From Corallochytrium limacisporum Hawaii (taxonomy: Eukaryota; Protista; Pluriformea), in NCBI GenBank assembly GCA_002811645.1, contig PDIP01000057.1, positions 53,802 to 117,801 of the forward strand: DNA of 64,000 nt, in the 5' to 3' direction. The position numbers and the translations under genes are program-made. Of the stretch, positions 1 through 64,000 are shown one piece after another (the stretch's first letter is position 1; each line of letters starts with the position of its first letter). The notes beneath the pieces were generated by a model, which was given only the letters and a program-made list of their open reading frames with translations, ran no database searches and had not been told where the DNA came from.

Positions 1-964
1 TAAATAATCATATAAATCACGATCCGGTATATATTTTCGAACGAAAATTTTGGTTGGATACGGAGTATACATTCAACTCAGAGGATAGTACTTACGAACG
101 GCCTCGCTTCCCCCCCGCCGCCTCAGCCTCTGCCTCCACCGTCCCTCGTAAGTGGAGGACTATGCAGTATTCATATGTAGAGCGGAGGAAGGTGAGTGCG
201 AGATGGTCAGGTATTCATAGATCCTCTCTAGCCCGGTCCCTGCCCCCCTCCCCCCCCAGCCCGTCCCCCGGAGGTTTCGCGCCCACCCGCCGCCCGATCC
301 CGGCCGCCGTAGTTTCACTATAGAACGCTGTAAAAGGGTACCTGTAATTGGACCCCCACCCTCCCGTTTTGTACTACCAAACTGATGGACCTTTAAATCT
401 TTCCTGCTTCGTCACGGCAGCGAAGGGAAGCCAAAAAAAAAAAATTGATCGCCGGCACACGAACACAGGGGAGTCCATTTTACTCCCAAAAATGGTGCAT
501 ACCCTCAGTACCGAACGCAAGGGACTCTACCCACGCAGACAGCACAGCTAGCAGTAGAGCAAGGCTCTGTAATTGTGTGCGGTGTTGTGATTTGGTGCCC
601 TCAGACCCAGCCGGGGCAGTGTTGCGGTGTCGTAGTTTCCTGTTTCGTTCGATAATGGCTCTCTTGTGCTGTGCTTGTAGCGTAGCCTATTCTTTCAAAA
701 CACTACACAGGGTAGTTCAGGAGCAAGAACGAAGATCGTACATCAAGGCGGCGCTTTCCACGTACGACAGCATCTGTATATGACGCGTAAGCAACTCGTG
801 AGTAAGCGGAAGACTCATTGATCTGCCGCCCCCACGTTCGAACTGTGAAGAACATAATATAGGTTTGAATACCTGTATAATTATACGTACTAACGGGAAT
901 TTAGGACCACCTCTTAATAGATTATGTCGTGAAGTGCTTTGGAAGCGGTAACCATAATCCAAAT

Positions 965-2293
965 ATGTCCGCACCAGAGGTGGTGGCGGTTGATCCGCCG
1001 GAGAGTCGGACTGAGCAGCCGACGGGTACAGCTCAGACTGTGACACCAAAGAAGCAACGGTTGAATGGTGTCTCATCAGTACTACACATGAACCCTGGCT
1101 CCAATGCTTCAGCTGCAGCCGCACACATACAGCAGATCGACAAAAAGTTCCAACAGCAACAGCGGACACCGACCCGGCTGCCCGGTAGCGCGGTGCATAA
1201 TCGCTCAAGGAGCTTGGAGATAAATCTACCAACAGAGAACGATGGCGGTAACTCGGCCATGGAGCGGCAACTGGGTTTGCCATCACTAGCGCGGGTTATC
1301 TCACAAGGTCGTGTCAGAGAGTTCCAAGAGTTTGTTACAAATCTAGGAGTCGAGGCCAGTGCAGCCCTGGCATTACTCGTCGACCAAACGGAACGGCGCC
1401 GACGCGCTGGAGAGATGACCCAAAGTATGAAGGAAGCATTTGCACAGAAGATATTGTTTCTGCTGGCAGAGGGTGCGAATCCAATGCAGAAAGTTCGAAC
1501 GGGTGGGTCGACACTATACCTGCCCGTGCTGTCCGCCATGCTGGGCATGGACGACTTGACGTCAGAAATTCTGCTGCGGGTAAATGTTCGGAGCCTGCCT
1601 CGTTCGCCATCCATCTTGGGAATTTGTGCCGAAGAACGGCTGATTAAGAGCGTACGTCTATTGATTCGGCTGAAGTATCCACTACAAGAATGTGACAGGT
1701 TGATTAATCGAGGCATGATGCCGCTGCATCATGCCTGCGTTGCGGGCGACCTTAGAATTTCAGAAGATTTAATCAAGGCTGGAGCTGACATTGATGCTAA
1801 AGACAAAACCAACGAACGGACTCCACTGATGATGGCTGCAATTCACGGGAAGAAAGATGTGGCGGAGCTGTTGATTTCACATCACGCTGATGTTCACGCG
1901 CTGGACAAGAAGGGTCACAACTGCGTATTCTTCGTCAAGGATCCAGAGGTCCTTCAGCTGCTCTTCCGCCACGGTGTCGACGGAGGCATCCTCAACCATA
2001 GTGGCATTTCTGCCTTGGCTGTGGCGGAGCGGATCAATGCCCCGGATAGTGTGAAGCAAATGTTGCGGGACTACGGTCGATCCGGCACTGCGTTTCTACC
2101 CCGACGGGTTGGTTTGCGCATTCCCCGGGAGCGTAGTTTCCTGTTTGGATTCACAGGAGTGGGGAGTCATAGTGCAGCTGCTATCAGTCTGTACGTTGTG
2201 GGCCTCTTACTGGCTACTGGATTGTGTACCTACCTCATCTTTGTGTACTCTCGGACTCCCGCTGAGCTGCTCTTCAATACCGACGAATTGTGA
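965..2293 (+). CDS. Ankyrin-repeat protein with C-terminal transmembrane helix (ANKRD46-like), ending TDEL
   Basis: Ankyrin repeats (PLHHACVAGD, TPLMMAAIHGK, SALAVAE) and a hydrophobic segment (ISLYVVGLLLATGLCTYLIFVY) near the C-terminus. First ATG of the 929 ORF is at 965 (aatATG). Confidence 0.85.
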   Translation: MSAPEVVAVDPPESRTEQPTGTAQTVTPKKQRLNGVSSVLHMNPGSNASAAAAHIQQIDKKFQQQQRTPTRLPGSAVHNRSRSLEINLPTENDGGNSAMERQLGLPSLARVISQGRVREFQEFVTNLGVEASAALALLVDQTERRRRAGEMTQSMKEAFAQKILFLLAEGANPMQKVRTGGSTLYLPVLSAMLGMDDLTSEILLRVNVRSLPRSPSILGICAEERLIKSVRLLIRLKYPLQECDRLINRGMMPLHHACVAGDLRISEDLIKAGADIDAKDKTNERTPLMMAAIHGKKDVAELLISHHADVHALDKKGHNCVFFVKDPEVLQLLFRHGVDGGILNHSGISALAVAERINAPDSVKQMLRDYGRSGTAFLPRRVGLRIPRERSFLFGFTGVGSHSAAAISLYVVGLLLATGLCTYLIFVYSRTPAELLFNTDEL

Positions 2294-2998
2294 TGAAAGG
2301 AAGCATGTGACGCGAATGGGATTGCGTTCAGAACGGGTCGACAATTGTGAATTACCAAGAATCGTGTTTTATACTGCTTCCCGTATATTCATATAACATA
2401 TATAAAATAAGCAATTACTGACATAGTGAATATACTATGAGGTCCGTATATGTATACACACCTCAGCCATTCCATATGCACGTCCAGCAGTTAAAATATG
2501 GCCGCAGGTTTCCTCCCAGCGGGTCGGTACTGAATCAGCTGGAATGGGAGGCCTTGGCAACATCAACATCGTCCCAGTACTTTTGAGATGCATGCCTTGA
2601 GTTGGTCAGGGGAGGCCGACGGCTTTGAGTCCCAACCAGGCCGAGGCAGTGATGAATGACTTGGGCTCGAGAAAGGGGGAAAGGGGCTCAGGGAGTTCAC
2701 AAAGGGTGCAAACGGGATGGAGCTCAAGCCACGGACAGACAGTGTCAATCCCGCATGTAAGTTGCTTGGAAGGTCTTTCACGGGACCAGTAGGATGGCAA
2801 TGGTCTGCGCCATGGACCACACTTAAGTGGGGGCAGAAGTTACCACCCTACAGAAGAGTCAGGGACAACGAGGGGTACCAACCACGTCAATGGAATCAGA
2901 TCGCATGTGTGTGGCGTGCAAAGTCTGAAGTGCATTCGCCCTCTCGTTACTTGCGCATTAGAAAAGTAAAGTGGTATTCATGCATAAAACAGATTAAA

Positions 2999-4489
2999 AT
3001 GTCGGCTTCATCCCTCGAGGCGAGTGATATCCCAGATGATCTCGTGGATCAGCTGACGAATTCGATGGGTACTATGCCTCCCATTGGCGCAGGAGATCAT
3101 ATGTCCACATCAAAATTGGAGAGAACAGCAACAGAGTACGTGGGCAGCGATGTTTGCAAGGGGCAATATGCAACCTTTGAGGAAAATTAGCCAGTATTCA
3201 GAGTAGCAGTATGGGGAATAGTCAATAGGAAGAAATGGCTTCCCACAATACCAAAGCTGACCATCTCGAATCAGCACGGATGCAGGACGGTGACCGGCTT
3301 GTCATAGGACATGCCCGGAGCATATCTCTTTTTTTTTTCAGGACGATTGAGAAATGGAGGTTCGAACATCTTGTCCACAGAACTGGGATCTTCAGCTTAT
3401 GTCAACGACACAAGTACAACAGAGTCAGGAACCGGATGATTAAATGACAACAAGGCTTTACTGGAACTGACTGAGTTTCCAGGCATGCAGTCACTTCAGT
3501 TGCCACCGACAATCAAAACAAAGCATGCATTGAGCCTGGCATGCAAATTTGGTATGGTCATGTCCACGCATTGTGGAAAGTTTGGAACCGTTGGTTTTTG
3601 TCCAGAGACTCTGCGCGCGTGCAGGTTGTTGTCTTTTGGTGTCAATTCTTAGAGCATGCTAAGAAAGATCCAGCCAATCTTAATCGCTGCAGGCGCCAAC
3701 GGGATCAGTCATACGTACAGCTTCTGAAAGGACTGCCTGAAGGTCCACGAAAGCTGGAGTTGATGGACCGATAACCGGATGCTTTAGCACAGGCAATCTA
3801 CGCAACGTTCTGTCGAGCGTGCAACAAATACGATCAATTTGACGAAACCTTTGCAGAAAAGATAAGTGTGACCGTTTATGAATGGACTTCGGGCACGGCA
3901 CCGAGGCCCCCTCGCACGGCATATTGGGATCTGCGTCGACTGAAGTACGATCGGCATGACAAATCGCGTGTGGCAATGCATATGCCTACCACTGACGCTT
4001 CCTACTCTGTCCAACGGCGTGGCTCTCATCAGAGTATATGCACCGTGGAAGCCTCTGGAAAGCCATTCATATTCAGTGAATCACTGCAGGACATGGCCGA
4101 AATGGCCATCACCGAGGAAGGTATGTATGGAAATGTCTCAGGAGACTTTTGCTAACAACAGGGTCCAGTATGACACCATTCGAGACTCCCTGCATCGTGT
4201 AGCAAGCACTCTGAAGTCCGACATCGTGCTTGAAAAGCGTGTCATCTACATGCAGCTCCAGCACATGCAAGGGAAAAGGACGGTCATTAAGAAGCTCGCC
4301 GCAGAATTCATGGTTGATCCGACGAAGAAACAAGCTGGTGGAGTCCAGAACAAGGCTGCCAGTATGGCGCGACAGATGAGAGCAAAAGTTACTACGAGCG
4401 CAGGATTCGCCCCAGCTTGCAAAGCACTGATGCATTGTCAAGAGAAACCCAGAGAGAGACAGAACGACTCATACAGAAGGACTAGCTGA
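2999..4489 (+). pseudogene. Possible decayed gene (protein-like fragments broken by stops and frameshifts)
   Basis: Good start context (aaaATG, 2999), then successive protein-like fragments in different frames (MSASSLEASDIPDD..., KHALSLACKFG, RVQYDTIRDSLHRVASTLKSDIVLEKR...). No family recognised. Confidence 0.3.
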
Positions 4490-4739
4490 CGTCCTTGACT
4501 GTCGCACAATTCCCGATTCTTCCCCATTTGTTCCTTCCGGACCGAGCTGGTTTAAATCTATACCCGAAATCTATATTATTTTTTAGTTATTGTTTTGTGG
4601 TTTACAGCACTTCTGCCTGAGGGAACAGATTGATTCACGTCCTGCACATGATGACGTGATTTTGTGTCCATCCTGATGAATCCCATTCCACAAAAGTTCA
4701 AACATATCTCGTTGCGCTTAGTTTTTGAATGTGCGGTAC

Positions 4740-5105
4740 TTAGTGGGCATTCTCCTGCTGTTCAACATACTTGACAGCGTCCCGTGCAGTGAAAATCTTT
4801 TCGGCAGCCTCATCAGGGATCTCCAGGGCGAATTCATCCTCAAAGGCCATAACCAGCTCGACAGTGTCCAACGAGTCGAGTCCGAGGTCGTTAATGAAGT
4901 GTGCGTCCATGGAGATTTTGTTCTGATCCACCTTATCAAAGGATTTCAGGACATCCATGACACGCTCCTCGAGCACAGCAGTACTGCCGGCGGCGTAGAA
5001 GCGTTGGAGCATGGTTGGCAGAACAGCCTTATGCTGAGTGGCCATGCGGAGCAGGCCACGGCCAGCGGGCCGCACAGATCCGTAAGTCATCCACAACTGA
5101 GACAT
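4740..5105 (-). CDS. NDUFAB1: Mitochondrial acyl carrier protein (NDUFAB1/ACP1 family)
   Basis: LGLDSLDTVELVMAFEDEF phosphopantetheine motif and an Arg-rich presequence. Confidence 0.95.
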   Translation of the reverse strand: MSQLWMTYGSVRPAGRGLLRMATQHKAVLPTMLQRFYAAGSTAVLEERVMDVLKSFDKVDQNKISMDAHFINDLGLDSLDTVELVMAFEDEFALEIPDEAAEKIFTARDAVKYVEQQENAH

Positions 5106-6808
5106 GTTGATAGCTAATGTTCCGAATTTTTACTGTGTTTGGAGGTGATATGTCGAAATTCTTTTGTTGCACGCAAACCGTCAAGTACAAGGTTGATACT
5201 GTGTTAGATATCTACCCGAACCGAGGCTTGGATTTCCACTAGCCAATTGTTTGGATGTTATGTTGAAGATCGCAGCTTTGTACAAACAAGAAAATATTGA
5301 AAGAGAGGAAATACCTGCACCATCGACTATTCTGCATGTTTTCACATCATCTAAGCACACAAATTTGTCGTCGTCTTAGGTCCGGACTCCGTGGTGTAAC
5401 TCAAGTTACCCTGTTTGTTCCGTTTAATTCTCTTCCCATCTGCAGCTGCGTGGGTACCTGTGTTCTCGTCACACTGGCAGACTGTTCATGCCGACACAGT
5501 ACCATCCGCATCGGCCACAAACATATTTTCATTTCTGTGCTGGGACCGCACATTGTAGGTAAAGCGCACACGGTTGGTAGTGGAGCTCGATTAATGCAAA
5601 GGAGGAGGCTGCTGAGCTGGGCTGACTGGCTGCTCGACCGCACATCATTCGAAGGCACGAGTGCCTATGTCAAAGACCGGTACAGAAAGTAACGAAGTCA
5701 TACGTGTCTGGAACACTGTGCCAATGCTCTTTCGCCCCCAGGCAGCAGCACAGTCGTGTGTGGAATCTCCAGTTCCTTCACTCGCATGCCAAAACAAGAC
5801 GAAGGTGTGCTTGTGGAACCGTATTGTTATCTCTTTCCCCCTTTGCAAATTCTCTTTCGGTTCCTGTGTTTGGCGGTGCCTCCATACACACACCTCTTGG
5901 CCCTGGAGAGAGGGCTTAGCCCTGAGGTTGCTTTCTTGGCCACACCACCCCCGGAGCGAGAGGGGGGGTGGGGGCGGTGTATGTCGCTCCCCGGGACCCC
6001 AGCTCCTCTCTGGTTGCTGACTTTCGTTTTCATTGTCAGTGGCTTGCAAAACGGACGGGAGGGGCTGTGTGTTTTTGTATTCTCTGGAATATAATGCGAG
6101 GGGGGCGGAGATGATTGTCTTTCTCAAACATGTCAGCGCTGCGGGTCATTTTGTATAGAATTCGGAAGGACATTTTCTGCGAAAGGTGAGAAACGTATGT
6201 CTCTCCACTCTCGGACATTGGTGTGCTCTCCGGTCAGCACTGCTCTCCGGCTAGGAGGTACTGTGAACTGCTCGGGCTTGGCAGAGAGTGGAGACCAGAC
6301 GTCCCCTCCTCTCCTCGTCCACCTCCCCCCACCTGCTTTTATTTGTTTATCATAGATTTAATACTATAGGACACCTTACCACGAGTCAATAGTACGGCCC
6401 CTTCACCGTCCCAAGCGCGCACCCTGCACCCTACAGTGTACACACACTTGCACTCAAATGGTGGCAGGGGCCTTTCACCACTTACCAAGAGCGACTAGGT
6501 TGAGAGAGGTCGCCTATAACTGATGCCTTATCTCAATTCAATTAATTATAATTTTATTGATTAGTACGGGGCGGGTTGCCAACTGGCTCATCCACCACAG
6601 TGTAATTTCTATATTCGTGGGAGGGGGCCTCGTCTGACTGGCTGAGCCCTGTGCTGGGTGGCCTCACGAGCTAGTGTGCGAATACGATGTAGAGGTCGGT
6701 CAGCCTGTTCAGGTACATTTGGATGTCTTCAACAATGAAGTGAGTGAAAGAGATAGATGCCTACTTACTTGATCCACTTCTGATGAGATATTACAAAGCG
6801 ACAAAGAG

Positions 6809-6832
6809 ACATGGTTACCTACATGGTTACCT
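6809..6832. repeat. Perfect 12-bp tandem duplication (ACATGGTTACCT)x2
   Basis: Read directly; ends 15 nt upstream of the 6848 ATG. Confidence 0.9.
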
Positions 6833-6847
6833 GATATCTTAGAAAGG

Positions 6848-7039
6848 ATGGTTGTTGGCGGAGTCTACGGGCGCTCTCCTCCTTTCGTAGCCGTAGCCGT
6901 GGGTATTCTGAGTGGATACTACATCTTCAAGCCAGAAATTGATAAGATCTACACCCGGGCGAAGGTCGAAGAAGAAAAAGCGAGACGGTCTGGAAAATTC
7001 CCACCACCAGGGAACACAGAGGAATCCGAGTCAAAGTGA
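6848..7039 (+). CDS. PIGBOS1-like single-pass microprotein (63 aa)
   Basis: VAVAVGILSGYYIFKP resembles the PIGBOS1 pattern (ATVLGIAGGVYIFQP, recalled), followed by a charged tail. Start context aggATG. Confidence 0.7.
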   Translation: MVVGGVYGRSPPFVAVAVGILSGYYIFKPEIDKIYTRAKVEEEKARRSGKFPPPGNTEESESK

Positions 7040-7091
7040 AGAACAGTTACCGGTATGCAGAGGTATCGCCTGTACATACTATAGCGTAGAA

Positions 7092-9953
7092 ATGGAACCA
7101 CAAATATTGAGAGTATCGATATTGGACAATTTGGGGTCCACGACAGAGTCTGTCGCAATCCAATACTTCTCCAGGATCGATCCCGCCGCTGCCTTGGCGG
7201 CGATGAGACATCAAGGGTTTCGACAAAGTCCTGCGTCATTTCTAGAGCCTTTCCAAATCGGTTCACACACCGTCCAAACTAAGCAGTGTGTCGATTACAA
7301 TGATGTTTTTGAAAGATTAACGTTGGAACAAGATGACTTTACGTTTCTTCCTCTGGAAAATAGCGTATCTGGAGTTTGTGATCCAACGTTGAGGGCACTG
7401 GGAAAGCACTTGGAAAGTATATATCCGTGTGGTGGCATCGAAATTCTTGGGCGAATTGATGGTGTAGCTGAGTATGCCTATTTCATACCAAAGTCGGAGC
7501 CGCGAGGTGGCCCCTTTGAGAGAATTTATTGCCAAGGTGATGATCCAGTAGTAATGTCCCAACCACCAGGCTCCAAGCACGGGGACATGGATCTAATATG
7601 TGTGCGAAACCTAGGAAAATTTTTGAATGATACCTCTGGCGATCATCGTTCATTGCCAAAGAAGAGCATAGTGTTTTGCACCTTTAGGATGGCCCAATTG
7701 TACGACCTTGAGGTCTTGGATGCTGACCATGCACCGAGAGAGCCCCCATTCGATCCAAAGACAGAAAAGGTGACATATATAGCCCTGGGACGGCGCTCTG
7801 TGGAGGCAAAAGGTATGCCCCTGCAGAGCATAGCTCATCCAAGATTGGTTCACCATGACAAGAAACCGATAAATCCTCTGACAGGCCAGTGGCAGCACCA
7901 CTCTGCTATGTACATCATGCTGTGCGAAACGCTTCCAGAAGTCATGACAAAGATCACTCTGAGTTTGGATAGCTATCACCTAAATATCGTGCGCTTGGCA
8001 TGTGTCCCAAATTACGACAAATCCGGATCTCTTGGGGAGGCTATTGACATGTGGACCTGTTTTTTTGAGGTTGACATGATGGTCAGCAGTCCTGTATTCC
8101 AGAAACTTCTTGACGTCATGAACGAATTCAGCGATGGGCATACTGTTGGTCACCTGGTACCGATCATCAGACACTTAACCCACGGAAACCCTTACATTTA
8201 TTTGGAAAGAGCGGCCCTCCAGAGGGCCATAGTGGACCCGAATTCTAAGGGCGATGGTGAAATGATGGACACGGATGCAAAATTGGCTGGCATTCCACCG
8301 GAAGTTTTTGCGCTAATTCTACAGAGATTCAAGCCTTGCCGGCTTCGAGACCTCGCGGATTGTTATAATAGTCTACTGGAAATGTGTAAAGTGAGTTCGC
8401 AGTGGCGACGATCAGTTCTGGATGACTACCCCCTCTGGAAGCATATCATTGACATGGTGTCTTGGTGCAACGGAACTGCTGGCCCTCCGATCCGAGATCT
8501 CACCCGTGGTCACTTTGTGATGTCATCTTCTCGACACGCCTTCATGCGAAGATTCATCGGGGCCTTTAAGAATCTATACAAGGGTCCTGTTTACCAGCGG
8601 GTCTTGAAACACGAAATAGGGGCAGTGAGGTCTCACGGAACAGATGGATTCTTGGTATTCATGCTTCCCTGGGACCAGAATCCTAATCATCCTTGGAGAT
8701 TGCACATGTATGATCCGCGTCATTCACATGATGCTTTCCATTGTAAGTTGAATGTCGCCAGGGGCATTGTACCCCGTTCTGGACCAATTCAGTGCAGACC
8801 TAGAACATCCCGATCAGAACCTTGGGGCTGTGTTGTTCCCATCCATTGGATTAGAGATCCCGGGGATGAAACTGAGATCAAAGGTGTGGTGGTCATCATG
8901 GGAACGGAGTGGGAAGCTACTGGCGACCGTTGGATGAGGGCAGGTGCGATCACGATTGACTCAACGAGTACTCCTGCCCAGGATACTTTTGCTTTGAATC
9001 TGCACAATCACGACACCGTTCATTGGTGTACGGAAGAGCAAATTATCATAATTGCGAGTCCGGCAGGAAACGTCATTGTCGTGCGGTATGAGAACACTGA
9101 CAAACACGCGGGTCTGTTACTGAGATGGGTCCATTCGGTGCCAATCACACTGGGTTTCCCCGTTGCACAAATTGTGGAAAATCGGACACCAAATGAGACT
9201 TTGGAATATGTCTTCGTATCCCAGTATGGCGCTCTGCAGGGTTGGACCTTGCAAGATTTCATCCACTATGACCCGAATGAGGGAGCATCGTGGTCGCCTA
9301 CAGACCGGACAGGCGTCTCACAGATGGACCACATTTCGGTCGATCAGAACCCGGGCCAACCTGGTATTCACTTTCCGAGGGGTTACTTGGCGGGCATCGC
9401 CAAGAATCGTACAGTTCGCTGGTGCGTAGACGGCCATGGACTAAATATGCAACGCCTTGAACCGGACACACTGACACCTGTGGGAGGTGAGTTCAGACCG
9501 GCAGTGAAACCAGAATTGGCAAGGGCTGCATACGCTCTCGAAGTGGTTGGTGATCTCGCGCTCGCGCAGCTTGGGGATGATCTTTTATACGTCTTTCATT
9601 GGCCGTCAGGCAGGCAACTGTACCACATTGCCCCTCGTCAGGGAGGTACTCGAAGAGAACTTGGCGGTGCACGCTGGCAGTTCTGTTCTCCCTATGCGGT
9701 GTACGGTGTGTGGTCTCCAATGGCGAATTCCCGAGTGAGGCCCACTGTCGAAGGCGTCGAGATACATTCCTTCGTCCGTTTTGATGACGATATCAAACTT
9801 ATCCACCCTGCCAATGAGGATTGGAACGTGGAGGACTCCAGCAGTTTTGAAATGTTAGCCGAACACTACAGCAGTCTGACCCACGGAGGTGTATTGGTCA
9901 TGGCCGGGTATGAAGAATTGGATGCGGCCGTATCTAGTGATGAGGAAAGTTGA
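7092..9953 (+). CDS. Degenerate prephenate dehydratase + ACT + F-box + probable beta-propeller fusion protein (953 aa)
   Basis: PDT-like motifs in order (RVSILDNLGSTTESVAIQYF; DVFERL..DFTFLPLENSVSG; AQLYDLEVL), an ACT-like segment (LNIVRLACVP..WTCFFEVD), an F-box (LAGIPPEVFALIL..MCKVSSQWR..LWK) and a beta-rich C-terminal half. First ATG at 7092. Confidence 0.8.
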   Translation: MEPQILRVSILDNLGSTTESVAIQYFSRIDPAAALAAMRHQGFRQSPASFLEPFQIGSHTVQTKQCVDYNDVFERLTLEQDDFTFLPLENSVSGVCDPTLRALGKHLESIYPCGGIEILGRIDGVAEYAYFIPKSEPRGGPFERIYCQGDDPVVMSQPPGSKHGDMDLICVRNLGKFLNDTSGDHRSLPKKSIVFCTFRMAQLYDLEVLDADHAPREPPFDPKTEKVTYIALGRRSVEAKGMPLQSIAHPRLVHHDKKPINPLTGQWQHHSAMYIMLCETLPEVMTKITLSLDSYHLNIVRLACVPNYDKSGSLGEAIDMWTCFFEVDMMVSSPVFQKLLDVMNEFSDGHTVGHLVPIIRHLTHGNPYIYLERAALQRAIVDPNSKGDGEMMDTDAKLAGIPPEVFALILQRFKPCRLRDLADCYNSLLEMCKVSSQWRRSVLDDYPLWKHIIDMVSWCNGTAGPPIRDLTRGHFVMSSSRHAFMRRFIGAFKNLYKGPVYQRVLKHEIGAVRSHGTDGFLVFMLPWDQNPNHPWRLHMYDPRHSHDAFHCKLNVARGIVPRSGPIQCRPRTSRSEPWGCVVPIHWIRDPGDETEIKGVVVIMGTEWEATGDRWMRAGAITIDSTSTPAQDTFALNLHNHDTVHWCTEEQIIIIASPAGNVIVVRYENTDKHAGLLLRWVHSVPITLGFPVAQIVENRTPNETLEYVFVSQYGALQGWTLQDFIHYDPNEGASWSPTDRTGVSQMDHISVDQNPGQPGIHFPRGYLAGIAKNRTVRWCVDGHGLNMQRLEPDTLTPVGGEFRPAVKPELARAAYALEVVGDLALAQLGDDLLYVFHWPSGRQLYHIAPRQGGTRRELGGARWQFCSPYAVYGVWSPMANSRVRPTVEGVEIHSFVRFDDDIKLIHPANEDWNVEDSSSFEMLAEHYSSLTHGGVLVMAGYEELDAAVSSDEES

Positions 9954-10019
9954 GGTTCCCTGGAATTCGATATGTAACACAATCATGAAACTGTTTATTA
10001 TTTTGACTAGAAGATTTAC

Positions 10020-10601
10020 TCAGCCTTGTGTGATTGCGTTGTCGCCCTCCTCTAGCTTCAGATTTGTTTGCAATTCGTAGATAGCAAGTAGCAATAGCTT
10101 GGCCTGATCTCTCCGTTGCTCCAAGGTTTCGTCCATACTCTGGCTTTCACGTTTCAAGGCCTCGATCCGTTCATTGTACTCATTGATCTGTTGGTTTGTC
10201 TGTTCTCGGGATGCTTGCTGTCGAATAACCTTGGCAAGAGCATCGTATTCCTCACGGTGTGCTTTCAGTTGGCGCTCGCGACTCAATGTCTCTTGCAGCT
10301 CCGTGATTTCTTGCTTAGTGCGCTGAATCCCCGACTGAAGTTCTCCCTGTATCGTGTGATAGTGGTCAACTTCACGGTCACGCATCTCCGCGCCAATGGA
10401 CAGCCGTTGCATTGCCCATTCCCCATTGGCCAGCAATGATTTGATGTCACCGAGCACTTCGTCCGCGGGTTTGGTTGCCTCGTTTTCGGCAGTGACTTCC
10501 CCATTTATGTGATCCATGAACATGTTGATAGCGGCATTGACATGTCGATCCTCAGTCAACAGACGCCTGAGAAGGATCTGTTCTTCGCCGAGGTCTGCCA
10601 T
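10020..10601 (-). CDS. THOC7: THO complex subunit 7
   Basis: ILLRRLL N-terminus, REEYDALAKVI signature and RRDQAKLLLLAIYELQ coiled coil. ATG at 10601 (accATG). Confidence 0.9.
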   Translation of the reverse strand: MADLGEEQILLRRLLTEDRHVNAAINMFMDHINGEVTAENEATKPADEVLGDIKSLLANGEWAMQRLSIGAEMRDREVDHYHTIQGELQSGIQRTKQEITELQETLSRERQLKAHREEYDALAKVIRQQASREQTNQQINEYNERIEALKRESQSMDETLEQRRDQAKLLLLAIYELQTNLKLEEGDNAITQG

Positions 10602-11263
10602 GGTGCATAAATATAGACGTTTACATTGTCCTCCAACTTCCCGCTTTCTGCCGACGCGTTTCTCGGCCTCCGCCAATGCTTTGCTCCATACGTAAACATT
10701 AGTCGTCAACTCATGCACATTGAAATACCACCAGTCAATCCTAAACCGCGCAAACCCCTACCGATAAAACACTGCATAATGCTATTGAATGCATACTCTT
10801 GCTTTTCGTATACACAAAGGACGTCCGTACCAGCATAACCTGCCAGCCAAGGATTTTGCACGGCCGTGCACTAAGGAAGGGGTGGCGGCTGAGAGTGGTG
10901 GGGGAGAAAGGCTGCTGTTTGGGAAGTAGAGTGAGGTCACATGGACCCGCACGGGGCCAAAACTGGACTTGCCGGCACAGCCCACACTGACCGACTGAGA
11001 TATCCCAGTGAAGGCCATTCAAGGTCTTGGGGAACAATTAGAGTTTTATCAGAACGCGATGGTTTGTGAGAAGCTTGTTATTTCTCGAGGCCCTGGATAA
11101 CTAGGTATTTACAGACCGTTCAGGCGACGATGTCAAGATGCGATGGTCTTGTCCTACAAACTGTGAGTAGAATCGACCGTGACAAGAAAGGTATAAGTAC
11201 ATTGGCATGTGTTGAATAAGACGTTAAAGAATTTGAATTCTGAAAAGAGAATACATTAACATA

Positions 11264-12688
11264 ATGTTGAGGCTAGGGCACCGCATGAGCAGGCGGTCAA
11301 CTATGGCGCGCCCGGTGTTGGTGCGGGTGTGCCAATATGGTACAGAGGCATCTGCAGACACTAGTAGGCCAAACAAACTCTCGCAGACGTTGGAGAAGTC
11401 TGCTCATGAGGTCTCGCCGTCGGATTTGGGAAAGTTTTTTTGTCTATCTGAAAAAGCTCAACTAGTAACGGGTGATCTCGCCAACAAATGGACCCGTAAA
11501 CTTTTCAAGATGACAGTGGATCAGGGAGTTATGGTCCGAAAGCCTGCCGTAGATGTCATCGCTGCCATGAACACATTACGCGAAATTCCGAGAGACCAAC
11601 CATTCTGGCATGTGCCACATCTGCATTTCGTACCGAAGGCCCCGGCCTCTCGGGGGGTTGGCCGTACTTTTGCGTGGTATCACACCGTGCAGGCTGCGCT
11701 GGACAGCGGATGGGTCGTAGTGGCGGTACCCCGCGCCCATCGTTGGACCGAGCGGACGTTCAAGGTCCGTCGAAGTCGGCGATTCCCTGGACTATTCGAT
11801 CAACCAATGGAGACCAATGAATTTTTGACCAGATTCAAAGCCATGAATTCTGAGTTCTGTGACGAGGTGCAGGTAACGGCCGATCTGTTTGAGGGTACTG
11901 AAGGGGCGAAGCCTGCCGTGCTGGACAAAGACAGCATGAGCCTCAGGGAGTTCATAGACGTGTGCATAAACACTACAAACGACGTGGAGGAGCAGCCAAA
12001 TCTGTTCGATGCGCTGCACGCCACATTTGAAATTCTGCGGTCTCGATGCAACGACCGAAACGTGGCGATTTTGGTGGACGGTATCAGCGCATTTGACGTG
12101 GAGCAGAGTCTTGTTCACGATATGGACCAGCTTGTACCCGTTCCTCCCAGCTCTCTGACGCTCGTGCGTCACACCATGTCTCTGGCACATGGGTTGGAGA
12201 ACTCTCAGGGTCGACGGTGCCTGATATCCACGACTACCGAGGAGGGCGTGGAACTGAACTTTGAGAACAAGGAATGGGTCCGGCAGACTGTGGCTGAAGG
12301 CTCTACTATTGATCTCAAGGAATATTTGGAGCATGTGAAGACTATTGCGGCCTCTGAACCAGCCGTGAATTCACGGGCACATGCAATCGTTCGTGAGGCC
12401 GAAAAGAAGGGAGCTGAGCCTCACCAGATGCAGCAGCTCCTGGCTGCCCTGAAGGCGGAGGATATGGCGCTTTGGAAGAGCTTAAATGCACAGAATGTCT
12501 TGCAGCGGTCTTTGACCGTTGTAGAGGTGCCGGTCTACACAGAGGAAGAGCTGATAAACATGCTCAAGCACTATTCTGACCTCGGAATGCTGTTCAATCG
12601 TAAGATCGAGCCTAAGTTTGTGCAACTCATGCATATGACAACACAGGGTAGTCCGAAGGAGGTCACAAAGTATATCCTACACATTTAG
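11264..12688 (+). CDS. DAP3: Mitochondrial ribosomal protein mS29 (DAP3/Rsm23)
   Basis: Presequence, GVMVRKPAVDVI, a P-loop-like RGVGRT followed by GWVVVAVP, FDQP..FLTRFKAMN, Walker B ILVDG, and the C-terminal VPVYTEEE..GSPKE. Confidence 0.85.
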   Translation: MLRLGHRMSRRSTMARPVLVRVCQYGTEASADTSRPNKLSQTLEKSAHEVSPSDLGKFFCLSEKAQLVTGDLANKWTRKLFKMTVDQGVMVRKPAVDVIAAMNTLREIPRDQPFWHVPHLHFVPKAPASRGVGRTFAWYHTVQAALDSGWVVVAVPRAHRWTERTFKVRRSRRFPGLFDQPMETNEFLTRFKAMNSEFCDEVQVTADLFEGTEGAKPAVLDKDSMSLREFIDVCINTTNDVEEQPNLFDALHATFEILRSRCNDRNVAILVDGISAFDVEQSLVHDMDQLVPVPPSSLTLVRHTMSLAHGLENSQGRRCLISTTTEEGVELNFENKEWVRQTVAEGSTIDLKEYLEHVKTIAASEPAVNSRAHAIVREAEKKGAEPHQMQQLLAALKAEDMALWKSLNAQNVLQRSLTVVEVPVYTEEELINMLKHYSDLGMLFNRKIEPKFVQLMHMTTQGSPKEVTKYILHI

Positions 12689-12783
12689 ATATGTTCAAAG
12701 GCCACTTAAACTGTGGATCATGTAATTAAACAGTAGTGCATGTCACTGATATGATACAAAGAGGAAGATGGTGGGCAATCCAG

Positions 12784-13500
12784 CTAGCCCAGACCATATT
12801 CCAGCCCCTGTGCAAATTTGTAGAGTTTTGCATCCAGTCCGTACCCAAACTTTTGGACTATCGACTCCAAATTCTGGCGAAGACCCTTTACCGGCAAGAC
12901 CAATACTTCAATGCACTCCTCACGCTCAAGCTGCTGCTGTGGGTTTGCATTCTCTGGAAGGTCTGGATCCACAGTCAATGACACAGAGCCCATTTTCTCA
13001 GATGACTTCCAAGGGTCCGTGAAGAGTGTCATGACCGGATTGCCTGGCGTCTTGATTGGTGTACCACTAAACCCTGTCTCCTCCTTTAGTTCCCGAACAG
13101 CAGCACTGAATGGATCTGTTTCTCCAGGGTCTAGAAGACCTGCTGGAAATTCGACTACAAATTCCTGGATCGGGGCCCGAAAGTTCAGAATGAGGATCAA
13201 GCATCGCTCCCTTGGGAAACCGTCCGCTTTCTTGGAGGCTTCCAGGAAGGGGACAACCTCTACACCTTCGATCTTTGACGCATCAAGACTGCTGCCCGGT
13301 CGACATGCGTATTCCCAGAGCACGTCATGTCCCGTTTGGGTCTGAAACTTCCAGGCACGCAGATGCAGCCATTTCCCTGCCTTCAATTCCACGTCTGTGA
13401 AGCTCTCTGGTTTATGCCCCTCTGTGATCTTCTTGGCGCGCTCTAGCTGCGCCTCCACGCTCCACTGCCAGTGGGGTCGTTGGCTTTCTCCTTCCGTCAT
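12784..13500 (-). CDS. NUDT5: Nudix hydrolase, ADP-ribose pyrophosphatase (NUDT5/Ysa1-like)
   Basis: FRAP..EFPAGLLDPGE..AAVRELKEETG Nudix box; QQLEREECIEV and LDAKLY C-terminal motifs. Confidence 0.85.
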   Translation of the reverse strand: MTEGESQRPHWQWSVEAQLERAKKITEGHKPESFTDVELKAGKWLHLRAWKFQTQTGHDVLWEYACRPGSSLDASKIEGVEVVPFLEASKKADGFPRERCLILILNFRAPIQEFVVEFPAGLLDPGETDPFSAAVRELKEETGFSGTPIKTPGNPVMTLFTDPWKSSEKMGSVSLTVDPDLPENANPQQQLEREECIEVLVLPVKGLRQNLESIVQKFGYGLDAKLYKFAQGLEYGLG

Positions 13501-13502
13501 GG

Positions 13503-13597
13503 CTAAAGAGATCGCTCATACGATTATCGGCGTGTAGCTATCTACCCCGCGGCAACCTCACAGTCTCCCCATTCCGTCTCTTTGTTATCTCACTTAC
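13503..13597 (-). other. Candidate 95-nt 5'-UTR intron of the NUDT5-like gene
   Basis: Minus strand has a CAG|GTAAGT donor and a CTCTTTAG|ccATG acceptor 2 nt before the start codon. No clear branch point. Confidence 0.35.
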
Positions 13598-13975
13598 CTG
13601 CTCGTAGGCTTTGGCACCAGGGTGAGAAGACCACTTAAAAGACCCCCCCCCTTCTTTGGGGGTCCTCCCCGGGGGCGGACTCCCTAGGAATTGGTGACGA
13701 TGCGTGGGCCCCAGAGGTTACGCAAATCCGGCTGCCCTCCAGGTCGCTACAGCCGAACTGCCTCCTTCAAGGCTTCTCCTCGTAAAAGCGGGGGCCACAT
13801 TTTTCCTTTCCCTCATTGGCGGGAGACATGGCTTGATGAGACTTGGCTGGTATGTCAATCAACCAACATTTACTCAAGACCAAAGGTAATTTCCGTGCCC
13901 GCTGAAGTATGAGCCTCCAGAGTGGATGCTCAGATTGAGCCATGGTTGGTAGATTTGGGATACATAAGAGCTGAA

Positions 13976-15007
13976 ATGTATGTCTGCATCAGCTGTGGGA
14001 CAGAATGTGCCCAACTGCTGCTGTTTGGCGGCAAGGACAAGGTTTTGCCCCGCTTTGCGACATGTCGGGTTTGTGGAAAAGTGTGTGATCCCTGCGTGGG
14101 AATGGATGGTCTACCTTTAGCATTGAGTGCAGCATTACAGCGTAAACCAGTGTGGCGGCATCTGGTCATGAATCGCATTTTGCAGGGTTACCACCCGCTG
14201 AAGGATCGTGACCTGAGTGTAACGAATGCGATACCCCACCCAATCTTGCGCGTGTCTGGAGGTGAGGCCTCCATCGATCTGAAATCATTAGTTCGTGGTT
14301 TTGGGGACATCTATTTAGCGTTTTTCGTCAGCCTGGGAGTCGGCCTGTGGCGCAAATCATTCGGCAGTGCTGGCCTCGCTCGGGTCAATCGTTGTGTGGT
14401 ATATCAAGTAGACAGCATCACACGGGGAAAAGTGATGTCAACCTTCGGCAGATTATTTGAACTACAAGACTGTTTTACACGGTATCTTTTCATGCTAGAC
14501 GATGGGCAGTCACAGAGTAAGAAGCAGCGCGAACATCAATACGTTGTACCATCTCCCTTCGGTATGGAAGGAGAGCTTCCTCGATTGGCCATTAGCTGTG
14601 GAGTGTTCATCGCTCTTGTATTTGGTCTTGTAGAGGTCTGGCCAAGACTACAACGGTGGCCAATCGGCTCGGGTGGGACCACCATTTCTGCTGCGGACGC
14701 AGCTCGTAGACCTGGCAAGGAGAGTGGCCCACGCATATGGCTCCATACGGATCGCAAACTCCGGTTGACAGCGCTTATATTTGCCCAGTGCCCAGGAATA
14801 TTGAATGCCTTGTCTCTTGTCTGGGTGTTTGAGCCCACTGCGGAGCTGTTGACAGACATTTTTATAGCTCTCCTTACCGCAATGTCGGTCATCAGCACGA
14901 TTGAGGTCTTGACAGGAGCGGATCGGCGACTGGCGGCCGTGCAGGTCATGGCCTTAACTTTGCTCGCTGAAGGCGTTTCCTATGCAATTATGTTGCAGTT
15001 TGTATAA
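13976..15007 (+). CDS. ARV1: ARV1-family ER membrane protein
   Basis: N-terminal YVCISCG..CRVCGKVCD zinc motif, WRHLVMN, and several TM helices. ATG at 13976. Confidence 0.8.
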   Translation: MYVCISCGTECAQLLLFGGKDKVLPRFATCRVCGKVCDPCVGMDGLPLALSAALQRKPVWRHLVMNRILQGYHPLKDRDLSVTNAIPHPILRVSGGEASIDLKSLVRGFGDIYLAFFVSLGVGLWRKSFGSAGLARVNRCVVYQVDSITRGKVMSTFGRLFELQDCFTRYLFMLDDGQSQSKKQREHQYVVPSPFGMEGELPRLAISCGVFIALVFGLVEVWPRLQRWPIGSGGTTISAADAARRPGKESGPRIWLHTDRKLRLTALIFAQCPGILNALSLVWVFEPTAELLTDIFIALLTAMSVISTIEVLTGADRRLAAVQVMALTLLAEGVSYAIMLQFV

Positions 15008-15213
15008 GACAATGTACATTACTTATCTACTTTCTCCATGGCCCGGGCGGCCATTGAGCTTCGTTTGGCGTGCTTTGCGAATCGCCCTGCCAACGCCACT
15101 CGGTGTGCAACATTACTTAAGCGGTTGCCCTTCCTTTCATTCTCTTCTCTTGAAACGCAGCCGGAGTTCATATAACACGTTCGCTATCAGCTACTGGTCA
15201 GCATCGCTCTGGC

Positions 15214-15870
15214 ATGGGTACCGCACCACAAAGTACATACTCAAAACCTCTAGCTGGGGCCAAGACCGCTGGCAGCAGCGGAAACAGCCGCACCGTTCCA
15301 CTACCTGTAGCACCGAATGCAGCCGCATTTAAGAAGGCCACCGAGGAGCACACTCGTAGCATGCCCAGAAGTACGCGAATGAGAACGAGAAGCTGCGGGA
15401 GGAGAATGCCGAGCTTGTATCCATCTTGCAGCGACGCGAACGCCAGTATGAAGTTGTCATGCGCGAAAATGACCGCCTTGTGAAGAAACTTGAGAATCTG
15501 AATCGGGTGTTCATGGCCACCGACCAACAGGAAGGTAAGTCCCCTAAAAAACGAGTTTATGAGCTTCAAAAAAGGCATTGATCGCACTGACCAGAGCATG
15601 TTGCTTGCGTCAAATGGAGCGAGTTCCAAGGAGAAGACTGCTACTCAACAACTGTCCGGTACGAATTCTGACGAATCCTCTGCGACAGCCCGGAGTGGGA
15701 CACCCGTGTCCAAGAACAAGAAGGTTCTTGCTGGTAATGGTGCACTGGGGGCTGCACAGACCGGAAACAAGAAACCGCATCAGCGATCAAGCACCCAGGA
15801 AGATACCACTATCCATGAGCTGGGCTCTGCAAGTGGCAGGCGCGTTCCACGCCGAAGTAAAGAGATCTGA
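15214..15870 (+). pseudogene. Coiled-coil protein split by two compensating frame changes (pseudogene, assembly error or unusual splicing)
   Basis: A heptad segment (AQKYANENEKLREENAELVSILQRRERQYEVVMRENDRLVKKLENLNRVF, 15363-15512) lies in a different frame from the flanking ORFs at 15214 and 15559, which share one frame. Confidence 0.45.
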
Positions 15871-16180
15871 AGAGCCCAAGGTGCCAACACAATTCCGGAT
15901 GAAACGAGAAGCAGCCTGCCAGGGACCTATCATTTGCCAGCGAATAAACTTTACAATATTTTGTACCATACCATTGTGTACACTGCCCGCTTGCGATTTG
16001 TGTAGTTTCCATAGCGCACCCGACCAATGACACCTGGCGATGTTTCAGGTTTTCCAAATTCTTAGATTTTACTATTACGATATAAGGGGACGTGGTGTAT
16101 GGTCTTCGTGGTGACTACGATTCTGCAGTGTTGCCATCGGAGACCATCCCGAATTACAAGGCGCTCCGCGGTCCATCTAG

Positions 16181-17299
<1,119 letters not shown>

Positions 17300-18661
17300 T
17301 CATGATCAGTTTCACAACCAAAGGCGTCATCCATTCGAATCCACAACTGTACACGACAATAGCAGTGTGTGCCTGCAGCTGTGCGCTGTTGACAAAGATC
17401 GCGGCTCCTCACGGATTGCTCGCTCTCTCACGGGCTCAACTATCCCGCATAATGTACCGCTCGCCCACACCCCCACCGTACCGTGTGTTGTTCGATGGGG
17501 ACCCCTACCGGCACTGTTTTGCTTCAACACCGTGATCGTTCGAAAAGTCCCCACTACCGCCATAGATCCCCTGATACTCCCTTTTCCGGTCTATGGCTTG
17601 TGGAATTTCTTGTTCCTGCGCCTGCGGTGGATATTGTACACTGGACCACGGGGTCCGAGGTCGGCCCTCAATTCCGCCCTTTCTTCGACAACGGGTCCGC
17701 AGTTGGCTAGTCGTAGCGGCACCACTGATTCATAGCCCACCACCGTTAATGAGTATCGTGGTACATTTGCTTCTTGTGAACCCGCTCACCTCCCTGTCCC
17801 CTCCCCACATACTTTTGCAATTGTTTTGTTGTTGTTGACTTCACTCATACAAGAAATACTAGTGCATGTTTGGGTCATTTTCATTCGTTGGAGATCCTGC
17901 TCGTCATCCATATCCCACAGCAGCTGGGTTTCAACGCCTAGCACTGCTACCGATCTCGGTGTTTTGAGACTGTCGGCGAAGGAAGACATTGACAGAGCAC
18001 ACTTACTCAATGTGTGGCTCGGCACAACATTGGACTGCTGTGCTCACTCCAAACCCGGGCGTGAAGGCCACACGGTCGGCCACGGGTCACCTTCGGGGAA
18101 AGAGCGAGCTGCCGCCCAATAATCGTTGGTATCTCAAACCAGAGCACCAGAGAATCACCACTGGCCGTGGCAAAAAAAAAGGGGGTGTGTCTCTGTGTGT
18201 GTGTGGCGGACTGAGGCGGGCCGGGGGAGTGCCAGTGCAGCAGCACACTACCAAGACCTCCCCTGCCACCTCTCCCTCGTCACTACCGACCCGCGGGCTA
18301 AGACCCTGCCGAAACGGTAGACCCTTCTCTCCGTACGGAACAGCTGACGGAGGGTGAAGAGAAGGAAAAAAATCTTTGGAGGCGGAGAAAACTTCCCGCT
18401 GATCAGGAGTTTCTCGAAAGTGGGTTTTGGCTCAAGAGAAAGGGAGATACCACGGCAGGTTTTCTTCTTTTTTTTTTTTGTGCTGATGATTCATGGCCTA
18501 GAATTAACTTTCCCGTGTTTCCGATACACTCAGTTTCAAGCGTGTGTGTGGTGGATGCTTCGGAAGGGCGGCCCGGGCACGGCACCACACAACCGAGCCA
18601 TGGTACCCCGGCAAAATTCACAGAAGCGAGTTTTCGACTTTATACCCCCCCCCTCCGGGGG

Positions 18662-18685
18662 GTGTGTGTGTGTGTGTGTGTGTGT
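18662..18685. repeat. (GT)12 microsatellite within G/C- and T-run rich intergenic DNA
   Basis: Read directly. Confidence 0.95.
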
Positions 18686-19916
18686 ACATTGTTTGGGGGG
18701 GGGGGGCCTGGTGGAACGTGTACGGGAAAAGGGGGCGATGGTAGTGGTGGAATGCTCAGCACATTCTTTTCACGAGGCCCCTCCCTGGCCCCTCCCCGGG
18801 GGAGGGGGGGGTTTTGTTCTTTGCGCTGGGTGTACCTCCCCACCCAACCGAGGAGACAGACAGAGAGAAGTTTTTTTTTTGTTTACAAGAAAAGCAGAGA
18901 GAACCCCCCTTCTCTCTCCCTTTTTTTTTTCTTTTGCTGTATTTATTATAGTGTGAAAGAGACGGTTCTCTCGGGTTGAGAAACCGACAAAGTCGGGAAC
19001 ATGGCCCCTTCTTGCTTCCCGGCGTCTCTCCCGCCCAGGAGCCTTCTGCTTCCCCAAAAAATCCTTTCCCTTCGGGGCGACACCGGCACAGTGGCTCTAC
19101 GGAAGATGAGGTTCTTTCTCGACTCCTAAGCCTCTCTCGCTGACCAGTTGAAGCATGGGCCTCCGCATTGCGTTCGGACGGTGGATGCATCACACAGCTG
19201 CGGAACGGTGGGCAATCTACACCATGGTTGTCGATAACGAAGGGGTCCTCTCCCTTGTGGCCCTGTTGCACATCACGCCTGAAGCCTTTGGAGTAACGAA
19301 GGATGCGTGGAGGACTTTATGTTTCCATACTATGTGTACCAACCGGCCGTCTACATACTAACCCCCTTCGTGCCACCGCCCTAGGGACCATTGTTTTATA
19401 TCGAAAGGGCTTGATTCATAGAATATAGGAATATGACAGTCCACCAATGGAAAAAGTCCCAACCGCACACTGCTCGGGCAAAAAGGGCCTCGCTACACCC
19501 CGGCTCTGAGTTTTGGAAGGGTGGGTATCGGCGGGGAAGCTCGGCGGACCGCTGAGTTGCCCTTCACTACGCGCGGGGAAGCCATTGGTTCCCTCCCATC
19601 CCCGTCGCACCCAGGCAAAAAGTGAAGGCGGTCCGAATCCAACACCCCCTTGTCCCGCTTTCCGGGCGGGAGTACTGACAGGGTAGCAATATCCGTTGGT
19701 GGCGTGGGCGTCTCAACATGTTCTCAAAAACGAGGGTGTCAGCTGGCTCTCACCATTCGATATGAGCTATTCAATGGAAAGGGTTTGATTATTTCCGAAA
19801 GCAACCGCGTGTCAAATAGAACGGGAAGTAGCATCTACATTTCGACACGACCGTCCGGACAAGACATGGACATTCTTCCTTAAAGAAATATTGCATAAAC
19901 AAGTAACACAGTCGCT

Positions 19917-21329
19917 ATGGTCAGCGTCAGCAACCGATCGTTAGTTAGTCTCACTAGCGGACCAGCGCTAGAAAAAAATACACGCTATGGTAGCATTGCA
20001 CAGTCGTATACGCATGTTGCAACCGAGTCGCACAGTGAAATCGGCGCCTGGGCTAAACTTGGCGGAGATGTGGTCATGTATATCCTTTCTTTTGTTGCTA
20101 GCGCAGAAGATCTATTGGAAATGGCACAGACTTCACGGGTACTTAACTACATTTGCCGGGAGCCGGAGCTATGGTACCAGCTCTGTAAGCGGTCTCATTG
20201 TCCACAGCTAGTAAAGAAGGAGCACGATGTCGACTGGCGACTCATGGTCATCGCTCTGAGCACCAAGATGCCAAAGACGCTTCTCACCCTATCACCTTCT
20301 GTCATGTTTCCCATTAGCACTGGTCGCGTGTATGCGGACATGCACTCAAGCAAACGACTAATGAATGTGGCTATGAAGCTGCGCGACTTCGGTTACTATG
20401 AAAAGAGTGAATATGTCTTCCACCGCGCCCTGGAGGCTGCCATCGAAGAGTTCGGACCGCAGAGTGAGGCTGTCGGGGATGCTGTGTACTTCGTGAGCTT
20501 GAGCAAGGGAAACCAGGGCAAGAATATTGGACTAACTGGTACTCGGGAACTGCGCCGTTTGGCAATCGACATTTACCAGAGGGTAATTGGTGAGCTCAAT
20601 GCAAAGGTTGCACTTGCAATCTATTCGTTGGCCGATGTCTATTTCGTGGAGGGTAATTATGAAAAGGCAGAACCTCTGTATTGGAAGGCGCTGAACCTGC
20701 GTCTTGAGGTCTGTCCGGAGGACGAAGAAGTCCTGGCTGAATCGTACTCGGGCCTCGGTCTAATCTACGACGCCAAACGGGACTATGACCACGCGGAGGA
20801 ATACTACCGAAAGAGTCTTGAGATGAGAGAGCGCACTCTCGGCAAGGATCATCCTAAGGTAGCACGTGTATGTGTTAATCTAGGTGCCATGTACAAGTCC
20901 AAGGGCATGCTGGACAAGACAATTGAATTGTATGAGAGGGCTCTGGCCATCAGGCAAAAGCACCTGGGCACTTCGCATCCGTACACCAAGCGCATCTATG
21001 TTATTCTGAACGACACCAAACGGCGATTTACTGTTCAGCAAGAAACCTTACGGCAACAACGTATGCAAGAAGAAGATGAAAACAGAGTGCAGCAGGCACG
21101 CATGGAAATGATGCGCCAGGAGGCATTGAGCAGTGGGCATCAGCAGGAGGATGATGTCGACGATGACCATGCAGCCGCTACCGCCACAGAGGACTCGTCA
21201 GCTGATAGCCTGCAAATCCATACGAGTCGGAGCCAGAGTCAATATGTGGGACCCACGAGCAGCGAGCCCTTAGATTCTTCAGTTGTTGGGGCATCGTTCA
21301 GCGTCGGGGATGTGACTCGTATCGGATGA
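19917..21329 (+). CDS. F-box protein with kinesin-light-chain-type TPR repeats
   Basis: F-box (WAKLGGDVVMYILSFV..LLEMAQTSR..LWYQLC) and 42-aa TPRs (GNYEKAEPLYWKAL, AEEYYRKSLEMRERTLGKDHP, YERALAIRQKHLGTSHP). Confidence 0.9.
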   Translation: MVSVSNRSLVSLTSGPALEKNTRYGSIAQSYTHVATESHSEIGAWAKLGGDVVMYILSFVASAEDLLEMAQTSRVLNYICREPELWYQLCKRSHCPQLVKKEHDVDWRLMVIALSTKMPKTLLTLSPSVMFPISTGRVYADMHSSKRLMNVAMKLRDFGYYEKSEYVFHRALEAAIEEFGPQSEAVGDAVYFVSLSKGNQGKNIGLTGTRELRRLAIDIYQRVIGELNAKVALAIYSLADVYFVEGNYEKAEPLYWKALNLRLEVCPEDEEVLAESYSGLGLIYDAKRDYDHAEEYYRKSLEMRERTLGKDHPKVARVCVNLGAMYKSKGMLDKTIELYERALAIRQKHLGTSHPYTKRIYVILNDTKRRFTVQQETLRQQRMQEEDENRVQQARMEMMRQEALSSGHQQEDDVDDDHAAATATEDSSADSLQIHTSRSQSQYVGPTSSEPLDSSVVGASFSVGDVTRIG

Positions 21330-24300
21330 ACATAATTGGAATAGATCGAGCCGGAACGGCAACACAAAGTTCACCATGCCGCTAAAGCATTCCCAAAATG
21401 GAATAGATAGTTTAGGTCACTGACTAGCAGCTCTGATAGTAAGGAATATTGGCGTACTATTCGATGGTGGCAGTGGAACGAGGACCTGTCCGAGAAACAT
21501 GACTGTTTGCGCGGGGACAACAAGCGCCGTCGCGTCCCGACCGCTTAAGAGCAAAGGGGTCGGGCGCATTTTGATTGTTTAAATTTTGATTTGATTGTTT
21601 TGATTTTAATTCTGATCCTAAAAGTTCCATTGTTTTATTGATTTATTTGCTCGCTGGGCTCTGCACTCGCGCGAGAAAACTGGTTCACACAAAGCTGCAC
21701 CCGGAAATGATACGAGATGTCTGCAGTACCACTTGCTCTAAAGAGTGGCGGGACAACCTTTTCTCGCAACCAAGTTCCCCGCGACGGGGCGGCCCCAGGA
21801 AGAGGGGCGGATGAGACGCACGGGAACAAGGAAGGATTGGCTGGGTAGTAAACCTGGGCACTGTTGTATGTGTTGGCATCATTTGCGGGTCTTTTGATAC
21901 AACGATATCTTGACAAAAACCCCCAGCCTCCCTCTACCTCCTCCTCCCCTTGAGGGAGGGAGGAAGCGGGCGGCACATTTGTCAGGTGCGCCCAGGCAAG
22001 GTAACGCGGCGAGAACTTGCACGTACCCCCAGCCCAGTTAAACGTATCACTTGAACAAGGGGAGCTGCCGGACACAGGGAGCCACACCGCAGCAGTCTTT
22101 AGGAATCAAGTGCGTCACCGATCCAGCGGCGAACTAAAGGGCTGCTGATGCTGCTGCTTGACATTCGGCCATGCTTTCAGGTATAACTGGCTCGGTCTGC
22201 CAACCCCACACTTGGGTCGCGCGGATAGACCGCAAACAGCCTGCAGGTTTCAAAAGAAACCTGACCTCGCACTACGGCAAGGCAACCCGAACTTCAAACG
22301 AGAAATGAATGACAGCTAGAGACGAAGGAATGAGAAGCAATTGAGTGGTCGTACACCGCAGGAGCCAAGCGATAAACCATATATGTCGCTTACGACATCA
22401 AACGGCGGGGTGAATGTTTAACTAATCGCAGCCTGGAATCTTAAGACCAATGCTGAGTTCCAGATTTCTTCATTCTGAGAAGCCGAATTCATTCGAGACC
22501 AGGCATTGGTTGTGCACATCGCATATACATCTTTATCAATGCTTATAAGGGTGTGATTTGTTCCGTTTCCTATTAATACTAAAACAACGCATTTTTTTGA
22601 AATCCATTTGTCATCGTATCTCCTTTTGTATTTGGTGAGAAGACTGGACGATGCGTGCAGTGCACGGATGATGTTGATGTGAGGCAGCCATTGCGTTCGA
22701 TCTGTGTCTGCGACCCGCAGGTCATACTGAGCTGTTTTGCATGGTGCCATCATCATTCTTCATCAAGATAAAAATCGTGAGTGTTTAAGGTATGTGTCAG
22801 AGGTACCATTTACTTCCATTGCCATGCCATGAGCACTTGCTTCCCTTTCAGAAGAAACAAATCACACAGGTGCTGCTGAGGGTCTGCATCCGCTGCGCAC
22901 TTCGCGTAACTTTTGTTGCACACGAGTTGGGAAAGCGGGATGCCATCGCAACGGCATTGCTACGCAAGTTCTGTGAAAAAATGAACTACAATGTACCCCT
23001 CGTATGCGTCGAAGAGTAGAAACGAGTCGTGCTTTCGGTTGCTCCAACCGGGCGGTATATGAAATTTCAAGTAAACTCCTTCCAATGCACTTAATCATAT
23101 CAGAACGTAAACCATTGCAAACCCCCTACTGCAATGATTCAAGAGATTAGGGGTTTCTATTTGTTGGGCGGAAGAGGTCGTACTTGTCGACCACATTTAA
23201 CATAGGCGTGTCGCACAAGTCCCAAGCTGGGGAGCTGGTGGCTGTGCAACAGAGGAAGTGTTGGGGACCCTACGACATCCCACAATAACTGTAGGATCGC
23301 GATCTCCTTATCAAAAAGGTATGTCAAATCCCCCCTCCGAGGAAGTGCCCGGGCCGACTAAAACTTACGTGCGAGGAGTTCCTTAGGCGCATAGGGGCGT
23401 TTTCAGTTTAGCGGCACAAGAGTACACTAGTGCCCTGTTGGGCGCTTACAACTAGGAGAAACTAGGAGATGTACATGCCGGATCTGGTGGCTTGGTGTCT
23501 GTATGCCTTCTTGTATGTGTCTACGGCGGGCCGATGTTCACACTCGCTAAATTGAGAACGGTCCAAGCACGACTTCCATTGACGACCCCCGAGCAGGAAT
23601 ATCGAGTGGATTTTGCGCTCTGGTTAACCATCATGGCCGAACGCAAACCCGGAGCACCCAAGACAGTCAATTTTCGACCATGATAGATCCCATCGTTCTT
23701 TATATCCCATTCCGCTGCTGCTGACAGGACTGCTAGCGTGCTGATCTCCCGTCCCTTGTCATCAACATCCTCAATCAGCAGGAACCATAGCAGCCCACTG
23801 ACATGTCTCAGGGGACCTGTCTGGTGCCTTCCTCTCTTTGTTTGTCTCCAGACACTTAAGAGTGCCTCTAGGAGAAATATGAATCAATACCGTTCAGCAT
23901 GCGAGGGCGTAAGATCTTGGCAGCACCGTACACCTACCCTGGCATTCGCGATCGAGACACAGTTCATGCGATAGCAGAAGATGCGTAAGGCAATCAATCC
24001 TGTGGTCTTCCTTGTTTAGCAGATTTCGTGTCACAGTGCATCGTCGAGGAAAGTGGATCAATACCGGCTGTGATAAGGTTTTGTAAGCCCGTCATCGTCA
24101 CCATTTGGGACTAACTTAACCTTGGACGCGCCGACACACCTTGTGCACGCAGGATCAGATTCAGCAGTCTCACAAAACCAGATCAGTGCTACGGCTAGAT
24201 ATCCCAAAATCTTAGTCGCTGACGTCCCAACAGTCGTGACATAGTCCTCTAGAGCACTTGCTTTGAAGACTCGCAACCAGACAGAGATATCCGCTAGCAA

Positions 24301-25908
24301 TGCGAACTGTTCCGGCTTGTTCAACCTTGCCTTTCTGAGGGTTCGCAACTCCAGTGCCTTCGACCGTAGAGCGTCAGTCACACTATACACGATACTGAAT
24401 CACCTCCTTTGGTTCAATTACGTGAGCAAAAAAAAATCTCACAAGGGTCACCGCGTTTCCCGTAAGTTGTGTACAACGCACCCTGAAACACTCGGCCCCT
24501 TTAATTGAGCACGGAGTGACGGTAGGGAACACGGCGCCCGGACTTAGGGGTGCGGGTTCTTTCTTCCGCCGTCTACAATTCGGGATTTAAACAAGAAAAC
24601 TGACGCTGACTATAGACGGCCATTGCAAGCCAAGGGCGGGAAGATATTTTACTCCGCAGCTTCATAATACAGCACGGTCATGAAAATTTGGTGTTTCGCG
24701 TCCCTGCACCGCAAGCATGAAGCAAATGAAAAGATTCATAGATGTGCAACCATCACGCATCACCGTGGTATGCACTGCTGCCTTGTGCTATCCGGTTAGT
24801 TCTGGCATTGGGCACTGCCCCAAAGCGAATTACCTCCAACATCTCGCCAAGTCGCTTGCAAGATATTGGAAAGCGGAAGATTGACCGACTACGATTTTGG
24901 ACGAAAGGATCCCTTACTAGCTTTATTCAAAGCCGGAATACCAGCATTTGCATATTGGGGAGGAGTACCCGAGCCAGGGTTTCTCCTGGTTAGCAACATT
25001 TGGGAGTGTGGTGTGTTGCATATTTGATCTATTGTGCTTCAGTTTTGCCAATGCCGGGGTACCTTCCAGTGTTGTACATGCATACTGCCACACAGTCTTG
25101 CTCTCTGACTGCCGACAGAGCAGTTGTGCCAAATATCACCCTCAAGACCATCACATCCTCTCTTGATATCCTTAAACAGGACGCGAGTGTGGGTACAGGG
25201 CGATATACCCATACAAAGTTAGTACCGAGGAAAGCAGGGACAAGCCCAGATGGTCTCAAGTGCTTTGGGGAATCTCCTCTGCGTCCGGTAACTCCTGCGA
25301 AAGAGCGCGCTCCCCGCCCCCTGGAGCCTGGGACGGTGCTTGGAAATTCCTCACCGGTTGTTTACTGATCAACACGAAAACATACAGAATATATTGATTC
25401 AAATAACCTATTGATCCAGCCATCTAAATCCTGAGAAGTGCTGGGCTGGATACGGTAGCTACCATCAAGTGGATTGGAGACCATGTTATGGCCCAATCCA
25501 AGCTTACATGTAGCATGTAAAGCAACACACATGATCATGAGATCTATGTATGTCACCTCAAACCCGAGTTCTGATGATATAGAGGCATACGTGACGCCAA
25601 TGATGGTGGTTTCAAATCCTAAGAATCGTGGGATCCGATCCACCAAGGTGTCTCGGTAGCCGCACCACGCACCGAGTGTTCCTGTGTTGAAGACAGTATA
25701 AAATTGTTCAAAAGCAAACTGGAACTTCATCAATTTGGACGTCAGGGTATGTATATCTATAACGATACTGGTCTAAACTCTACATGTAATAAAGTATGGA
25801 TATGCTACTATGGATATGATGGAAAAAAATGTCATGGAATATGGATATGGATGCGCTTGCCTATGGCGAACGTGGAAGCGACTTAATGTTTTTGATATGC
25901 CCACACAT

Positions 25909-26148
25909 TTACATATACATGTTGTTGAGACTAAGACGGCGGCTCTTAGACGCAGTCATGCGCTGGCGAAAAGTGCGGCTAACATAAGGAGGAGGTAGCT
26001 CCGCAAAAGACACACGGTTAGATCCTTCAGAGCGAGAGCTGCCCTCATCGCTAGTGCTGACGGAAGAAACGCTCATGCGGTCGCGGGAATGCTGGGACAG
26101 ACGGCGCTGAGCCAGAATGTCATCAATAGTAAACTCAACTGCCTGCAT
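25909..26148 (-). CDS. Putative 79-aa disordered microprotein rich in short linear motifs
   Basis: Start context acaacaATG; motifs FTIDDIL, RVSF, PPPY and RRLS twice; promoter-like G/C tracts upstream. Confidence 0.6.
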   Translation of the reverse strand: MQAVEFTIDDILAQRRLSQHSRDRMSVSSVSTSDEGSSRSEGSNRVSFAELPPPYVSRTFRQRMTASKSRRLSLNNMYM

Positions 26149-26886
26149 TGTTGTACTGCGTGCTTGTGTTCTATTGATCTATGTCCACGATTAGTGTTTT
26201 ATCGTGTTTCGTAGATGGATACTAAAGTGTGTACTACTGATCTAATGGAATTACAATGTAATGTGCTGACACTGAGCTTTAAGTACCCCGAGTCGTGGGC
26301 GCCCAAAGGTTCATCTCTATTGCGACGGGTGTACACAAGTACTGGTGCGGGTCCTTAGGCTCGGAGACCAAAAGTTAAGACTGTCCACTACTTGGTGTTG
26401 GTGAGTACTGCGGAGCGCGGTACTGTTGGCCTGTACTGCCACCACCGCTTCCTTTCCCTCCCCTCCAGGTCCACTGTTCCTTCCTTCCTTTCCCCCCCTC
26501 CCTCACCTTCCCTGTCTTCACCGCACCCTCCTTTCCCCTCATCTCAACTCTAGGAGCGTCTTTTCCCCTCGCATTTCGTCTCTGTTTGGAATCCCCGCAA
26601 GAGTGCAGAGCATTGTGTAAAGTCACACAGGGTGAGGCCCAACGAACGACCACAGAGTGCAAGTTGCCATAAAAGCACCCTATTTTGGCATGTGCATTTT
26701 TCCATTTTCAACTTCCCGTTCTACTCGCCGCGGGAGTTCCTACAGAGTCTACTGTATTAGTATTGTAGGATCGACTCTCATCACCGCCGGCACCGCTATG
26801 CTATGAAACAGGTTGGGAAGTTCATTGCAATTATCAAATACTTTCCGAAGACTCCCGTTCCCGATCCCCTCCCCCCTTCCCCCCCC

Positions 26887-27088
26887 NNNNNNNNNNNNNN
26901 NNNNNNNNNNNNNNNNNNNNNNNNNNNNNNNNNNNNNNNNNNNNNNNNNNNNNNNNNNNNNNNNNNNNNNNNNNNNNNNNNNNNNNNNNNNNNNNNNNNN
27001 NNNNNNNNNNNNNNNNNNNNNNNNNNNNNNNNNNNNNNNNNNNNNNNNNNNNNNNNNNNNNNNNNNNNNNNNNNNNNNNNNNNNNNNN
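26887..27088. other. Assembly gap (N) flanked by poly-C
   Basis: Run of N. Confidence 1.
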
Positions 27089-30000
27089 CCGCCCCGCCCA
27101 GGGAGAGGAGGGGGCTCCTCCCAATTTCTTAATGTTTCAAATGCGGTGGTGAAGGTGGCAGAAAGAGAAAGGGGGGGGAAGGTTTAGAAATGTGGTCCAA
27201 GATGAACGTTTCTATTGGGGCTGGGGAGAGAGTGTGATTTGATGACAGACAAGAAGGGTCCCGGAACTCATTTGCTTGAGGACGAGCGCACACAAAACGA
27301 ATCCTTTGACGACTCAACTGTATGCGCACGTAGACAGTGCCCTGACCACGGCAAGACCCAATACATTTTATATGTCGAGCGTCCTAAGCGCATTCGGACT
27401 GTTTGGTCAAAAAGTAGTTTCTGCTCCGTGTCTCCCTCCTGCTTATGCCCCTGTACATTTATTGTGAGTGCTGGGGCTGTTTCAAGCGCATTCGGACTGC
27501 CGAGTCCCACTCCTGCGTGGTCGTGTGCGACAATAAAGAATCAGTAAAGAATCTCTTTGTATATGGTCCTCGCATGACCAGAATTCTAGAATTGAATGTA
27601 CTGAGTGACGGAAAACATCAGTCTCACAGAGGGAGGGCTTGCAGACGGTTTGCTCGATTTGACATACGTGGGGCTTTCACCTATTGTATACCCGTCCAAA
27701 GCATGACTACATGCCATTTACTTTCAACGTCCAATGCGCATGCGCCCAGTTTGATTTTTTTTTTTGAAATTGATATCCATGTGGGCCCGTACGCCCTCCA
27801 AACCGGCAGGGAATTTCTTTTCACTTTTGCTTGCGGAGGAGAGAGGTTACCGGGTGGGGGAGGAGAGGGGGATTGGCACCAGAGTCTGATCGCGGGTGGA
27901 TCGGTTCCGACCATGTGTAGCTGGCATGGAGTATCGCAGCGTCAGGGCGGGAATTGGGAGGAAAGCTTGTCACTTCCCCATCCGCACTTCAGCAAAGTAC
28001 AAGTGGTTGTTATCCCTTGCACTTGTCCGTTTCTCAGCTCCAAGCGTAGCGTCGTAGATAGCTCGACGCTACATTGAACACTTTGCAGAATATGGTAAGG
28101 AACAGGACAAGTTGGGTTTGCATTCGCCTTGTTGTCACTGAGAGAACAGTTGACGCCGACGCCTTGTTGGTTGCACTGTGTGTGAGCACACAGCCTGCAG
28201 GGCAATCACATTTGTCACAAGCTCAGCAGGTTTAGGCTTTGTTTTTTGGAGCTTCCATCCTGACTTCCTGGCCAAAACATGTGTGTTTGGTATGACTGGG
28301 CTTGTTTTAGCACGGTGCTACTGGTGGGCTAGTCATTGCGGCAATCGATGACCTCCTGCATTAAATCCTGGACGATGCCCTTGGGATTTCTTCGATTGAG
28401 GAGTTGATCCGTCAATAGCAGAGCACCGTGTTCGATATGGTAGCGCATTCCAATGACTCTTTGGAGGCTGTTCCAACCAACTTCCGAGGTTCAGAGTACC
28501 GCATTGTCACAACGCCGATGGAATTGCTGTTGTGATTTTGCTTCGTGTTCCTTCCTAAGTGGAAACAGGAGGAACGGTGAGACACAACAACAAGAGGCAC
28601 AGAAAGACGTCAAAGCTGCTGCCGCAAAATTTTTTCGTCCAAATGCGCTGGTATCTGTGTGCGTGGGTGTCCCTCCTCGAACAGAAACAAATATGGAGCC
28701 TCACTAGTGTATTGACCCGCGGATCCCTAGTGCACCTCTATCTTCCAGATAGAGTGGCGGTCGCATTTGTGGAAGCGAGTGTCCAATGACCGTGCAGCAT
28801 TGCAGACGGGGCGGTATCGTCACACACTCCATGTATGTTGACCTTTCTTTCTTACTTTGGAAAGAGAGTCTGTGAACACCACTACTACTCTCCTAGGGCC
28901 CCACTGCACTACGACCATGGAATATATTGTGCAAGAGGCCACTCAGACTCTCCACCTCACAACTCACCCCGACCACAGTGGTAAGGCTCCACTATGACGG
29001 CTATGTAGCTGAGTTAAGCAGTTAGAAATACGGCGGAAAGAATGTTCTAAGCGCTTCTGGACACCTCCCCTTCGCTGCTGGCTGACCGTAAAAAGTAAAG
29101 ACCTTGGTCTGGCGACGAACTGAAATATTCAAGCTATCGTGTTGATCGACAAAAGTTTGGTAGTCGTCTATCTCCCTTCCCCTCGACCCTCCCCTCATCC
29201 CGCCACGGACGAGAAGAAGGGAGAAGGAGTAATTGTCTCAAGAAAGTAGTTCCTGGAATGGCAGCCTAACATAGCTCCTCTATGTCGGAGTAAAGAGTAA
29301 GGGTGTGCTTGTGGTATACAAACTCTGAAAGTAGCGTCAAGGGGAACGCGCAGAAGCGTGTTCAGCCAGTATCTGCTAAGTACACCCCACCTTTAGGAAC
29401 TCCTCGGGTTTATTAAGATGCTGAGTACATTGAAATTCAGCATCTTTGGGACTTCCTCCATACTTCAAGGACCTCAGCTTATGAGTATGTTATTGGGTGC
29501 GGAAAAGGCTTTTGAGGAAACACTGCTAATCTTGTTGATGCCCGTGTCCTGCTGGAATTCAGCACACTCAGATCCTCATTGATATTTTTCGCACACGATT
29601 TTTCAATCTACTCTTCCTCGCATCATTTTTTCCTATGCGCAGGAATGGACGGAGAAATTTTCAAATCAGCATCAGAAAGAAGAGGGGATGGAGGAGGACA
29701 AGGGACGGGCTGCCTCTTGTGCGACCAAACTGCTGCCTCTGCGTTGTATTTCGTGATGGATCGTATACCATCAAACTCTGTCTGCTGATCCAATGAAGTA
29801 TTTTGAACGAACAGAAGAAGGATCAAAACAAACGGGGATCAGCAAACATTCCGCCTGAGATAGAACAATAAATCAACCAAAATTTGCAGAAAGAACCACA
29901 ATAGTGACAACGACATAAAGAAATCCGGAGTCTGTTTCCCAGAGGATCAGAATGGAATTCTCAGCCGAGGAAATGCCGCGGAATGATGCTAATGTGACGC

Positions 30001-33000
30001 GATGGTGCAGTCTGTCCGAATTTCTCGTGGTGCACGACTACTATATACCATCTTGCTTCTCTGTTTACATTAAGGCACAGACGTCACGGTTTGCCTGGCA
30101 GCAGTCCGTCTCCACTTTAGGTACGTGTGGGTGCATTGAACACGCCTGGATTCTAACTCACGTCAATTTGAATTTTACAAACGCAGGTACAGGTTTAGGG
30201 TTACCTTGGAGGTACTAGTTCCATACAGAACCTATTCCTCGGAGTGTGGCAATACATTGAGACTCGAAATAAGCGTGGATTCCTGAGCCCAGTGGGGTTT
30301 TAAAGAATAATTCCTATCTGCAGGCTGTTCCTTCCTTTTCAATAGGGGACTTTCATTCTATCACAGTTCGGGGTACGGTTGGCTATAGCCATTGTGTCGG
30401 GTAATTCTAACATACGCACTCCACAAATACGCTCCGCTATGAATGTATGCTTGAGCTGTTTCTTTCTCGTTCCTCATGGGCTCTTATTTTCAATGAACGT
30501 CAGAAAATATGTCTTGTTTCATTCTACACGGACTCTACATAGAGTCTGCGGGGTGCCACTACCGCGATGCAGCCATATCGTGTACAACATTTCTAAAGTT
30601 CTCAGCGATTCAACATAGTGGACTGTTGCACTTGTATACATCCTGGACACATTCTTGCGATATTTCCCGGCAGCAAAGGGGATTCTATTTCGCTGTGCGG
30701 TACCAAATTGATCCCAAGTGACCGCGCTCCGGTCCCGAGTGAGTCCAGGAGTCACGAAGTTTATATATGATCTCCAGGCCCTCGCACAAGATGAAAACAG
30801 AGAATATTTGGTCCAGTGGTTGTGGTGCTGATGGAGACCGGTGATTGCTTCGCCCTTCGCAGTGGTTGTTTTGAAGAGGTACCAGTCCGTAAACGAGGCC
30901 CCTTGGCTTTTGCATTTCCCGCCAGTGCCGGGAAGGGTCTCAACTGAATATTTGAGACAAAACAGCCAGTCATCTCTCAATTGTATTTACATCCCATTCT
31001 AGGGGCGAAGACCAACCCCTTCTTCTAGTCAAAATAAACTGTGTTTTGTCTACGGGAGTTATAACGTTAGCAGTGGGCAGTGACTTTTTGTTCAACAAAG
31101 GGTGAGCGAGAGATGGGACAGTTAAACGATGTGGCGGTTTTGAGACTACACAAATAGGCAGGTGTTAAGAACCACACTTTAGAATGGTTACAGGCACCAA
31201 GGACGATCAGCAGCTCGGGAAGAGCTGGTCAGTGGGGTACTACTTCTACCAACCCACTCCGGCCCAATAAGCATCGGTGTCAGGGAGCTGCCCCATCTAG
31301 CCTACACCACGGCCCCACTCCGATGATGCCTTATTCGATCCCGTGTTTCACCAGAGCGCAAAAGTTACTCAACCATACAGGACTGCAACAACATCACATC
31401 ATACAGAAGCTCCATGCCTTGTTTCTTTCCCGGTGTGCACATCCCATATTGGGCAGTCAAGAATGTGGCTATCTTGGTATGCACCAATAGTAACTGCTCC
31501 AAATGGCACATAAAGAAGAATGAGAGGACAAAACATACGCGACCCCAACAGAAACATGACAATACAGGCAATCCACAACAGTGAGAAAGACATACCGAAG
31601 GATGCACCAACATCGTATCAGAGTACACTACACGTGCCGAGTGTGCCCAAGCTCATTCAGATATGCATGCAACGCGCGGACCATTGTAAAACGGCTTCAT
31701 GAATTTGTCCAGTGGCCACGGGGGTTGAGTAGGAGATAATCTCTGTGGGGCCACTTGCATACTATCGAAACTGACCATCGGTTTCTGGGTGTGTAACCAC
31801 GAGAAAAGTTAGTGTTCATTGGAAGTCGAAAGTGCCGATACCATTCCATAAAAACAGGGCTTGACTACAGTTGTGCAAGGTAGAGAGAGACAGCGAATAC
31901 TCAATTCGATCTATATGACGTGCAATAGTAATTGGCCCGACGTTTGTTGTCAATTTGAAACGAGCGCTTAGGATTTGAGACTAAACTCCAAACATCAAGC
32001 GATGCTTATGCTGTTCCATGTGACCACAGTTTCGGTCATCGCGGAGGTGGCCGCTGCATTCAGTGACCTGAAACTCACTTTGAATGGTCAGAGAAATGTC
32101 CAAATGGAGGAAACCTGGTGTGACGGTGACCGATCATTCCTGTAAATGGGCTTTTGCAATATCCGTTCCCCGATTTTCCAGCCAACTTTTGGTCATATCA
32201 ATGGTCGATCGCAATATAACCATGGTTATGCGCACCTCTGTAGAGGTTTTGTGCTATCTACACCGTGTCCCTCTTTCCGTGCATGCGAATACAATAGCTT
32301 ATAAATTTCTTACAATTTCTAACCGCTTTGCATTGTATGCCCCGTGGTTTTTCCTCATCGTTTCATTTTTGTGTGTTCCGTCCCACCCATTTGCCACGTT
32401 TTCCGAGATGGGGCTCTTGCGTTGTTCCAGTTCTGACGGTCCCCAGACAAGCTTTTTCTCGGGTTGCAGCGGGACCGAGCTTGTCGCTCCTTCGGTAGAG
32501 CGGGTTAACAAGAAAAGCCTGAAACCCTGCTGTTTGTGCTGCTATGCACAAGAAAGCTGACACGAAGGCAGTCGACGCTCAAAAATGACAAAATATGATT
32601 TGACGTCGTCTTGTTTGAGAAACTAGTCGCCGTTTCACAGTTCTGGCAGTTGTCCTCACAGGCATGATTATCACCTTACAACTACTACAAATCAAAGGAA
32701 CAAAAGCCAAACTAGCTAAACTAGTATTACGTGCTCTATGATTGCGTGCTCACAGGCGGGGGAGTCCCCTCCGGGATATTTGTCACTCTTGACCTTCTCC
32801 GGGTCCCGTTAGCGAATAGTCACATATACTCGTCCTAACGCGATGGTCCCCGGTCAGAAATGACTGCACAGTGTTTGTTGTGATTCTCTCCTGGTGGGCA
32901 CTGGAATGAAAAGATTCCTAGAAAAAAACACGTACCAAGGGATATCCGCAAAACCAGGACCCATTCCATCGGTCTTTGCGTGGCCTTCCCGCATTACTCT

Positions 33001-36000
33001 GGTCAGCGGGCTGGCTTCCAGCATGCCCCTGTCGCTTTCGAAACCCCCATTCCCCTCCGCTTTGGCTTCCTGCGCGCATGCATGCACTGGCCGGTTGGAA
33101 CTTGCAGTCTCTTTCGTTTCCTTTTGTGTATGTTTTGGTTCGTACTCGTCGCATATCACGACAGCAGGATGGCACATCTGTGCAGCGTCTGCAGCTGCAG
33201 AGTACCCGCTCTTCGTCAAGACGCAGCCTAATAATTCCATTGCCTAGCACAGCTGGTTCGCATACTTCGCGTCCGCCGTCGGCAAATCGTCATCATTCGT
33301 CCAGAGCGCACACGCGTAAGGCCCGCGGGTTAGTTTTTGGTAATGCTCAAGGCGAAGGTTGGCACAGGACGGGTATGGTTCGTCAGGCTCTCTATGCGCA
33401 TAAGAAACAGCGAAGATCCGCCCCATCCAAACATTGATGTGACCTTCGTGCCTACTCTATTGTGATGCAGTCTTTCGTTGGCAGCGCTCAACTTGAGAAG
33501 GCCACTGTGACTGTGGGTGACTGCGACCCATTCCCAGCCGTAGTCCGTGCACATCACCTCCAGTTGCACACGGCAGTGAAGATTCACCGCTTTCGTATTT
33601 GGTGTACGAAGGGATTACAAAGGAGTACCGTGGGTGTCCAATATGCGCCGACGGAACAATGGTCTGCAGAGATTTGTTGCGCTGGAAGAAGTCCGTAATA
33701 TTGCGCACACTCGTCAGCTAGTACTAATTGTATAGTGGACTCTCGAAGAAAGTCGTAGGTGGGATGGTACATTAAGTACGCTCTGTCTGGCCATAATCCT
33801 GTTGCACTGGCCAAATTCGTCGTATGTATCATAACAGCCGCTGGCGAAGATTGTAAGACGTAAGAACAATAGCGTAGTAACTGTGGTGCGCGCAGAAAAT
33901 TTGCTACCTGTTTCGGTCTCTGCCATTGAAAAAGTCCTTCCACTCTGAGCACAGCTCCAATTGAGGAACACAGGCGTCCGGAATGTGGGAGGAGAGTAGT
34001 GTGGAGGGGAACCGGTTGCAAGGCGACCTTGTCCCTGTTTACGTCTGCGCTCACTATTCTCCCTTGCCAAAAACTGGAATCAAAAGTTGCTATCAAGTGA
34101 ATGGTGAAAGTCGAAAACAATGGGAACAGAATCTCACTAGCACGGCATCGACTCGCCCGCCCTAATAGGGATATAAAGTGTGGGTGTGGAAGTTTGTAGC
34201 GGGGGATGCAAGCCGTTCTCTACGGCAACAAACTTTTCGAGTAGGTGAGGGCTTGCAAAGTTATCTCAAGCAGGAGCATGTGGAGAAGTCGTGGGTGGCA
34301 GGGATACTGGCGATGAGTATTGTACGCAGGTGAGGAAAGGTACAGATAGATCACTCATATTCGCACCCGCGCCAAATCTGGGACATGGTTAGAAAATAGC
34401 AGATCAGAACAGAACACTGTTGTCGCAGCCATTCTATCAGACGATGAGATCGGCGAAACGAGAGAGTTGCACGGGGTCGATGTGCTTCGTCTCCCAAGAC
34501 TCTCTATAGTTTTTCTACTCACCGTTGAGCTGTGACTCATTGTAGTACTCGTGCTTCCGCGAACTTTTAGAATTGCTTAATTCTGATACCGGATCTTGCT
34601 TCGAAAAAGAGACTGTTTCCTCTATGACTTTTACATTCTCTGCTCTTGTTAAGAAGCAGGTCAGCGATATCCCTTGTCGGACTGGGATAAGAGATTGGTT
34701 GGGCTGGAATCCTTCGGTTCGTATTGCAGCAACAGGTCATGATTCTATGGGCTACAAATTCACTATTGAAGTTGACGAAACTTGGTGAGATGTGCTGTTA
34801 AGAACACCGTCCAACCCCAACCAGCCGTTGTTCCGGACATTCATGTGGTGGGCTTCGAAACTTCTCTGACGTATTTGGTGAGGTTCCACACTGGTTAATC
34901 CAAACAGGGAATTTATGGTGTGATGTATACAGAAAGTTTCGGTTGGGACGCGTGTGGTTAACAGTTATTCTTGCGGTTGTGTAAAATCACACCGTGAGTC
35001 CTAGGGCGCAGATCAGAAGCAGAGACGCCCGAAATAGAGGAGGGAGAATGCAAGAAAGGCTGTAGTCCTGCTAGCTATCCATGGATGCCAAACCATGGCG
35101 ATCCTTACCTTTCTTCTCCGGCTTTCTAGTGCTTGCTTCTCTATGCCAATCCGTCAGCGTACGCTGGCTGTTCTGTTCTTTTTGCCATGGATGCCACTGT
35201 GAAGTGGTAAAGGGAAGCGCAGAAATGGCCCAACCAATACCGAGCCCATGTCAAATGGACATTCCAGTCATAGGTTTTCTGTGAGGAATGCCCCTATACA
35301 ATTCCAGATGCTCTCCGCTTTCTTCTCGGGTAGTTTGGTTCTGTACTTGATCTCCGTGGGCAGCAACCCGACACGCATGGTATTGCTGCGCAGTTGTAGA
35401 GTTAGTGCAAACTGGGCGTGCATTAAGCTTTTGAGTCTCTATATCTATGGAGATGAGGACAAATCCCCTTACAAAGAAGCAGTGAGGGAAGGACCCGACG
35501 CCCGGGCTTTACAGCGTCAGCTCACTCCCGAACCCAAAGAGACACACCACCGAACTGACGCAGTGCCGGGAAGTGGCTCCAGAACGAGCACGATACAGTA
35601 ATGTTTCTGTTTAATTTCTTTTCTAAGTTTCCCATTGCTCCCTTGAACAGAGACGTTTTGCCCGGAATGAGCACTACGGCTTCACTGGATATCTATCTCG
35701 ACACTTCCTGCTGCCAACCCAGTCTATACTTTCCCTCAGTCTGCAAGCATTCATTGGATAAAGCGGTCTAGTTACCCACGAGATGGTTCCGCTCTGAAAC
35801 GCAGTTCGTCAATTCCAGTGTTCTCGCGGAAGGTATTTTCGAGGAGCTCTCCATACGGTAACAATGAAATCCACGACAGGTCACCAGCTAGATGTCGTGG
35901 GCGTGATCTAAAAACCAGTTCGCCTGGTCCATTTCCAAAGTATAGCATCGCTTCCGTGTAGCAAAGGAACAGGTTTCTTGAGCAGTCGGCAATTGAGATT

Positions 36001-39000
36001 GTTGTGGCTCCGACAACGGCAACACGAGAGGCCAAGCCTCATATTCTTTCCTTGGCAGATCGTTGAACAAGAGTGGGCAAGAAGCTATGTGTTTACCACC
36101 GAAAACACCAATTTCCGGGACCTCCCCGTCTTTTCCCGTGGCCGTCGTATTTTCCGCTCATATTAACCCAGGCAGGCTTTTAAAAGTAGATCAATTCTTG
36201 ATGTGCAGGACAATGTTGCTATTCTGACCATAGTGTGGTGGCCATCGTAGTCGCTACCGGGCGTCTGTGGGGTAGTGGGACATACCATATCGATGTGTTC
36301 GTGTCGATGATCGCTATTGGACCTTTTGTAAACTAGTTGTATCCGAGAATGGACATGTCGTCCTGCTAAAACACCAAGGAACCCAGTATTCCTTGAGTCT
36401 GTTGTGCCCAACAGGAAAGGAAAAAAATCAAACACACACTGCGACGAGCTTACGATCCCGCGGAGAGATGGATCATGATGTCAACCACTTGAAGAAAAAA
36501 TCAACCACTTTGGCGTCAAGACTTCCCTTTGCATTATTGCCAGACCCAATCCCTCTCGCTTCCCATGCTCACGATCTGGCCAACAGTTGACTCGCAATTG
36601 CCCCTGGCCCCAACATCCGTTTTCAAGAGTGCGGGCATATAGCTCACGGTAAGTTTGGTCACATAACCACAGCGGACTTTGGACTTTTGTTGTTGCATGC
36701 CGCCCTCCCAGGGGAGGTGAAGGGCTGGGTCACAAATTTCTAGCTCGCGACCTCCGCGACTGTCAAAAGAAATCTATACAGGCGTGCTTGACAGGGCGCG
36801 CTGTCCATTGCTTGCTGAGAAATTCACTTCATACGCAAATCTCAAGGCGGGATTTTCCTGCATGGTCTGCAGAATTTTCAGACCATGTTTTGGATATACG
36901 ATGAACCAGCAGGAAGAAGTCTATCGTACCGAATTTATACAATCAAGTTTGGAAGAATTGGAACCTTGGCCTAAGATTTGACCCATCCCTCTGAGATAGC
37001 TCCTTTTACTATAGAAGCGAGTCTGAGAACTGTAAATGATCACCACCAGTCGCCGGGCCACAAGGTTCCAAACTTCGAAAGTACGGTGTGTGCAGTGTGG
37101 ATCTTAGCCCGCAATGGTCATCGGGAGTTTTGAACTAGTCTTATTGCGGTATGAGCCAACAGTTCCTCTCTGTGTAAGTTTCCCGTGAAACCTAGAGGAG
37201 GGGAGTCTCGAGCGGGATCGGAATTGATTGCGAGGAAAGTGTCGAACCATGTTTGATCTCTCGGTTCCAGGACATCCGACTCGGAGGCTTGAAGGGGTCC
37301 GCGTCGACGTTCCGCCTTCGACCTCCGTTGCTTGTCGTTGCTAGCAGCCGGTAGTAGTGGGACACAGAGCCGGGCTACTGACTGCGGCATGGACACGTTC
37401 ATAAATCTGAATACGCCATGGAAAGGCCTTCCCAACGAAATGTTTACAATTCGTCACTCTTGATGTGTTTTCTACGCTTTATGAAGCTGTTTGAAAAAAC
37501 GAGGTTTGTCCGCGAAGTTTGGCTACCATCAAAAGCACAGGTGCCTTTGAATACTAATTTCTTCTATTCATTCTACTACTGGCCGACCGGTCCCAGATGG
37601 ACTACGAAAGTTCCATTCGGCTTCACGAGAACTCTGATTGTACCTGGAGGCCAAACCCTTCGTTAACTCTCGCGCAAAGATCAGGCACCAACCCCTTCAT
37701 GGCAATTCCCCGACGATCTAACGAAGTGCACAAATAAAATCCTGGCGATCCCATATGCTTGCATGATAACTGCCGGCTTCGACAGGTGAAGATCTGGCGT
37801 GCGTTCCTCTTAAAACAGCTCTCGAACGAATCAAACGCGATGGGTAACACCTCACCCGGCATCGGAGACATGGTGATCACCAATGGACATCGCGCACTTC
37901 CCGTGAATGTGCATTCACAGGCCCTGAGTGCTCCATGGAATACAACTGGCGTTCAAAGTACTTGCGAGTGAAGAGGGCTGGTCCGGATTCAAATCGGTAC
38001 GTGCATACATTATAGCCATGGTGATCAAGGCTCCGGGCACTTCCGAACGACTCTCTCTTTTGAAATCAAAACCACACTGGCCCCCCCCAAATCCACGGTC
38101 AATATATTTATCAATATAATTGATCTATATAATTTATGGGTTTGATTTTGTTCTGATTGATTTGATTGATTTCTCACAGTTGTGGTGCCGCTGTTAGCAA
38201 AACGGGCATCCGTCCAAACTGCTTCTGATCGGGTTGATACCATCTCTTGCAATAAAGACATGAAGATGTATTAACAGCGGTGGGCACGATAATCAGCGAA
38301 CCCCGTGTTGCGACGAAAGAGCAAGGGACCCGAACACCAATAAAATCTTTCTGCATCGCTCTCCAGCGAGCTGGTGATCCCTATTTTTCCATACATTCAA
38401 ATGATATTAATGTAAATAAAGCCCTCAAACGACTGGCTCCATAAGTTTGCCATGCCTCTTTGTTTCCGACTCTCTCCATGTTGCGCACTCACATTCCTGC
38501 ACACGCTCTAGAGCCACTGCCACGAGCACACGTATAGGCTACATACCCGTGGCATGTCCAACTCACTTACGGCGGCCTGGTCAGTGCGAAATTTTGTGAT
38601 TGTCCGTCGCTTTACCCGTGTTGTGAAGAGCTATCTTGGTCAAACCCAAACGCTCACCCAAACTGCCCGCGTGAATTCCTGCTAACTGATTGCGTATCAG
38701 AGTTATGGTGTGTCCTATGAATGTGATCTGTCGGGTATCTTTCAGCGAATGGTTCCGCACCTCGGTGAGCTGTCTTTGGACTCAAAAAGAAACTTAGGAG
38801 TTTTGTTAGCGCTCACAGACTAGCCTCCCTTCTGGAGGCAGCACGTAGCAGGTCCCCTCGTCTGTAGCACTCTGGGCTCAAAAATAGAACATTGAGAGCA
38901 TCCATTTTAGGCCCGCATTCTCTCCGTTCGGAGGACTGTTGTATATGCGTTGTAGTCATATTCAGCATCGTGGTGCACAAGAAATATGGAGACAAAGCGT

Positions 39001-40497
39001 GCAGTCTGTGTAGTGCCGAAGACACCTCTCCGGAAAAAGGTGAATCATGTAGAGAGATCGGGCCAGTCCGTCCCCGTGTGTGATCGCTCTCGCATTCGCC
39101 GAGTGACTGCACCCTTCCGGTCCCCCTAGTCGGTTGGGCATGCTCACTCTACGGGTCCTTTACGTCGTTCCGCCCTCCTCGTTCCTTCTCCCCGTGTTCC
39201 GACCGACCCCTTTTTTTGGCTTCCTCACTCTCTTCTGGTACTGAATCTAGCCACCGGAGGATTTTTTTTGCCACCATCAAAACCGTCCAGGCTCGGAAGC
39301 GCCTTGCGGCGAGTTTCTATTTTTATCTCTGCACACTCCTACTGCACTGCAGACGAAGTACGTTTTAGGGGCCAAAGAGGCGGCGAAGAGAGGGAAGTGG
39401 AGGGGACTGGTAGAGGGGGGATGGGATACACGCCCGGCCCAGAGAGAGTATGCGAGAGAACTGCGAGAAACAGAGAACTCAGTACAAAAAGTGCATGAGT
39501 AGCCGCAAAAGAGTTCGAACGGAAACAAACCCGAGACTTCCGCACAGGGCGGCGCGCGTGACGAAGCGCGATACCTAGTAAAAGTCAGTCGCCTTGGGGA
39601 ACGCCGGAGAGGGGGGGTATTATCAGTGGGTGGGACAGAAAAGTGGGAGGGGGACGGAGGCGGAACAAAAAGTAAGGGAGGGCCCAAGGAATGGTGGGCG
39701 GCTGTGTCCCGTGCGCTGTCCAAACCCCGGACCCGCTGTTCGGATCCTCGGGGTCCCAGGTTTTTTTTTTCAGATCAGTGTCGTGTTGGCAACTCCGGTC
39801 TGAAAATTTTGGAACATGTTTGTAACCATAGTAGAGTATATACAATTCATTTAGTATACAATTTGATTCTTATGAAAAAGGAGACCTGTCGTATGAAAAT
39901 GTGGTTTGGAGGTCAATTGGGAGGGAATTGGGGGCTTGGTGGAGGTGGAAATCTTCCGCGGGTGGCCAGACTGACGGCTCAGTGCTGCTCGGTGCGTAAA
40001 GCATCGGTACACAAATCGCACACATGCACTGACTTTTCGCAGAGAGCCATGCACTTCTGTCTCGCCTAGGATGCTCCTTACACGTTGTCATCTCCACAAA
40101 CCATCCTCTTTGGCCGGAGTTACCAGCACTACTTTGGGGCAAAAGTATCCTCGCCCCCGTTGACCGTACTGTGGCCTGGTTAAATTTTTTGTTGCGCACA
40201 GTACAATGTGAATTGTCAACCACAGGCGATTCTTTTTTTGGAGTTCGCCAACACCGGCAATTTAGTGACGTTCTGTGGATTACAGTATGATCTAGGAAGA
40301 CACTATCGATGACAAAGAGGAACCAGCTCCTCACACTATAGCCTGAAATTGCAGGGCAAGTTGGTGATCAGTTTTGTGGTATTTCATTGGCATTAGTCGT
40401 CTGCCATGTCCATTCAGCACAAATTTGCTGATAGTATGGGAACTTGGGATCAACACTACTTAGAATCGTTTTTGTGTTCCTGTTTAACTAGATAACC

Positions 40498-42537
40498 ATG
40501 CCTCACGACGTCACTGCCGACATGAATGCTGAGCGCAAGCAAGCAAGCTTCAACCCCGAAGACCTGACTGTTCAGTTCTACGGCGGTGAGGCATACTTGG
40601 CCAAACGTCGCGCCCTCCTCGAGAAACTGAGCCAGTACGAGGAGTTTCGTCTCAGTGATATGTACTTCTGGAGCCAGGAGGAGTACATCACCAATGCGTA
40701 CAAGCTCGTGAACCTTCGCTTGAAGTTTGTTCAGGAAAATCATCTCGAGAACGACCCGGAGGCTCTTCGCATTATTTCCCAGTCTGTCCCCATGCATTTG
40801 CCCGATGGTTTGCACGCCGGTATGTTCATGCCCACCATTGACATGCAGGCTACTGATGAGCAGAAGGCCAAGTGGCTGCCCAAGTGCAAGAGCTACGAAT
40901 GGATCGGTACTTACGCTCAGACTGAGCTGGGCCACGGTTCGTATTTGCGCGGTTTGGAGACTACTGCTACATACGACAAGAAGACGCAAGAGTTTGTGAT
41001 CCACACCCCGAGCGTTAGCGGCAACAAATACTGGCCTGGTGGTCTGGCTAAGACCACTAACATGGTTGTCCTCATGGCCCAACTGGTCATTGATGGCAAG
41101 TCCCTCGGCCCTCACCCATTCCTGGTGCAGATCCGTGACCACAAGACCCATCGCCCCATGCCTGGTGTCACCCTGCGCGACATTGGCCCTAAGGCTGGCT
41201 TCGCGAGCATTGATAACGGTATGGCTTCCTTCAATAACGTACGCATTCCTCGGGAGAACATGCTCATGCGCTTCAGTCAGGTCACCCCCGACGGTAAGTA
41301 TGTGCAGCCTCCCGTTGACAAGATTGCTTATGCATCCATGATGATGGTCCGCGCCTGGATTGTATCTGGTGCCGCGGATCAGTTGGCTCACGCCTCTACC
41401 ATTGCTGTGCGCTACAGCATTGCTCGCCGCCAGTTCCACGAGGGTGATAACGCTGCAGAGACCAAGATTCTGGACTACCAGAACCAGCAGTACTACCTGT
41501 TCCCCTTGATTGCCCAAGCTCACTGCTTCTACTACGTCAAGGGCTACATGAACGAGCTGTTCCAGGACAACCAATCCCGCATGTTGAACCATGACTTCAG
41601 CCTGTTGGCTGAATGCCACGCTGTGAGCTCCGGCCTGAAGGCGGTAACCACTTGGAAGGCCGCAGCTGGCATGGAACTGGCCCGCAAGACCCTCGGTGGC
41701 CAGGGATACAACAAATTCTCCGGTCTGTGCCAGCAGACTCAGGACTATCTGCCAGCATGCACCTATGAGGGTGAGAACAACATTTTGCTCATCCAGACCG
41801 GTCGCTATCTGTTGAAGATGGCTGAGGTTGGCCAGAAGAAGCCTGAGTTCCTGAGCCCCTCCACCAAGTACCTCGCCGATCTCAAGAGTGAGATCTTTGC
41901 CAAGTGCAAGGCTCAAACCAAGGGGGACATGGCGAGTCTGGACAACCTGGAAGCTGCCTTCCGCCACGTCGCTGCACGCAAGGCCGGTTATGTTGCACAG
42001 GCCTTCTACAAGGCTATGGTCACTGGCAAGAGCGCCGACGAGGCCCGCAACATGTTCGCTCTTGACCTCATCCAGGCTGCCCAGGCCCACTGCAACTATC
42101 TCATGGTCCAGGCCTTTGTCAAGGGAGTCAATGACTACAGTGGCCCTGCTGCCACCAAGGCTGTCCTGAACCGCCTGTGCATCTTGTACTGCGTGACTGA
42201 GATTGAGCAGAACCTTGGCGACTTCATGATTGACTCGTACTTCACCGCTGCTCAGGCTGAGCAAGCACGGGAACTGCTTAAGGAGCTGCTGGCTGCTATC
42301 CGCCCCGATGCTCTGGCTCTGGTCGATGCCTTCGACCTGCCCGACTGGGTCCTCCGCTCTGCCCTTGGCCGCGCTGATGGCCGTGCCTATGAGGCGATCG
42401 CTGCGTGGGCCGAGGATGCTCCTCTTAACAAGTATGAAATCCTTCCCGGTTGGGAGCAGTACATCCGCCCCGTCATGGGCAAGGTTGGTACCCCTGCACT
42501 GCTTACCAGTACTACTGGCCAGGCCTCTCGTCTGTAG
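40498..42537 (+). CDS. ACOX1: Peroxisomal acyl-CoA oxidase
   Basis: GTYAQTELGHGS, KYWPGG, TIAVRYS..RRQF, catalytic TYEGEN, C-terminal PTS1 SRL. Exact paralogue uncertain. Confidence 0.95.
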   Translation: MPHDVTADMNAERKQASFNPEDLTVQFYGGEAYLAKRRALLEKLSQYEEFRLSDMYFWSQEEYITNAYKLVNLRLKFVQENHLENDPEALRIISQSVPMHLPDGLHAGMFMPTIDMQATDEQKAKWLPKCKSYEWIGTYAQTELGHGSYLRGLETTATYDKKTQEFVIHTPSVSGNKYWPGGLAKTTNMVVLMAQLVIDGKSLGPHPFLVQIRDHKTHRPMPGVTLRDIGPKAGFASIDNGMASFNNVRIPRENMLMRFSQVTPDGKYVQPPVDKIAYASMMMVRAWIVSGAADQLAHASTIAVRYSIARRQFHEGDNAAETKILDYQNQQYYLFPLIAQAHCFYYVKGYMNELFQDNQSRMLNHDFSLLAECHAVSSGLKAVTTWKAAAGMELARKTLGGQGYNKFSGLCQQTQDYLPACTYEGENNILLIQTGRYLLKMAEVGQKKPEFLSPSTKYLADLKSEIFAKCKAQTKGDMASLDNLEAAFRHVAARKAGYVAQAFYKAMVTGKSADEARNMFALDLIQAAQAHCNYLMVQAFVKGVNDYSGPAATKAVLNRLCILYCVTEIEQNLGDFMIDSYFTAAQAEQARELLKELLAAIRPDALALVDAFDLPDWVLRSALGRADGRAYEAIAAWAEDAPLNKYEILPGWEQYIRPVMGKVGTPALLTSTTGQASRL

Positions 42538-42781
42538 ATGAGTGGAATATACAGAAGCCGGCCCCTCATATCTCACATAGTTTCCCATTACTGACATTGG
42601 GTGTGTTTCTGTAAACACCGTGTGATCCATTTTTTGTTTTATCCAATTTATAAATCCTTTACATGATGATTATACAACGCAGATTTGAGCATTGTAAACT
42701 TGTTAGTGCTTGCATAGGTCTACTAGTCCACGAACGTGGCAAAATGGTGATCTGGCAAAAATGCATAGGAGTTGGAAAGGA

Positions 42782-43750
42782 TCACAATTCCGTTCGTGCT
42801 TCTGCAGGTTTTGCGCTGACCTGGCCAGAGATCCAGAAGTTCAAGTCCAGCAAAGGCTTGTAGTCGTGGTTGGCTATGACCTTCCTGAAATCCCCTGGCT
42901 TCCGGAGATCGCCTTTCCGCAAGCACTTTGGACACGTGCATTCACCCTTCCATTCGGCACCTGCAATCTTGTCCCAGATCTTAAACATAAATCCGGTATG
43001 ATAAGGCTTGTTATTGATGCTCTTGGCGTGGTGCAGATAATGCTGGGTTGCTAAGTTCAAGATGGTGCCATGCGGATCCATGAATGGTGTGCCCTCAGGG
43101 ACTTCATGGCCCCAATGCAGATATGTCCCATAGCAGTAGAAGAAGATAGCATACTCGACAAAGAGCACGTCTATGTTCAGGGGGAAAACCAGAGGCATAA
43201 ACAAGAGAGGGCTCGCACGAACGAACTGGTCAACGTACTCATCGGCAATGACACTGAAAGGGGTCGGGTTGTAGAAACGATGATGCGCCTTGTGGTGGAC
43301 CCAGAAGGTTTGAGTAGTGTGCCCGATGTAGTGGTATGCCCACTCAAAAAAATCGCTGAAGGCCCAGACACCGAGGAAAACGAACACCTGCTCCAACACG
43401 CCATTGTGCTGCTCAGGGAAACCGCAATATGCCTTGGACATGCCGTTATGGGCGAGGACAATACTGAGGGCCGGGCAGAACGTGGCAGTAGCCATGCCAC
43501 GGCACATGGTAAGGATCTCTTCCCGAACCTTCACGGCTGATGGGTACTCCGGATTGGACTTGCGAGTCCACTGTTCATACGTGGGCTCCCAGTAGTAGGC
43601 ATAGAAGACGGTTGCGCTCATCGTGATCACAGTGATCAACCCTGCTAAAGTCATTCCCAGCCAGGTCGCAATGAATAGCGTCGCACTTGACGCCAGGCCA
43701 GCTTTCGCATCCCCTGCTTCCCAAGGAAGAATATCGCAGAGAACCATCAT
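42782..43750 (-). CDS. Fatty acid hydroxylase / sterol desaturase superfamily protein (ERG3/SC5D-like)
   Basis: His boxes HYIGH, HKAHH, HWGH, HYLHH; WDKIAG; TM helices. Start at ATG 43750 or 43747. Confidence 0.9.
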   Translation of the reverse strand: MMVLCDILPWEAGDAKAGLASSATLFIATWLGMTLAGLITVITMSATVFYAYYWEPTYEQWTRKSNPEYPSAVKVREEILTMCRGMATATFCPALSIVLAHNGMSKAYCGFPEQHNGVLEQVFVFLGVWAFSDFFEWAYHYIGHTTQTFWVHHKAHHRFYNPTPFSVIADEYVDQFVRASPLLFMPLVFPLNIDVLFVEYAIFFYCYGTYLHWGHEVPEGTPFMDPHGTILNLATQHYLHHAKSINNKPYHTGFMFKIWDKIAGAEWKGECTCPKCLRKGDLRKPGDFRKVIANHDYKPLLDLNFWISGQVSAKPAEARTEL

Positions 43751-44434
43751 GAACAGAAGCAAAGTAGTTCAGCGATCAGAAACTCATCGGTTGCTAACCT
43801 CGCAATGAAAGGTCATGGTCCCTTGCCTTACCTTCTTTGGTACCTGAGCACCACCAGGTGACAGTGAATCGCTGTACTTGTCTCCAAGGACTCTGAAAGG
43901 ACTCTGGGAGAGCGAATTTGCACGACCGCAAGAAGATTTCGAAGTCCTCAGCCTCCAACCGCAACCACATCATAATATGGAGTCCGAGTGGCCTTTTCCG
44001 CTGTGCAGTTTCGCTTACGCATTCGTTGGGGCAGTCTTGGTGTCGTCCGTTGAAAAGAATGCGGGCAAGAACGGGAAGACCACACAAGAAGGGCGGGTCT
44101 GTACGCAAGCACCCACAGCAGGAACTCACACGACGTCCGTCCAACCGCCGCCGGGTGGGCCAGTCCCCGCCCCGAAGAAACTGTGTGTGCAGACAACTGT
44201 GCGTACGGTCGGTCCCGCTCGACCAGCCTTCCCCGTCTCGCCACCTCCTCCTTTCGTAGTGGGACAGATTGCGTTGCACACATTTTGCCTGCCATTTCAT
44301 AGTTGAATCCTTCGAGGTCTGGCTGATCCGAAGAGAATTGGGCTGAAACGGCATTAAACCTTCCCCCCCCCTTCCCTTTCCTTTTAGAGTTAAAAAATTG
44401 ATCTGTCGACCGGGACCAAACACCCCGGTGGCGG

Positions 44435-44464
44435 GGGTGTGTTTGGGTCGGGTGTGTTTGGGTC
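44435..44464. repeat. Perfect 15-bp tandem duplication (GGGTGTGTTTGGGTC)x2 in a divergent promoter
   Basis: Read directly. An imperfect inverted copy (GACCAAACACCCC) lies just upstream at ~44414-44426. Confidence 0.9.
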
Positions 44465-44681
44465 CAGGTACCCCTGACGGACCCTGTGGTGCGCGGAAGT
44501 GGCGCGAGCGATGTAATGGCAGAGGCCAGCTATGTGAGGAGTCACTGGTTGGTTGGACATCAAAAGGACACGTTTGTGACTGAGACAGTCTACGTATTGG
44601 GAAAAGTCGTAGTAATGTGGGCCTGTAAGATAACAGCAGAGATTTTATCTGTCCTGACCTGAAGGTCAAGAAACTGTAGAC

Positions 44682-45164
44682 ATGTCATTGTCACCACGAG
44701 CACATTTGCAACAGTATACAAGAGCATCTTCCACAGATGAAAACGCAATCGGAGCATCAGCTGAGCGTGCAGCCTATGGGCTCTTCATGTATGGTATGTC
44801 CTCAGTACTTTTGGCGATCTTGCTGCTATGGCCACTGCTTCCGAGGCCAGTTTCACAGTCACTCGACATCCCAACAGAGCTTCCCAACTGGCTGGGACGG
44901 GTAGGCAATGTATTGATCCTTACCTCAGTTACTGTGCCATTAATTTATGTAGCACTGTCCTTGTATCTCAGCCCTGCGCCCCATCACCGTTCCAGCATTG
45001 AAGACTTCTTTAACCTACACCGATCCGACGTTGGTAGTCAGTTGAGCGGGGCCGACCGACCAACGCCCATGGTGCCCCCTCTACGAGATGAGGACATTGT
45101 GAACATCTTCAAGCACAAGTATGAGCTGTCCCGGACGGAAGCCCTACACATTCTGAGAGGTTAA
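44682..45164 (+). CDS. PIGP: GPI-GlcNAc transferase subunit P (PIG-P/Gpi19)
   Basis: ERAAYGLFMYGMSS, two TM helices and VPPLRD match the PIG-P pattern (ERAIYGF..SS / IPALRD). Confidence 0.8.
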   Translation: MSLSPRAHLQQYTRASSTDENAIGASAERAAYGLFMYGMSSVLLAILLLWPLLPRPVSQSLDIPTELPNWLGRVGNVLILTSVTVPLIYVALSLYLSPAPHHRSSIEDFFNLHRSDVGSQLSGADRPTPMVPPLRDEDIVNIFKHKYELSRTEALHILRG

Positions 45165-45233
45165 AGAATCGACAAGTGGAATTAAAACTCGTATGTAATC
45201 TATGCTTTTGAATGTGTTACGTAATCTGTTCAT

Positions 45234-45869
45234 CTATCCGAATTTCTTCTTTATCTTTTCCAAGAGAACTTCAGCATGGTTGCTGAGCTTGATTTGTCCC
45301 CGCTTGTTCTTACTGGTGAGCTTCTCCCGGACTTGTGCACGATGCTTCATGCTCGCTTGTCGCTTCTTTTCGCGTTCTTCACGTTCCTTGACTTTTTGCT
45401 TGCGCGCTTCTTCTTTTTCACGCTGTTGACGAAGGTATTCTTGTCGTTCTTTAGCAAAGCGAGACTTTGTACCTGACTTGGACTTATCTATTGCGTGCCT
45501 TCTCTTGTCAGCCTTGGTATCGTTCTTTTCCGCCTGGGTTTCCTCATCCTCGTGAGGTTCTTGGAGGTCCCTTTCGGGTTCCCTTTTCGTACTGGGCCGA
45601 GAAAAGAGGCGCACATCTTCATCCTCGTCGTGCAGATCTGTATCCTGGGGAATGGCAATGACTGGGTCTGGTTTTCCTTCCTTCTTTAACATTTTGGCGT
45701 ACTGCTTCCGTACTCGCAGCTGGTGTCCCTTTGCCTTCTCCTGCATTCTTTGCAGAGGTGCATATGTCGGTTTCACATACTTACGCTTTTGCAATCGCTT
45801 TTCTTTCATGGACTTTGTTGGCTTAGCCTTCTTGTTGCCGCTGGCAGGCGGCCGCCCCCCAGGTTTCAT
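45234..45869 (-). CDS. rRNA-processing protein FYV7/CCDC59(TAP26)-like
   Basis: K/R/E-rich coiled coil, QYAKMLKKEG, and the C-terminal KNKRGQIKL..LLEKI signature. Confidence 0.8.
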   Translation of the reverse strand: MKPGGRPPASGNKKAKPTKSMKEKRLQKRKYVKPTYAPLQRMQEKAKGHQLRVRKQYAKMLKKEGKPDPVIAIPQDTDLHDEDEDVRLFSRPSTKREPERDLQEPHEDEETQAEKNDTKADKRRHAIDKSKSGTKSRFAKERQEYLRQQREKEEARKQKVKEREEREKKRQASMKHRAQVREKLTSKNKRGQIKLSNHAEVLLEKIKKKFG

Positions 45870-46504
45870 GATCGTGAATATACTACTGACTCTCTCAATG
45901 GGAATGGTTTGTTCAGCCTACATGGTCCAATTCTGCTGTCGGCTGGAATGTTTCTATCTGAAACTACTCTAAGTTTCTAATTTGACCTGGATCTGAATGT
46001 GTCCCTGGATTCTAAAACACCATCACAGGGTATTTCTCACGACGCCCCTACGAACAATAACGAGAGAATGAAACAAGAGACAAAGTGTGCGGGTCCGGCA
46101 CGTAGTACTGGCCGCCCAGCGGTCGCGTGGGTGCGGCGGGTACCGAGCCACTGCCAGCCCCCCCCCCGGCGGGCAGAGTGCGAAAGCGCCAGGTCGCGCT
46201 CCTACAGGGGGAGAGTGGCGGCCTTTTTCCTGTCTTTTTTTCCGGTTGTTCTTGAGACCCAGTGTCTCGTGTCGCTTTCCAGTCTGTGCGGACAACACGG
46301 TGCCCACATTATTCTGATAGCGAGTGGTATATCAAGACCGGTGGTACGAACTCTAGTGGACTGAGTAATCTCAAGTACCAAGCTGACATGTGTTATGGAA
46401 TACTAAAACAACAAACTTCTGCATATACAAGAGCAGTCATGAACGTTTGCGCAGGATGACAATGTGAGAAAGTGAAACCGTCAAAACTAGTAGCAATTAC
46501 CACG

Positions 46505-49234
46505 ATGACAGAGAAGGTCATTGCGCCCCCGGACTATACACAGCCGGAGCTGTACGGTCTTCTGAAGGCCTGGCATGAGAAACACGGGGCCCGGAGACTA
46601 AAGGCGGCACCTAAGGTTCAAAGTGTTGGTGTGGATTTATACATTCTCTTTCAATGCGTGAGAAGAGCGGGAGGGCCATGGAAAGTCGACCATGACCGCA
46701 AATGGAAATGGATTGCCATGGAATACCTGAACTTGCCGCGGGGTTCTGAAACACCAATTCTGCTTCGGCGTTGTTTTGACAAGTGGATCGCGCCTGCGAT
46801 TACGGAGTATGAGCCATTCGCAAGCTTCGCCGGGTACAATGAATTGAGAAGACCAGAAGACAAGCCACCACCAGTGAAGAGTGAAGAGGACATCCCTGAG
46901 ACTTCAGTTCTTCAATTTCACGACGAGTTTGAACCATTGCCATTGCCAGAACCGTCAGAGGATGAGGAGGACGAGGAACCAGAACCGAGGCGACGCGGTC
47001 GACCCCCAAAGAATCCACCTACAGAGCGTTCGGCCTCAAAACCAAAATCCGCGAAATCGGCCGACAGAGTCGCACCGGTCAAGCAGGAAATGCACAAGCC
47101 AACAAAGTCACAAGCTGGTGAGGCACCACGCCCACGGCCTCAAGAGAAACAGCCACAGAGGGAACGGACCATTACATACGAACTTGAGGGTAGCAAGACG
47201 AAAAAGCGGAGGCGTATGGAGCACAACTTGGATGTTCCAGAGTACCTTGCGGAGCAGATGTACACTGCCTCGACTCCCTCATTTGCAACTGATTACCGTG
47301 CGGACGTGGTAGGCCATGTGAACAGGGCCGTTGGAGGAAGTGTACTGTGGCCGCGCCTGCACAAAAACGGAAAGGCTGGAGTTCTCAGTTCCCTCACCTT
47401 TGCGCTGCAGTCCGGACTCGTCAATGAAATTAACTGGGCTTTTACGTGCCTGGTCCTCTTGTCCTACGAGGACATGGTCAGTACGACCTTGTTGGCCTTA
47501 AATGACTTTGGCGTAATCCCGGTAATGATGGAACATGCGGACGAATTTATCAAGCACCCTTCCATCATCTACTGTAAGCCGGATGAGAAGAGCCTCCCCG
47601 ACCCTCCCATTCCTCCTGAACTGGAAAGTGCCTATTTTGCGAAGCGGATGGTCTATGAAGGAACTTTTGCGCATGGTGAGCAAGACAATCCTTTAGTAGC
47701 ACCTAACACTGGAGCAGGCCCGTCAGCGACCGAGAACGACAAGCGAAAGAACCGCAAGCTGGACACTCATCGCCACTATCATGCAAAGCGAACAGAAAGG
47801 ATCAAGCAAATTGCCCTGGTGTTACGAAACTTCTCCTTCGAACACGCCATGAGCCCCGGCATGGCACGGATCCCGAAGGTGCTGGAGTTTTGCATTCAGT
47901 GTCTGAAGACTGATCACATTGAATTGCGCCGTGATGCCCTCGAGACCCTGGTCAACTTGGCTTATGATTTGCGGTTTTCCCGGACTCCCGAGTACTTCAA
48001 AAAGATTCTGCGTGGAGTGTGTGATCAATTTTTGGGAGAGAAGGGCGCCCGGTTGCGCGAAGACCAGCGGCAGTTGCGGTCTATGGTGAGCTTCATTGGC
48101 CGTGTATTAAGCTCAGATTCCAACTGGGAGGCTATTCAAGATGATCAGAAGTATGTTAGTGCGCTCATCAAGACATTAATCGATCTAATCAACACTACTG
48201 ACCCTTTGGTACTCTGCAATGTGCTTGAGTGTCTATATGGAATTAGTCAAGCCAATTGGGAAGTGAATCATCAACTGAGCGGAAATCCTGCACTCCTTCA
48301 ACAATTGGTCGCGCTACTCAATTTCCGCTTGGAAAACATGACTCTCATGAACCCAGCCATCGAGACCAAACCTGCCATGGTTGATGATGTTATCGTGGAT
48401 CACCAAGCCATGTCACTGTTTTCTGCGGCCTATATCCAACACCTGGTCAGTACCCCAAGCGATAGCGAGACAGGTGGCAAAGTATTCTTTGGTGACATCT
48501 ATTCTGATTACTGCTCCTTTGCCGCTGAAGTCGGCTTCGAGGTCCTGGACAGCTCAACATTTGGATCCCTATTGCGCGTGTTGCTGACCAAAGCGCAAAT
48601 GGTGTATGATGTCAATATGAGCGGTATTGTCGTCAGCGGTGTCAGGGCCAACAGTCCAGAAGTGCGCGAAAAACTGGTCGCAGTCTGCCTGAACTGGAAA
48701 CAACTGTGGTTGAACGGTCGTGTCGGCGTTGACATCTACAACATCAAGGTCAGGGAGGAAGATCTTGGTGTAGGCTTCCGGCCTAAGAAACCTGAAAGAA
48801 AAGCTGAGACGGAAGACCAGGAAGAAGGAAAGAAGGCCGCCGAAGAACCCATGGTAAATGGTGATGCTAATGGCGACAAGCCTAAAGAGAGCAAGATTCA
48901 GGAATTCGAAGATGTGCTTGAGGACGATCAGGTCATGATCTTCCACCGTCGCGCTTACAATCGGCCATGGCCTGTGGTGACCGGTATCCAAGTCCCATTT
49001 GCCGAGATGGTTGTTGAGGGTGGCAAGCGTCTGCTCAATCGCTTCTTGGACCCGCTGGAGTCGGCTGTGCGCCTTTGCAGCGGCCTGGTGCTGCGTAACA
49101 TGCTGCGTGACAACGACGCAGCCAAGGCACACGTTCACCGTCACGAGGGCACTATTTTTGAAGCGTCGATGGCAGGAGGTCCGGAGACCTTCCCATTGCA
49201 CGAATGTCTACAGATCCTGAGCACGGCAAAGTAG
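46505..49234 (+). CDS. ARID2: ARID2/Rsc9-like PBAF/RSC chromatin-remodelling subunit
   Basis: ARID domain (VDLYILFQCVRRAGG..W), AT-hook RRRGRPPK, LQSGLVNEINWA ARM start, and RFX-type winged helix (DIYSDYCSF..STFGSLLR). ATG at 46505. Confidence 0.85.
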   Translation: MTEKVIAPPDYTQPELYGLLKAWHEKHGARRLKAAPKVQSVGVDLYILFQCVRRAGGPWKVDHDRKWKWIAMEYLNLPRGSETPILLRRCFDKWIAPAITEYEPFASFAGYNELRRPEDKPPPVKSEEDIPETSVLQFHDEFEPLPLPEPSEDEEDEEPEPRRRGRPPKNPPTERSASKPKSAKSADRVAPVKQEMHKPTKSQAGEAPRPRPQEKQPQRERTITYELEGSKTKKRRRMEHNLDVPEYLAEQMYTASTPSFATDYRADVVGHVNRAVGGSVLWPRLHKNGKAGVLSSLTFALQSGLVNEINWAFTCLVLLSYEDMVSTTLLALNDFGVIPVMMEHADEFIKHPSIIYCKPDEKSLPDPPIPPELESAYFAKRMVYEGTFAHGEQDNPLVAPNTGAGPSATENDKRKNRKLDTHRHYHAKRTERIKQIALVLRNFSFEHAMSPGMARIPKVLEFCIQCLKTDHIELRRDALETLVNLAYDLRFSRTPEYFKKILRGVCDQFLGEKGARLREDQRQLRSMVSFIGRVLSSDSNWEAIQDDQKYVSALIKTLIDLINTTDPLVLCNVLECLYGISQANWEVNHQLSGNPALLQQLVALLNFRLENMTLMNPAIETKPAMVDDVIVDHQAMSLFSAAYIQHLVSTPSDSETGGKVFFGDIYSDYCSFAAEVGFEVLDSSTFGSLLRVLLTKAQMVYDVNMSGIVVSGVRANSPEVREKLVAVCLNWKQLWLNGRVGVDIYNIKVREEDLGVGFRPKKPERKAETEDQEEGKKAAEEPMVNGDANGDKPKESKIQEFEDVLEDDQVMIFHRRAYNRPWPVVTGIQVPFAEMVVEGGKRLLNRFLDPLESAVRLCSGLVLRNMLRDNDAAKAHVHRHEGTIFEASMAGGPETFPLHECLQILSTAK

Positions 49235-49390
49235 TCCCTACTAAAAGCCACATCTGTGGAAACTTACAGTATTCACATGTTTTGATCATTTTTAGTTTGT
49301 CAATATGTTGGATCATTCCTTTTAGGTTTTGTTTTCAGTTTACAGGTTTGGTGCTGGTGCAATACTTGAGTGCTGTTTGCCGTGCCGAGT

Positions 49391-49999
49391 CTAGGCACCG
49401 GCATAGTCATCATAGTGCAGGCTGCCCTTAGCGCTCTGATAGCGGGTGAGCTTGACACCTCTGAGCACACTCTTGTCGATGCTGCCGCGGAAGCCTCCTT
49501 TCCGTAGCAGAGAATGCAGAGCTTCTTCTTTGGTCCATCCCTGTTCAGGCATGACCTCCGGCAGATATGTTGCAGTACGTGTGCTTCCAGGCTGTCCGAA
49601 TTCAATCCAGATGCCATGTTTGCCAACCTCCCAGTCCTCCCAGTTCTCGCCATCCTCGAATGAATGTAATAGTGAGATGGCCACCTCAAGCTGGTGCACT
49701 TCCTCTGCCTTCACGGGCCTGAAGCGGCTGTCCCGCAGCGCAGCTGTGATACTATACTCTTTAAGGCCTTCATGCAGGGGCAGGGGGCGGAAAGTACCAA
49801 TACATCCACGCAGAGCCCGATCTCTACCCTTCTTCCAGGTCACAAAGAGCGCATACTCCTCGTTGGGAACGGTTGTGTTCAGCTTGGGGCGCTCACCACG
49901 GCCTAACTCATGCAACAAGAAGTCGAAGCAAGCTGCACACATCTCGGGCGTGACCTCAATGCCCTCAGCTTTGCTACCACTGCCGATGCGCGGAGTCAT
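49391..49999 (-). CDS. AMMECR1: AMMECR1-family protein
   Basis: LFVTW..LRGCIGTF, ALRDSRF, ATYLPEV..EQGW. Confidence 0.95.
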   Translation of the reverse strand: MTPRIGSGSKAEGIEVTPEMCAACFDFLLHELGRGERPKLNTTVPNEEYALFVTWKKGRDRALRGCIGTFRPLPLHEGLKEYSITAALRDSRFRPVKAEEVHQLEVAISLLHSFEDGENWEDWEVGKHGIWIEFGQPGSTRTATYLPEVMPEQGWTKEEALHSLLRKGGFRGSIDKSVLRGVKLTRYQSAKGSLHYDDYAGA

Positions 50000-50748
50000 G
50001 GTTGCAATTCACAACGGACCTGGTCGAATACCCTGCGACAGTGAGACCTCCTAATGGAAATAGAACCCCAACTGATCCACAATCCTCTTCAGGAATAGAT
50101 CTAGTTGTGGTTCATCAAGCTCTGGGACCCGTCTCCTCCTGAACGAAACTACTGATTGGATAGTCTCAAGTAGCACCAAAAAGCACGCCTCGGCCCAGCA
50201 GCTCTTCGCACCCCAGTGCATCACATCACTACCAACTTGTCTTCATCTCGTCTGAAGCTTTCAGTGCGACCCAGGCAAGTCCCGGATCTTGCACACAACA
50301 CACGGTCTTATAATCCGACCCCCGGAAAGCACCAACAACGGGGGGCGTGTAACCGCTCGCACCACTCTCACACTTTGGGGGGCGGGCCGAGGGAGAAAAA
50401 AAAACACACTAGCAATCACTCCGGGTCACCTTTTTCCAACTCCTTGTTCCATTACTAACTTACGATCATTTTACAAGGAAATTTTTCTTTTAGATCTTTC
50501 CTTTTCCCAATCTACCCTTTTCTCTGCTTTGTCGCACCGTTTTGCGGGCGGTGTGCAACATGAGACACACACCGCAACGAATGGGAATAAAAAGGGGGGA
50601 AGAAAAAAAGTGTCATAGAAAGTGACAGCCCAACGAATGCTCTCAAGCCTCAAAGGGGCGAAGGAGCAGGTCTTAGTCTTTGTTACGGCGGCCCATCTTT
50701 TTTTTTTCCTTTTTTCTCTTCTTTTCCCTTCCCGAATTCTCTCGCTCG

Positions 50749-50754
<6 letters not shown>

Positions 50755-50784
<30 letters not shown>
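50755..50784. repeat. (CT)15 microsatellite
   Basis: Read directly. Confidence 0.95.
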
Positions 50785-50785
<1 letters not shown>

Positions 50786-51447
50786 GCTCACGTCGGTCTC
50801 GCGCTTTGCTTGGGGTGTGTGTGCCCATACCCCGCCCCCTTCCACAGTCTGGAAATTTCGTCGTCAGCTGTTCCTGGCCGTTGTGTGGCTGCAGAAAGAA
50901 ACTAGGCCAAGATTTTTCTTTTTCCCTTCCTCCGCTGGCTCTCTCTCCCTCATCTCTGCTGCCATTGATTATCTTCGGCTTCTGTTTTTCTGTCGGCTTC
51001 CGGGAAGGTTGCGACAGTGAGAGAAAGCAAAGACGAACAAAAACACCAAAAAAAAGAAAGAGGAGGCGACCACCAAGAAGACGAAAGAAAAATAAGAGGC
51101 GAGTAGAAAATCAATAGAAACTGAGAGAAACCCCGAAGGGAAAGGCAGCAAAAGGAGGTACGGGGCGGGATTGGGATATAAATAATATACTTTTAATGAT
51201 TCTTCAAAAATATAACAATCTTTAAATATCTCTATGCTTTATCACATATTTTTATATACTGTTTAATCTAAAAGTGTTGCTTAGCGAACCCGGGGGACAC
51301 AGCGGGGCTGGCCGTCCCGGTGGCCGGTGGGTATACATTGGAAGCTTGGTGCCGCGCGCCCTCTCGTCCTCGGGGGCCCCTCCCGGATTGCCCAAACCGG
51401 ACATGGCTGGAGAGGGGGGGGAGGCGGCAGAAGGAAAAAAGTTGGGG

Positions 51448-51861
51448 NNNNNNNNNNNNNNNNNNNNNNNNNNNNNNNNNNNNNNNNNNNNNNNNNNNNN
51501 NNNNNNNNNNNNNNNNNNNNNNNNNNNNNNNNNNNNNNNNNNNNNNNNNNNNNNNNNNNNNNNNNNNNNNNNNNNNNNNNNNNNNNNNNNNNNNNNNNNN
51601 NNNNNNNNNNNNNNNNNNNNNNNNNNNNNNNNNNNNNNNNNNNNNNNNNNNNNNNNNNNNNNNNNNNNNNNNNNNNNNNNNNNNNNNNNNNNNNNNNNNN
51701 NNNNNNNNNNNNNNNNNNNNNNNNNNNNNNNNNNNNNNNNNNNNNNNNNNNNNNNNNNNNNNNNNNNNNNNNNNNNNNNNNNNNNNNNNNNNNNNNNNNN
51801 NNNNNNNNNNNNNNNNNNNNNNNNNNNNNNNNNNNNNNNNNNNNNNNNNNNNNNNNNNNNN
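51448..51861. other. Assembly gap (N) followed by (GAA)n
   Basis: Run of N. Confidence 1.
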
Positions 51862-52017
51862 AGAAGAAGAAGAAGAAGAAGAGGAGGAGCCCCCACCCCC
51901 CGGGGGGTCAGCGGATGGTGGGTGGGTGGGTGGTTTAGCAAATGGCCTTGCCTGCAGGTCTGCCACATAGACTCTTTGGGAGTTCTCTCTGTTTCGCGTT
52001 CTGTTGAGAGGTGTGCT

Positions 52018-52043
52018 TGTGTGTGTGTGTGTGTGTGTGTGTG
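52018..52043. repeat. (TG)13 microsatellite
   Basis: Read directly. Confidence 0.95.
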
Positions 52044-52759
52044 CGAAAAGCAGAGTGGCGTGCTGGAGCAAGTGAAGGAAGGTCCAAGGCCAGGAGCGTG
52101 GTTGGTTGGTGGCTTTCGTGTGTGGCTCGCTCATTCCGAAGAGGTGGTGGGGAGACCGACACCGAAAGACAAAGGGAAAAAAAACCCAACGGAAAAAATA
52201 AGGAGGGAGGGTGGCCGGGGAGGCGGGCCATTTGCTATCCTTAACGAAATTGCTTACGGGGCAGGTGGGAGGGGTAGAGGAGGACAAAAAAAAAAGGAAA
52301 AAGTAAAAAAAAAAAAGAAAAAGGGTCGGGAGAAAATTTCTTACCATCGCCCTATCTCAGTGACCGTGACGATATCATAGATTTTCTATGAGTGCGTAGC
52401 GGAGCGAGGGAGACGAGTTTGGCGCGGGGGGGTTCGGGACCCACGGGTTTGATTGCTGACCCTGTCCGTACGGGACCACGGAGAGTGGCGATGAGACGCG
52501 CTCGGCGGCCACTTTTCTACAATTGCAATGCTCTAGACGTATTTGGAACATCACATTCTTCAGTATGTCCTTGAGATCACTTTAGTCAGTATATTTGACG
52601 TAACGAAAGTGTTTGGTCCGGTTGGATTTCGAGAGCAACAAGCAGGGCTGCATGCAACTCTAGAAGCCAATAGCGGCGACATAGAAAACAGTTGCAGGAC
52701 AGCTGAATTCAAGATCCGTCATTGATAGCTTTAACAGAGTGACAAAGAAAATTTAGAAC

Positions 52760-54379
52760 ATGTCTCGGGCACAGCAATACGACCGCCTTGGTGTAATTGG
52801 AACTGGCTCTTTCGGCCAGGTCTACAAGGCTGTCGATAAGAGGACCGGCAAGGTTTTGGCCATCAAGACGATTGATCTGGAAAGCAGTGAGGACGAAATT
52901 GAAGACGTACAACAGGAGATTGCCATCCTCACTAGACTAAGCTCTGATTTTGTCACGCGCTACTTTGCTAGCTTCGTAGTTGACACGCACATTTGGATTG
53001 TCATGGAATTTCTTGGTGGAGGCAGTGCCCTTGACCTGTGCCAACCGGGTTCTATTCCAGAGCCTCATGCTCTGGTTATCTTACACCAGGTCCTGAAAGG
53101 CCTTGAGTACTTGCATGACACTGGCCATGTGCATCGTGATGTGAAGGCAGCCAATGTGCTGTTGACCGAGAAAGGGGATGTCAAACTGGCTGACTTTGGT
53201 GTGTCTGGGACCCTTAGTCGTACTATCTCCAAGCGCAACACATTTGTTGGAACGCCGTACTGGATGGCACCAGAGGTCATCAAACAGATTGCCTACGACC
53301 AAAAAGCAGATGTCTGGAGCCTTGGTATCACAGCCATTGAGATTCTCAAGGGTGCGCCACCACGCTCCGAAATTCATCCCATGAAAGTTTTGTTTATTAT
53401 TCCCAGAGAACCTGAACCTGAACTGGAGGGAGACTATAGCCGAAACATCAAGGAACTGGTTTCCATTTGCCTACAGAAGGATCCGAGCAAACGCCCTAGT
53501 GCCAGTGAATTACTGCGCCACCGCGCGTTCCAAAAGGTCCGGAAGCCTGCCGTGTTGGTCGAATTGATTGAACGACTGAAAGCTTACCGCCTTGCCGAGG
53601 GCAAGAGCGAGGAGTGGGCTCCCAAGGAGCGACACTCCGGTGAAGGGGATGCTAAGGGTGACTCTTTTGATTCATGGAACTTTGACACTGTGCGGGAGCC
53701 TGCGGCCGGAACCGCTGCTGGTAGTACTGTCAAACCCGGCGCAGCGGCCTCCAAGCCCATTGTCGTTGATGACGAAGATTTTGGTACCGTCAAGCAGAGG
53801 GATCGAAGTCCGAATGTCAGATCTCGTGAACCAGCCACGCGTCAGGCGAGTGCTGACCTTCAGACAGAAATTGGTACGGTCAAGCAAAGGGGTCCTAACG
53901 CCAGTCCGGTGTCCGCCGCACATCATCGCAAGGCTGCAGAGGAGAAGGGACAGGAACAGGTGGTGTCCAAGAGCAACACATACGGGGGGTCTTCGTCTAC
54001 AGCTTTAGACGATGTCATGCTGCCAAGTCTCCTCCAGCTGGAAGGCAGCTATCGTGGCAATGCCGAAGTTCTGGACAAGCTGAAAGCCCTCCGCATTCTC
54101 CTAAACGATCTTGAACGTGACGCTCCTGGCTTCAATGACAGACTCGTTGGTAACTTGGCCATTGGCACAAGTGCATGCATGCAGACGTCTAAGTACGTGG
54201 CCAGTTCGAACACCTTTCCTGGCAATGCAGACAAAGCTGGAGGTCAGCAGCAACAGCAGCAGGACAGCTCGTTCCTGAGTAAGCCGCTGAGTTCTTTGCT
54301 GTACGAGAACTGGATGGACCGTTTCGGCAAGCTGCTCATCGGAGCAGGGCACGCAAAGAATACATCGCCCACAAAATAA
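52760..54379 (+). CDS. STE20-family GCK-III kinase (STK24/25/26-like)
   Basis: GTGSFG, AIKTIDLE..EDEIEDVQQEI, HRDVKAAN, DFG, TFVGTPYWMAPEVIKQ, and a C-terminal LERDAPG..DRLV dimerisation-type helices. Confidence 0.92.
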   Translation: MSRAQQYDRLGVIGTGSFGQVYKAVDKRTGKVLAIKTIDLESSEDEIEDVQQEIAILTRLSSDFVTRYFASFVVDTHIWIVMEFLGGGSALDLCQPGSIPEPHALVILHQVLKGLEYLHDTGHVHRDVKAANVLLTEKGDVKLADFGVSGTLSRTISKRNTFVGTPYWMAPEVIKQIAYDQKADVWSLGITAIEILKGAPPRSEIHPMKVLFIIPREPEPELEGDYSRNIKELVSICLQKDPSKRPSASELLRHRAFQKVRKPAVLVELIERLKAYRLAEGKSEEWAPKERHSGEGDAKGDSFDSWNFDTVREPAAGTAAGSTVKPGAAASKPIVVDDEDFGTVKQRDRSPNVRSREPATRQASADLQTEIGTVKQRGPNASPVSAAHHRKAAEEKGQEQVVSKSNTYGGSSSTALDDVMLPSLLQLEGSYRGNAEVLDKLKALRILLNDLERDAPGFNDRLVGNLAIGTSACMQTSKYVASSNTFPGNADKAGGQQQQQQDSSFLSKPLSSLLYENWMDRFGKLLIGAGHAKNTSPTK

Positions 54380-54726
54380 GGGTTCCCTTCTATGAATTAT
54401 CTGGAATGTAGGAAGCAGTTTTATGACTGTGTATTGTCGGGTTGGCTTTGTCTCATCATCCCTCCGTCAAGTCATCATTTAAATCGATGAACAGTTGGCA
54501 AGAACTCTTGCCCGTTCATGCTGAGTTCTTCAAAGTCCTCCATGCTGTGCTTGATGCCGTCCTCCTCAATGGTCCATTGTCCATGCGCACACAGAGCCGT
54601 TCGGAAGCTGATCTCGCATTGCGTTCTGACTTCGGTCCCATGCTACCAAGTGACCTCTGCACGGGTCCCAGGGTGGTTCTCCCTCCCCTCCCCCCCCCCC
54701 CCCCCCCCCTACGCGTTTGTGGCCAC

Positions 54727-57700
54727 CTATATCCCGTCATCACCCGCAAGGCTGAGCAACAGCCTCCGCATGATGCTGATGTGCGGTCGCAGGTGCCGGA
54801 AGTAAGACCACACCGACACTAAACGCAGCTCTGGGGCCGCATCCTCTTCTTTGCGATAGACCTCGCGGTAGTTCGGTTTGAGCCAACGCACGCCGCGGGT
54901 GTAGTCAGTCAGAAATTTCTCTTCATTACGCAGAACATCATCTGGTGCAATTACAAGCATTGCCTCGTAGAGATTGTGGTTGCTCCAGAGTGCAAGAAGA
55001 TCCGCACGGTCGCCGAACCGTAAACGAATGGCAAGAATGGCCTCGGCGCAGGCCGTATGGTCACCTCTAGCTAGTTTGGCAATGGCGTCCCGAAACAACT
55101 GTCGAGCAGCCTCGCTGACTGCGACTGACTTTGCTTCACCGTTCACAGCCTCTCCGGCTGCCCGTGCGGCCCTGACACGGGCCGCGGCTGCGAGGCCGTC
55201 GAAAAACGCGGAGGCCTGCTCCGCTGTTTCAGTCTGCCCGATAGAGCCACTTAAATCGATGTGGACATGGCGTGCAAGGTTGGGAACGGTGATCGATGCG
55301 TGTTGGACAGAGTCCAATGGGTCATAGCCACGCATATTCAACGCCTCTGGGATGCTGAACTTCTTTGTAGCCAGCTTGATGGCGTCCGCCGCTCCAGTGT
55401 CCCGCTTCCACATGGCCACGTAGTCTACATCAATCGTGGATTGATCAAAGTCATCGTACATGCGCACAATAGCATCGTAGCCCTGCTTTGCGTCCACTGT
55501 TACGCTGAGGTCATCGACATAAGTCATAATCCCACCGACCAATTGATCCGCAGTAAAGGGCAACCCGCGATTCCTCATGTACCAGGTCATGTTAGCATAG
55601 AGCATGGGAACTGACTGCGCCATTTCCAGTAACGACATGTTGAAAGTGGCCTTGTCATTTGTCAGCAGGGCATCCAATTCTTCCAGAAGAGAGATGGGTG
55701 ACAAAAACGGAACCGTTTTAGTTTCCTCCGAATCAAGACTGCTGATGACCAGCTCCGGCATGAATGCTTTTTCGCATTCAAGACAACGGCTCTTGAGGCC
55801 TGAGCGCACACACATCATCCAGCCTAGCATGATGTCAGTCTCTGTCACGTCCCGGTCACACTCGTTGCATCTGGCAGAAACAGAGATCTTGGTGTTCGCT
55901 CGCGGGGACTCACCATTGAACCAGCATACAGAAACGTCAGTGAAATCTGCACTTTGGATCGAGAGTTTCTGTCTCTTGTCGATATCGGCGTCAAGCGCGC
56001 TGAACTTATCGATTCGCTCCCCTCGAGGGAGATTCTGTTTGGTTCGTGAATTGCGATGCTGTTTCTCCCCTCCACTATTGTGCACAGCTGTCGACCCACG
56101 TCGGCGAGTTGCGATGGCTTTCATGTAGAGACCAGTGCTCACTGCATCCGAACGTACCTGGGCTGCATTCATGATCTTGAAAAGCAATCGAGCATGCTTG
56201 GACAGCCGCAAGTCCGCACAGACGCCCAAAAGATAGACAAAGATTTTGTTTGTAGGGCTCACATGGTTTAGTCGCATGTGCTCCAAAATAATATACGCAT
56301 ACCACAGCGCCACTTCCGGCCGGCGACACATTGGAATGTAGTGTGAGTACATGAGGAACCAGGAGGTGTATATCAGTTGAGCATACTCCTTAGCTAATTT
56401 TGAGACGTCGGCGTCAGTAAGGGTCCGAATTTCGATGTTGAGTCTTCCGGAAGGTTTTCTTTCGAGACCTGCAACTGGCGCGTCCTTGGCCTTCGTTGAG
56501 TCAACCATACCCATCATCGTTGAATCCACCATCACCTGTTTGACAATATCACGACAACCTGGTGCGAACAACTGGAGGTCAAAGCGCGGGAAGTCCTCGC
56601 CTGTGTCCCGGTACTGTTTTGAGGGTGGTAGATCCGAAATGTTCGGGCCAGGAATCTGAAAATGACGATACCCACCAAAGCTGACCATCTTCTGAACATC
56701 AAGCTCTCCGGACCGGAACCGTTCAACGCACCCGTCGAAATAGCTAAATTCGTGATCTCGCGATGAGTATTCTGATCGCTGCTCAATGAACTTCATAAAG
56801 CTCTGCGTTTCTATCAGCGCACCTACGAATGGTCGATCTGCTTCTTTAACTTCTTCAATGAACTCCGCACGATCAAAAATGGCGTCCAGGCCTTCTGCAT
56901 CTTCTGGGATCTCCTCAGTGACATCGTATACTCGCACGAACTCTTTGTAATGGCCCATTGTCTTGATCCAGAACCGTAAGAATTCCATGCGTATATGGTG
57001 CATACGAACCTGTTCAGCACTTGGAGTTTGGGAACTAGTAATACTCGCATCCAGATACATATGCTCGTCCACATCATCGAATTCAGCGTAGCCTTCCAGA
57101 TAAAGGTGTCCGGCTGCGGACTGTAGTCGCTCGTACAAGTCCTCTTGGCCCGGTAGGAATGGAATCCTCTCCTCCTCATCAAATCCCATGGGATCGTCCC
57201 GCTTAAAGATCTTGTCCCCGTCCAAGTAAACAGTGTACACATCTGCCGGAATAAGACTGATGTCAACTGCATCTGTAGTAATACCAATGATGAAAGGCAT
57301 CGGCGCTTGCAAAAGATCCAACATGTCATCAGGGCACACGGGAATGAACACATTCAACCACTTCAATGGGAACAGTAGAGCTGTGATACCCTCGGCAACC
57401 GGTGTTAGGAGAGGCAGGTGGTCTGACACAAGGAGAATCTTCTTCTCGAGACACATCAATACGAATAGTGAAAGTACAGTCTCCACCTTGAGAAGGCGAA
57501 AGATCGGAACAATGCTACTTCCAATGATGGGCAAAGACTGGGGCGGTGGGAACGAAAATGCCAGTTTCTTGTTGCCAATCGGAAAATTAAAAACCGCTTT
57601 CCCGGGGGCTGGTACTGGAAGTTCAAAGAGATTGAGAATTAGTCTCTCGGGAGGCACGGCACTATCGCCCATGGCAATACGTCGAAACTCACTCAGGTAC

Positions 57701-58746
57701 ATGTAGAATAGGTGGAAGAATGGTGACTTTGAAAGGATGCACAAACACTTTGACACGTAAGGAACATGCACAGCACGCGTATGTTCAGACCTTCCCTGCG
57801 GTGCTGTGGCCGGCACATAGAACGTCAAGCAGAACCCATAGGTTGTCGCGCCACTGACATCGGTCAAAACAAATGTGTGGTACCGATCCTTCTCCTTGTG
57901 CATGCGCATCTGGATGCCCGACGGCATGCAAAATGCACTCAATGCATAAGGAATAGGTTCATATCCCGGAGTGCCTTCTTCCGGATAGTGATCGAGAACC
58001 GTTTCTTCAGGTACCTTCCAAAACGATGCCACTGTCCGAGTACGCAGCTCGAATCCCAGATCTACTCCCGAAGGAGCTAAACTGATCGAATCATCGCCCA
58101 CATCAAGCCCAAGAGATGGCAGATACGGCACCGTTTTCCCTTCTATCTTTATATCCACAACAGATCTGCCTTCCGTGTGTGCATCAAAATCATGTGGAGC
58201 CTCAATGGCTGGTGTCTCGATGTCTTCCTTCAGTTCAGAAACTCTTTGCGTCCCATCGGCAGTAATTCCAGTTGTGTCATTGTTCAGCTCAGTTTCAGAT
58301 GATTCCTCCTGGTTGATCCTTGTGTCAACCAGACTTACGTGACCAAGAGCAGATTCGCGCGGATCTCTTGTAACATAAAGCGCAAGAGTTGGTGCCTCGT
58401 CTCCGCTGTGCCCCTCAAGGTTCTTTAAGCGAACCGGCCGTTCTACTAGGGTGAACCCGTGAAATTCCGGTGGTTGGTCCCCGGAGAAGACTGTGATTCC
58501 AATGCCCGAAATTGGTGGCAGACTTTCCCCAGTCTTGGTGTAAAGCACACAGCCATGGTCCCGTTCCAGGATGCTTTTGCCCGGCTCCCCAACTCTCACA
58601 TAACCTGAAGGGACTTCCTGGTCCACTGGAGCCACTCTGATACTAGTAATTGCTTCAGGAATGTCATCAATCTTATCCTTCGCATTCTTTGGGTCTGCAC
58701 CAACAACCACAAAATGGTCTACGCAAGATTTCGACCTCGGTGACAT
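54727..58746 (-). CDS. DENND4: DENND4/CRAG-like Rab GEF (MABP-like, DENN, PPR-like, Cys-rich C-terminus)
   Basis: DHFVVVG, FCMPSG, HTFVLTD..YGFCLTFY, LLFPLKW..FIP, APMPFIIG, ETQSFMKFIEQR, a PPR-like helix pair, and CNEC..IMLGW..CLEC..FLSPISL. Confidence 0.9.
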   Translation of the reverse strand: MSPRSKSCVDHFVVVGADPKNAKDKIDDIPEAITSIRVAPVDQEVPSGYVRVGEPGKSILERDHGCVLYTKTGESLPPISGIGITVFSGDQPPEFHGFTLVERPVRLKNLEGHSGDEAPTLALYVTRDPRESALGHVSLVDTRINQEESSETELNNDTTGITADGTQRVSELKEDIETPAIEAPHDFDAHTEGRSVVDIKIEGKTVPYLPSLGLDVGDDSISLAPSGVDLGFELRTRTVASFWKVPEETVLDHYPEEGTPGYEPIPYALSAFCMPSGIQMRMHKEKDRYHTFVLTDVSGATTYGFCLTFYVPATAPQGRSEHTRAVHVPYVSKCLCILSKSPFFHLFYMYLSEFRRIAMGDSAVPPERLILNLFELPVPAPGKAVFNFPIGNKKLAFSFPPPQSLPIIGSSIVPIFRLLKVETVLSLFVLMCLEKKILLVSDHLPLLTPVAEGITALLFPLKWLNVFIPVCPDDMLDLLQAPMPFIIGITTDAVDISLIPADVYTVYLDGDKIFKRDDPMGFDEEERIPFLPGQEDLYERLQSAAGHLYLEGYAEFDDVDEHMYLDASITSSQTPSAEQVRMHHIRMEFLRFWIKTMGHYKEFVRVYDVTEEIPEDAEGLDAIFDRAEFIEEVKEADRPFVGALIETQSFMKFIEQRSEYSSRDHEFSYFDGCVERFRSGELDVQKMVSFGGYRHFQIPGPNISDLPPSKQYRDTGEDFPRFDLQLFAPGCRDIVKQVMVDSTMMGMVDSTKAKDAPVAGLERKPSGRLNIEIRTLTDADVSKLAKEYAQLIYTSWFLMYSHYIPMCRRPEVALWYAYIILEHMRLNHVSPTNKIFVYLLGVCADLRLSKHARLLFKIMNAAQVRSDAVSTGLYMKAIATRRRGSTAVHNSGGEKQHRNSRTKQNLPRGERIDKFSALDADIDKRQKLSIQSADFTDVSVCWFNGESPRANTKISVSARCNECDRDVTETDIMLGWMMCVRSGLKSRCLECEKAFMPELVISSLDSEETKTVPFLSPISLLEELDALLTNDKATFNMSLLEMAQSVPMLYANMTWYMRNRGLPFTADQLVGGIMTYVDDLSVTVDAKQGYDAIVRMYDDFDQSTIDVDYVAMWKRDTGAADAIKLATKKFSIPEALNMRGYDPLDSVQHASITVPNLARHVHIDLSGSIGQTETAEQASAFFDGLAAAARVRAARAAGEAVNGEAKSVAVSEAARQLFRDAIAKLARGDHTACAEAILAIRLRFGDRADLLALWSNHNLYEAMLVIAPDDVLRNEEKFLTDYTRGVRWLKPNYREVYRKEEDAAPELRLVSVWSYFRHLRPHISIMRRLLLSLAGDDGI

Positions 58747-59809
58747 GGTCGAAGTCCTGTCGTCTACTTTCGGCTATGACATCATCTCTCTTGCAACACT
58801 GAACAGAACTCAGATCCAGGTTCGAACAGGTGTCGCCACCATTAGAATCAGATCAACCTACGACACCCGCACAACCCAGTTTCTAATAGGAAGCCCAGGA
58901 TAGAAACGTGACCCGTTCCATGCCTCCAAAAGACAAATACGAACCCCTAGCCCGCTGCAGCAACTCGTCCTCATCATTTCCTCGGCCGCTCCGTGCCGCT
59001 CAATTTGCCTCCCCAACACGCCTAATTCTCTTTCCGTCCTCCCCCTTCCCGACCTTCGAGAGCAGAGGAGTGTGCCCCGGGGGTCAGGACGAAGTGGACG
59101 GTACCCACTTCCCCCAACTCCCGGCGCGCGGGCGGCATAGGCAGTGGCATCAGTTCGCTGGGGTCGGGGCCCGCCGTTGGCTTTTCGCCGGCCCCGGGAA
59201 GGGTGTGTGTGTGCGCTCCCAACGGGGGTCGATTAAATGGAGGGAGGACGAGGAATGATGAATAGGAGAACGGGACGGGGGGAGGGAGGGAGGAGAGAAA
59301 AAGGAAAAAAAAAAAAAAGAAAAGGAAAGAAAAAGGAGGCCACACTGGGTACACAGACCGAGAAGCCGTGCGTACCGCGCTCGAGCGCGGCGGAAGGAAC
59401 AGAGAAAAAAAAATGGGAGCAATAATGACACCCTCGCGGGAGGAGGGGGGGAGGGGTTCGGCCCTTGCTGAAGGAAAGGCGGCAACGGAGATTTTCCCTG
59501 TTCTTGCCAATTTCGTACGTTGCGGGGAGAAAGTGTACGGGAGAAGCTTATCGGGCTTTAGCGAAATTTTCTTGATCCTAGCATTCGATGTGCTTAGGGA
59601 TCCGATCCGTATGACACTCTCGCCTGGTGGGGTGCGTATTGTGTATGCAATGAAGGCAAGCATTGCTGGCTCGTGCAAGGAGTAGCTTGCAGCTGGCATC
59701 TATGGGTATTTCGGGACAGAAGATCCTGTTCCCTTAATTGCTTACAGACTGCAGTCACTCACAAACCAAGGAGCTCTGCGCCATAGCCAGAAGAAACCAA
59801 GAGAACACC

Positions 59810-60550
59810 ATGAGTCTATCATCAGGAGATTCTGGTCTGACAAACGGCATGTTGCGGTCTTCAGAGAGCCCAGTGAACAACCGCGGGTGGGCTGGACCCC
59901 TGCCGCCGAATATACACCTGGTGAAATATTCAAAGTATTTGCACTACCTGCACTCCATGATCCGAAATGATGAGACATCACCACGGGAGTTTGCTCATTA
60001 CGCCAACTTACTCCACACCATGATTCTGCAGCAAGCATTCGATCTTCTCGTCGACTACAGCACTCGCAAAGAACTTATAACCCCAACACAAAAACCCTTT
60101 GAAGGTTATTGTGAGATTCCCACTGTGACTGCGGTCAGCATTATGCGGGCAGCTGATTCCTTTGAAAGGGCGGTCAGGGAGGTGTTCCCGACCGCGACGA
60201 TTGGCAAGGTACTCATCCAGCGGAACGAAAGGACAGCAGAGCCAGTCTTCATCTATGAGAAATATCCAAAGACCATAGTTAATTCGAAGACCCTGCTTCT
60301 TGATCCTATGGTGGCTACAGGAGGATCGGCCATTACCGCAATCAATCATCTGCTGGCGAAAGGAGTCGCTGCCTGCAACATTGTCTTTGTCAACGTCATT
60401 GCAGCGCCAGAAGGGCTGAAGGCAGTCATGAAAGCCCATCCAGAGGTTAACATCATCACATCTTGGATTGATGACTGTCTCAATGAAAAGTGCTATATCC
60501 TGCCGGGCGTTGGAGACTACGGAGATAGATACTACGGAACCATCAACTGA
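59810..60550 (+). CDS. UPRT: Uracil phosphoribosyltransferase
   Basis: VSIMRA, IGKVLIQRNE, PRPP motif LLLDPMVATGGSA, YILPGVGDYGDRYYGT. ATG at 59810. Confidence 0.95.
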   Translation: MSLSSGDSGLTNGMLRSSESPVNNRGWAGPLPPNIHLVKYSKYLHYLHSMIRNDETSPREFAHYANLLHTMILQQAFDLLVDYSTRKELITPTQKPFEGYCEIPTVTAVSIMRAADSFERAVREVFPTATIGKVLIQRNERTAEPVFIYEKYPKTIVNSKTLLLDPMVATGGSAITAINHLLAKGVAACNIVFVNVIAAPEGLKAVMKAHPEVNIITSWIDDCLNEKCYILPGVGDYGDRYYGTIN

Positions 60551-60648
60551 GTGAGCCGGGTAGAGTGACAAAACTGGTGAGCTTTCAATTTCAGTGATAT
60601 ATTTAAAGAATCTATTTACGTGTTCCCCTCAATATTTTGGGCCTTCGG

Positions 60649-62097
60649 TCATGCGCGTTTCATCGTTTGTTTGGCCAATCTCTTTTCTTCTTCCTTTAGG
60701 ATCTTGCGCAGTTTGTGAACAAACCGCACGGCATCCCCATCGCCCATACCAAGCGCAGCCGCAGCATTCACGTACGCGACGGCTTGTGGATCACTGGTGT
60801 GCATGCCAAAGTTTGTGAATTCATGACCTTCAAAGACTGTAGCTTTCTTCTTGGAGAGTACCCGAGCTCCAGAAATGTTACGGCGGAAAATCTTGGCCCC
60901 CAAGTTCGAAACCGTGTCACCATCCATCTGAGCCTCGTCAAAAGTTCGCAACGTCATAGCCAGAGATATGGTGTTGTCACGGGTGTCCAGGACTCTCTCC
61001 GCGAACTCATCAGCGAGTTTGTACAGCTCTGCTTTTAGCTCTTCGTACTTCTTTTTCCGATCCTTGACCAGATTTCTGTAGCCGTCCTTTCCCATTTGGA
61101 CCAGCGTGATGAAGACGTCAATCAAGGCCTGTCCGGAAGCCCTTCCTGCGTAGGTCTTAGCTACCTTTTCGACCAGAGCGTCGGAGCCTCCAGTTATTAT
61201 ACACCCTCCGACCGGTACCATCAGATTTTTGTCCGTTGATTGCACCACCAGCGTGCTGTCGGGATGGATCCGCATGGCCTCATTGACCAGGTGACAGCAG
61301 CGAGTGCTCTGCAAACCGTATGCATTATTAATCAAGTAAGGCAGGTGATGGTCATGACAGATTGCTGCGATCTTATCACAAGGATCTGGCGCCCGTGGGC
61401 TGAAGCAGCTGGTTGTGCTTATGACACAGAGAACTTCCCCCGTGCCATACTTGACAATGGCTTCCTCTATCCGTGCTGGGTCGACGGTCAGCGAATCTTT
61501 CCCGGACGAAATGCCTTTGTCCAGTTCGATTACAATCGGAATCAAGCCAGCCGCAGTGATGCACTTGAAACAAGACTTTTGATCAATACGAGGCCAAATC
61601 ACATATTTGGCGTGTGGCTTATGGGTCTTCTTTAATGTCAGAAGGCACATAAGGAGCCCAAGGCCAGTGGCAGTCGGCATAAGAATGGGCCTTCTGGCGG
61701 TTGGGATCCCACAATCAACCAGCAAGCTGTGCAATAAATCAAGGGTCAGGTGGTGTAAGACACTTGAGCCTGCTGCCTTAGGCTGTGGAGCAGTGATGTC
61801 ACCGCTGCGCCCAATTCCGTGAATTAGTCCATAACTCCGCCTTGCGACCAGCTGACTAAACACCCGTCCTTCACGCTCTCCCACTCCAATCACGCCTTCG
61901 AAATTGTTGGCATCCATGGCAGCCAACTCATTCAGAAACGACACTACCATATCGTCCGTCCATGGTGTTTCCGGTAGTTTCCGTTCTACGATCAGTCGCT
62001 GCACCATCGCGTGGCGACGTGACAGAGCCTGCAGGCCCATCTCGACGTATCGATCGGGCACATGCCGGCTAAGTGCTTCAACTGGCACTGATTCCAT
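60649..62097 (-). CDS. SEPSECS: O-phosphoseryl-tRNA(Sec) selenium transferase
   Basis: GVGEREGRV, HGIGRSGD..QPKAAGSS, RIDQKSCFK, NNAYG, and the PLP lysine motif QSTDKN..VPVGG. Confidence 0.97.
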   Translation of the reverse strand: MESVPVEALSRHVPDRYVEMGLQALSRRHAMVQRLIVERKLPETPWTDDMVVSFLNELAAMDANNFEGVIGVGEREGRVFSQLVARRSYGLIHGIGRSGDITAPQPKAAGSSVLHHLTLDLLHSLLVDCGIPTARRPILMPTATGLGLLMCLLTLKKTHKPHAKYVIWPRIDQKSCFKCITAAGLIPIVIELDKGISSGKDSLTVDPARIEEAIVKYGTGEVLCVISTTSCFSPRAPDPCDKIAAICHDHHLPYLINNAYGLQSTRCCHLVNEAMRIHPDSTLVVQSTDKNLMVPVGGCIITGGSDALVEKVAKTYAGRASGQALIDVFITLVQMGKDGYRNLVKDRKKKYEELKAELYKLADEFAERVLDTRDNTISLAMTLRTFDEAQMDGDTVSNLGAKIFRRNISGARVLSKKKATVFEGHEFTNFGMHTSDPQAVAYVNAAAALGMGDGDAVRFVHKLRKILKEEEKRLAKQTMKRA

Positions 62098-62561
62098 CCT
62101 GTCCTTTTTCCCGTTAATCTGATCCTAGAAATTCATACTTATTTATGTGTGGCATTGTGCGGTCATCTGGCCACATAATACAGGGAATGTATCTAACATC
62201 ATGTAGCTGCGTTACCTCCGAGAAAACACCGGGAGCGTTCAACTCCGCCCCTTGGGTTTTCCTCTGGAGACTCCCCTCCCCGGCGAGCCACCCCCGGGTG
62301 GAAGGGGAGGCCAGGGATGTGGTGTCCAGCAATGGGTAAACGTATCGTGTGGCGGTTTATCAACACTGGAGGATTACAGCGCGAACGCGACCTACAATCA
62401 TATTGATGTGACCACGATCATGTGTCTCATGTAGGTTGTTCAGACACTGCCCTTTTGAATCCTAAACTGGCCGGTATGATATAGATGCAACATGCCGAAA
62501 TGGGTCGTCCAAGGTCTCTTCCCCTCGAGGGAACCCGCAGCAACCGGCTTTTTCATAAACA

Positions 62562-62587
62562 TTAATCAATAAAATATTATTGATTAA
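62562..62587. promoter_or_regulatory. AT-rich perfect inverted repeat TTAATCAATAA-aata-TTATTGATTAA upstream of SEPSECS
   Basis: 11-bp arms with a 4-nt spacer, read directly. Function unknown. Confidence 0.4.
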
Positions 62588-64000
62588 ATTATCAAGCCAC
62601 GTTTTCGACATGAGCTTCCTCACCATCGCTTTCACCAGACAGATCCAATCTGTGCTAGCCGCTATTTCACCAATCAACATATCTTTGATTCGTGTTGAGC
62701 ATGGTGATTAGAAAACCAAGGCCAGGGGTACAGCAATGATCTTACTGTGACGATACTCCCGTGTGATGACATGGGCCACGGATGAACAAGCCCAAGCCCG
62801 CAATTGGCGCGAACTTCCTCGTTCCCTCCGGTGGTTTTATACGCGCTAATTTCACAAACTGCGGGCCACCAAAAGCGCTGCTGGTCAATTGTCTTATCCC
62901 CTGGTTCCTCCCGGCATCAAATCGCCTCTCCCCATCGTACACAGATATGGCCTGGTGTGCGCTCCGGCTGCATGTCCGAACTGCTCAAAGCGACACGACC
63001 CCAGCGCCACAGACCCGCCGTTTTGGAAACGAGGAATGGGGGAGCGGTTGGAGTGTGGCCCGCTCGCCCAGAACGTCTTGAGCGAACAGGCCCACAGGAA
63101 AAATCACGAACACCCATTTCCATAGTGAAATAAGGGCAGCTCAAAACCACAGAGGTGCGGCGAGACCCACTTCGAAGCCGGCGGGTACCTTTGGCAACCC
63201 TTAACGACCGCTTTCATTCCATCCGGAAATCAGAGCCAGCTCGACTATCAACTGGGGCTCATTTTTCGCGCCAAGTCAAAGCCAGCGACGAGCCCAGTAG
63301 TGAACGTATGGTGCTTTGCGCGGCAGTTGTTGCAGCCGGCGGTTGATGAAGAAAGGGAGCACCAGCGGGATGGGTGTGAAGGGTCATGAGACGAGACTGG
63401 CCGAGGGGAGGGGAGGAGGGGGGGTTCGCGTTCAGCGGCAGAGGAATTGTGTGTTACGTTGTTCCTGCAAGCTGCGATCTCACCGCAGCGCACACTATTA
63501 GCGACAACCCCGGTCGCGTACCCAGATGAATGAAAGATATGCTTTTAAGCCCCGGTCCACATGCAGCACCGTTCTTTCCAGCTTTCGGCAACGACGTTCT
63601 CGACCGCTCACCCTCACTCCGCCGTACCCACCCGCCCTAGCAATGAACAGCACCGCAGGCCACAAAGAACGACACATCTCAGAGCATCTGAGAGCATCCA
63701 TGGGCCACCTGGCCCGCTGTTGGGGCCACAAGCAGTATTAGAGGAATCTGCAACCGTGCCGATGCCGTGGATCCACCGGCGGCCCGGCACAAAAGGCACA
63801 CCCAGATCGAATAAGTCCCGCACCAGAAATGAATCACGTAGCGGAGCCGGAGCTCTGATACCCACCATTGCCCGCCCGGCAAAAAAGGGGCTGGCAACCG
63901 ACCTAACCACCGGGGAAGAAATTGAAAGGCCAGCGAAATTGCTTGCTATTTTTTTTTTTAGCGGACGCGTCACTCAACCCTTCTCAGGGACTGGTGACAA

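Follow-up and report, generated by a model that had tools for sequence, protein, structure and literature searches.

The locus lies in a 64,000-nucleotide stretch of Corallochytrium limacisporum DNA (hereafter, the window) and consists of one uninterrupted open reading frame (ORF) on the forward strand, coding for 953 amino acids plus a stop codon (Table 1). The frame was open from position 6912 and its first in-frame ATG was at 7092, in agreement with the preliminary description of the window, which had read it as a single ORF. Codon-usage log-likelihoods preferred the ORF frame in nearly every 240-nt segment from 6972 to 9950. Contigs from two studies were aligned to the locus: contig X1 spanned 6736-9000 with no differences, joints or indels, and contig X2 spanned 6720-10622 with 24 substitutions and neither indel nor joint. 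Both strains carry the ORF intact. No contig covered the intergenic DNA on either side (6000-6720 and 10706-11067), and because this is an RNA-like pattern the contigs were read as transcript-like; the RNA nature of the contig runs is a guess, and transcript ends are not visible from them. The gene is expressed-looking and intron-less, and a functional-looking F-box shares both its ORF and an unspliced, transcript-like contig with the N-terminus. Two separate genes or an assembly artefact were ruled out, as the contigs from the two studies cross the junctions without an indel.

Upstream of the coding sequence, an ORF resembling PIGBOS1 shares both contigs (which start at 6720 and 6736) and ends 52 nt before the main ATG. 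Besides this ORF, several AUGs precede the main ATG on the same contig. Because of the PIGBOS1-like ORF and these upstream AUGs, translation of residues 1-199 is given here as predicted. The public gene call for the locus (P0001, 754 aa) begins at residue 200 of the 953-aa ORF.

Table 1. Features at the locus, in window coordinates. PDT, prephenate dehydratase.
Feature	Position	Strand	Evidence
PIGBOS1-like ORF, 63 aa; upstream context, outside the protein	6848..7039	+	PF23670, 35.4 bits (cut-off 27)
Whole coding sequence, single exon	7092..9953	+	ORF list, codon usage, contigs X1 and X2
Degenerate PDT catalytic region, residues 1-235	7092..7796	+	Pfam, hhalign, HMM, Smith-Waterman, ESM features
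ENS motif (E89 N90 S91)	7356..7364	+	Alignment A4; N invariant across PDTs
D180-T181, aligned to the invariant DT of PDTs	7629..7634	+	Alignment A4, invariant columns
VTY (V227-T228-Y229) in place of the catalytic TRF triad	7770..7778	+	MAFFT and hhalign agree; translation checked
ACT-like domain, residues 270-358	7899..8165	+	BLASTP, Smith-Waterman against own PDT
ACVP at the ESRP position	7998..8009	+	Alignment; translation checked
F-box, residues 398-455; ~8 aa inserted between helices 1 and 2	8283..8456	+	Pfam, alignment, docking prediction
C-terminal domain, 489 aa; presumed substrate-binding, possibly a degenerate beta-propeller	8484..9950	+	ESM-feature lead

On the agreement of several sequence comparisons, residues 1-360 descend from a very diverged enzyme of the PDT+ACT type. 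The Pfam PDT model (PF00800) matched residues 58-106 with 20.8 bits (E 4e-4), below the cut-off of 25.2 and over profile positions 20-68 only, and the NCBIfam PDT equivalogs, whose cut-offs are 219 and 577, gave 13 bits. When the protein was compared with 34 PDTs by hhalign, residues 59-349 aligned over 232 colinear columns with a score of 42.7, E values of 2e-4 to 4.5e-5 and a probability of 45-69%; the best of 163 shuffled sequences scored 26.7 and the reversed sequence 15.4. These clearly lower nulls uphold the earlier observation that the N-terminus follows the PDT layout in order. An HMM built from the PDT alignment gave 13.9 bits, compared with at most 5.8 for 2000 shuffles. The Smith-Waterman score of the catalytic region against the organism's own PDT was 50, a value equalled by 3 of 1500 shuffles, and against other PDTs it rose to 77. 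ESM features of the N-terminus placed PDT at 0.87. The PDT part has diverged to about 18-20% identity and carries lineage-specific insertions at residues ~20-58, 127-138 and 158-169. Structure prediction by AF2 without an alignment resulted in an unusable model with a pLDDT of 30.6. When the PDT-family alignment was supplied the pLDDT was 61.8 (~30 in the PDTb lobe, residues 150-190) and the top Foldseek matches were PDT structures, a circular result that carries no weight as evidence.

Eight of the 17 invariant PDT columns were kept in the ORF. The ENS motif and the DT pair were retained, as was Q157. At the position of the TRF triad, which is catalytic in PDTs (PMC10845154), MAFFT and hhalign both aligned VTY, confirming the earlier assignment; an alignment shifted by one residue at this site regains the T, with the R still missing. 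As the PDT+ACT-derived N-terminus has no TRF triad, it is likely to be a dead enzyme. The coordinates previously given for ENS, VTY and ACVP were exact.

The ACT unit matched the organism's own PDT in a BLASTP comparison with an E value of 2e-5. Its Smith-Waterman score against this protein (P0002) was 68, whereas 3000 shuffles scored 23.8 +/- 4.3 with a maximum of 47, so that the ACT-like unit proposed at ~7900-8162 stands. None of 119 other PDTs scored above 41, and an insert of ~8 aa is common to the ACT unit and the organism's own PDT. The generic Pfam ACT model gave no match in the unit, and the genuine own PDT itself reached only 23.6 bits. The wide margin by which the own PDT outscores the 119 others points to a duplication in this lineage, with the own PDT as the most likely source of the N-terminal module. 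The alignment of PGALF to PEVMT puts EVMT at the GALF position, and ACVP was confirmed at the ESRP position, as had been noted before, with the P of ESRP retained. According to PMC10845154, which cites Pohnert 1999 and Tan 2008, GALV/GALF and ESRP bind Phe in PDT ACT domains.

Residues 398-455 form an F-box, as judged by their consensus residues. The Pfam F-box-like models (PF12937 / PF00646) gave 20.6 bits (E 4e-4), below the cut-off of 24.3, and in a scan of the genome the ORF reached 22.3 bits against the same cut-off, rank 37 of 38 matches. The consensus L-P-x-E...hydrophobic helix...C/S-x-x-W...L-W was present (IPPEVFALIL...CKVSSQWRRSVLDDYPLW) in an alignment with 24 F-boxes of the same genome, with I401-P402 falling on the L-P position, and the nearly invariant P and W of F-boxes were both retained. 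These residues carry the earlier proposal of an F-box at ~8283-8450, in spite of the Pfam score. The genome encodes Skp1 and four cullins. Docking on the organism's Skp1, at its C-terminal helices, is predicted for the F-box with a score of 0.71, compared with 0.15 for the best of three controls. Of 78 solved complexes, 51 attained this mark, as did 2 of 108 mismatched pairs; the score may reflect the model's memory of solved complexes. The docking runs had at least 76% of contacts in common, with a partner pLDDT of at least 69, and the predicted interface comprised Skp1 residues 101-160, the canonical C-terminal helices. Such a pass indicates likeness to Skp1/F-box complexes, not binding.

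The domain following the F-box had been described as a propeller with WD40-like blades, a description that the analysis did not bear out. The C-terminus gave no Pfam, PDB or NCBIfam match at E<=10, and WD40, Kelch or other propeller repeats were not detected in it. In a search for an internal blade repeat, the best self-alignment scored 39, compared with 41.7 +/- 6.5 for shuffles. The ESM features of residues 465-953 had the propellers of pof12, FBXW12 and DCAF17 as their nearest clusters (0.88), which is a lead only, and the Pfam pof12-propeller model (PF25499) matched neither the protein nor anything else in the genome. The AF2 single-sequence model of the C-terminus had a pLDDT of 30. By the ESM lead, the C-terminus may have a propeller fold.

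Homologues of the whole protein were not found among 5.8e9 clustered or 1.84e9 representative proteins, where P0001 itself was the only match; a whole-protein sequence search of the PDB returned noise, and no paralogue of the ORF was found in its own genome. Two intact PF00800 genes are present elsewhere in the same genome, where a separate intact PDT had been proposed as a check. No published description of a PDT + F-box architecture was found in the literature, consistent with the earlier statement that it is not known from any described protein. The domain combination is unusual, and the gene is species-restricted.

We consider the gene to be, with better than even probability, a Corallochytrium-specific SCF (Skp1-cullin-F-box) substrate receptor with a pseudo-PDT/ACT module that has lost Phe sensing. 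The module, most probably copied from the organism's own PDT, no longer has the catalytic TRF or either of the ACT ligand motifs. According to this explanation, the F-box would link the protein to SCF via the C-terminal helices of Skp1, and the 489-aa C-terminus, maybe a degenerate propeller, would recruit substrates. The pseudo-PDT/ACT module would no longer be a phenylalanine sensor and may serve as an oligomerisation or regulatory scaffold N-terminal to the F-box or, alternatively, as a second protein-binding surface. A scaffold role is possible because PDTs assemble as dimers or tetramers through ACT; a role in dimerisation is pure inference by analogy. The gene would evolve fast, as many lineage-specific F-box genes do.

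Other readings were weighed against that of a receptor that has lost Phe sensing. It is unlikely that the gene is a young chimera that arose when a PDT duplicate happened to fuse with an F-box gene, and that is transcribed and drifting near-neutrally, with no selected function or heading to loss. Between the two strains, 13 nonsynonymous and 5 synonymous changes were spread across all three parts, a pN/pS of about 0.76 that is compatible with near-neutral drift, although 18 substitutions are not enough to distinguish omega values of 0.76 and about 0.4; the neighbouring THOC7 had 1:4 in the same comparison. The protein is also an orphan across all databases searched, its functional motifs are eroded, and its main ATG is preceded by the upstream ORF and AUGs. 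Against drift, the codon usage is gene-like throughout, the F-box consensus and predicted Skp1 interface have been retained, and the 953-codon frame has remained free of stops despite the far-reaching divergence of the PDT part, which requires long-term selection against stops. Far less probable than drift is that the PDT/ACT resemblance is spurious and that the gene encodes an ordinary F-box protein with an N-terminal domain unrelated to PDTs. The hhalign probability is modest, no curated cut-off was attained, the Pfam ACT model did not match and AF2 without an alignment failed, all of which such a reading would explain. However, several sequence-based tests, which share inputs, agree colinearly over two domains, the empirical nulls were surpassed by wide margins, and the specific affinity to the ACT domain of the own PDT is accompanied by the common insert.

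The preliminary description had interpreted the gene as a metabolite-gated SCF receptor. Of this proposal, the pseudo-PDT/ACT module and the F-box with its predicted Skp1 docking stood; the gating did not, in view of the EVMT and ACVP motifs, the ratio of changes between strains and the lack of an orthologue. That the module still has a small-molecule ligand, be it an aromatic amino acid, prephenate, arogenate or something new, and thereby gates SCF ubiquitination is distinctly improbable. It would fit with the core of the ACT fold and the cleft residues (ENS, Q157, D180-T181) having been kept while much else changed, and sensor domains located N-terminal to an F-box have established precedents (LOV in ZTL/FKF1, hemerythrin in FBXL5). 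On the other hand, the substrate-binding Arg has been lost along with both of the known Phe-contact motifs, the constraint between strains is weak, and the retained cleft residues may be structural. As no orthologue was found, the pocket lacks support from conservation. The more specific version, in which the retained cleft residues of the dead PDT would bind prephenate, arogenate, an aromatic acid or another, new metabolite and occupancy would switch SCF dimerisation or substrate recruitment, is more doubtful again. From the sequence, metabolite gating is thus possible but unsupported, and the receptor with a module that has lost Phe sensing is the reading we retain.

The order of domains in the Corallochytrium protein, with an N-terminal domain of the sensor or enzyme-derived type, an F-box and a large C-terminal presumed substrate domain, is the same as in the plant LOV-F-box-Kelch proteins ZEITLUPE/FKF1/LKP2. 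These are SCF receptors, which for the Corallochytrium protein is a prediction. In contrast to them, its module is PDT+ACT and not LOV/PAS, with no evident cofactor or ligand site, its C-terminus is not recognisable as a Kelch propeller, and there is no sequence relationship. The iron sensor FBXL5 (hemerythrin-F-box-LRR) likewise has a ligand-binding-type domain N-terminal to its F-box and provides a conceptual precedent for gating, but it has conserved ligand residues and widespread orthologues, whereas the Corallochytrium gene is an orphan whose known ligand motifs are lost. In Fbw7, Cdc4 and beta-TrCP (D-domain-F-box-WD40), a dimerisation (D) domain, an oligomerisation module, immediately precedes the F-box on its N-terminal side and a propeller-type receptor follows C-terminally, which makes them the model for the scaffold role. 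Their D domain is short and helical while the Corallochytrium module is a pseudoenzyme of ~360 aa, and their WD40 repeats are readily detected, unlike those sought here.

Compared with PDT+ACT enzymes (the C-terminal part of PheA, Pha2 and plant ADTs; PDB 2qmx, 2qmw, 3mwb, 6vh5), the protein has the colinear arrangement PDTa-PDTb-ACT and keeps ENS, Q, DT and the P of ESRP; it differs by VTY, EVMT and ACVP, large insertions, Pfam and NCBIfam scores below cut-off and the fusion to an F-box. Recruitment of the PDT fold beyond phenylalanine synthesis has a parallel in the quorum-quenching acylase GqqA (PDB 7alz, 7am0), which is still an enzyme, a clear PDT member (2.4e-66 to the PDT profile) and has no F-box fusion. 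Pof12-type proteins (PF25499), FBXW12 and DCAF17, the nearest ESM clusters of the C-terminus, are E3-receptor propellers with weak repeat signatures; given that no HMM match to PF25499 was obtained, this relationship is a lead only.

The new element is the PDT/ACT module, while architectures with a sensor domain and an F-box, of which this gene is a variant, are known. The PDT/ACT module thereby joins a short list of modules located N-terminal to F-boxes (LOV, hemerythrin, D domain). As the gene is present in one species, has lost its ligand motifs and is weakly constrained, it is more informative on how rapidly F-box receptors arise than on conserved sensing. If the protein is functional, it would be a clear case of a metabolic enzyme that, after duplication and inactivation, became part of the ubiquitin system. 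Its host is a single-celled relative of animals that still makes its own phenylalanine, unlike animals, which do not. If binding in the cleft were true, a close unicellular relative of animals would possess a metabolite-gated ubiquitin-ligase receptor that arose from a biosynthetic enzyme.

Corallochytrium limacisporum is a unicellular holozoan whose genome is compact and poor in introns. Its assembly was scanned across 24.1 Mb in 286 contigs, the window being contig C239. The fusion gene lies among ordinary eukaryotic genes. Its frame stays open between 6912 and 9953, with the earliest in-frame ATG at 7092. With nine other ORFs of the window as training set, a codon-usage log-likelihood preferred this frame in nearly all 240-nt windows between 6972 and 9950, the first 199 codons among them. 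The public 754-aa gene call P0001 begins at residue 200 of the fusion protein, and the strongest prephenate dehydratase (PDT) signal, residues 59-101, lies in the same frame upstream of that start. The locus was present in two public runs from two studies. One transcript-like contig (X1) covered 6736-9000 with no differences from the assembly, and the other (X2) covered 6720-10622 with 24 substitutions, no indels and no joints; contigs of this kind do not reveal transcript ends. The intergenic stretches 6000-6720 and 10706-11067 had no coverage in either run, and the overall pattern in both is that of a transcriptome; that the material is RNA is only a guess. No stop, frameshift or intron separated the two halves of the gene in either strain, which bears out the uninterrupted ORF of the preliminary description.

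Features of the locus and related genes elsewhere in the assembly
Feature	Position	Strand	Remarks
PIGBOS1-like ORF	6848-7039	+	63 aa; PF23670, 35.4 bits (cut-off 27)
Fusion gene	7092-9953	+	953 aa
THOC7	10020-10718	-	convergent to the fusion gene
Second F-box protein (F-box-TPR)	19917-21329	+	F-box-like 29.8 bits, above cut-off; TPR_12 / nephrocystin-3-type TPR repeats
Mitoribosomal DAP3/mS29, Arv1, ARID, kinase, DENN protein, SepSecS			further neighbouring genes
P0002, canonical PDT+ACT	L001:1156-2100 (G000:C285)	-	ESRP kept, TKY replaces TRF
Second PDT-family gene	L002:1144-2070 (G000:C184)	-	PDT part only, no ACT
Canonical Skp1	L005:1489-1980

Judged by its profile match, the short upstream ORF is a genuine PIGBOS1-like microprotein. 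Its stop lies 52 nt upstream of the fusion-gene ATG and both ORFs are on the same assembled contigs; the two could share a bicistronic mRNA or lie on overlapping transcripts. Several additional upstream AUGs precede the main ORF, which may have its own promoter in 7040-7091 or be reached via reinitiation. At the other end, the fusion-gene and THOC7 stop codons are just 66 nt apart (9953-10020), and because a single X2 contig (6720-10622) passes through both, their 3' UTRs probably overlap. Between 6720 and 11400 the X2 run showed 25 substitution sites and one 1-nt deletion relative to the assembly (∼0.6% divergence over its main contig); X2 is a distinct strain or allele, usable for genome-wide selection tests.

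The N-terminus missed the curated thresholds of the Pfam PDT profile (20.8 bits against 25.2, residues 58-106 only) and of the NCBIfam PDT equivalogs (∼13 bits), yet the PDT/ACT layout first read from the sequence by eye held up well beyond shuffled controls. Alignment by hhalign against 34 diverse PDTs gave a single colinear match of 232 columns (query 59-349) crossing the ENS region, the AAxxYGLxIL helix, the TRF strand and the ACT domain, with E = 2.2e-4 (4.5e-5 with a pre-built profile) and a score of 42.7, against 26.7 over 37 columns for the best of 163 shuffles and 15.4 for the reversed sequence. An HMM from the same alignment scored 13.9 bits on the real sequence and no more than 5.8 bits on any of 2000 shuffles. 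The ten best named matches to language-model features of residues 1-390 were all PDT clusters (0.87). In Smith-Waterman comparison with the organism's own PDT, P0002, the ACT part (residues 260-360) scored 68 (3000 shuffles: mean 23.8 ± 4.3, maximum 47) and the catalytic part 50, matched by 3 of 1500 shuffles; the catalytic part reached up to 77 against other PDTs. On this evidence, descent from a PDT+ACT protein can be taken with high confidence as established. AF2 gave the N-terminus a pLDDT of 30.6 without an alignment and 61.8 on a PDT-family alignment, with high confidence at residues 1-30 and 50-90, moderate confidence in the ACT part and ∼30 at 150-190. Foldseek matched the latter model to the PDT structures 3luy, 3mwb, 2qmx and 6vh5 and to the PDT-fold acylase GqqA; as the supplied alignment dictates the fold, this is no independent evidence.

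Against 119 other PDTs the ACT part scored at most 41 (median 30). It also has in common with P0002 a ∼8-residue insert past the ESRP position (SLGEAIDMW and SVSSATHIW) that is absent in bacterial sequences and different in plant ones. The simplest reading would be that the organism's own PDT-ACT gene was duplicated and that the copy then became fused and diverged rapidly.

Eight of the 17 invariant PDT-alignment columns were kept: G15, N90 (ENS), G94, I110, Q157, D180-T181 and P306. MAFFT and hhalign alike placed V227-T228-Y229 at the TRF position, and the ACT ligand motifs GALV/GALF and ESRP were replaced by EVMT and ACVP; the VTY and ACVP replacements had been anticipated. The TRF triad is reported to be critical for substrate binding and catalysis (PMC10845154, which cites Zhang 2000, Pohnert 1999 and Tan 2008 for the motif roles). 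With all three motifs changed, the module is unlikely either to be catalytic or to bind Phe in the canonical feedback manner. Since ENS, Q and DT persist, the cleft may still accommodate a ligand of some kind, but these residues may equally be structural. A separate PDT gene, proposed as a check, was found twice over: P0002 and L002 pass the PDT threshold, so the fusion protein would be dispensable for phenylalanine synthesis. In P0002 the ACT loop contains an insert of the eukaryote type. L002 has ANS for ENS and TLM for TRF and may be no standard PDT; by eye, it is flanked by serine-hydroxymethyltransferase-like and tryptophan-2,3-dioxygenase-like ORFs.

The Pfam F-box-like profile scored 20.6 bits on the fusion protein (cut-off 24.3) and 22.3 bits at the locus in the genome scan (rank 37 of 38). 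Though under the cut-off, the F-box expected in this ORF was recovered in an alignment with 24 F-boxes of the same genome: the nearly invariant P and W and the LPxE...CxxW...LW pattern are present, with an insertion between helices 1 and 2. Besides Skp1, the genome encodes four full cullins. The predicted complex of Skp1 with residues 388-478 scored 0.71 (best control 0.15), passing a mark attained by 51 of 78 solved complexes and 2 of 108 mismatched pairs, which indicates likeness and not binding, since many Skp1/F-box complexes are already solved. The runs had at least 76% of contacts in common, with partner pLDDT of at least 69, and placed the interface at Skp1 residues 101-160, the canonical F-box site.

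Residues 465-953 matched nothing in Pfam, in NCBIfam or among PDB sequences, a pof12-propeller model found nothing in the genome scan, and the best internal self-alignment (39) was no better than shuffles (41.7 ± 6.5); the WD40 blades of the preliminary description were thus not borne out. The nearest language-model features were those of pof12-type, FBXW12, STERILE APETALA and DCAF17 propellers (0.88). As the F-box was left out of this query, the match is a fair lead, and a degenerate E3-receptor propeller is marginally favoured.

No relatives of the fusion protein were found among 1.84 billion representatives (HMMER) or 5.8 billion clusters (including EukProt). Within the ORF the two strains differed by 13 nonsynonymous (2215 sites) and 5 synonymous (644 sites) changes, a pN/pS of ∼0.76 that was similar in each of its three parts; the corresponding counts of changes for THOC7 next door were 1:4. 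These counts, small as they are, argue against strong constraint. Fast birth-and-death evolution is familiar for lineage-specific F-box genes, and a young chimera drifting near-neutrally is one reading of the locus, which we consider unlikely; survival of a 953-codon frame through divergence to ∼18-20% identity and its gene-like codon usage speak against a dead gene. The metabolite-gated SCF receptor proposed earlier has good architectural precedents in ZTL/FKF1 (LOV-F-box-Kelch) and FBXL5 (hemerythrin-F-box-LRR), which likewise place a domain ahead of the F-box, but here the known ligand residues have been lost, and gating appears rather improbable.

We favor an SCF substrate receptor in which the F-box would dock to Skp1-Cul1 and the C-terminal domain would take up substrates. 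The pseudo-PDT/ACT module would occupy the position of the dimerization domain in Fbw7, Cdc4 and beta-TrCP. PDTs form dimers and tetramers via their ACT and catalytic domains, and the module would therefore most likely be an oligomerization or regulatory scaffold, or a second binding surface. F-box receptors that carry a sensor domain or a domain of enzymatic origin on the N-terminal side are known already; the PDT/ACT version is new, and no PDT-F-box protein was found described in the literature, just as the preliminary description knew of no described protein with this architecture. The fusion gene offers an elegant example of how an enzyme was co-opted in a close relative of animals, its reach being limited in that it is a single-species orphan with eroded motifs and a C-terminal fold that is a lead only.
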